Assembly: GCA_048882505.1 (NCBI GenBank) | Contig: JBHLRO010000003.1 | Location: 60,001-92,000, forward strand | Source of the DNA: Candidatus Thorarchaeota archaeon | GTDB taxonomy: Archaea > Asgardarchaeota > Heimdallarchaeia > Hodarchaeales > Hodarchaeaceae | Direction: 5' to 3' | Length of the DNA: 32,000 nt | In this document: positions 1 through 32,000 of the stretch, in pieces | How the letters are laid out: each line of letters starts with the position of its first letter | Numbering within the stretch: position 1 is the stretch's first letter | Position numbers and translations under genes: made by a program | The notes under the pieces: generated by a model | The model's input: only the letters and a program-made list of their open reading frames with translations | Databases searched by the model: none | What the model was told of the DNA's origin: nothing

Positions 1-445
1 CCTCTGCAACCTTTATGGCCTTCTCATTCCATTCTATTTGCTTGATTGGATCTTTTTCAACTATTGCCATCATATGGAGGGCGTCTACTTCCAAAAATTC
101 CTCTTTAAAATTCCTTGCCAAGTGTACAGCCTTTTCAAAACAGTTTTTGGCTTTTTCAAAGTCTTTACTAGAATTATATGTTCTCCCCCTCTCTAAGTAA
201 TATCGTACTCTAACTTTGGCGGAAATATCATGGTTTAAAACCTCTTCCACTTCATCAAGTATCCCATGTGCTTCATCGAAGTTATATTCCAAACCAAATG
301 TTCGTGCGATTTGAGTCTGAATTTCATATACGATATTAAAGGCCTGGGAATCCCGAGCATGTTCTAGATGGACAAGAAATTTCTGTCGGGTTTGACCTGG
401 TTCAGAGAAATTCCAATCCTTGATAAAATCATGATAGGGGCTCAT
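1..445 (-). CDS. TPR-repeat protein (5' part, runs off the window edge; absent from the ORF track)
   Basis: Manual translation from ATG at 445 gives MSPYHDFIKDWNFSEPGQTRQKF...IQTQIARTFGLEYNFDEAHGILDEV...RVRYYLERGRTYNSSKDFEKAKNCFEKA...VDALHMMAIVEKDPIKQIEWNEKAIKVAE. The frame is open to position 1 and has the helical TPR-like pattern of a widespread family (QIART..L...FDEAH / RYxLERGRTxNSS / DAxHMxAI). Confidence 0.85.
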   Translation of the reverse strand, partial: MSPYHDFIKDWNFSEPGQTRQKFLVHLEHARDSQAFNIVYEIQTQIARTFGLEYNFDEAHGILDEVEEVLNHDISAKVRVRYYLERGRTYNSSKDFEKAKNCFEKAVHLARNFKEEFLEVDALHMMAIVEKDPIKQIEWNEKAIKVAE

Positions 446-709
446 TTCGTATCAAAAAAGCTATTTCATCAGGAGGAGTAAAGACCATTGAAACGAAGAA
501 ATTAGATGCGATTCAAGTAGTCCTTGGTGAGGGTATTTTTCACTTGAAGGATTGGCCAGAAATATCGGAAATTATCAGTTTTACAGCTGTTTAAATACAA
601 AATGAATCGCAACCAACCATTCATCCAGATTCCTCTACCTTTTGATTTCCTTGGAAAACGTCAGCAAAGGATTAATCCAATGAAGTTGATTAAAGTGGAA
701 AGCCAGAAT

Positions 710-889
710 ATGGAAGCAAACAAGGTAAAAGCGGTCGTTTACTCTGAATATGGGATTCCGGAGGTCCTTAGCTTGACGTAGGTAGAAAAATTCATAAACG
801 TTTTAGAGTTGAAGAGATAGTGAATGCCCATAGGAATCGAGGAAGGACATAAAAGGGGGCATATCGTAATCCAAGGCTTCTATGGGTAA
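710..889 (+). pseudogene. Internally deleted MDR-family (zinc-type alcohol dehydrogenase-like/quinone) oxidoreductase remnant
   Basis: The N-terminus MEANKVKAVVYSEYGIPEVLSLT*VEK (TAG at 779-781) is joined directly, in another frame, to the C-terminus IHKRFRVEEIVNAHR / EEGHKRGHIVIQ (further frameshift near 838, TAA at 887-889). Both match the terminal motifs of MDR proteins (KAvvy.eYG.pEVL / eeiv.AHry.e.Ghk.G.ivi). Confidence 0.75.
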
Positions 890-910
890 TAATATGAAGG
901 TCTTTGGAAA

Positions 911-1275
911 ATGGAAGATGCAAGAATAATACTGTCGGGATTATGGATCTCGGTTATGTTGGTCTATCTGTTTGGAGATGTAATGCGACTATATGCTGGC
1001 GATTTCACCCCTGGAGAAATTGATGGCAAACCTTTGAGCCGAGGAATGTTGATAGCAATGGCAATAATCATGTTACCCCCAATTTTTATGGTTTTCCTAT
1101 CCTTGACCTTGGATTATGCTGTGAATCGATGGGCAAATATCATTATAGCCGCGTTCTATTTTTCTTCAATCTTGTGGGTCTTCGTACATATCCAGGTGCT
1201 TATGATAGATTTTTGTTGATTATTTCTCTGGGATTTAACATAATAACTGTTTGGTGTGCATGGAGCTGGGTTTAA
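911..1275 (+). pseudogene. DUF6326-like small membrane protein, frameshifted (or a sequencing indel)
   Basis: ORF 911-1219 has the family pattern LSGLWISVMLVYLFGDVMRLY...NRWANII. The expected C-terminus (FFNLVGLRTYPGAYDRFLLIISLGFNIITVWCAWSWV*, TAA at 1273-1275) lies in a shifted frame from about 1150-1165, consistent with a 1-nt deletion. Confidence 0.75.
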
Positions 1276-1655
1276 TGTCCTCAAAGTTCTGTAAAATCTA
1301 GATACAATTGAGTCCGACATGACTCCATAGCCTTTTTTGCCAATTTACTCATTTAGGCTCACGAAATTGGGAAAAAAGATTAAACTAGCAAAGCGGACAC
1401 TTCAATCGGAAGCTAATAGATAAAATCGTGCCCAGTTGAGCCCGTTGAGCGTAGATAATACAGTTGTCCAAATTTCTGACCCTATAAGAGACTTCTATAA
1501 AAGGAAAAAGGAGAATAGCAGAGAGGGGTTGATTTCTGGTTTGCGTCAAGCTTTCGCTCCAAAGACCGAAAAATTGTGCGCGTTGAATTCTGTCGACCTT
1601 TATCTGGCATAGGGGGAATTCCTGGGATAAACCTGCTCAACTAACCGAAAAGCGA

Positions 1656-3218
1656 TCATTTCTTTTCCCAGCCCTCCACTATCTGCTGGGCCGAACTAAC
1701 ATATTTTTCCAGTTCCTCCTCAGTTCTATAAAGTTTCTTTAGAATCATTCTTTCAAACATGGTACTAAACTGTGTAAGCTCAATTCGATCACTTAACGAG
1801 GGTTCCATGTCTGAGATTTTGTTCCATTTGTCAAGATTCCGACTTAATGCCTTTTTTTCCAGCGAAATTGCGTAAGTAAGCTTTTTCAAGCCTTTTTCCT
1901 GAGAGAGGACTTCAGCCTGTGTTAAAAGTTTCTCTGCATTCTCAATATCCAATTCAAGTAATGCTAGACGTGATTGAAGTAAATAAATTTCCGCTAATAG
2001 CCAGTACGACGATTGTGACTTTGCCACCGTTAATAAACGCGTGATTACCTGTTTTAATTCTTTGAAAACTTCTTCATTCCCTGTTGCCTTTAATTCAAAA
2101 ACCAATAGCTCTCCTAGGTTTAAGAGAGCGTCTATAGTTAATTCATACCAGATTATCGATTCTTCAGCAACCTGTCGAAAAATAATTTGAGCTTCCGTCT
2201 TATCCGTAAGTCTCCCACTCGTCTTGAAGATCATTGCCCTAGCAAGACGCACCTTTTGTTCACTAACAGCAATAAACCTTTTTTTCAACGATTCTTGCAT
2301 TTCCTTGTGTATTTCCTCCCTCTCGTCGGAAGTTAGGTCTTTTACGTAGTACTTGATGGTGTTATACAAAATTTCGACTCTCATTGCATATTCTTGGATG
2401 TTTCTAGATACCTGAAGGGCTTCTTCCAGGTATTTTCTTCCCGAATCAAAATCTCCCTTCATACTATAGGCCTGGCCTATATTGTTGAGCAATCGGCTTA
2501 CGTTGAATTGAGAACCTATGGATTCAAATGCTCTTAAGCTCCTGGTAAAAAATTCCAACGCTGCATTCAATTCCCCTCTTGCGACATTAGTTGCTCCGAT
2601 TCCATTTAGAATATCCGCTGGAATCTGCTGGTTGTCAACCGCATCTAGGAGAGGTAGACTATGTCTAAAGTAGTTAAGGGCTTGATCAAGCTCGCCCTTA
2701 CTCAAATATAAATAACCTAAGCTACCGAGACATCTAACCTTCTGTTCTACGTCGTTGATTTGTTTGCTAAGACCAAAGGCCTTCTCATAATATTTAAGTG
2801 CAGAATCAGGGTTACTGGCCAAATAGTATAATCTTCCGATCTGGTAATAGAAACTGGCCTTCATTCGAAGAGTTTCAAGTTTCTGTCCTTCCAATAGACA
2901 ACTAATAATCTTCTCCTCCTCACTCGCTAGATTTAGCGCCTCTGAAACGTTACCATCTAAACGATGGGCGAGAATGAGATTGTTAAGTGCATCAAATTCC
3001 CTTGCTTTATTACTGACCCTCCTACTTTTTTCTAGTAGCTCAGTTGCGAGTTTTTTTCCTATCCCAGTTTCTCCTAAACGAAGATAAAGGGTACTTCGGA
3101 GAAATAGGGCCAAAAGTTTATCGTTTTCCCCTAAGATATTATCCAGTTGGCTGAGAGCGGTATCAAACTTTTCAAGGAGGCTGATTTCCTCTTTCTGATG
3201 AAAATAATGCTCAAACAA
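1656..3218 (-). CDS. TPR-repeat protein of the Asgard/Heimdallarchaeia type
   Basis: 520 aa with several canonical TPRs (LGSLGYLYLSKGELDQALNYFRHSL; LNGIGATNVARGELNAALEFFTRSL; LNNIGQAYSMKGDFDSGRKYLEEAL). The helical C-terminal region reads LLAEIYLLQSRLALLELDIENAEKLLTQA. Confidence 0.9.
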   Translation of the reverse strand: MFEHYFHQKEEISLLEKFDTALSQLDNILGENDKLLALFLRSTLYLRLGETGIGKKLATELLEKSRRVSNKAREFDALNNLILAHRLDGNVSEALNLASEEEKIISCLLEGQKLETLRMKASFYYQIGRLYYLASNPDSALKYYEKAFGLSKQINDVEQKVRCLGSLGYLYLSKGELDQALNYFRHSLPLLDAVDNQQIPADILNGIGATNVARGELNAALEFFTRSLRAFESIGSQFNVSRLLNNIGQAYSMKGDFDSGRKYLEEALQVSRNIQEYAMRVEILYNTIKYYVKDLTSDEREEIHKEMQESLKKRFIAVSEQKVRLARAMIFKTSGRLTDKTEAQIIFRQVAEESIIWYELTIDALLNLGELLVFELKATGNEEVFKELKQVITRLLTVAKSQSSYWLLAEIYLLQSRLALLELDIENAEKLLTQAEVLSQEKGLKKLTYAISLEKKALSRNLDKWNKISDMEPSLSDRIELTQFSTMFERMILKKLYRTEEELEKYVSSAQQIVEGWEKK

Positions 3219-3439
3219 GGCTTCAATCCTCTCTTTACGGTGTTTTAAGTTTCCAAGCCTTCACGGTAACGAACGAGAGATTTCCTAAAACTTCAAGTTT
3301 ACATTTGAATATTAGCCTGAGGATATGATATAAACTATTCACGTAGGGGAATCAGGATTTTTGGGTCCATATGAGTTTCGATTAATCTTCCCAATCCCAA
3401 CATCTACTATCATCTTTTATCCATTTTTCGCTTAAGATA

Positions 3440-4255
3440 TTACGATTTGTTGAACACACGATTTAAACACTTGATTTTGTTAAGTAATGACTCAGGAATG
3501 TTTGGATTCGAAAAACTGAGGTTTAACAAGTCTTTAAGCGCGCATCGAAACTGCTCAACAAAGTCTTCAGAACTGGAATCCACGGAAGCGAATTCCTCAA
3601 GAGCTGAAGGGAGTAACCTGCAATTGGTCTCATTTAAAAACGCCATCGTTTGATTGAGATTTGCCTCTAGGGCCTGGTACTCAGTTGGATAAAAATTTCC
3701 CATATAATCGGTATCACAATAGTAGAGGAACCCGATCTCCGACTTCAACCAGTGATTATGGTTGTAGTCAAGAAGAATCCTGGACTTCGAAGCGAGATTT
3801 ACAATATCCAAAAGATTTACAATATCCACTTTTTCAGAGAATTCACAAACAGGATAAAATAGAAATTGTTGAAGAGTAATAAAGTATTTCTCGGTATTAA
3901 TGAATAGAGTGGGAGGATAATGATCGCCTAGGGTGGTGATAAGTTGTTCTATCCTTTGTTTTTGATATGCGGGGAGATTTAGGCCAAGGGTTTGGGACGG
4001 GTCCGGCTGAAGACTGCAACGCATTGCATAATGAGCGCACATATCATGGAACGGGGCCTCAAGGACAGTAACAGCCTTTACCAATCCATAATCGGGACGT
4101 GTGACCCTATAAAAGGAGTAGATTCTATGAAGCACATTTAGCGGCGAAAAAAAATCATCTAGTAAGGCAATTACTTCTTTTTGGTCTATATCGGCATTGA
4201 AGGGCCATTGGTGCTTGGTAATCTCAACAGGAAAACCAAACATCTCTGGGTGCAT
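3440..4255 (-). CDS. Hypothetical protein, probable atypical protein-kinase-like fold
   Basis: 271-aa ORF. The motif order HYAMRCS / RIEQLITTLGDHYPPTLF / YFITLQQFL / LASKSRILLDYNHNHWL / FLYYCDTDYMG parallels beta3, alphaC-beta4, hinge, catalytic loop and Mg-binding loop. The fold call is inference. Confidence 0.6.
   Translation of the reverse strand: MHPEMFGFPVEITKHQWPFNADIDQKEVIALLDDFFSPLNVLHRIYSFYRVTRPDYGLVKAVTVLEAPFHDMCAHYAMRCSLQPDPSQTLGLNLPAYQKQRIEQLITTLGDHYPPTLFINTEKYFITLQQFLFYPVCEFSEKVDIVNLLDIVNLASKSRILLDYNHNHWLKSEIGFLYYCDTDYMGNFYPTEYQALEANLNQTMAFLNETNCRLLPSALEEFASVDSSSEDFVEQFRCALKDLLNLSFSNPNIPESLLNKIKCLNRVFNKS
3795..3828. repeat. Tandem direct repeat, 2 x 16 bp, period 18 (in-frame DIVNL duplication)
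   Basis: AGATTTACAATATCCA at 3795-3810 and 3813-3828; the protein reads VDIVNL-LDIVNL. Confidence 0.9.
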
Positions 4256-4682
4256 TTACAAGACCGGATTATAATAGTATTTAAGAAAGTACTCGATTAT
4301 ACTGTTATATCTTGAGTCTTTTTTTCTTTGATTAATATTCGACCCAGAAAATTGGGGATGAATTATTAAGAAATTGTCCCCGTGGGAATTTAATTCTCAT
4401 ACTGAGGAAGGAGCCGTCAGTTATCATCATTACTTGTTCCATTACATTGGACATAACTTGCATCGTTAAATACATTGAAATGATTAACATATTGCGTTAA
4501 ATTCTAATTTCTACCGACCATGGATAGCCTTGGCTATTCAAGATGGCATCTTGTTAAATATATGTCGAAGAAAACTGATTCCTGTATCACATGTTTTATT
4601 CATGATGGTTGGTAAGGTTCATAAGTGAAATATTCCTCATTGAATTTTTTAAAGTGGACCAAATACACTTGTTCGGTTCTTA

Positions 4683-5585
4683 TTGGAAAGGGTACCAATC
4701 AACTTAGGTGACGGAAATTTAGTTTTAAAGGAAGTCGATTCCCTGAAAAGTCTCGCTATCCTGTCTCATAAGGGCGGTGTTGGAAAAACAAGTATTGCTG
4801 TTAACTTAGGTTGCCATCTCGCCAAAATTGGAAAAAATGTCATCATTCTTGATAACGATTTTTCTGGGCCATCGCTAGTAACTTTTTTTCAAAAGAATAC
4901 CTCCGTAAATTGGTTAAACGATTATTTAATGACAGGAGAAAATCTAGATCTTTGTCTTCAAGATGTATCACCCTCATTGGACTTATCAGGTAGGCTGTAT
5001 GTCGGTTTTGCTGATCCAACTCCCGAACGGATTCAAACCATTATTCGAATTGATCAAAAAACCTCCATTGCAATGTTAAGACATCTAATCACCCTAAAAA
5101 AGGCCGTCCGATCTCCGCCATACGATATTGACTACTTAATTGTAGATTGTTCTCCAGGGACAGGGTATAGCACAGTAAATGTCATATTGACCACAGATTC
5201 AAGCTTATTTATTGTCAAATTAAGTAATGCTGACCTTTATGGCACATCTCAAATGATTTCGGGGCTTTACACACAATTGAAGAACCGGACCCTGGTTCTT
5301 GCCAATCTAATACCAAGTAACGTGCTAGTTTCAGGAAACTTATCCCTTATTGAACAACTGATTGAGAAACGATTTACTCAAGAGGTTGGTGACAAAGTTG
5401 TGGAGTTTTTAGGTTGGATTCCGACAGATCTAGAACTTCAAACAGTTGAATTTAATGAAGCGGTGAAGAGCCTTAAGGAACAACCTTCTCAAAGAAATAT
5501 TTTCACGTTGCATAATCCTTCACACATCTTTTCAAGAATTCTGATTGATTTAATTCCGACACTATTTGGAGAGGAAGGCTACTGA
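4683..5585 (+). CDS. MinD/ParA-family (SIMIBI) ATPase
   Basis: Deviant Walker A SHKGGVGKTS, then ILDNDFSGPSL, FADP, and switch II YLIVDCSPGTG. The start may be TTG 4683 or CTG 4743. Confidence 0.92.
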   Translation: MERVPINLGDGNLVLKEVDSLKSLAILSHKGGVGKTSIAVNLGCHLAKIGKNVIILDNDFSGPSLVTFFQKNTSVNWLNDYLMTGENLDLCLQDVSPSLDLSGRLYVGFADPTPERIQTIIRIDQKTSIAMLRHLITLKKAVRSPPYDIDYLIVDCSPGTGYSTVNVILTTDSSLFIVKLSNADLYGTSQMISGLYTQLKNRTLVLANLIPSNVLVSGNLSLIEQLIEKRFTQEVGDKVVEFLGWIPTDLELQTVEFNEAVKSLKEQPSQRNIFTLHNPSHIFSRILIDLIPTLFGEEGY

Positions 5586-6220
5586 TCGTTTATGCAGTCT
5601 ATTTTATTCTGGAAGACGGTAGAACCATCCTTTCCGAAACTTACCAGAATCCTGATAATATACCGAATGAGGTGTTATTTGGAGGCTTGATTACGGCACT
5701 ACAGCACGTGGCAGCGGCCATGACACAAAATAAATCTGAAATGCGGACGATAGAAATTGAAGGATTAAGTTACCACATCAGGTCATTTGGTCTTGTTAGG
5801 GTAATTCTAGTTACTGATTTTTCTCAATCCCCTGAGACAATCATCCAAACGCTCGGGATGAGGTTCTTGAAGATTTATGGAGAACGCTTGTTATCAGATG
5901 AGATCTTGCTTGATCTTAACATCTTCCTACCATTCAAGAAAGTGATTTCTGAAATTCTAGGAGAGGAAATCGTCGACGGATCGAAATCCATAGTTCCTAG
6001 TAAGGCCTTAACAACGGGCGAGATTTACAGTCTTCCTCATGAACTTCAGGACGCTGCTCTAGCCTTGATTTCTCTCGGAGAGGCTGATGTCGCAACGATT
6101 GCTACAGAATGTCAAGCTACCCCTGATTTAGCTTTTAAAAAGTTAAAAAGACTCCAAGAGCTAGGTTATATTGGGAAAAAGGATATTGGTGGCCAAATGG
6201 TGTTCTTTTGCTCGATCTGA
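5582..6220 (+). CDS. Longin-like domain fused to a C-terminal winged HTH; probable CTG start overlapping the MinD stop
   Basis: The frame is open upstream of the GTG at 5672: (L)IVYAVYFILEDGRTILSETY...NEVLFGGLITALQ...TIEIEGLSYHIRSFGLVRVILV, a longin beta-beta-alpha-beta-beta-beta pattern. The C-terminus ELQDAALALISLGEADVATIATECQATPDLAFKKLKRLQELGYIGKK is TrmB-like wHTH. Confidence 0.8.
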   Translation: MIVYAVYFILEDGRTILSETYQNPDNIPNEVLFGGLITALQHVAAAMTQNKSEMRTIEIEGLSYHIRSFGLVRVILVTDFSQSPETIIQTLGMRFLKIYGERLLSDEILLDLNIFLPFKKVISEILGEEIVDGSKSIVPSKALTTGEIYSLPHELQDAALALISLGEADVATIATECQATPDLAFKKLKRLQELGYIGKKDIGGQMVFFCSI

Positions 6221-6318
6221 ACTCTAAGCTTCCAAAAAAGATGCTTTTTACTATATACGGCAATTTTCTTCGTATATAGAATGCCATTTGGAAAACGATG
6301 TAAGAGCATCCTAAGGAT

Positions 6319-7287
6319 TTAGTGCAGCTTTGGACGTTGACGTTTGCTCCCCGTCCGTTCATGAACCAAATCATCTCTGAATCCTTCTTTTCCAATGTAC
6401 ATAGATTCAGAAAAAAGCTCACATGGATAGATATCCATCGTTCGATCTTTCAAAAACCCACGAAGGTGATGGGGCAAATAGCCCACGATATTGGTAATTA
6501 TTTCTTCAACATCCACTCGCAGACGATAATTTCTACGGAAAAAGCTGGTTATATTTATGAGATCCGTCCTAAGAAACCTTACAGCCCTATCTATGCGTAT
6601 TCGGATTGGAGTTTCAACAAAGGTTTTGCTGTTGTATTGAACAGACTGACTTACATCCATTGTAACTAATTTTCCCTCTGAATTCACCATTAAGTTGTGT
6701 TCGCTGTAGTCTCCATGGATATATTTTCCATTGATAAATAAACGAGCTAGGATATCAATTGCTTCATCTAAGAAATCTCCAGGATCACCAAATGTTCGTA
6801 AATCGTAATCTTTGAGAAGAGGGGCAGGATTATACGATCCTCTCTTTTCTGGAATGAACTCCATCACGATAATATTGTCATTTAGAAAGTGAGGTTTGGG
6901 TGCAAGAACGTGTTTTGCCATTTCGGACAGGTTCCAAAACTCTTGCTTGGCTGCCAGGCAGGCCATATCGTTAGGTCGCACATGCTTGGTTCCCCGAATT
7001 CGCTTCTTAATTGTGCTAGTAAAATACCGAAAAACCTTACCACACGATAACTGACCATTCTGGTTCTCTGCTAAAAGGACAGTTGCTTCCTTTCCTCCTC
7101 CGATGACCGAGAGTACCTTCTTTATTTTTCCTGTTGCGAGCAGCTGCGCTTTAGCGTCCGCGATGCGGACTTCCTGCAACTGCGTCCTTTGTATAGAAGA
7201 ATGCCGGTATTCTTGCCGAAACGGCCCCGTTTTCTGATAACGCGTATAACCTAATCTTTGATTATGATCAGAGGATATTAGAACCAC
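6319..7287 (-). CDS. rio1: RIO1-family atypical Ser/Thr kinase
   Basis: IGGGKEATV P-loop, CGKVF, AKQEFWNL, VMEFI hinge, HGDYSEHNLMV catalytic loop and MDVSQSV. Confidence 0.92.
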   Translation of the reverse strand: MVLISSDHNQRLGYTRYQKTGPFRQEYRHSSIQRTQLQEVRIADAKAQLLATGKIKKVLSVIGGGKEATVLLAENQNGQLSCGKVFRYFTSTIKKRIRGTKHVRPNDMACLAAKQEFWNLSEMAKHVLAPKPHFLNDNIIVMEFIPEKRGSYNPAPLLKDYDLRTFGDPGDFLDEAIDILARLFINGKYIHGDYSEHNLMVNSEGKLVTMDVSQSVQYNSKTFVETPIRIRIDRAVRFLRTDLINITSFFRRNYRLRVDVEEIITNIVGYLPHHLRGFLKDRTMDIYPCELFSESMYIGKEGFRDDLVHERTGSKRQRPKLH

Positions 7288-7654
7288 CTGAAATTTAGAT
7301 AACTCTTTTTAAGTTCACCTGCAAACCATTCACCTATAAAGAATGGTGAGGTTATTTCACAAGATGTTGTATTGTGCTAGATTTAAAAATATTACTCTTT
7401 TATATAATCTATGATTCTGAAACGGGAGGCCCTCTTATTATACCGAAAAACAACAAATTAGGCATCAATTCCAGTCTTTTATAAGCAGTCGTACCATCGA
7501 ATGATACCCTAAGACCCCAGAAGGGCGTCTCCATCGGTGTTGGAATCTTGTTTCGTGCGACTCTAGGAATCCTGATCGGATCCTATTGCGAAGAGAGCAA
7601 ACCCTCATTCCGTAGACTGCGCTAAGGCAAAATTAATTTACTAAAGCGATCCAA

Positions 7655-7810
7655 TCACGGTGTCTGACAACCCTTACGCACACAAATTCGTTCCCAATTA
7701 TCTTCAATACACTCATTGGTACTCAGGCACCTCCATTTAGTTGGATCAAAGCTACTTCTCAATGGGAGATAGGTTTCATTGAGATTACGCCAGCCTCCCT
7801 TTAATTCCAT
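7655..7810 (-). CDS. Possible small Cys/Trp-rich protein (51 aa)
   Basis: MELKGGWRNLNETYLPLRSSFDPTKWRCLSTNECIEDNWERICVRKGCQTP. It is co-oriented with both neighbours and fills an otherwise empty gap. No family recognised. Confidence 0.35.
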   Translation of the reverse strand: MELKGGWRNLNETYLPLRSSFDPTKWRCLSTNECIEDNWERICVRKGCQTP

Positions 7811-7916
7811 AAATAGCTTTCTATAATGGCGAGAAAGTATTGAATAAACAGGCATTTTGGGGATTAATTCTCGAAACGCTCAATCCGGGGAATATGTTCT
7901 TTTCTCTTCCCCCTAT

Positions 7917-9023
7917 TTATCCCATAGCACAACGATTTGGACCAATTTCTAATTCTTGGATCTGATCAGGAGCTAAGAATAGTCGTCCGCAATTTATTTG
8001 AACTATGGTTCTGTAAGACGGCGGTTTCTGGATTTTTTTAATACTTTCAACCGCACTCGTTACGAAAATATCCTTTTCAGTTTTATGAACAGGATCCTGA
8101 GTAAAATCTTCTATGGTAGTAATAATCGGTTTATGGAAGTGATCCATGGCGAACTTGCCATGATGGGCCGCAGCGATAAATTCGTTTGCCGGTAGTCTTG
8201 CGATTGTCGTAGTTAATGTGTGGAAAAGATCGCTAGCAAACTCTTCGACCTTGTCCGCGAGATCTGGTCTTCCGATACCGTCAGCAAAGACTGTATCACC
8301 AGTAAATATACCCTGATGCTTTATTCGAATTGTTGTTGATCCTTTAGTATGGCCAGGTGTATGCATTGCTATAATAGAGTAATTTCCAACTTGGATGGAA
8401 TCATTATTTTGCATTGGGGTAAATTCGAAATCGAAAGGATCATACGTGGAGAGACGGAGTTCTGCATCCATTTTGCTAGACAGCTCACGAGCTCCGGAAA
8501 CATGATCTGCATGGCAATGAGTATCGAGAACGTGCGTAACCGTTAAGCCTTCATTGTCAATATAAGCCAGGTATGGTTGGATGTCATAGACCGGGTCAAT
8601 AACCACTGCTTCATCCTCATGCGAAACTATATAGGAAAGGCATCCCTTGGCGATTCTTCGAAATTGCGTAACGCGAAGATTGGGCTCCTTCGTTGGAATT
8701 TGAACCGGGTCAAGAACACTACTCCATTTTTTCAGACCACCACGTAGAGACCGGGCATTTATCCCTTGGGAGCGAAGAATTTTTGCCGCCATGGCGGAAT
8801 CGTTACCACGTGTGCAGATAGTGACGATGTTTCTGTTTTTGAATTCGGTTCCAAGTTCTCGCTTCTCGAATAGCTCCCGGAGTGGCATGTTTTGGCTATC
8901 TAATAGGTTCCAGTCATAAAAGGCCTGGGGAGATCTAACATCGATAAGAGCCAGATCTTCCTGCGCTTGGAGCTTATCGTGTAGTTCCTTGGCCGAGATT
9001 TCCAGAGCTGGATCAAGGTTCAT
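7917..9023 (-). CDS. Rhodanese domain fused to an MBL-fold hydrolase (persulfide dioxygenase-like)
   Basis: N-terminal rhodanese (LIDVRS, active loop CTRGNDS, SLRGGLKKW), then MBL motifs THCHADH, HTPGHT, FTGDTVF, and a C-terminal NRCA. Confidence 0.92.
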   Translation of the reverse strand: MNLDPALEISAKELHDKLQAQEDLALIDVRSPQAFYDWNLLDSQNMPLRELFEKRELGTEFKNRNIVTICTRGNDSAMAAKILRSQGINARSLRGGLKKWSSVLDPVQIPTKEPNLRVTQFRRIAKGCLSYIVSHEDEAVVIDPVYDIQPYLAYIDNEGLTVTHVLDTHCHADHVSGARELSSKMDAELRLSTYDPFDFEFTPMQNNDSIQVGNYSIIAMHTPGHTKGSTTIRIKHQGIFTGDTVFADGIGRPDLADKVEEFASDLFHTLTTTIARLPANEFIAAAHHGKFAMDHFHKPIITTIEDFTQDPVHKTEKDIFVTSAVESIKKIQKPPSYRTIVQINCGRLFLAPDQIQELEIGPNRCAMG

Positions 9024-9106
9024 ATGCTAAGCTCCGATTTTTTTTTGTTAAAAGTTTGCTTTGCTTTATCCAAAATAGGTCATCAAAAGAAGCCATTATG
9101 GTGTTA

Positions 9107-9415
9107 TTAACCGTCATTGCATCCGTTTTGTCCGCCATTACCTCCTTCAATATCGCCTTCAATTCCACCTTTTCCCAATATGTTTTTTATCTTGTTAACT
9201 CCTTTTCCCAGATAATCAGTATTATTATCCACATATAGCAGAACAGCAGCGCCTCCTCGGAGAACTGTTGCGGGTGTTATCAAAACCAAAAGGGGATGTG
9301 GGGGAGACACGGGAACTGAGGTAGTAAAAGGGGGTACAGTTTGCTGTGTATACAGTAATTCGACTGATCCCACGGCTACATTCAGATTGTATGAAGTAAT
9401 CAGTCCTATATCCAT
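9107..9415 (-). CDS. Hypothetical fragment: S/T/P linker, hydrophobic segment and Gly-rich tail
   Basis: TVPPFTTSVPVSPPHP-LLVLITPATVLRGGAAVLLYV-...GKGVNKIKNILGKGG. It resembles the C-terminal anchor of a surface protein and may be a remnant. Confidence 0.3.
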   Translation of the reverse strand: MDIGLITSYNLNVAVGSVELLYTQQTVPPFTTSVPVSPPHPLLVLITPATVLRGGAAVLLYVDNNTDYLGKGVNKIKNILGKGGIEGDIEGGNGGQNGCNDG

Positions 9416-9610
9416 TGAAACCCGAAAATGCAAATTGAAGGTTTTTTACTCGCCTATATTTTCGCAAACAACCGTATATTCTCCTGAAGAAATGAACCAA
9501 TTTGGTTCTTTTATTTCAAAAATAATTGTATTTGACAACGTCAAAAATCTAGTCTCTGGCGAAAAAGAAAATTAACCTGACCTTTTCTGATATCAATTGA
9601 GGTAGCTGGT

Positions 9611-11056
9611 TTGCTGAACACCGTTGAAGAATGGTTGGAAACCCATTCCCAGAAATTTATTGCCATAAGTGACAGAATATGGGAATATGCCGAAATTGGA
9701 TTATTAGAAGGGAAATCCGCAAGTTTACTGATTTCAATTTTGAAAGAAGCTGGATTTCAAGTCAAAAAGGGGCTTGCAAATATGCCGACGGCCTTTATTG
9801 CAACATACGGGACAGAAAAACCTGTTATTGCAATCTTGGGGGAATTTGACGCATTACCTGGTCTTAGTCAAGAAAGAATACCGAGAAAAAAACCCGTAAG
9901 AGAGGGAAACCCAGGACATGGATGTGGTCACAACCTCTTGGGAGTCGCAGGCTTGGCAGCCGCCTTGGCGATTAAGGAAGTAATCCAGACGAAGAATATC
10001 AAAGGAACGATTAGTTATTATGGATGTCCTGCCGAGGAGAACGCTGATGCTAAAGGAGGCCTTGTTAAAGAAGGATACTTTAAAGATGTGGACATATCCT
10101 TAACCTGGCACCCCTCTGATCTTAATCATATCTATTCAACAAATTTCCAGGCTATATATTCTGCGGTTTTCAAATTCCAAGGCCGATCTGCTCACGCGGC
10201 TGCTGATCCATTCAGCGGTCGATCCGCACTCGATGCGGTCGAGTTGATGAATATAGGCTGTAATTATCTTCGTGAACATATAATTCCAGGAGGCCAAGTC
10301 CATTACACAATCACAAAAGGAGGAGAGGCCCCCAATATCGTCCCAGACCAAGCGGAGGTATGGTATTTCGTTAGAGCACCCAACCTAAATCAAGTACGAG
10401 AAATTTATGATCGCGTGGTAAAAGTTGCAGAAGGAGCCGCATTAATGACAGAAACCGAGGTAGAGGTAGAATTCCACGGCGGATCAGCTAATCTCTTGCC
10501 CAATATTGCTCTCGAAAACTTGCTGTACGGGAAAATGAGAGAAATCGGCGCACCATCCTATGATCCAGACGACTATCAATTTGCGGCAGAAATTCAGAGT
10601 ACTTTAGAAGCCAATTATTTCGATAACTACCTAACAACAATGCCTCAAGACATGAAGAAAGAAGTGGAGCAGTTACGTGAACTTAAGCTTTGTGATAGAG
10701 TTCTTCCAATTGTAGGTCGGGGAATTACCATGCCAGGATCTACCGATGTCGGTGATGTCAGTTGGGTAACTCCATTGGCACAATTTGGAACTGCATGTTC
10801 CGTTATTGGTACACCGGGCCATTCTTGGCAATTTGTTGCGCAAGCAGGTATGAGTATTGGCCATAAAGGGATGTTATTTGCTTCAAAAGTTTTGGTTCTA
10901 TCGGCGTTGGAGCTAATGCAAAACCCAGATTTGGTTGAAGAAGCTCGTCGAGAGTTTAACAAGAAAATAAAGAAAACACCTTATATTAGTCCCCTAGCGG
11001 ATGATTGGAAACCTCCATTGGAACATATTCGGAAGACTTTTGGCAAAAAAATCTGA
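9611..11056 (+). CDS. M20 amidohydrolase, AbgB-like (p-aminobenzoyl-glutamate hydrolase subunit B family)
   Basis: EFDALPGLSQ, GHGCGHNLLG, GCPAEE, WHP, SAHAAADP, GRSALDAVELM, GSTDVGDVSW, GHSWQ. SD GAGGT precedes the TTG start. Confidence 0.93.
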   Translation: MLNTVEEWLETHSQKFIAISDRIWEYAEIGLLEGKSASLLISILKEAGFQVKKGLANMPTAFIATYGTEKPVIAILGEFDALPGLSQERIPRKKPVREGNPGHGCGHNLLGVAGLAAALAIKEVIQTKNIKGTISYYGCPAEENADAKGGLVKEGYFKDVDISLTWHPSDLNHIYSTNFQAIYSAVFKFQGRSAHAAADPFSGRSALDAVELMNIGCNYLREHIIPGGQVHYTITKGGEAPNIVPDQAEVWYFVRAPNLNQVREIYDRVVKVAEGAALMTETEVEVEFHGGSANLLPNIALENLLYGKMREIGAPSYDPDDYQFAAEIQSTLEANYFDNYLTTMPQDMKKEVEQLRELKLCDRVLPIVGRGITMPGSTDVGDVSWVTPLAQFGTACSVIGTPGHSWQFVAQAGMSIGHKGMLFASKVLVLSALELMQNPDLVEEARREFNKKIKKTPYISPLADDWKPPLEHIRKTFGKKI

Positions 11057-11125
11057 TGCTTGATTACGAAAAAGTAGAATAAAAGAAGGAGATTGAAAGG
11101 TATGCTTCACAAATCATTATGAAGG

Positions 11126-12004
11126 CTACCTTTCTTTGATAGGACAATACAGATCCAGAATGAGATTTTCAGGCGAAGCTCGAGGGTTAAGTGCCCTTTC
11201 TAAGCAGGGAAATTCACCAAAATCATATTCCTTTGATTCTTTGACCCACTCACCCAATTGTTTCCAAGCGGGAATTATATTGTCGTCGTTTACTATCAAT
11301 CTTGTCGTAGTTACGGCATATAATCCTCCTGAAAACTCTTTTACCTCAATTTCCCCTTCAGGTTCGATTTCAGGTTCAACTCTTACCCAGAATTCATACC
11401 CGTATTCTTCCTTACCTGGCGAGGGATCCGGATTATTGAATCCAAAAACCGGATGTTTTTCAAGATCATCAAACAGCCCTAGTTTTTCGGCCCAAGGTTG
11501 AATTTTCTTCCAGGCATCATTTTCCGGACTCTTACTTATCGCTTGTACACTTGCTACCCGCATAGGATCGAGCTCAACAATTCGAACGTCCAGATTGCTT
11601 ACATCAATGGATTTCATGGTATCATCTCCATACGTTGTATAGCGCCCAATCAAGCGCTGGATTTTTTCCAACCTTTCTTGTTCACGAAGTTTAATTTCCA
11701 AGAAACTTCGAGCGTAATACTCTAGGATGCTTTCACCGTCAAATGATAATCTGTACACGCCTCTTTCTAGTTTTTGAACCAGATTCTTGGAGATCAGGAC
11801 GTTGAGATGATTTCCAAGGGCACTTTTTTGGAGTTCAGTCTTTTCCTGTAAATCAGCGAATGTTTTAGGTTCGGATGCCATCAGTGTAAGGATCTGTAAT
11901 CTTTGAGGATGATCAATCGCCTTGAGAAGGGAAACCATCTCGTCAAGTGATTCTAGAACAAACCGTTGCATCGCAACACGTGACTCGAAAGGTGGATCAC
12001 CCAT
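11126..12004 (-). CDS. ArsR-type wHTH regulator fused to a GyrI-like small-molecule-binding domain
   Basis: LLKAIDHPQRLQILTLM...FADLQEKTELQKSALGNHLNVL is the wHTH; RIVELDPMRVAS...FGFNNPDP...YGYEFWV...GGLYAV...CLER is GyrI-like. I prefer ATG 12004 (SD GGAGGAG upstream) to the track start at 12097. Confidence 0.9.
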   Translation of the reverse strand: MGDPPFESRVAMQRFVLESLDEMVSLLKAIDHPQRLQILTLMASEPKTFADLQEKTELQKSALGNHLNVLISKNLVQKLERGVYRLSFDGESILEYYARSFLEIKLREQERLEKIQRLIGRYTTYGDDTMKSIDVSNLDVRIVELDPMRVASVQAISKSPENDAWKKIQPWAEKLGLFDDLEKHPVFGFNNPDPSPGKEEYGYEFWVRVEPEIEPEGEIEVKEFSGGLYAVTTTRLIVNDDNIIPAWKQLGEWVKESKEYDFGEFPCLERALNPRASPENLILDLYCPIKER

Positions 12005-12045
12005 ACGTATTTCTCCTCCGTTTATATCAATGGTTTCTGGAATTA

Positions 12046-12066
12046 TTAAACTTTTGGAAAGTTTAA
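12046..12066. promoter_or_regulatory. Perfect 9-3-9 inverted repeat, candidate operator
   Basis: TTAAACTTT-TGG-AAAGTTTAA, about 40 bp upstream of the regulator start in the divergent regulator/DMT intergenic region. Confidence 0.6.
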
Positions 12067-12096
12067 CAACGGGAAGACGTGAATATAAGCATTTCA

Positions 12097-12120
12097 TGAA
12101 TACTTGAATACTTGAATATT
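12097..12120. repeat. Three tandem 8-bp direct repeats TGAATA(C/T)T
   Basis: TGAATACT TGAATACT TGAATATT at 12097-12120, plus TGAATATA at 12080-12087. Confidence 0.8.
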
Positions 12121-12186
12121 ATACCAAAAAAGGATCTCTTTTAAACACGCAGAAGTTTCGTAAGGTACACAAATTACGGAGGAGTA

Positions 12187-13122
12187 ATGTCGCAGAATCT
12201 TACAAGAGCGTATTTAGGAGTGAGTTTTGCAATATTTGGGTGGGGACTTTCCACTACATTTGTAGAGTTTGGATTAGAATTTATAGCACCTCTACCGTTT
12301 TTGACGCTTAGATTTTTTACGGCCACAGCAATTATTACCCCTATTGTCATCACGACGCGATGGTCAGAGGTTAAGGAATTGTTACTTAATGGGGGCGTCT
12401 GGTTGATTGCGATTTTCGAAGTTACGGGATTGATTTTCCAGTATATCGGTCAACAGAGCGTTCCAGCAGGATTGTCATCCCTGCTAACCATGATGAATAT
12501 CCTTCTTGTTCCGTTTTTGGCACGAATGGTTCTTCGGGAAAACCTGCAGATTTTCAATATTACTGCGGTTTTGTTGGGAATGTTAGGAGTTTTTTTCATT
12601 GTTAGTGAAACATATCCCAGCAATGGTATGTCTTCTGGTCCCAATTTTATTTATGGGGTACTTTTCCTCCTTGGATCGGCATCGAGTTATGCGTTTTATC
12701 AAATTGTAACTAAGCGTACCACATCGGTTACAAACCCCGACGTCGATACATTGTCATTATTCTTTGTTGTTATGTTGTTAATCTCTTTGATGAGTTTAAG
12801 TGTTACCATCGTCTTATCAAACTTCGTGGTAACGCGCCTAGTTAACTTTCAGACGCCTGCGTGGCTTTGGATCTTCCTACTCGCAATATTTTCTACTATT
12901 ATCGCCTTTATAGGGCATTTTGAATCTACCAAGGGGATACAGGCCAACGTTCTTTCCATATTGCTTCTATTCCAATTCGTGATTCCTGTTATCATTGATA
13001 TAGCCTTTCTCGAAATCTCTTATGGTATATCGACGATCATTGGAGGAGGCTTAATCGTTTTTGCGATGTTCATAGTTGTGTATTTCCCGTATCGAAAAAG
13101 GAGTCGTGTTATGCCCTATTAG
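12187..13122 (+). CDS. DMT/EamA-family transporter
   Basis: About 10 hydrophobic segments in two repeats; WGLS, LTLRFF, YIGQQSVPAGLSSLL, GGGLIV. Confidence 0.92.
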   Translation: MSQNLTRAYLGVSFAIFGWGLSTTFVEFGLEFIAPLPFLTLRFFTATAIITPIVITTRWSEVKELLLNGGVWLIAIFEVTGLIFQYIGQQSVPAGLSSLLTMMNILLVPFLARMVLRENLQIFNITAVLLGMLGVFFIVSETYPSNGMSSGPNFIYGVLFLLGSASSYAFYQIVTKRTTSVTNPDVDTLSLFFVVMLLISLMSLSVTIVLSNFVVTRLVNFQTPAWLWIFLLAIFSTIIAFIGHFESTKGIQANVLSILLLFQFVIPVIIDIAFLEISYGISTIIGGGLIVFAMFIVVYFPYRKRSRVMPY

Positions 13123-13219
13123 CGCCATATTGCGAACAATCTCCTTCAAACGCTCTCCTGCTTTGGCAAGTTCCTTTTTCAATCATGGGCGCAGAGGGTG
13201 CCTCATCAAAGGGGATCTC

Positions 13220-13375
13220 TTAGCCACTATGAGACTTATTCACGCCATATAAGTCCATCTTTGAAGTCTTGCTGGTGGCGTAGTTGTACCGAATATTGAC
13301 AGTCTCTCCAATTTCCCCTGAGCTGGGTACCCTATACATCACCCTGTATCTAAAAAGGCGATGTTTACTCCTATA
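13220..13375 (-). pseudogene. Possible decayed subtilase (S8) fragment
   Basis: GVNIAFLDTG (13371-13342) is followed by TGA and YPAQGK; an adjacent frame gives RYNYATSKTSKMDLYG. These resemble GVxIAxLDTG..HPxLxGK and YDF....PMDxxG. Confidence 0.25.
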
Positions 13376-14004
13376 AAAAACCTCGTATTCTATCAGATTC
13401 AATTGCCAAGATTGAGTCTTAAATGTAAGAGTCGTATTATATTATATTCGTCGTCTTTTGATTTCCGCCGTCTCTTGGTTGATGAATTTTGAGGAAGCAT
13501 TTTATTGAAGATTTTCTCTTCTTCAACAGTATTCTTTTTATGACCCATTGGTCTCCGCTCTTTCTGGATTTATATTGAACTCCGCATGTAATAAACATTT
13601 CCATCACCGAAACTCAGCGCTCAAAATGGAATTCAAACGGGGATTCAAGGGATATGGGAGGAGGAAAGAGACTGATCCAGATGTTCCTGCGGATATTAGG
13701 TACATTGTGTAACCTTCTTGCGAGGTAGGGCAATATTTGGCAATATTGAGAAATACTCGAAGAATCTATTCAAAGGGAATTTCAGACCCCTTGTTGATTA
13801 AACATCCTCACATTTACAGCATGTTTTTCTTTCATTGGGAGTAGAATCAATCTACAGGACTTATACCGTGATAGTGATACCAAGTAGATTATTACTGAAA
13901 GAATCACTCATCCTTTGATATCTGACGAGGTTCGATGGCTTTTCACTATATTTAAATGATTCTTGACATGAGTCTCATTAATCAACCATTGGAGGTTTTT
14001 AACT

Positions 14005-15201
14005 CTGAAAGAAGGGCTTGTTAAGCGGATTGACACGAATTATACCCAAAGAATACTAAAAGACATGATCCGAATTAATTCGATCGTTGGATTAGAACTG
14101 GAATTAGCGAACTACCTCCAAAACGAACTAGATGCACTCGGATTAACGTGTAGGATGGAAGAGATTGAGCCCAAGCGTCCAAATGTGTATGCTTTTCTGG
14201 GGGGTTCAAAGCCAGGAAAAAAACTGAATTTCAATGGCCATATGGACACCGTCCCGGTTGTGGAAGATTGGGATACTGATCCATTTAATCCAGTAATTTC
14301 AGATGGAAAATTATATGGATTGGGTTCTTGTGATATGAAGGCGGGAATCGCCTGTATCCTTACAATGATAAAAGCATTTGTCGAAGAGGAGCATCAATTT
14401 CAAGGGCAATTATCCTTTTCGGCCGTAATCGACGAGGAAGCATATGGAAAGGGGGCCAAAGCGATGCTTAAATCGGAATTAGCTAATGTTGATGCGATTG
14501 TATTGGCAGAACCATTCCCTGGGAATGAATCGAAACCCATTCCACTGGGAATAACTGGCAAGGTTCTATACGACGTTCATGTTCACGGAAAGGCTGCCCA
14601 TGGATTTCAGCCTGAACTTGGAGTCAATGCAATTGAGGAACTTAGTAAAATACTGGTAAATTTAGATCGACTAAGTTTCGAAGTCCATTCGGAATTTGGT
14701 AAAGGAAACTACTCCACCTTAAAAATCGAAGGAGGTTACCGAGAAATCTATTCAGTTGTTGTTCCTGCTATCGCACGAGCGGAAATTAATCGTTTGCTCG
14801 TTCCCGGAGAAACGGTTCGAACGGCCATAACCGATATGAAGAATCTAGTGAACTCCCTTGATTTATCTGCGAAGGTGGAAGTCAAAACAAAGCCTCCTCG
14901 TTATGAATCCTTTGTTTTAGATAAAGAGGAGTTGATTTTCCAGATTTTAAACCCAATATATGCCGAAATTATGGGAAAAGCCCCCCGATATGGATATACA
15001 TCGGGGATTACTGATGCAAACATATTCGCAGGAGAGGGAGGTATCCCTTGTCTCCATTTAGGACCGCCCCAAGTTGTAGCGCATCAAAAAAACGAATTTG
15101 TATCATTAGAATGGCTACCGGCGCTTTCCAAAATGTATACATTAATTGCAGCACGATTTCTGTCAGGAGAAAGATTACTAGGAACTGAAATTCGAACTTG
15201 A
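14005..15201 (+). CDS. M20 ArgE/DapE-family deacylase/peptidase (probable CTG start at 14005; track start 14065)
   Basis: FNGHMDTVP, LYGLGSCDMKAG, DEE, AEP, GKAAHG, GVNAI, TDAN, GPPQVVAHQKNE. The frame is open upstream (LKEGLVKRIDTNYTQRILKDMIRINS), and GGAGGT lies 8 nt before the CTG. Confidence 0.92.
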   Translation: MKEGLVKRIDTNYTQRILKDMIRINSIVGLELELANYLQNELDALGLTCRMEEIEPKRPNVYAFLGGSKPGKKLNFNGHMDTVPVVEDWDTDPFNPVISDGKLYGLGSCDMKAGIACILTMIKAFVEEEHQFQGQLSFSAVIDEEAYGKGAKAMLKSELANVDAIVLAEPFPGNESKPIPLGITGKVLYDVHVHGKAAHGFQPELGVNAIEELSKILVNLDRLSFEVHSEFGKGNYSTLKIEGGYREIYSVVVPAIARAEINRLLVPGETVRTAITDMKNLVNSLDLSAKVEVKTKPPRYESFVLDKEELIFQILNPIYAEIMGKAPRYGYTSGITDANIFAGEGGIPCLHLGPPQVVAHQKNEFVSLEWLPALSKMYTLIAARFLSGERLLGTEIRT

Positions 15202-15217
15202 TGAAATTTGTCACATT

Positions 15218-15889
15218 ATGATAAGCGTGGACTATTCAATGACCTTGGAAATAAGGTACCTACCTATAACAGCAGATCAATGGTTTCCGGATCGGTGTTT
15301 AAGTATAAAACAACCTCTTAGCGTTTATAGGATCAAACCTGAGACGGGATGTCCAAGTTTATCATTGTTTTATACTCAGGGAGATCGCAAAATTCTTGAA
15401 GATCTGTATCAAGGTGCTCTGGAACGGTATGGATGTTGTGGTCACCTAGCCTGGCAAGGTGACCAAGTAATAGGATTTAACACATTTTTTCCGTGGGAAT
15501 TATCGCGTCGTATCAAGTTTTATGGGTGGGGTAGCGATCAGATAAAGGCCCCAGGAGAAACATTAATTCATAACTGCATTTCTTTGATCAATCATTCTAA
15601 ATATCGTAGAAAGCAGATCGGATCCAATCTGATTAAGTACTCATTGAATTGGGGAAGGAACAATGGTTGGAAAAGATTTGAGGTTTATAATGTCCTACCC
15701 AACAATAACGAGGCGTTTACAAGTGAACAAAAATCCTGCGTATCATTTTGGGAAAAGTTAGGATTCTCTGTATTTCATACCGAAAAAGCCTCAGATGAGC
15801 TAAACAAACTCTACAACATACATAGAGTGTTTTACATGTATATTGGCCTTCAAGATAATCCGAAATTGGACAAAATCTTGGCCCTTTAA
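15218..15889 (+). CDS. GNAT-family acetyltransferase
   Basis: Motif A YRRKQIGSNLI, GHLAWQGDQVIGF, SFWEKLGF. Several Cys residues in the N-terminal half. Confidence 0.8.
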   Translation: MISVDYSMTLEIRYLPITADQWFPDRCLSIKQPLSVYRIKPETGCPSLSLFYTQGDRKILEDLYQGALERYGCCGHLAWQGDQVIGFNTFFPWELSRRIKFYGWGSDQIKAPGETLIHNCISLINHSKYRRKQIGSNLIKYSLNWGRNNGWKRFEVYNVLPNNNEAFTSEQKSCVSFWEKLGFSVFHTEKASDELNKLYNIHRVFYMYIGLQDNPKLDKILAL

Positions 15890-16099
15890 TAACGGACTCT
15901 TCATGAGGGATCTATTGCACAAGCGAAGACACTTGCGTGTTAACGGGTTTAACAGGTAAATCGCCATTTTTATCAGGATTTGGATAACCTATTTACATCC
16001 CTTTTTATAGGAAATTGACTGAATTTAATAATTGAGAGAGATACCTTCTCTCGGATTTACCGTTTCACGACATAATGATTTCTTAGGGTTGATGAATCA

Positions 16100-16435
16100 A
16101 TGGACGAGTTTGATCTAATCCGAATTGCTCTATTTGGCATTTGCATGATGATTAGTATTGTCACCATCTTGAAACAAACAAGACTGTCCGGTGTGTTTGG
16201 AACGAGTAATAAATTGATCAGTACAGGCGTTCTAATGCTATCCATAACTTTTCTTACTCAAACCATTTATGCATTCATAGGGATTCAGGATCCCATTTGG
16301 CATCCTATAATTCAGCTCGTTTTACTCATGAGTACCTCTTTGGGATTAGGTCTTATCTTTTTTGGATTATGGAAAGTTACCTTATTCTTCGACGAGCTAC
16401 ACAATCAGGCAGTAGGATCTCCTAGTTCGACTTAG
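16100..16435 (+). CDS. Small 3-TM membrane protein
   Basis: 111 aa with three clear hydrophobic helices, 33 bp upstream of the longin gene on the same strand. Confidence 0.8.
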   Translation: MDEFDLIRIALFGICMMISIVTILKQTRLSGVFGTSNKLISTGVLMLSITFLTQTIYAFIGIQDPIWHPIIQLVLLMSTSLGLGLIFFGLWKVTLFFDELHNQAVGSPSST

Positions 16436-16468
16436 GCCTAAGAATTGTCAAGTTAAGAGGTTTAATCA

Positions 16469-24565: not shown

Positions 24566-26341
24566 ATGGCCGATTCTAATTCTCGGAAAAAACAGCTCCT
24601 CGCAGCGTTAATCTTCCTTATTACGCTCATTTCTGGATTTTTTCTTGCTTTTATTACGAATACGGGGTATGGTTCCATCCAGATATCACGCGTTGGCATT
24701 TCAGAGGATTCTATAAACATCAACGGGATAATTTATCGTCCACTTACAGCCACAATTAATGATCCCAGACCCGCAGTGGTTTTAGCTCATGGTATTTCAG
24801 GTAGCCAGCAGATTATGAACGGAATTGCTCTAGAACTTGCACGACGAGGATTTGTAGCTCTGGCAATTGACCTAAAAGGACATGGAAATTCAGGAGGAAG
24901 TCTTTCATTTAGCGATCCAACATTAGGAACCCTTTCAGCCGTTAGATATCTTGAACTACAACCGTTTGTAAACGGATTGAGTGTTGGACTGATCGGACAT
25001 TCATTGGGCGGAGTCGCAGTCCGAGCAACGGCCTTTGCACATAAGAATATATCAGCTGTAGTTACTTTAGGTAGTCAATCTGCCTGGGCAGGGAATGAAT
25101 CCGTTTATGGGATTATAAACACAACCTTTCCTCGGAATTTCCTTTTTGCAGTCGGTAGATATGATGAGCTGTTTGGTGATTTGAATGAATTAAGAATAGC
25201 CCTTATGCCTGTGTTTGGAACTGAATCCCCCGTTATCGCGAATTCGATCATATATGGGGATTTTCGTTTTCAGAACGCCCGTAAACTCGTGATATCAGAT
25301 ACAATTCATCTATTGGAACCGGCAGATCCCTTTATAGTTTCAGAGATTTTGTCCTGGATGGATGCATCCCTCTGGGGAGGTCGAAATGCTATTATCCCTT
25401 ATGACAACCAGATATTTCTTATTCGAGAACTAAGCTTACTGGCTGTTACGATTTCTCTTCTATTGTTGATTGTACCTTTATCTAACATACTTTATGGATC
25501 GGAAGCGTTAAAGAATTCGCAGCCATCGGCCTTTAATCCAAAGAAAGGTTTTGATGGCAAACTAGGGATTTTGGTGTCTGGATTAACCTACGGCGGGCTG
25601 AGCATTATTCTATTTATCCCCATGGTGATAATTGGATTCGTTATCAATATACCACCCCTAATATTCGGAGCTTCGACTGCGTGGTGGCTCCTTGCGGTCG
25701 GTTTGACGGGATTAGCGATGGTCAAGATATTAAATCGGCTATCCTTGATTAATGCAAAGATAGACCTAAAGCGTTTTTTTTCTCACCTTGAATCGGAATT
25801 TATGTCCAGGTATACTCTTCTATTAGTCTTGGGATATTTCGCAATCCTATATCTTCTGATCCTTTTTCTGGAGATATTGACAGCTCTTGATCTTCACTTT
25901 ATAGTCCCTATTTTTAATGATCTTTTCCCTCCTTCAAGATTAATAATCTTCGTTCTTTTTATCCCATTTCTGCTCACATATTTTGTTACTGAAGCTATTT
26001 TGTTCCTTGAACTCTCCCCTGACGCCGAGTTTGGTAAAGAAATAACTGGTAGTTATAGGGGTGCAATTCGATTGCTGGCTATAAGAACAGCACCAATAAT
26101 AGCTGTGTTAGCCTTTCAATATGTTCCGAAATTCCTGTTTAATGTTCTACCTATAAGTTGGGGATTAAGCCCCTTACTTTTTCAGTTCTTTTGGGTCATG
26201 TTGCCATTGTTTGCTACCACCAGCCTCATTTCATGGTGGGGATTCCGAGTTACAGGACGAATCGGAGGTGGAGCCTTGCTCAATACTCTTTTACTCTCTT
26301 GGATGCTGGCTTCCCAATTCCCGTTTGGATCGTTTTTATAA
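24566..26341 (+). CDS. Membrane-embedded alpha/beta hydrolase (N-terminal TM, hydrolase domain, multi-TM C-terminal half)
   Basis: VVLAHG, IDLKGHGNS, GHSLGG (Ser), YDEL (Asp), IHLLEP (His), then about 8 hydrophobic segments. Confidence 0.88.
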   Translation: MADSNSRKKQLLAALIFLITLISGFFLAFITNTGYGSIQISRVGISEDSININGIIYRPLTATINDPRPAVVLAHGISGSQQIMNGIALELARRGFVALAIDLKGHGNSGGSLSFSDPTLGTLSAVRYLELQPFVNGLSVGLIGHSLGGVAVRATAFAHKNISAVVTLGSQSAWAGNESVYGIINTTFPRNFLFAVGRYDELFGDLNELRIALMPVFGTESPVIANSIIYGDFRFQNARKLVISDTIHLLEPADPFIVSEILSWMDASLWGGRNAIIPYDNQIFLIRELSLLAVTISLLLLIVPLSNILYGSEALKNSQPSAFNPKKGFDGKLGILVSGLTYGGLSIILFIPMVIIGFVINIPPLIFGASTAWWLLAVGLTGLAMVKILNRLSLINAKIDLKRFFSHLESEFMSRYTLLLVLGYFAILYLLILFLEILTALDLHFIVPIFNDLFPPSRLIIFVLFIPFLLTYFVTEAILFLELSPDAEFGKEITGSYRGAIRLLAIRTAPIIAVLAFQYVPKFLFNVLPISWGLSPLLFQFFWVMLPLFATTSLISWWGFRVTGRIGGGALLNTLLLSWMLASQFPFGSFL

Positions 26342-26368
26342 ACCGATGAAGGCTGCTCCTGTATGTAT

Positions 26369-27409
26369 TTAAGCTATTGACCTTGCAAAGTGGAACAGTT
26401 TATCCTTGTGTAGAGGTGCTGCTTTTCTAACCTTGGAAAGGATCACATTAAGTTCATCCGCTTTGAGATCTCTTCGGAACGCTTGTATTTCTTCTTTTGA
26501 GACGCTTTCATGTTGAACCAAGCGAATGAGATCTCCTGATTTTGTCATTAATCGGCCAATATAACCGTGTAAGACGGTTTCGTGCGTTTCCTCGGGAGCT
26601 ATCTGTAATGTATGAATTAGATTATCTACGCTCGGTGTGTTTTTGAAATGGGAGTAAATTTTTCTATTGTCAACATCAACCCGCGTTATATTGGCTTTTT
26701 CATACCGCCTTAGAAAATCAACTTGAGAGGAGCAGATAATTAGATCCTTATCCTTAGGATCCAGAAAATTTGTCGCATAATCACGTTTTAATGACCGATG
26801 CGGCACCAGAAGCGCGATAGACTCAGTAACCTTATGAAGGATCTCCTTAATCTGACCGTAAAGGATGACCGGTTCCTCTAATAGTAACGCATAGATAATC
26901 TGTCCTAACTGGTCAGGAAAATATTGAAATAAGAAATCTAAATCACCTGTCTCAAAGTTTTTGTCAAGTGATCTCTGAATACGCGCTTTAATATCGGTAA
27001 AAGTCTCGGATTGCGTTGAATTCCTTTCTATTTGTGTCAAGATAATATTCTTTAATCGAGGCTTTAATTGGTCGAATATTGTTGTATCGATAATTAGATC
27101 TTCCTTTCTATAAGCTGTGTACGAGTGTTCTACTGCTTCTTGAACTTTTAGAAGCGTACTATACCATGCTTCGGAATTAACATTCTTTGTAATTGCAAGT
27201 ACAGAAAAAACCGCTCCAGATCCAGCCATCAATAGTGTAGAACTCTTGGTTTGAAAGGAATCCAGCTCACCTATCTTTAAATCAGTGGACATACCTCGTA
27301 ATGCAGCGAGAAACCCACCGAAGAGAACTTCGTCTATCTTCATAGAGTCTTCAAGGTTTACTGAACAGATGGGTATTCCTGAGTTTTTTTCCACAACCCA
27401 TAGGCCCAT
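26369..27409 (-). CDS. Longin (uDENN)-cDENN-dDENN-like protein
   Basis: MGLWVVEKNSGIPICSVNL...DEVLFGGFLAAL is longin. LDFLFQYFPDQLGQIIYALLLEEPVILYG...LHKVTESIALLVPH matches the cDENN pattern, and a helical C-terminus follows. The likely start is ATG 27409, not 27562. Confidence 0.75.
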   Translation of the reverse strand: MGLWVVEKNSGIPICSVNLEDSMKIDEVLFGGFLAALRGMSTDLKIGELDSFQTKSSTLLMAGSGAVFSVLAITKNVNSEAWYSTLLKVQEAVEHSYTAYRKEDLIIDTTIFDQLKPRLKNIILTQIERNSTQSETFTDIKARIQRSLDKNFETGDLDFLFQYFPDQLGQIIYALLLEEPVILYGQIKEILHKVTESIALLVPHRSLKRDYATNFLDPKDKDLIICSSQVDFLRRYEKANITRVDVDNRKIYSHFKNTPSVDNLIHTLQIAPEETHETVLHGYIGRLMTKSGDLIRLVQHESVSKEEIQAFRRDLKADELNVILSKVRKAAPLHKDKLFHFARSIA

Positions 27410-27730
27410 AAAGTCCTCAACGCTTGTCCTGTCACCGAGTGGCTCAGTTCTCAATACAGACCACGATCCAAAGAAGTTTAAGACGAATGAATATGTGAAA
27501 TGATTTAATCTCACTCCGATTTCAATCCTAAAAAAATTATCCAAACTGATGAATGAAGACAAAAGAAGTTGAGAAAGAATTCTCTAAGAGCGAACAATCT
27601 ATTTCACAAAACGGAACTAAATGATGTTCTTAACCAGTAAATTTCTAAACTACTCGTGTGTTTTTCTAGCCAATAACCATCAGTTCAAAAACACTTGGCC
27701 CAGAAAACGATTTTGCCCGGTTTAAGAAAC

Positions 27731-28708
27731 TTACAGGAATTCGCTAAGCTTTACCCTTGTCAATTCTCGGCGATATCGTGAAATGCGATCATTTGCGAGT
27801 GCACAATATTCCTCGCTAGTGTCAAAACCAATGAAGCGACGCCCTGTTTTTAATGCAGCAAGCGCCGTCTGTCCACTTCCCATGAATGGATCTAAAACGA
27901 TATCATTTGAGTAGGAATATAATTGGATACAACGATACGGCAGTTCAACCGGAAATGGAGCAGGGTGGCCTACGCGTTTGGCGGATTCAGTGGGAAAGGT
28001 CCATACACTTTTCGTGTATGTTAGGAACTCGTCTCGTGAAATCGTACTATCTTTGTTATCTACTCTTGGTCGTTTAAATTTTCCCTTTGAAAAAACCAGT
28101 ATGTACTCGTGAACATCACGGAGAGTGGGATTACTTGGAGATTGCCAACTACCCCACGCGGTAGAAGTACCAGCACTGGCTGATTTATCCCAAATAATTT
28201 CCCCTCGCATCAAGAACCCTATGCGATCCAAGATATCGATAATATATGTATGAAGGGGGATATAGGGCTTACGTCCGAGGTTGGCGATATTAATGCAGGC
28301 CCTACCTCCTGAAACTAATGATCTGTAAACCTCTTGAAATACAGTCTCTAGGAATGAGACATAGTCGGATAGAGAGAGATCTTGATCATAATCCTTACCG
28401 ACTGAGTAAGGGGGACTAGTAACCGTGAGATGAATGCTGTTATCGGGAAGCTGGTTCATCTGTTCAGCTGATTGACAATAGATCTTGTCTAGCAGATCTG
28501 GATCAAGGGGTGTTTCGCGGTACGGCCCTGATTCTTCCGTTTTTATTCCTGAATATAGTTGTTTATTATAGAATTCCGAAGAATCGTGACCTTCACGACC
28601 AGAAGTCCCAAATGAACTTGTCTTAGTTCGTCTTCGTCCCTTTTTTTGACTCTTATTGGACAAGGAATATCCGCAACAGAGGTTTGTTTTATTGGGCCAA
28701 CTTCCCAC
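27731..28708 (-). CDS. Beta-class N4-C/N6-A DNA methyltransferase, orphan
   Basis: VTSPPY (motif IV) precedes VLDPFMGSGQT (motif I); also HPAPFP and HEYILVFSK. The start may be TTG 28663. Confidence 0.93.
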   Translation of the reverse strand: MGSWPNKTNLCCGYSLSNKSQKKGRRRTKTSSFGTSGREGHDSSEFYNKQLYSGIKTEESGPYRETPLDPDLLDKIYCQSAEQMNQLPDNSIHLTVTSPPYSVGKDYDQDLSLSDYVSFLETVFQEVYRSLVSGGRACINIANLGRKPYIPLHTYIIDILDRIGFLMRGEIIWDKSASAGTSTAWGSWQSPSNPTLRDVHEYILVFSKGKFKRPRVDNKDSTISRDEFLTYTKSVWTFPTESAKRVGHPAPFPVELPYRCIQLYSYSNDIVLDPFMGSGQTALAALKTGRRFIGFDTSEEYCALANDRISRYRRELTRVKLSEFL

Positions 28709-28797
28709 GAAACGATTTATTTATTTGCCACCGACTCAACACTGGAAATTGGGTGTTAGAAGTTAATTAAGTTGACATAAAGGTGGTACAGTGAGTT

Positions 28798-29214
28798 ATG
28801 GATTCCATAGCTCGGGAAATACGTGAACTTCATGATTTTTTTGCCAAATGGTTTAATGGCGAAATCCCTCAAAATAAGATTGAATTTTCTCGCCTAGAGG
28901 AAGCTATTGCAGATGATTTTGTCCTCTTGTCCCCAAATGGTCAGAGAAGCTCACGAAAACAAGTTATTGCTCGTATATACTCTGCTTATGGATCGCATAA
29001 GAAAGATTCAACTCGATTTCAGATAAATATTGGAAACATCACGGTAAACCCGATTTCGTCAAACTATTTCATTGCAATGTATGAGGAATGGCAAGAGAGC
29101 AATACCAAACGCACTGGACGTATCAGTACAGCACTTTTTCACAAAAATACTAGTTTGGTAAACGGAGTTGAATGGATCCACGTCCATGAAACGTGGATTC
29201 CGGATACGGTTTAA
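28798..29214 (+). CDS. NTF2-like/DUF4440-type protein
   Basis: EIRELHDFFAKWFNG, LADDF-like IADDFVLLSPNG, YEEWQ, RISTALF, WIHVHETW. Confidence 0.85.
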   Translation: MDSIAREIRELHDFFAKWFNGEIPQNKIEFSRLEEAIADDFVLLSPNGQRSSRKQVIARIYSAYGSHKKDSTRFQINIGNITVNPISSNYFIAMYEEWQESNTKRTGRISTALFHKNTSLVNGVEWIHVHETWIPDTV

Positions 29215-29543
29215 TTATTCACAATTTCAGGAACCTTTTTTGACTCCACAATTTTATGAACAATCTTTTGATGAATCGTGCCAAGCTATTAAACCAGTCC
29301 AGGCTGGAGCTACTAAGGGCCACGAGAAAAAAAAAATAAAAATATCGAGAAGGGAATTGTACACCGAGGTAGATGCCTTGGAATTTTAATAAATTGGTCC
29401 ATAAACATTAATTCCAGTTATCAATCCGAGGTAAATCCAAAAAAAATCCTTGCTAGGGGTAAGGGGGCCCAATCTGTTTTAAATATATATTCGGAGAGCC
29501 GTGAATATCCCGAAGACCAGTATGGTAGCTCCAGGAGAGTCTT

Positions 29544-31040
29544 ATGTTGACAAAGGAGAAAATCGCGGTCACTTCTGATATGAAGGAAATATTACTGCAT
29601 CTGGAGAAGAGTGGTCCTACCACAGTGAACACAATGGCCTCTGAAATTGGGTGGTCAAGAGGAAAAATCGAATTTGTGACATCCCATCTGAAGAAACAAA
29701 GATTAGTTTCCACGAAAGTCACCCCTATAATTGAGGCAAAGATAACCCCCGAAGGAAAGCAAACTCATAAAGACGGGCTTCCTGAGCATCAAATCCTGGA
29801 AAAACTTTCAGAAATCCCCTCCGGTCTTTCAATTGAAGCACTAGTTGATTCCCTTGAAATGTCCAAACGGGCAATTAATGCAGGAATAGGCCAGTTGCGT
29901 AGAGCGGGATTGGTAAAAATAGAGAAAGGATTAGTATTTCCTCAGAAAACTAAAGCTCGCGCAAATCCTGAACTTGAACTGGCCCTTGATACCCTTGCGA
30001 AGAATCCGACCGCCTCGATTTCATCAGAATTTTTCGAAGAACTCGTACGCCGAAGATTTATAGAAGCAAAGGAACGCCAAGAAACCTCCCTTGCCCTGAC
30101 CCCCTTGGGTAAGGAGTCTTTGGCAGATTTAGAGATCCAATCTCGGGTTACCAGGCTGTCTCCTGAACTAATTCGATCAGGAAGATGGCGTGACCTGACG
30201 TTAAAGAGCTATAACATGTCTGCAGCGCCCAAGTCCGTTGAAACAGGTAGTAAACACCCATATTTGTCGTTTTTGGAGGAGGTGAAAATAAAATTGGTTG
30301 GCCTTGGATTTACGGAAATGCGAGGCCCCCCTGTAGAAAGCGAGTTTTGGAATTTCGACGCCCTATTCCAAGCACAAGACCATCCAGCTCGAGAATGGTC
30401 TGACGTGTACATAGTAAAGGCACCTTCCCATGGCCGATTACCTAAAGATAAGCAAGTCATTGAAAATGTAAAACGGGCTCATGAAACGGGAGAACCTGTT
30501 GGTTCCCGTGGGTGGCGGTATCGTTGGGATCCTTTGAAGTCTGCACGACTAGTACTGCGTCCACAAGGCACCGCTGTAAGTGCAAGAACCTTATACAAGA
30601 TGCCTATTCCCTCCAAATATTTCTGCATTGCCAGATGTTATCGTCCGGATTCAGTGGATGCAACGCATCTGTCGGAATTCAATCAGCTTGAGGGAATCTC
30701 ATGTGATCCTAGTATCTCACTTCGAGATCTTCTTGGGCTCCTCAAAACATTCGCTATTGAAATTGGGGGCGCCACCGAGGTTCGGTTTAAACCAGATTTT
30801 TACCCGTTTACATCTCCCTCCGTTGAACTAAGTGCCAAACATCCAACGTTAGGATACATCGAATTTGGCGGTGCTGGGATTTTTCGTCCGGAGGTAACGG
30901 CCCCATTTGGAATCCGTGATCCCGTCATTGCATGGGGTTTGGGAATAGATCGGCTTTTTATGGTAAAAAAAGGAATTGATGACATTCGCGAACTATTCTC
31001 CCAGGATCTCCGGTGGCTTCGCACCGTTCCAATTACGTAG
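29544..31040 (+). CDS. pheS: Phenylalanine-tRNA ligase alpha subunit (archaeal/eukaryotic type with N-terminal wHTH domains)
   Basis: HPY, FWNFDALFQAQDHPAR, RCYRPDSVDATHLSEFNQLEG, FYPFTSPS, GAGIFRPEV, WGLGIDRL. Confidence 0.97.
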   Translation: MLTKEKIAVTSDMKEILLHLEKSGPTTVNTMASEIGWSRGKIEFVTSHLKKQRLVSTKVTPIIEAKITPEGKQTHKDGLPEHQILEKLSEIPSGLSIEALVDSLEMSKRAINAGIGQLRRAGLVKIEKGLVFPQKTKARANPELELALDTLAKNPTASISSEFFEELVRRRFIEAKERQETSLALTPLGKESLADLEIQSRVTRLSPELIRSGRWRDLTLKSYNMSAAPKSVETGSKHPYLSFLEEVKIKLVGLGFTEMRGPPVESEFWNFDALFQAQDHPAREWSDVYIVKAPSHGRLPKDKQVIENVKRAHETGEPVGSRGWRYRWDPLKSARLVLRPQGTAVSARTLYKMPIPSKYFCIARCYRPDSVDATHLSEFNQLEGISCDPSISLRDLLGLLKTFAIEIGGATEVRFKPDFYPFTSPSVELSAKHPTLGYIEFGGAGIFRPEVTAPFGIRDPVIAWGLGIDRLFMVKKGIDDIRELFSQDLRWLRTVPIT

Positions 31041-31052
31041 AAGGTAGGCAAG

Positions 31053-32000
31053 ATGGTTTCCTTTAAAATTGCATATAGTGATGTTGTGTCAATGCTCCAG
31101 CTATCCGAGACCACTCCAATGGAGGAGCTGGACACCCTTTTTAGCTATTCTAAATGTGAGATAGAGGAGTATGATCTCTCCGACGATTATATCAAAGTTG
31201 ACTGCAAAACTTCCAATCGTCCTGATCTATGGGGTGTTGAAGGGCTCACTCGAGAACTTGCTGGGATTTTAGGTTCGGAAAAAGGCCTTCCGGAACTGAC
31301 CACAAAACCAAGTGGGTTTGTTTTGGAGGTAGATCCATCAATAAAGGAGGTACGTCCTTATATCGCCTGTTCAATTGTACGCGGTATTTCATTTACAGAT
31401 TTCTTGATAAAACAACTAATCCAACTCCAGGAAAAAATAGATTTTTCCTTCGGTCGTAAACGACGTAAGTCATCTATTGGAATCTATAACATAAATCTAG
31501 TAGAGAGTCCTATTTTTTACGGGCTCACGCCACGTACAACGTCCTTTGTACCCCTTGGCTACCATGATGAGATGAATCTTTCTGAAATTTTGCTCAATCA
31601 TGAAAAAGGTATTGAATATGGCCATATACTACCTGAAGAAGGTGATTTGCCAATTCTTCGTGGCGCCAATGGTGTAATATTGTCCCTACCACCGATTATA
31701 AACAGTAACGACGTGGGCCGGGTAAATGAGGAAACTACCGATGTTTTAATCGAGGTTACAGGAACAAACCTTGAAGTCGTTCAGACTGTGACCAATATTG
31801 TAACGCAAGCGCTCAGAGATCGTGGGGGTGAGGTCTATAGTGTTGAAGTCAAGTATCCTCGGAATCACGGTGAAGCCCCCCCGGTAATGATCTCGCCAGC
31901 AACTGTTCCTTTCGAGATTGAGGTTGACCCAAAGGAAATAGCGAGATACTTGGGTCTGAATCTCAAAAAAAAGGATATTAAAGGCCTTCTCCTAAAACGT
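31053..32000 (+). CDS. pheT: Phenylalanine-tRNA ligase beta subunit (5' part, runs off the window edge)
   Basis: Manual translation from ATG 31053: MVSFKIAYSD...SNRPDLWGVEGLTREL...VRPYIAC...QLQEKI...GRKRRKSSIGIYN...LSLPPIINS. It starts 12 nt after pheS. Confidence 0.96.
   Translation, partial: MVSFKIAYSDVVSMLQLSETTPMEELDTLFSYSKCEIEEYDLSDDYIKVDCKTSNRPDLWGVEGLTRELAGILGSEKGLPELTTKPSGFVLEVDPSIKEVRPYIACSIVRGISFTDFLIKQLIQLQEKIDFSFGRKRRKSSIGIYNINLVESPIFYGLTPRTTSFVPLGYHDEMNLSEILLNHEKGIEYGHILPEEGDLPILRGANGVILSLPPIINSNDVGRVNEETTDVLIEVTGTNLEVVQTVTNIVTQALRDRGGEVYSVEVKYPRNHGEAPPVMISPATVPFEIEVDPKEIARYLGLNLKKKDIKGLLLKR

Follow-up and report, generated by a model that had tools for sequence, protein, structure and literature searches.

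A protein-kinase-like family restricted to Hodarchaeales with arginine and histidine at two active-site positions

The gene at positions 3440..4255 on the minus strand of the window, the complete stretch of 32,000 nucleotides that was analyzed, encodes a single-domain protein with a protein-kinase-like (PKL) fold, as indicated by the open reading frame, its dN/dS ratio, an AF2 model, and the matches of this model to PKL folds. It belongs to a PKL family that was not described before and is restricted to the Hodarchaeales. Judged from its sequence, the protein should be, with a probability of about 0.6, a functional phosphotransferase of the CAK/APH type that depends on a metal and a nucleotide and probably uses a non-protein acceptor. 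A preceding sequence-only reading had proposed a new atypical kinase or pseudokinase family at this site. The PKL family is indeed new, since no existing model matches it, and an active enzyme is favored over a pseudokinase.

The list of open reading frames of the window contained at this position a frame of 271 amino acids with an ATG start, plus the stop codon. The gene is real and under strong purifying selection, with a dN/dS of 0.073 (dN 0.050, dS 0.68) when compared to the 89%-identical orthologue from the relative G070. The ATG start is well placed because the homologues align from residue 1 of the N terminus. Immediately 5' of this ATG, at 4256..4290 on the minus strand, an A+T-rich stretch was read in the sequence, which may be a TATA-like archaeal promoter that leaves a short leader or none. 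The gene had been called unannotated, and this is correct with respect to function, but close homologues are already deposited as “hypothetical protein.” An 18-nt tandem repeat with 16 of 18 identical nucleotides is located within the gene and does not add length compared to the homologues.

A word-indexed search of 5.8 billion proteins yielded 19 homologues, phmmer, run exhaustively on 1.84 billion representatives, yielded 18, and a profile search of 5.8 billion proteins yielded 50. No relatives beyond the Hodarchaeales were present in the results of the exhaustive phmmer and the profile search. All named matches were proteins from metagenome-assembled genomes (MAGs) labelled Hodarchaeota, Hodarchaeales, or Heimdallarchaeota, and none of them carried a Pfam domain. 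A search for longer homologues, which is weak evidence in this respect, gave no longer, fused forms. On the level of whole genomes, the family profile matched 18 of the 21 genomes of the window's own family-level clade and 0 of 379 other Asgard genomes; the three genomes of the own clade without a match have a completeness of 71-87%. Two matches occurred in 7 genomes, which in one of these involved a gene split across contigs, and the window's own genome contains a single copy. No model of Pfam (20 members scanned at E<=10 and 10 distant ones at E<=1), NCBIfam, PHROGs, or PADLOC matched the window protein or its distant relatives.

All conservation counts given below are based on a set of 67 non-redundant sequences of the family, with identities down to about 20%. 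A maximum-likelihood tree divided the family into four groups, the main clade that includes the window protein, a paralogue clade with a support of 100/100, a clade with P0019, L023, and L026, and a deep clade of 17 sequences.

The AF2 model of the window protein, based on a 20-sequence alignment, reached a pLDDT of 89.2 and a pTM of 0.86. It starts with a strand at residues 11-15, a helix at 25-39, and strands at 47-52, 62-69, and 72-82, continues with a long helix (94-112), two strands (116-120 and 124-130), and a helix at 142-157, and ends with short strands at 169-171 and 177-179 and four helices up to the C terminus. As modeled, this arrangement corresponds to a protein-kinase-like domain whose C-lobe is small and helical and which lacks an activation segment. 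A second model, that of P0048 from the paralogue clade with 36% identity to the window protein, had a pLDDT of 92.1, a pTM of 0.89, and the identical order of elements. Both models contain the bilobal arrangement of the PKL proteins, in which helix C is inserted between strands 3 and 4 of a five-stranded N-lobe and a helical C-lobe bears the catalytic loop and the metal loop.

When the model of the window protein was compared with the PDB by Foldseek, only kinase-fold chains were found among the matches listed (E about 1e-4, probability about 1.0), with TM-scores of 0.3-0.4. A VIA-align run against 48,161 representative chains, which was independent of Foldseek, identified Bud32 4ww5 (Z 10.3, 198 residues aligned, rmsd 4.8), the APH protein 4pdy (Z 10.0, 213 residues aligned, model range 15-271), YihE (Z 9.7), the choline kinase LicA (9.2), TkArkI (9.1), and Rio1 (8.7), and re-ranking of the top 1000 chains of Foldseek agreed with this result. 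The P0048 model matched PKL proteins again, with a Z of 10.5 for 4pdy, 10.0 for YihE, and 9.7-9.9 for Bud32 and RIO, and the rows listed by Foldseek were once more kinase-fold chains only, at a probability of about 1.0. Both models together gave 212-213 aligned residues for 4pdy and Z ranges of 9.0-9.2 for LicA and 8.7-9.7 for RIO1. The top 50 rows of both aligners were nearly all PKL proteins and covered residues 15-271 approximately, with 1-2 NIS synthetases as exceptions. The bilobal PKL fold anticipated from the sequence was therefore recovered in two confident models, with PKL proteins as the top matches by Foldseek and VIA-align. Evaluation of these scores needs to consider that a Z of about 10 at an rmsd of 4-5.5 A is only modestly above the background of 7-8 stated for VIA-align. 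The case for the PKL fold is consequently made by three observations taken together, which are the near-unanimous matches, their coverage of almost the full length, and the sites at which the invariant residues are located.

None of the sequence methods used, that is Pfam, NCBIfam, a profile search of the PDB, and hhalign (E 0.046-0.064), revealed a significant match to a known PKL family. The sole sequence match of the family profile in the PDB, by phmmer and hmmsearch, was the APH-family protein 7s3l with an E value of 0.5. In its register, LLDYNHNHfL...LYYVDtD is aligned with cDvNHNNWL...LYLIDWD, which brings the region of D181 onto “IDWD.” The alignment by hhalign to an Asgard APH profile (E 0.046, probability about 1%) has D163 on HgD and D181 on IDwe. 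Both matches weakly suggest that D163 corresponds to the Asp of the Brenner motif and D181 to the Asp of IDxD/E. An Asgard Bud32 profile gave an E value of 0.064 at a probability of about 1%. The RIO kinase encoded in the window at 6319-7287 gave 0.058, also at about 1%, on unrelated, non-equivalent segments, and this result gives no support to the assumption that the helix ALEANLNQTMAFL of the 3440-4255 protein parallels the peptide FLRTDLINITSFF of this RIO kinase. At most, ALEANLNQTMAFL and FLRTDLINITSFF may both be the alphaF-equivalent helices of their respective domains. The neighbors in a protein-language-model search were all families of the PKL clan, with DUF6206 in 18 of 30 named matches (score 0.95, 171-178 of 256 features shared), followed by APH/RIO1 and WaaY/Kdo. 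Since no HMM of APH, RIO, Bud32, or DUF6206 matched and the defining motifs are altered, the family should be filed at the superfamily level only.

The sequence-level tests, all without significance, and the TM-scores of 0.3-0.4 are what would be expected if the likeness to kinases was an artefact and the protein had an unrelated fold. This is very improbable. Two separately predicted, confident models agree in the order of their elements, nearly all of the top 50 rows of two aligners are PKL proteins aligned along residues 15-271 approximately, the invariant residues are located exactly on the PKL catalytic positions, and the independent language-model search led to PKL-clan families only.

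The positions of the motifs can now be followed along the chain, and all coordinates refer to the minus strand. All peptides that had been quoted as kinase-like motifs are present in the ORF, and each is located in the AF2 model on the structural element guessed for it. R-P-D-Y-G (residues 53-57, 4085..4099) is the loop that connects strands 47-52 and 62-69, the first two core strands of the N-lobe, and it is located where the Gly-rich loop would be expected. A GxGxxG motif is absent there; the loop reads R-P-x-x-G in the family, with only R53 (67/67) and G57 (65/67) being conserved. The equivalent of beta3 is the strand 72-82 (4010..4042), which includes HYAMRCS and, as indicated by alignment, tree, and model, has R79 where the catalytic Lys would be expected. 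This position is occupied by R in 47, K in 14, and E or D in 6 of the 67 sequences. The 14 Lys79 sequences are those of the paralogue clade and the six E/D sequences all belong to one deep subclade. A basic residue in strand 3 as in other PKL proteins (PKA K72) is consequently present as R or K at position 79. The segment RIEQLITTLGDHYPPTLF covers the alphaC-equivalent helix 94-112 (3920..3976) and the beta4 strand 116-120. This helix contains the invariant R101 (67/67), a His at position 98 in most sequences, and the conserved residues L105 and L109. There is no conserved counterpart of the alphaC Glu (PKA E91) in the 67 sequences, and no column of residues 92-113 is more than 60% acidic.

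Beta5, which is the strand 124-130 with ITLQQFL, and the hinge-like segment L-Q-x-F-x-F-x-P-x-C-x-F comprise residues 124-139 (3839..3886), with Q129 conserved in 66, C137 in 64, and F131, P135, and F139 in all 67 sequences. The catalytic loop L-L-D-Y-N-H-N-H-W-L follows at residues 161-170 (3746..3775), between the alphaE-like helix 142-157 and the strand 169-171, as supported by its conservation and by the 7s3l and APH-profile registers. Its family consensus is L-L-D-[YF]-N-x-N-H-[WF]-L, with D163 and N165 in 67, N167 in 65, and H168 in 64 of the 67 sequences. The His of HxD is absent and L161 is in its place. Of the Brenner motif H-x-D-x-x-x-x-N, the family retains the Asp but has Leu for the His at −2 and His for the Asn at +5. 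The Asn at D+5 that characterizes PKL proteins (PKA N171) is present in only three sequences, P0048, P0052, and L022, and H168 in the remaining 64 is a possible metal ligand. Strand beta8 and the metal-binding loop Y-x-D-x-D-Y-M-G occupy residues 177-186 (3698..3727), where YYCDTDY forms the strand 177-179 and the metal loop and where Y179, D181, and D183 are invariant (67/67). In the model, D163 precedes the strand 169-171 and D181 comes after the strand 177-179. Sequence comparison identifies D181 as the equivalent of the DFG Asp and D183 as an acidic residue that replaces the DFG Gly.

Only three columns of the 67 sequences are at least 80% acidic, and these are D163, D181, and D183, each of which is invariant. 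The catalytic Asp (PKA D166) and the metal Asp (PKA D184) of the PKL proteins are thus present as D163 and D181 in all sequences. For the residues D163, H168, and “D180” that had been singled out for a test of conservation, this means that both Asp residues are invariant and that H168 is conserved to 96%, but residue 180 is a Cys and the conserved acidic residues are D181 and D183. A match of these motifs by chance is not in agreement with the invariance of D163, N165, D181, D183, R53, and R101 in the 67 sequences and the 96% conservation of H168.

The helix 192-206 (3638..3682) contains ALEANLNQTMAFL and reads A-L-x-x-N-L-N-Q-x-M-x-F, with N199 in 61, N201 in 58, and Q202 in all 67 sequences. 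It is probably the alphaF equivalent located behind the catalytic loop. Residues 212-270 (3446..3622) form three C-terminal helices (212-223, 227-248, and 255-270) that close the small all-helical C-lobe of the model, with N211 conserved in 67/67 sequences and without an activation segment.

The existence of a Lys79 paralogue clade and of Asn168 in three of its members confirmed that R79 is equivalent to the beta3 Lys and H168 to the Asn of the catalytic loop, exactly as the sequence-only reading had supposed when it noted an Arg for the Lys and D-x4-H for D-x4-N. With Lys79 and Asn168, P0048, P0052, and L022 contain the full canonical K/D/N/D set in the scaffold of this family.

Loss of canonical residues may also indicate a pseudokinase, which would be a PKL fold that acts as a scaffold or as a binding protein for a nucleotide or some other ligand, without phosphate transfer. 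The alphaC Glu, GxGxxG, and the HxD His are all missing, a His has replaced the Asn, and the basic residue at position 79 was lost to E or D in one subclade. Except for the His at D+5, all these points also count against a CAK/APH-type phosphotransferase. A pseudokinase is nevertheless unlikely. The Asp residues of the catalytic base and the metal site are invariant down to about 20% identity, and N165, N167, and H168 are nearly so, which is a pattern typical of maintained chemistry. The exchanges of R for K and H for N keep side chains compatible with function, and almost every “key” residue outside the catalytic core is dispensable in some active PKL family, as shown by Kannan et al. (PMC1821047).

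The combination of R79 with D183 is the pattern of the CAK kinases ChoK and FadE (PMC1821047), which makes an active APH/ChoK-like phosphotransferase the best reading and favors it over a pseudokinase. The residues described as non-canonical are indeed replaced, albeit in a manner less exotic than implied, since this very CAK pattern consists of a strand-3 Arg and an acidic residue in place of the DFG Gly. In such an active phosphotransferase, D163 would be the catalytic base, D181 and H168, the latter instead of the Asn, would hold the divalent metal or metals, and R79 instead of the Lys would position the phosphates of the nucleotide. The invariant R53 at the G-loop position and the invariant R101 of alphaC may assist R79, and D183 would be the acidic companion of the strand-3 Arg, as in CAK kinases. 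A C-lobe that is short, helical, and devoid of an activation segment, combined with the CAK-like motifs, favors a small molecule or another non-protein substrate as acceptor over a classical protein substrate.

The genes around 3440-4255 were also considered. In the window, the PKL gene is flanked by a gene for a TPR protein of 520 aa on the minus strand (1656-3218) and by that for a MinD/ParA-type ATPase with a longin-wHTH partner on the plus strand (4683-5585). The divergent orientation with respect to the MinD-longin operon had been correctly noted, but this arrangement is kept only in the 89%-identical relative G070. The TPR, MinD/longin, and RIO neighbors were absent from 11 other loci with flanks of +/-9 kb. 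A functional tie of the PKL protein to MinD, longin, RIO, or TPR proteins was rejected since these neighbors are common only to G070, and their absence from all other relatives examined indicates that the neighborhood is incidental.

The usual surroundings in the main clade are different. A gene for an N6-adenine methyltransferase of about 680 aa with a fused specificity domain is divergent from the PKL gene. Apart from the window's own pair, 15 main-clade loci were inspected, and in 8 of them a gene for an NTPase_1 protein (THEP1-type, PF03266) begins at a distance of -13 to +18 nt from the stop codon of the PKL gene. The block continues with genes for a response regulator, a GNAT protein, an amidohydrolase, an MBL-fold protein, and an Mrr-like nuclease. 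This block is scattered in the window's genome: the methylase gene is located on contig C1, the NTPase gene on C4, and the remaining genes on C3, at a distance of about 55 kb. The NTPase gene is also not adjacent to the PKL gene in the 284-aa subclade, and no shared neighbors occurred in the inspected loci of the Lys79 paralogue clade. Since the genomes are all close kin, the synteny of the main clade is largely inherited and weak evidence. The pairing of PKL and NTPase_1 genes as a unit is consequently a lead. Interpretation of the block, with its methylase, NTPase, and Mrr genes, as a Pgl/BREX-like defense island was rejected: the PKL protein had no match in PADLOC, the methylase matches ordinary type I/II methyltransferases, and the block is conserved as vertical synteny and scattered in the window's genome.

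The pairing with the NTPase_1 gene would agree with a PKL-fold enzyme that performs non-kinase chemistry or binds its nucleotide in a non-canonical pose, similar to the AMPylation by SelO or to the ATPase switches of the Bud32/RIO/COQ8 style. SelO catalyzes AMPylation with a flipped ATP. Bud32 and RIO rank near the top of the structural matches, and both function as ATPases within RNP complexes. An acidic partner is missing from alphaC, a His prevails at position 98, and the arginines R53 and R101 do not vary in the family. An all-basic N-lobe composed of R53, R79, H98, and R101 that grips phosphates, with the downstream THEP1-type NTPase as a possible partner, is an improbable variant of this explanation. 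It is likewise doubtful that a basic set replaces the Lys-Glu pair and the Gly-rich loop and a His enters the metal site for the sake of non-canonical binding of a nucleotide or an anionic substrate. The outcome would then be a reaction other than the ordinary transfer of the ATP gamma-phosphate, for instance, a SelO-like nucleotidylation or a phosphate-sensing ATPase switch, which is equally hard to credit, and the protein could form a two-gene unit with the THEP1-type NTPase in many Hodarchaeales. Taken as a whole, non-kinase chemistry is rather unlikely, considering that the NTPase gene is unlinked in the window's genome and not adjacent in the 284-aa subclade, that the close kinship of the genomes makes the pairing in 8 of 15 loci weak evidence, and that the likeness to SelO is an analogy.

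The Hodarchaeales have been proposed, among others, as the closest relatives of the eukaryotes within the archaea, and this position makes their lineage-specific inventions in signalling and metabolism interesting. With this family, the protein-kinase-like superfamily gains an orphan branch that was missed by every profile library. It is not a eukaryotic signature protein because it occurs in one family-level clade only, without a eukaryotic counterpart. Paralogues with the canonical Lys and Asn next to the Arg/His form represent a natural experiment and thus a clean system for testing the limits of rewiring of a kinase active site, with the alphaC Glu missing, His instead of Asn, Arg instead of Lys, and the chemistry either kept or changed. 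The practical gain at present is an improved annotation.

Among the known systems, DUF6206 (PF19709), which is found in actinobacteria and phages, has a similar length of about 270-300 aa and forms the nearest named language-model clusters. The PF19709 HMM did not match the window's genome at E<=1 or any member scanned at E<=10, and no literature on DUF6206 was found. Kinship of DUF6206 with the Hodarchaeales family is a lead based on the language-model similarity.

Bud32 and RIO are archaeal and eukaryotic PKL families. Bud32/TP53RK of KEOPS and RIO are PKL domains as minimal and similar in size as the family described here, also without an activation loop, and Bud32 4ww5 (Z 10.3) and Rio1 1zp9 (Z 8.7-9.7) are best or tied-best structural matches. 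In contrast to the family, they keep the Lys, the alphaC Glu, HGD, and D-x4-N. The catalytic loop HGD[LIP]TTSN was present in all Asgard Bud32 proteins extracted; the family has neither this HGDLTTSN loop nor a match to the TIGR03724 HMM or any other NCBIfam model. Similarly, there was no match to the RIO HMM PF01163 and no significant profile similarity to the RIO protein of the window, so that the structural match to RIO is on the level of the fold only. The window's genome contains separate genes for Bud32, on C18, and for RIO. To our knowledge, Bud32 and RIO are universal in the archaea, whereas the PKL family of 3440-4255 is confined to one clade.

Proteins of the CAK/APH type (PF01636 and Choline_kinase, PF01633; 4pdy, YihE/SrkA 1zyl, LicA 4r77, and 7s3l) are bilobal PKL proteins with a helical C-lobe and without an activation segment, as is the family, although the APH and Choline_kinase HMMs did not match it in the Pfam scans of 20 members at E<=10 and of 10 distant ones at E<=1. 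Typical CAK proteins have about 300-350 aa. With 271 aa, the family protein is far smaller and lacks the inserted helical substrate subdomain; it is also distinguished by the lack of the alphaC Glu, an invariant Arg in this helix, and the His at D+5 in 96% of the sequences. A His at D+5 is found in the macrolide 2'-phosphotransferase, an active APH-fold kinase with D200, H205 (D+5), and D219. A figure legend on a macrolide phosphotransferase groups HIS205 with ASP219 and lists ASP200 apart (PMC12159755). CAK-chloro and HSK2 have also lost the alphaC Glu, E91 (PMC1821047). The APH protein 4pdy can be aligned structurally with the family models over nearly the full length, and in 7s3l, the loop D-x-N-H-N-x-W-L and the following [IV]-D-x-D match the family almost residue for residue. 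Strand 3 contains a conserved Lys or Arg throughout the superfamily (Scheeff and Bourne, PMC1261164), and K72 is an Arg in most CAK subfamilies (Kannan et al., PMC1821047). In the active enzymes ChoK and FadE, covariation links this R72 to changes of the Gly-rich loop and to a replacement of the DFG Gly by Glu (PMC1821047). The acidic residue that takes the place of the DFG Gly in these CAK subfamilies (ID-x-E) is represented here by D183, and R79 together with the invariant D181-x-D183 reproduces the likeness to ChoK and FadE, a strand-3 Arg with an acidic residue at the DFG-Gly position (PMC1821047).

Directly after the gene for the protein-kinase-like (PKL) protein, the start of a THEP1-type NTPase gene (Pfam NTPase_1, E 2e-45) was located between −13 and +18 nt from the PKL stop codon in 8 of the 15 main-clade loci inspected, a count that was made apart from the window and its closest orthologue. 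Examples are L021:10050-10580, L029:9924-10445, L095:2360-2908, and L096:3226-3780. This close spacing suggests that both genes are co-translated in these eight loci. The NTPase orthologue in the window's genome resides on a separate contig, at C4:106908-107390. The direct downstream neighbor in the window is a gene on the same strand for a 520-aa TPR protein (1656-3218, minus strand; TPR_12, MalT-like TPR), an adjacency shared by the window and the genome of the closest orthologue, G070, only.

Upstream of the PKL gene and divergent from it, most relatives possess a gene for an N6-adenine DNA methyltransferase of about 680 aa with a type-I specificity-like domain at the C-terminal end (L021:6840-8885, minus strand, with orthologues in other loci). 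Because the copy in the window's genome retained 58% identity at a site unlinked to the PKL gene (C1:265674-267659), the protein resembles a chromosomal methylase that has been conserved, and not the product of a mobile restriction-modification gene. Past the RIO gene of the window, a 368-aa rhodanese-metallo-beta-lactamase fusion (7917-9023, minus strand) looks like an ordinary persulfide-dioxygenase-type architecture.

Within the PKL gene, two adjacent 18-nt units (3794-3829, minus strand; 16 of 18 positions identical) encode VDIVNL-LDIVNL in the alphaE-like helix. Since the homologues are equally long in this region, the pair is no length-changing duplication; it is more diverged in the G070 orthologue, VDIVNL-LDIVYL.

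One deep subclade of the family (P0031, P0057, and P0059 to P0062) contains Glu or Asp at the strand-3 basic position (Y-V-M-E-L). The strand before it has additional Arg residues (G-R-A-R-A-A), and N199 is replaced by Gly. The phosphate-binding charge may have been relocated in these proteins, by analogy to the Wnk and CAK-chloro kinases, for which a shift of this charge to another position has been described.

Follow-up and report, generated by a model that had tools for sequence, protein, structure and literature searches.

In eukaryotes, longin domains are characteristic of the machinery for membrane traffic and nutrient signalling, in which they dock and switch small GTPases. In the window analysed here (the whole stretch of 32,000 nucleotides from a Hodarchaeales contig), a longin protein is encoded directly behind a ParA/MinD-type ATPase, and the locus raises the question of whether the two proteins belong together and what each of them does in the pair. 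The ATPase-partner pair proved to be real and old, yet optional, and to be of a kind that has already been described computationally.

Both genes lie on the forward strand. The ATPase frame is open over 4653-5585 and closes with a TGA stop at 5583-5585. An earlier note on this DNA had let the gene begin at TTG 4683, but homologue coverage of the resulting 300-aa reading was only 91-93%. The homologues begin with M-KSLAILSHKGG at codon 4743, which is CTG in the window. Because of these homologue starts, and because TTG 4683 is replaced by TTA in a close relative, the native start is most likely 4743 rather than 4683. This gives a gene of 280 aa at 4743..5585, and the possible 20-codon N-terminal extension (4683..4742) is probably non-native. 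The ATPase stop overlaps the start of the next frame as CTGA (5582..5585), which confirms the four-nucleotide junction noted earlier, and a 92%-identical relative has TTGA at this place. A purine-rich, Shine-Dalgarno-like GGAGAGG (5568..5574), also found in relatives, is located 7 nt before the partner start and doubles as coding sequence for the ATPase C terminus. The partner start codon is thus a non-canonical CTG in the window, compared with TTG or ATG in relatives, and the frame, which is open over 5549-6220, offers no ATG, GTG or TTG upstream of 5672. In alignment A1, all 20 homologues start with M-I-V-Y-A-V-Y at the codon equal to CTG 5582. Furthermore, the 30 partner codons ahead of the first canonical start showed seven synonymous and no non-synonymous changes between the window and the 92% relative, indicating that the N-terminal strands of the partner are translated and that translation begins at or very near CTG 5582. 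The CTG was retained in a strain contig from a different sample, and the reads of the probable source run (depth 28.7) contained no variant at 5582. The called protein of the window for the partner (P0003, 166 aa) is truncated. The full gene (5582..6220, 212 aa) encodes a longin domain (residues 1-130, 5582..5971), a flexible linker (residues 131-146, 5972..6019) with low pLDDT at 133-135, and a winged helix-turn-helix (wHTH; residues 147-212, 6020..6217).

The ATPase carries the MinD/FlhG-like deviant Walker A motif KGGVGKT with its signature lysine (4770..4790) and matched the Pfam families ParA, AAA_31 and CbiA. K10, G11, G12, G14 and K15 were invariant in all 25 sequences of alignment A2, as were the Walker A' and Walker B aspartates D39 and D135. 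The protein belongs to the ParA/MinD superfamily of SIMIBI deviant Walker A ATPases and, judged by these residues, looks catalytically competent, in agreement with its earlier reading as an intact MinD-like ATPase. Its AF2 model (pLDDT 89) was closest to the solved folds of FlhG, FleN and MinD (TM 0.7-0.8), FleN-FleQ complexes included, and Foldseek matched it to FlhG, FleN, MinD and Soj with an E of 1e-12. MinD, FlhG and FleN are MinD-type ATPases that pair with MinE, FliY or FleQ. The window ATPase resembles them in fold and in the signature lysine. It also has a conserved, amphipathic-looking C-terminal helix (residues 262-274) with hydrophobic positions i, i+1, i+4 and i+5 and an L-F-G ending, which may either pack on the core or bind membrane. 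However, the ATPase scored far under the curated cut-offs of the MinD families (46.2 bits versus 201.75 for TIGR01969 minD_arch; 41 versus 212.9 for TIGR01968), and its partner is unrelated to MinE, MinC or FleQ. The NCBIfam KGGVGR model gave a score of 48.6, under its cut-off of 90. Between the window and the 92% relative, the pN/pS of the ATPase was 0.07.

The partner matched no Pfam or NCBIfam family, and its 41 homologues of ~210 aa were Asgard wherever named. In the AF2 model (pLDDT 81), a beta-beta-alpha-beta-beta-beta-alpha-alpha longin topology is followed by a winged helix, with no roadblock-type N-terminal helix (DSSP order E3-10, E15-20, H29-46, E55-59, E62-68, E72-79, H85-104, H118-130). 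The top VIA matches of the first domain were all longins, with Z values of 13.3 for VAMP7, 13.1 for AP-3 sigma, 12.9 for Sec22 and 11.9 for SRX, and Foldseek assigned the VAMP7, AP sigma, Sec22 and SRX set a probability of 1.0. The model and the fold searches therefore concur with the longin-like domain and C-terminal wHTH that the earlier note had read from the translation. The beta3-beta4 hairpin E-G-L-S-Y-H-I-R-S-F-G and the G-x-R-F of helix 2 are near-invariant, which suggests a conserved interaction surface. In having a longin platform that precedes a winged helix and is encoded together with a P-loop NTPase switch, the pair resembles NPRL2/NPRL3, FLCN and other longin regulators of small GTPases and, where roadblock is the platform, MglB-MglA. 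In contrast to these, the NTPase of the window is a SIMIBI ATPase and not a TRAFAC small GTPase, and the partner has one wHTH and neither a DENN nor an NPRL2 C-terminal domain. Foldseek matches of the partner to GATOR1/SEAC chains had an E of about 4e-4 and a TM of 0.27-0.36, so that the TM scores to NPRL2/3 are low.

The second domain superimposed on the winged helices of TFE-alpha, RPC62 and MarR (VIA Z 9.6-10.1, rmsd 1.5-1.8) and gave weak matches to the HTH of Csa3/CasR. As for the proposal that it binds DNA, the domain carries a net negative charge (mean -3) and the recognition helix shows little conservation within the family, which leaves such binding plausible without making it evident. 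The linker contains an invariant P139 and a conserved L143. The idea that the basic linker acts as a ParB- or MinE-like ATPase-activating peptide was discarded as a specific claim, since the linker lysines are kept only in the Hodarchaeales clade and the P/L motif also occurs in a clade that lacks ATPase linkage.

A survey of MinD and longin-wHTH synteny upheld the view that the two genes form a conserved pair. At 26 other distinct loci, all Asgard where named, the ATPase gene immediately precedes that of the partner, with partner identities down to ~27%, and the order also held for partners detected solely by HMM. Junction gaps ranged from -4 to +38 nt and fell between -4 and +16 in 25 of the 26 measured. 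The partner gene was present in tandem copies at four loci (L003, L008, L009 and L013). Two pairs occur in the genome of the window (C3 and C13), and for each of them the nearest relatives of both members came from the same foreign locus, indicating that both genes were duplicated together. Pairwise identities in the ATPase and partner families were correlated at r = 0.95, a value to which the shared history of related genomes may contribute. In addition, a 598-aa protein of this genome combines parts of both proteins in operon order: residues 34-274 matched the profile of the ATPase (82% by hhalign, E 1e-5) with a degenerate Walker A, residues 535-593 matched the linker-wHTH of the partner (hhalign 90%, E 2e-6), and a weak longin match lay between them. 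A structure search with the middle of this protein returned weak matches to Asgard clusters only. There is also a sister clade of longin-wHTH proteins without linkage to any ATPase. Prediction of a complex of two ATPases, ATP, Mg and one partner (A2, A3) scored 0.03 versus a mark of 0.32 and weighs neither way.

Although the earlier note considered the combination of a longin-wHTH protein with a SIMIBI ATPase to be undescribed, its kind is contained in a computational description of archaeal ParA-wHTH systems by Li, Burroughs and Aravind of October 2026 (bioRxiv 10.64898/2026.10.19.760177). According to that work, these mainly archaeal systems couple ParA to at least one wHTH gene. The product of the latter sometimes carries a fused profilin-longin-like or V4R domain; in the simplest form, the wHTH follows a long N-terminal helix. 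The systems are predicted to be immune in function, intercepting invading DNA, with a 'rapidly evolving' wHTH (bioRxiv 10.64898/2026.10.19.760177). The coupling of ATPase and wHTH at the window and the 26 loci fits this scheme, as does the longin (Z 13) N-terminal to the wHTH, which was compared with 'Profilin-like' by description, and the simplest helix-wHTH form is also present in this genome (C29). The Walker A motif differs. The hallmark given for the ConB2 assemblage of these systems is replacement of the second Walker A lysine by arginine (bioRxiv 10.64898/2026.10.19.760177), whereas the window ATPase and all 25 A2 sequences keep the lysine, and only a distant linked ATPase (L035) has KGGTGRT. 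As to the rate of evolution, the linker and wHTH of the window have a pN/pS of 0.23, higher than that of the longin (0.08) but still reflecting purifying selection; the wHTH is not visibly fast-evolving on this timescale, although its recognition helix varies across the family. Matched by description, the window pair would fit as a longin-elaborated form of the archaeal ParA-wHTH kind. The pair is small and expressible, and it offers a tractable test case for a still purely computational immunity proposal.

The N-terminal domain of the partner is exchanged within the ATPase clade. An AbrB-LRR-wHTH protein adjoins an ATPase that is 55% identical to that of the window, and the C29 long-helix-wHTH protein adjoins a 27%-identical ATPase. 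The linker P/L motif is common to the longin-wHTH, LRR-wHTH and helix-wHTH partners, and the constant partner element across the clade is the linker with the winged helix. Since the N-terminal domain varies while this element does not, the longin more probably serves as an accessory module for sensing or oligomerisation than as a core ATPase regulator. We consider it probable that the two-gene operon encodes a ParA-clade ATPase switch with a dedicated adaptor, an optional system of ParA-wHTH-like type. The MinD/FlhG-like ATPase would act as an ATP-driven dimerising switch and most likely works with the adaptor as one complex, in which the linker and winged helix may carry the coupling, either with the ATPase or nucleic acid or with both. 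The longin would be one of the interchangeable heads (longin, LRR, long helix), possibly serving as a sensor or an oligomerisation platform. With respect to the role of such a system, a defence or conflict-type function can be put forward tentatively, while a regulatory function and a positioning function each seem unlikely.

The cassette belongs to the optional, duplicating accessories of the cell, not to its core machinery. Six of the 22 genomes of the genus are without this ATPase type, and the others carry up to three copies. Four sister genomes encode fusions of this ATPase subfamily to Roc, a GTPase, and to DUF4145, a domain that has been placed in the HEPN superfamily (PMC3710099). Patchy presence, variable copy number, tandem partners and the Roc-HEPN fusion were noted as conflict-like traits; the lysine Walker A, strong purifying selection, non-defence neighbours and acidic wHTH were counted against the ParA-wHTH-like explanation. 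The neighbours in the window encode a TPR protein, a RIO kinase, a rhodanese-MBL protein and peptidases and do not constitute a defence island, and PADLOC returned generic P-loop, HTH and TPR matches only at the locus. The TPR neighbours were tried as longin carriers and showed no relation by hhalign. No relatives on mobile elements were found among the viral contigs of IMG/VR, the plasmids of PLSDB or the phages of INPHARED, collections that hold few Asgard elements. At two loci the pair is located downstream of Mre11-Rad50 and an Hrq1-like helicase, a setting that would be compatible with a housekeeping function on DNA as well.

The distribution and surroundings bear on a housekeeping alternative of the ParABS, SegAB or McdAB type, in which the wHTH would bind a chromosomal or cargo site, a nucleoid- or membrane-bound ATPase dimer would move or position the cargo and the longin would multimerise the adaptor. 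The classic two-gene layout is present: one operon holds a deviant Walker A ATPase and a small adaptor, one domain of which putatively binds DNA, with tight translational coupling and adaptor-specific pairing. Strong purifying selection on both genes (pN/pS 0.07 and 0.12), the position after Mre11-Rad50 and the helicase, and a chromosomal cassette spread over several Asgard families are in keeping with such a function. However, the adaptor combines a longin with a C-terminal wHTH, is acidic and lacks similarity to ParB or SegB, being neither of the ParB or RHH type nor a disordered McdB-type protein. The exchange of the head for an LRR or helix and the fusion to Roc-HEPN would be unusual for a core segregation machine, and the cassette is missing or multiplied among members of one genus. 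No direct or inverted repeat array was found near the operon, where 4256-4760 contained just chance-level repeats of 10-18 nt. Of the partition or positioning switch suggested in the earlier note, the conserved coupled pair thus stood and centromere-like repeats near the operon did not materialise; on balance, this alternative is unlikely.

A switch resembling FleN-FleQ, in which the ATPase would bind the wHTH in an ATP-dependent manner and tune the activity of a transcription factor while the longin senses a ligand or partner, has a rather low probability. It agrees with the closest solved ATPase folds, with the MarR/TFE-like winged helix at the end of the partner, and with one-to-one, co-duplicated pairing. 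On the other side, the pair has no conserved adjacent target operon because its gene neighbours differ between loci, and the recognition helix is poorly conserved in a domain that is acidic. FleQ is an AAA+ enhancer-binding protein and is unrelated to the partner.

The view of the earlier note that the longin itself regulates the ATPase would make it a GAP-, GEF- or platform-like nucleotide-state regulator of a SIMIBI ATPase, parallel to the regulators of small GTPases that contain longin or roadblock domains. The genuine longin fold, the near-invariant hairpin and G-x-R-F, and a longin that is the most constrained portion of the partner (pN/pS 0.08 versus 0.23 for linker and wHTH; 0.12 for the whole protein) are consistent with this idea. 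Profilin-longin-like domains are moreover described as associating with SIMIBI NTPases, and ParA can displace MglA beside MglB (bioRxiv 10.64898/2026.10.19.760177). Nevertheless, close relatives of the ATPase use LRR-wHTH or helix-wHTH partners instead, and the sister longin-wHTH clade is linked to no ATPase. It is improbable that regulation by the longin explains the operon. It is similarly doubtful that, in the archaeal lineage closest to eukaryotes, a ParA/MinD-type ATPase has the longin platform as its genuine regulator of nucleotide state or as its effector platform; were this so, the partnership of longins with NTPases would be older than the small-GTPase systems used in eukaryotic trafficking and would extend beyond them. 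In any case, the Hodarchaeales-type longin protein has a fixed genetic partner, and with the pair it can be asked whether longin platforms operated with other P-loop switches earlier than, or alongside, GTPase systems.

The remaining alternative, that the longin-wHTH protein serves a small GTPase and lies next to the ATPase by incidental operon packing, draws on the classical role of longins as small-GTPase platforms and on small GTPase genes that adjoin the pair at two loci and also the fused paralogue, but is very improbable given an ATPase linkage that survives deep divergence with co-duplication and fusion and GTPase neighbours that are not enriched (three genes in 171 kb of loci versus ~1 per 98 kb genome-wide). 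No Rag-type GTPase was linked to the pair in the loci examined, and with no small GTPase consistently nearby, the earlier expectation of a different switch partner was supported. The GTPase gene adjoining the fused 598-aa paralogue is Rab-like, and this pseudo-ATPase-longin-wHTH protein would, if the longin indeed regulates the ATPase, represent a bridge between switch types. Several other candidates from the searches were assigned elsewhere: P0215, P0225 and P0240, long database matches considered as ATPase-partner fusions, are other wHTH or LRR proteins, a 404-aa match on C10 is a longin-tailed membrane protein and not a MinD fusion, and the ATPase gene on C22 is an ordinary ParA-like one.

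The ATPase frame, open over 4653-5585 on the forward strand, encodes a protein with a deviant Walker A motif (KGGVGKT) and Pfam ParA, AAA_31 and CbiA matches, and all its NCBIfam matches scored far too low for their thresholds (minD_arch, for example, reached 46 bits versus 201.75). Its TGA stop (5583-5585) overlaps the CTG at 5582 of the partner frame, which lies on the same strand, stays open over 5549-6220 and contains no ATG, GTG or TTG before 5672. These features bore out the MinD-like ATPase and the overlapping junction described in an earlier note, but the ATPase start placed there at 4683 was corrected. Homologues begin with M-KSLAILSHKGG at the codon corresponding to CTG 4743, and TTG 4683 is TTA in a close, 92%-identical relative; the gene was therefore placed at 4743-5585 (+). 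The CTG at this start is common to the window and that relative. The database relatives of the partner, each of ~210 aa, match it over its whole length, and M-I-V-Y-A-V-Y starts all 20 of the 20 aligned relatives at the codon corresponding to CTG 5582. At the junction, the 92%-identical relative reads TTGA, its partner starting with TTG in place of the CTG of the window. Over the 30 codons from 5582, which precede the first canonical start, the two sequences showed 7 synonymous and 0 non-synonymous differences, and these codons are therefore translated. Judged from such sequence comparisons, the partner start is 5582 or the adjoining codon, and P0003, the 166-aa product recorded for this genome, is a shortened gene call of the partner. 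Position 5582 had no variant in the probable source run (depth 28.7), and in a different sample of that study a strain contig also carries the CTG. CTG seems to be the start codon of both genes (4743-4745 and 5582-5584), at sites where homologues have ATG, TTG or GTG, which bears on a separate note by the same reader on recurrent CTG starts.

An AF2 model of the partner (21-row alignment, pLDDT 81) showed the order beta-beta-alpha-beta-beta-beta-alpha-alpha over residues 3-130, followed by a low-confidence linker and a winged helix at residues 145-210. The top of an exhaustive structural search with the N-terminal domain contained longin domains only, including those of VAMP7 (Z 13.3), AP-3 sigma (Z 13.1), Sec22 (Z 12.9), the SRX of the SRP receptor (Z 11.9), sedlin and other TRAPP subunits, and a Lokiarchaeal longin domain (8yqg). 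In the same kind of search, the C-terminal domain matched the winged helices of TFE-alpha, RPC62 and MarR (Z ~10, rmsd 1.5-1.8). Foldseek concurred with both sets of matches, and the longin-like domain and C-terminal wHTH that had been read in the second frame were thus upheld by topology and by both searches. The mean net charge was -3 for the partner wHTH and -7 for the longin, and the recognition helix of the wHTH is variable; DNA binding is therefore plausible rather than evident. The ATPase model (pLDDT 89) was nearest to FlhG, FleN and MinD, and next to Soj and ParA, and K10, G11, G12, G14, K15, D39 and D135 were invariant in 25 aligned sequences. With this fold and these residues, the protein should therefore be, by prediction, an active ATP-dependent dimerising switch.

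A synteny survey, which the earlier note had proposed, found the pair conserved. Besides the window, tblastn and HMM scans of fetched loci placed the ATPase immediately before the partner in 26 more distinct loci from several GTDB families of the phylum, with partner identities from 92% down to ~27% and some partners detectable only by HMM. The distance from ATPase stop to partner start was -4 to +38 nt, mostly 0, -1 or -4. The pattern was broken by additional partner copies that lack an ATPase (L005, L010 and L011), by the end of a contig (L025) and by one unusual arrangement (L026), and tandem partner paralogues occurred in L003, L008, L009 and L013. The genome of the window carries a second complete pair on contig C13 (ATPase 48% and partner 41% identical), and within each pair the ATPase and the partner had their nearest relatives in the same foreign loci; both genes were therefore duplicated together. 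Between the two families, pairwise identities correlated with r = 0.95, a figure inflated by shared ancestry, and purifying selection acted strongly on both genes (pN/pS of 0.07 in the ATPase and 0.12 in the partner). In two genomes (L003:1-5929 and L007:1-3881), the cassette lies directly downstream of genes for Rad50 (SMC_N) and a helicase of Hrq1/MrfA-like type (DEAD, Helicase_C, WHD_HRQ1, MZB). An upstream Mre11 gene (Metallophos) is visible in L003 alone, because the L007 sequence starts within the gene for Rad50, and L003 has an additional partner paralogue upstream of the ATPase.

The operon's domain order recurs within one chain in a 598-aa protein encoded on contig C2 of the same genome (L064:1580-3373). 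Its residues 34-274 aligned with the ATPase profile over 232 columns (hhalign 82%, E 1e-5) with a degenerate Walker A, residues 535-593 aligned with the partner linker-wHTH (hhalign 90%, E 2e-6), and a weak longin match lies between them. A fusion of this type is a classical sign that ATPase and partner are linked in function and probably also physically. A Rab-like GTPase gene is located 322 nt downstream and, beyond it on the opposite strand, a TrmB/MarR-type wHTH gene; small GTPase genes were not enriched beside the pair.

Relatives of the ATPase were found with other kinds of partner. In a sister genome, a 397-aa AbrB-LRR-wHTH protein is encoded upstream of a window-type ATPase (55% identical; L033:559-2699), and over its final 80 residues it shares 46% identity with the partner linker-wHTH. 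A Ras-like GTPase gene lies convergently downstream in this locus. The third ParA-type pair of the window's genome, on contig C29 (L039:4969-6488), consists of a 226-aa long-helix and wHTH protein followed by a 264-aa ATPase (KGGTGKT) that is 27% identical to the window's and has the same family C-terminal motif; the wHTH domains of the two pairs aligned with 63% probability (E 7e-5). A sister clade of longin-wHTH proteins of ~210 aa, widespread among other Asgard families, adjoined an ATPase in 0 of 20 loci. The varied heads beside ATPase relatives and this unlinked clade therefore identify linker plus wHTH as the constant element, with the longin as one of several heads. The earlier note's proposal that the longin itself regulates the ATPase appears weakened by this head swapping (LRR-wHTH or helix-wHTH proteins beside close ATPase relatives, no ATPase beside the sister clade), although the longin is genuine, the pairing is conserved, and the domain is under the tightest constraint within the partner (pN/pS 0.08 versus 0.23) and has a nearly invariant beta3-beta4 hairpin. 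The note's observation was confirmed with corrected starts, and its interpretation only in part. We consider it fairly probable that ATPase and partner would form a dedicated complex of ATPase and adaptor that belongs to the ParA-wHTH kind and is optional in the lineage, and in which the linker-wHTH would be the coupling module and the longin an accessory head.

A mainly archaeal ParA-wHTH system, in which a ParA gene is coupled to at least one gene for a wHTH following a long helix, is described in a preprint by Li, Burroughs and Aravind (bioRxiv 10.64898/2026.10.19.760177, 22 October 2026). According to these authors, profilin-longin-like domains, to which the wHTH protein is sometimes fused, often accompany TRAFAC and SIMIBI NTPases, and the system is proposed to coat invading DNA. 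The C29 pair corresponds to the simplest form of this system and the window pair to its longin-elaborated form, and the latter likely belongs to it. The arginine replacing the second Walker A lysine, given there as the ConB2 hallmark, is absent from the window ATPase and all 24 aligned relatives, which retain lysine; one distant linked locus has the arginine form (KGGTGRT). Earlier Asgard surveys discussing longin/roadblock proteins made no mention of an ATPase partner for them. The pair, which the earlier note had not known to be described, is a fresh example of an already described, so far purely computational kind, and offers a small, testable longin-NTPase system from the archaeal group closest to eukaryotes.

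The window type of ATPase was present in 16 of the 22 genomes of the genus with 1-3 copies each, and the six without it (70-91% complete) had at most the C29 type, which was spread more evenly as a single copy in 17 of the 22. The same subfamily, with scores equal to that of the C13 paralogue, formed the N-terminus of 565- to ~900-aa proteins in four sister genomes (L060:3261-5969, +; L061:866-3553, -; L062:2-1696, -; and an open frame over L063:911-1738), one of them truncated where its contig stops. In the two that were scanned against Pfam (L060 and L061), a GTPase domain of Roc/Ras type and a C-terminal DUF4145 were also present; DUF4145 belongs to the HEPN superfamily and is typical of defence contexts (PMC3710099). 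This ParA-Roc-HEPN architecture was not found in the preprint by Li et al. The patchy distribution, the changes in copy number, the swapped heads and the effector-like fusions suggest an accessory system of conflict or signalling type. Defence or conflict as the role of the pair is nevertheless a tentative assignment: the window neighbours are ordinary (a TPR protein, an unknown 271-aa protein, a RIO kinase, a rhodanese-MBL protein and an M20 peptidase), PADLOC returned nothing specific at the locus, no relatives of the pair occurred on the viral contigs, plasmids or phages searched, and in two loci the pair follows Mre11-Rad50 and the Hrq1-like helicase. A regulatory, FleN-like role and a positioning role are each unlikely; no centromere-suggestive repeat array was found upstream of the operon.

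Longin domains also occurred in other settings. Sister-clade longin-wHTH proteins are encoded in L041, L048, L051 and L059 (~2490-3160 each), in several loci with a divergent neighbour containing Alpha_Helical and tRNA_bind domains. The window's genome gave ~30 longin-like matches, many at the C-termini of longer proteins, among them a 404-aa protein (contig C10:8451-9662, -) whose N-terminal region is of multi-pass membrane type and whose C-terminal domain is a longin (HMM E 5e-12).

Follow-up and report, generated by a model that had tools for sequence, protein, structure and literature searches.

In eukaryotes, longin-DENN proteins act in membrane traffic and nutrient signaling, where they control GTPases of the Rab, Arf, and Rag families. 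Their occurrence in Heimdall-group archaea bears on the origin of that machinery. An initial annotation, made from the DNA letters, proposed that a minus-strand gene of a Hodarchaeales archaeon (Heimdall-group Asgard; 4.3-Mb genome, 94.6% complete) encodes a minimal protein of this kind. The question at this locus is whether the protein, called protein A here, belongs to the longin-DENN proteins and what it might do. The gene lies in the window that we analyzed, which is the whole 32,000-nucleotide stretch at positions 60001 to 92000 of contig 3. The best explanation overall, which we consider probable, is that A is a GTPase-regulator subunit consisting of a longin and a DENN module, probably working in a dimer, and that it is of chimeric origin.

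The reading frame of A extends over 397 amino acids from its first TTG (26369..27562, minus strand; ORF list). A protein of about 346 residues had been claimed at 26369-27409, and the ORF list and the translation agree with this, with the ATG at 27409 giving exactly that length. The strings quoted for it, GLWVVEKNSGIPI, EVLFGGFLAAL, DLIICS, and TRVDVDNRKI, were all found in A. The gene call on record is longer (361 residues, TTG 27454), and there is evidence for each of the two starts. In the alignment, the three nearest homologues begin with Met at the position of TTG 27454, and one of them has Leu where A has the internal Met of ATG 27409. The ATG has GAGGA 4 nt upstream, and the extra 15 residues of the 361-aa form are disordered in the AF2 model. 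The table gives both lengths. A scan for promoters and terminators at the gene, which was not designed for archaeal promoters, returned counts equal to the shuffle expectation. The DNA sequencing runs listed were from sediment or unspecified metagenomes in two studies, and one of these studies may be the source of the window DNA; RNA runs were absent from the runs listed.

Table 1. Coordinates of the protein A gene, its predicted domains, and the longin-DENN paralogues in the host genome
Feature	Coordinates	Strand	Residues or length	Basis or remark
Longin-DENN gene (paralogue A, the window protein)	26369..27454	-	361 aa from TTG 27454 (P0002) or 346 aa from ATG 27409 (P0001)	
Stop codon, protein A gene	26369-26371	-		Translation
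N-terminal longin	27011..27409	-	P0001 residues 1-133	Beta-beta-alpha-beta-beta-beta-alpha plus one further helix; AF2 and VIA-align
Variable low-confidence linker	26951..27010	-	P0001 residues 134-153	pLDDT <50 at model residues 148-168
cDENN-like alpha/beta domain	26636..26950	-	P0001 residues 154-258	pLDDT 80-92; aligned to 3v42_B, 8p0v_M (DENND10), and 6ekk_A (DENND1A)
Core cDENN motif, LDFLFQYF..IIYALLLEEPVILYG..LLVP	26801..26941	-	P0001 residues 157-203	Stretch matching SMCR8 residues 723-755 in HMMER alignments
dDENN-like helical tail	26372..26635	-	P0001 residues 259-346	AF2 helices pLDDT 84-91; FLCN and DENND10 alignments reach model residues 346-354
Paralogue B	L002:1489-2580		363 aa	
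Paralogue C	L003:1489-2589		366 aa	
Paralogue D	L004:1348-2436	-	362 aa	

The structure of A was modeled with AF2 from a 23-sequence alignment and no templates. The mean pLDDT was 74.5, with moderate values of 51 to 80 in the longin (residues 15-147), 80 to 92 in the segment at about 169-273, and 84 to 91 in the tail (274-357; all in the 361-aa numbering, as are the secondary-structure elements below). The tripartite DENN-like layout that had been claimed was recovered in this model, as a longin followed by cDENN and dDENN, with matches from both VIA-align and Foldseek. In the predicted longin (uDENN), the beta-beta-alpha-beta-beta-beta-alpha topology is made up of E15-22, E28-32, H42-55, E64-68, E72-78, E82-89, and H94-118, followed by H125-147, and an invariant S-G-I-P turn precedes strand 2. 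The linker that follows varies in length and is gapped in the family alignment. Beyond it, the model has a central alpha/beta cDENN and then an all-helical dDENN (H274-285, H288-314, H320-327, H332-345, and H347-357), the latter carrying near-invariant FR.DL..DELN and C-terminal KLFHFARS motifs in the family alignment. The core motif described for the cDENN, LDFLFQYF...IIYALLLEEPVILYG...LHKVTESIALLVP, is present and has invariant columns at F159, L160, F164, E179, P180, G185, and P203. However, its limits differ slightly from the 26795-26944 (approximate) first given for it, and the gap from YG to LHK contains five residues (QIKEI) and not four.

When the model was searched against the PDB with Foldseek, ranks 1 to 16 were all longin-DENN proteins (E values of 9e-9 to 1e-4), namely, C9orf72, SMCR8, DENND1A/B, FLCN, FNIP2, and DENND10, and these were followed by longin and Roadblock proteins. 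The whole-chain TM-scores were low (0.27 to 0.41, with an rmsd of about 20 Å), which we attribute to the two lobes being placed differently relative to each other, given that each overlaid well when aligned by itself in VIA-align, a structural search independent of Foldseek. It had been asked whether the residues after the longin adopt a cDENN fold, and in the predicted structure they do: the folliculin DENN crystal structure, 3v42_B, was superposed on model residues 166-346 with a Z score of 15.1 (3.1 Å over 178 residues). DENND10 (Z 14.3, 3.6 Å over 173 residues, model 169-354) and DENND1A (Z 11.1, 5.5 Å over 176 residues, model 168-352) matched the same half. Full-length FLCN (6nzd_H) reached Z 15.1 across 311 residues, and SMCR8 reached Z 13.5. 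In the ESM Atlas, the cluster nearest to residues 167-361 was from Heimdallarchaeota, and 23% of its members carried Pfam Folliculin. The N terminus also had the longin fold that had been assigned to it, with VAMP7 (Z 14.2, 2.4 Å over 121 residues, model 9-143), Sec22 (Z 13.6, 2.7 Å over 127 residues, model 14-148), and the Lokiarchaeal longin 8yqg (Z 13.2, 2.9 Å over 135 residues, model 9-149) as matches, but it is not of the folliculin/uDENN type found in the paralogues of A.

Sequence profiles gave consistent signals below threshold. Pfam DENN (PF02141) matched A with an E value of 0.019 and 15.4 bits, against a gathering cutoff of 23.4, and was also subthreshold in family members; C9orf72-like (PF15019) appeared in three family members only (E 0.0088 or weaker), and the remote full-length relative P0055 scored 22.2 bits with Pfam Folliculin (PF11704), for which the cutoff is 23.3. 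None of these three curated profiles reached its threshold, NCBIfam had no family match for A, and a single-sequence search of PDB sequences with A found nothing meaningful. The sole PDB sequence-profile match of the family was the cDENN motif of SMCR8, which was found with an E value of 0.43 by the family profile and 0.018 by a broader 28-sequence profile, in both cases on the core motif and SMCR8 residues 723-755. These SMCR8 matches fell on the very motif that had been pointed to, and, with Pfam DENN below its cutoff, an outcome of no DENN-family profile hit was narrowly avoided. Because no curated profile reaches its cutoff, the proposed DENN-superfamily membership of A is carried by the predicted fold, together with consistent subthreshold sequence signals that are marginal by themselves. 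Pfam SpmSyn_N, Phytochelatin, and GIT1_C were set aside as noise, being subthreshold and without a fold match in support.

A word-indexed search returned 23 homologues of A, with E values of 1e-49 to 1e-223. All of them were labeled hypothetical and carried no Pfam domains, and those with a named source were all from Hodarchaeales, Hodarchaeota, Promethearchaeota, or Thorarchaeota MAGs. Identity between A and 22 other proteins was 33 to 78%, and conservation of this kind indicates that the ORF is a real conserved gene. An exhaustive phmmer search over 1.84 billion cluster representatives returned only 34 proteins at an E value of 0.001 or better. Among the genomes compared, those outside the genus gave nothing beyond weak matches, which were confined to the DENN half.

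The host genome contains four full-length longin-DENN paralogues, A to D. Over A residues 73-345, A and B shared 39% identity. However, the N-terminal stretch of some 75 residues could not be aligned between them by BLASTP or by profile-profile comparison, with hhalign covering only A residues 78-346. When the DENN halves were placed in a maximum-likelihood tree, A and B made up one clade (100/100) on a long branch, apart from other Asgard paralogues; within it, B was monophyletic (93/99) and A was unresolved at the base. The profile of B matched C and D from position 1-4, whereas that of A matched them only from about position 142, which makes the B-type longin the ancestral one in the family and the longin of A a replacement. 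The first 130 residues of A had 23 to 43% identity with stand-alone longins of 155 to 171 residues (about 165), and nine genomes within the genus had frames for stand-alone longins of this type. The longin of A also matched the N termini of P0049 and P0057, proteins with a Ras/Roc or Gtr1/RagA GTPase domain in the C-terminal part. The two longins differ as well in the structures that they resemble: the modeled longin of A, in Foldseek and VIA-align, resembled SNARE-type longins, TRAPP longins, Roadblock, and MglB, and the model of B matched GATOR1 NPRL subunits, the Lst4 longin, FLCN, and C9orf72. The model of B had a mean pLDDT of 66.9 with a poorly modeled cDENN and was used only for family matches of its longin. 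Judged from these alignments, A is a chimera in which the DENN half is a close copy of that of B and the longin comes from another lineage.

The difference between the two longins extends to the G-P motif. In the GAP-type longins (FLCN, SMCR8, C9orf72, and NPRL2), this motif closes the loop before longin strand 2, and a catalytic arginine finger lies next to it (PMC12290439, Traffic 2025). The W33-D34...G38-P39 spacing of C9orf72 is described as specific to GAP-type longins (PMC12290439). B has invariant D13, G17, and P18 and a near-invariant Phe at position 12, giving aromatic-D-x3-G-P with the spacing of C9orf72. The G-P motif was found neither in A nor in any of 11 subfamily members, which instead have S-G-I-P, with Ile between G and P; A is also without the WD motif of C9orf72. 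In subfamily A, the longin half has R38, in helix 1, as its sole invariant Arg, and a reading of the sequences showed none that was conserved in the beta-hairpins. A putative arginine finger would be the counterpart of R164 in FLCN or R147 in SMCR8.

The genomic context of A did not single out a GTPase. As had been claimed, the window contains no small GTPase gene, in that no ORF of at least 100 residues has a small-GTPase domain. The host genome had 51 Ras-family and 17 Gtr1/RagA matches, all outside C3:60001-92000; about 10 of the Gtr1/RagA-type genes were strong matches. The neighboring genes have common housekeeping roles in archaea (PheRS alpha, endonuclease V, RidA, a PALP-family [PLP-dependent] enzyme, and a RIO kinase). 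The gene for A is flanked by a convergent gene whose product is an alpha/beta hydrolase that also has a membrane domain and, 170 to 320 nt upstream depending on the start used, by a DNA methyltransferase gene on the same strand. A shares no operon with a GTPase gene, a Roadblock gene, or any other gene for trafficking. Three homologous loci had no genes in common, either among themselves or with the window, and a GTPase link by guilt by association was dropped for this reason. One of these loci had a Robl_LC7 and Arf/Ras gene pair about 4 kb away, which was not conserved. Because the neighborhoods differ among the homologues, there is no genomic link of A to any particular GTPase.

The characterized longin-DENN relatives all bind a small GTPase, with the G-P longins being heterodimeric GAPs and DENND1 being a monomeric GEF (PMC12290439; PDB titles). 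The gene of A, its conservation, its predicted fold, its paralogy, and the swap of its longin are shown by the analyses above, whereas we infer that A regulates a small GTPase, that it dimerizes, and that it has a role within the dimer. In the mechanism that we propose, A would be a cytosolic protein made only of a longin and a DENN module (cDENN plus dDENN), and it would most likely act as a platform that binds and regulates one of the approximately 50 small GTPases of the Ras superfamily in the host genome. It would probably be one subunit of a dimer held together by contacts between the longins and between the DENN modules, like those of FLCN-FNIP2 and C9orf72-SMCR8. Given the missing G-P motif, the finding of no conserved arginine in the longin hairpins, the C9orf72-like motif of B, and the chimeric origin, A is more likely to be a noncatalytic or specificity subunit (like FNIP or NPRL3), or else a platform of the GEF type, than to be a GAP.

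B is a possible partner. In a co-fold calculation, A and B passed with a score of 0.32 (best control, 0.00). Of 80 solved complexes, 58 pass, as do 2 of 110 mismatched pairs, but in the range of 0.60 or below, the passes comprise only 7 of the 80 solved complexes plus both passing mismatches. Contacts agreed in at least 28% across the runs, and the pLDDT of the partner was at least 78. These predictions give an A-B heterodimer weak in silico support, and the pass may reflect likeness more than binding, because FLCN-FNIP2 and C9orf72-SMCR8 are solved structures. Co-occurrence was uninformative and did not discriminate between the hypotheses: full-length A was found in 7 of 22 genomes of the genus and full-length or near-full-length B in 14 of 22, B accompanied A in 6 of these 7 genomes, but it also occurred in 8 of the 15 where A was not found, and the relatives are not independent samples. 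The specific version of the proposal, that A and B form an archaeal heterodimer of the FLCN-FNIP or C9orf72-SMCR8 type in which B gives the C9orf72-like D-x3-G-P pocket and A the target specificity via its swapped longin, of a type otherwise fused to Rag/Ras-like GTPases, is one that we put forward as an unlikely possibility. If it were true, asymmetric two-subunit longin-DENN GTPase regulators would predate the origin of eukaryotes, and the pair would show how subunit asymmetry can arise through longin replacement.

Other explanations have to be set against a dimeric regulator. A could instead be a self-sufficient monomeric GEF of the DENND1 type, clamping a single Rab/Arf-like GTPase with the longin lobe on one side and the DENN lobe on the other and promoting GDP release with no partner. 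DENND1A and DENND1B, which are Rab35 GEFs, are indeed among the best matches (Foldseek E values of 1.6e-7 to 2e-6; VIA Z 11.1), the size of A (346 to 361 residues) is that of a bare DENN module, and A is without the G-P motif that is tied to GAP-type longins (PMC12290439). However, the DENN half scored higher with folliculin (Z 15.1) and DENND10 (Z 14.3) than with DENND1A (Z 11.1), no GTPase gene is linked to A, and the four-paralogue family and the weak heterodimer signal point to a dimer, so that we regard a monomeric GEF as doubtful. The strength of the DENND10 match, one of the two best for the DENN half, suggests yet another possibility, namely, that A is a DENN-fold scaffold, a structural subunit of a larger assembly like DENND10 in Commander (8p0v), with no part in GTPase regulation. 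The absence of a GTPase from the neighborhood would fit such a scaffold, as would the strictly conserved C-terminal tail (DELN and KLFHFARS), which resembles a protein-protein interface. Against this, the longin type of A is also fused to Ras/Roc and Gtr1/RagA GTPase domains, the GTPase set of the host genome is expanded, and the other characterized relatives all act on GTPases; we consider a pure scaffold quite improbable.

All of these readings presuppose that the DENN resemblance is genuine and not an artifact of a chance ORF or of AlphaFold2 mismodeling towards DENN. The subthreshold level of the sequence-only evidence and a model built on only 23 sequences are what an artifact would have in its favor. 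This explanation is extremely improbable in view of the conservation of the ORF at 33 to 78% identity in 22 other proteins, the template-free model for which two independent aligners ranked only longin-DENN proteins at the top, the paralogue B, which gave the same family when modeled separately, and the weak sequence matches, which fell on the structurally equivalent motif.

Regarding known systems, DENN domains have been described in Asgard archaea, together with Heimdall proteins whose longin + DENN organization is exactly that of FLCN and an operon of Roadblock (LAMTOR1-like), Rab-like GTPase, and DENN genes (Liu et al., bioRxiv 10.1101/2020.10.19.343400; published 2021). Later work counts DENN domains among the Asgard eukaryotic signature proteins, and G-P longins in Heimdallarchaeia have been discussed (PMC12290439). 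A adds no new architecture, because Asgard longin + DENN proteins were reported in 2020-21, and we regard the longin replacement and the A/B pair as modest additions. The Asgard DENN proteins of Liu et al. are like A in phylogenetic group, two-module architecture, lack of database annotation, and occurrence in paralogue families. A differs from them in that the LAMTOR1-like Roadblock, Rab-like GTPase, and DENN operon is not found at its locus and in that its longin is from another lineage and not of the folliculin/GP type.

Among eukaryotic proteins, FLCN-FNIP2 and the yeast Lst7-Lst4 share the longin + DENN layout with A, and FLCN is the best structural match for both the DENN half and the whole chain. 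However, FLCN has only 9 to 13% sequence identity with A, which is without the G-P motif and the long inserts of FLCN and FNIP, and no Rag or Ragulator genes lie near A. C9orf72-SMCR8, the CSW complex, is an Arf/Rab GAP. It gave the best Foldseek matches to A (7mge_C, E 9e-9; 6lt0_C, E 7e-8), but its aromatic-D-x3-G-P spacing is shared by B and not by A. DENND1A/DENND1B and DENND10 resemble A in being bare tripartite DENN modules of about 350 to 380 residues with no accessory domains (Foldseek E values of about 1e-7 to 3e-6; VIA Z 11.1 and 14.3; identity, 10 to 14%), although A falls below the Pfam DENN cutoff (15.4 versus 23.4 bits). A is a compact, unannotated longin-DENN protein that should express easily, and A and B offer a concrete pair with which to ask whether archaeal longin-DENN proteins already act as asymmetric dimers on small GTPases.

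Relatives of the window protein's longin domain occurred in other protein contexts, both joined to GTPase domains and as stand-alone units. Two proteins carried an N-terminal longin akin to that of the window protein; in P0049 (478 aa) it was fused to a Ras/Roc GTPase domain, and in P0057 (548 aa) to a Gtr1/RagA GTPase domain. A 653-aa protein of the window's own genome (G000) resembled this longin as well, with the likeness confined to its C-terminal ~100 residues, and frames of 650 to 710 aa with the same C-terminal match were found in several genomes of the class. By eye, the long N-terminal region of the 653-aa protein looked helical-repeat-like.

Stand-alone longins of about 155 to 171 aa that are kin to the N-terminal domain of the window protein were collected in one alignment (A4: P0027, P0028, P0031, P0033, P0034, and P0036). 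The motif LE[DE][ST]GLW was conserved at the C-terminal end in six of the eight stand-alone longins aligned, and the closing GLW is the same tripeptide that stands at the start of longin strand 1 in the window protein and some of its relatives. This ending could represent a tail motif, or it could mimic a strand. The other longin lineage, the B type (G-P) of paralogue B, apparently also has a stand-alone version, a 152-aa frame that matched only the B-type longin.

Two Ras-family matches lay 5 to 10 kb from paralogue D, and another was located about 3 kb from the stand-alone B-type frame. In one relative, the window gene's homologue was followed, about 4 kb downstream, by a gene pair encoding Robl_LC7 and an Arf/Ras-type GTPase; the other two homologous loci examined did not show this pair.

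Coordinates of longin relatives, nearby GTPase genes, and window neighbours
Feature	Location	Strand	Match
Paralogue D	L004 = G000:C5:185222-185947		
Ras-family matches near D	C5:179906-180400; C5:174850-175353		
152-aa frame	L005 = G000:C13:98844-99260	-	B-type longin
Ras-family match near L005	C13:95651-96133		
Robl_LC7 and Arf/Ras pair	L006:11202-12240		
Stand-alone longin frame	G007:C53:89968-90411		A-type (window protein) longin
Stand-alone longin frame	G001:C78:10689-11144		A-type longin
653-aa protein	L009:2046-4007 = G000:C17 ~84.5-86.5 kb	-	A-type longin, 28.8 bits
ORF	16469-17749 (window)	+	
ORF	16100-16435 (window)	+	
591-aa protein	24566-26341 (window)	+	alpha/beta-hydrolase domain at the N-terminus (Pfam: Hydrolase_4, related families)
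N6_N4 DNA methyltransferase	27731-28708 (window)	-	Pfam E 4e-49

Within the window, a Pfam scan found no family for either of the two ORFs at 16100-16435 and 16469-17749. The N6_N4 DNA methyltransferase gene was directly upstream of the DENN gene on the same strand, and no restriction-enzyme gene was recognised among its scanned neighbours. On the other side, the gene for the 591-aa protein was convergent with the DENN gene, and the C-terminal half of this hydrolase-domain protein was long and hydrophobic.
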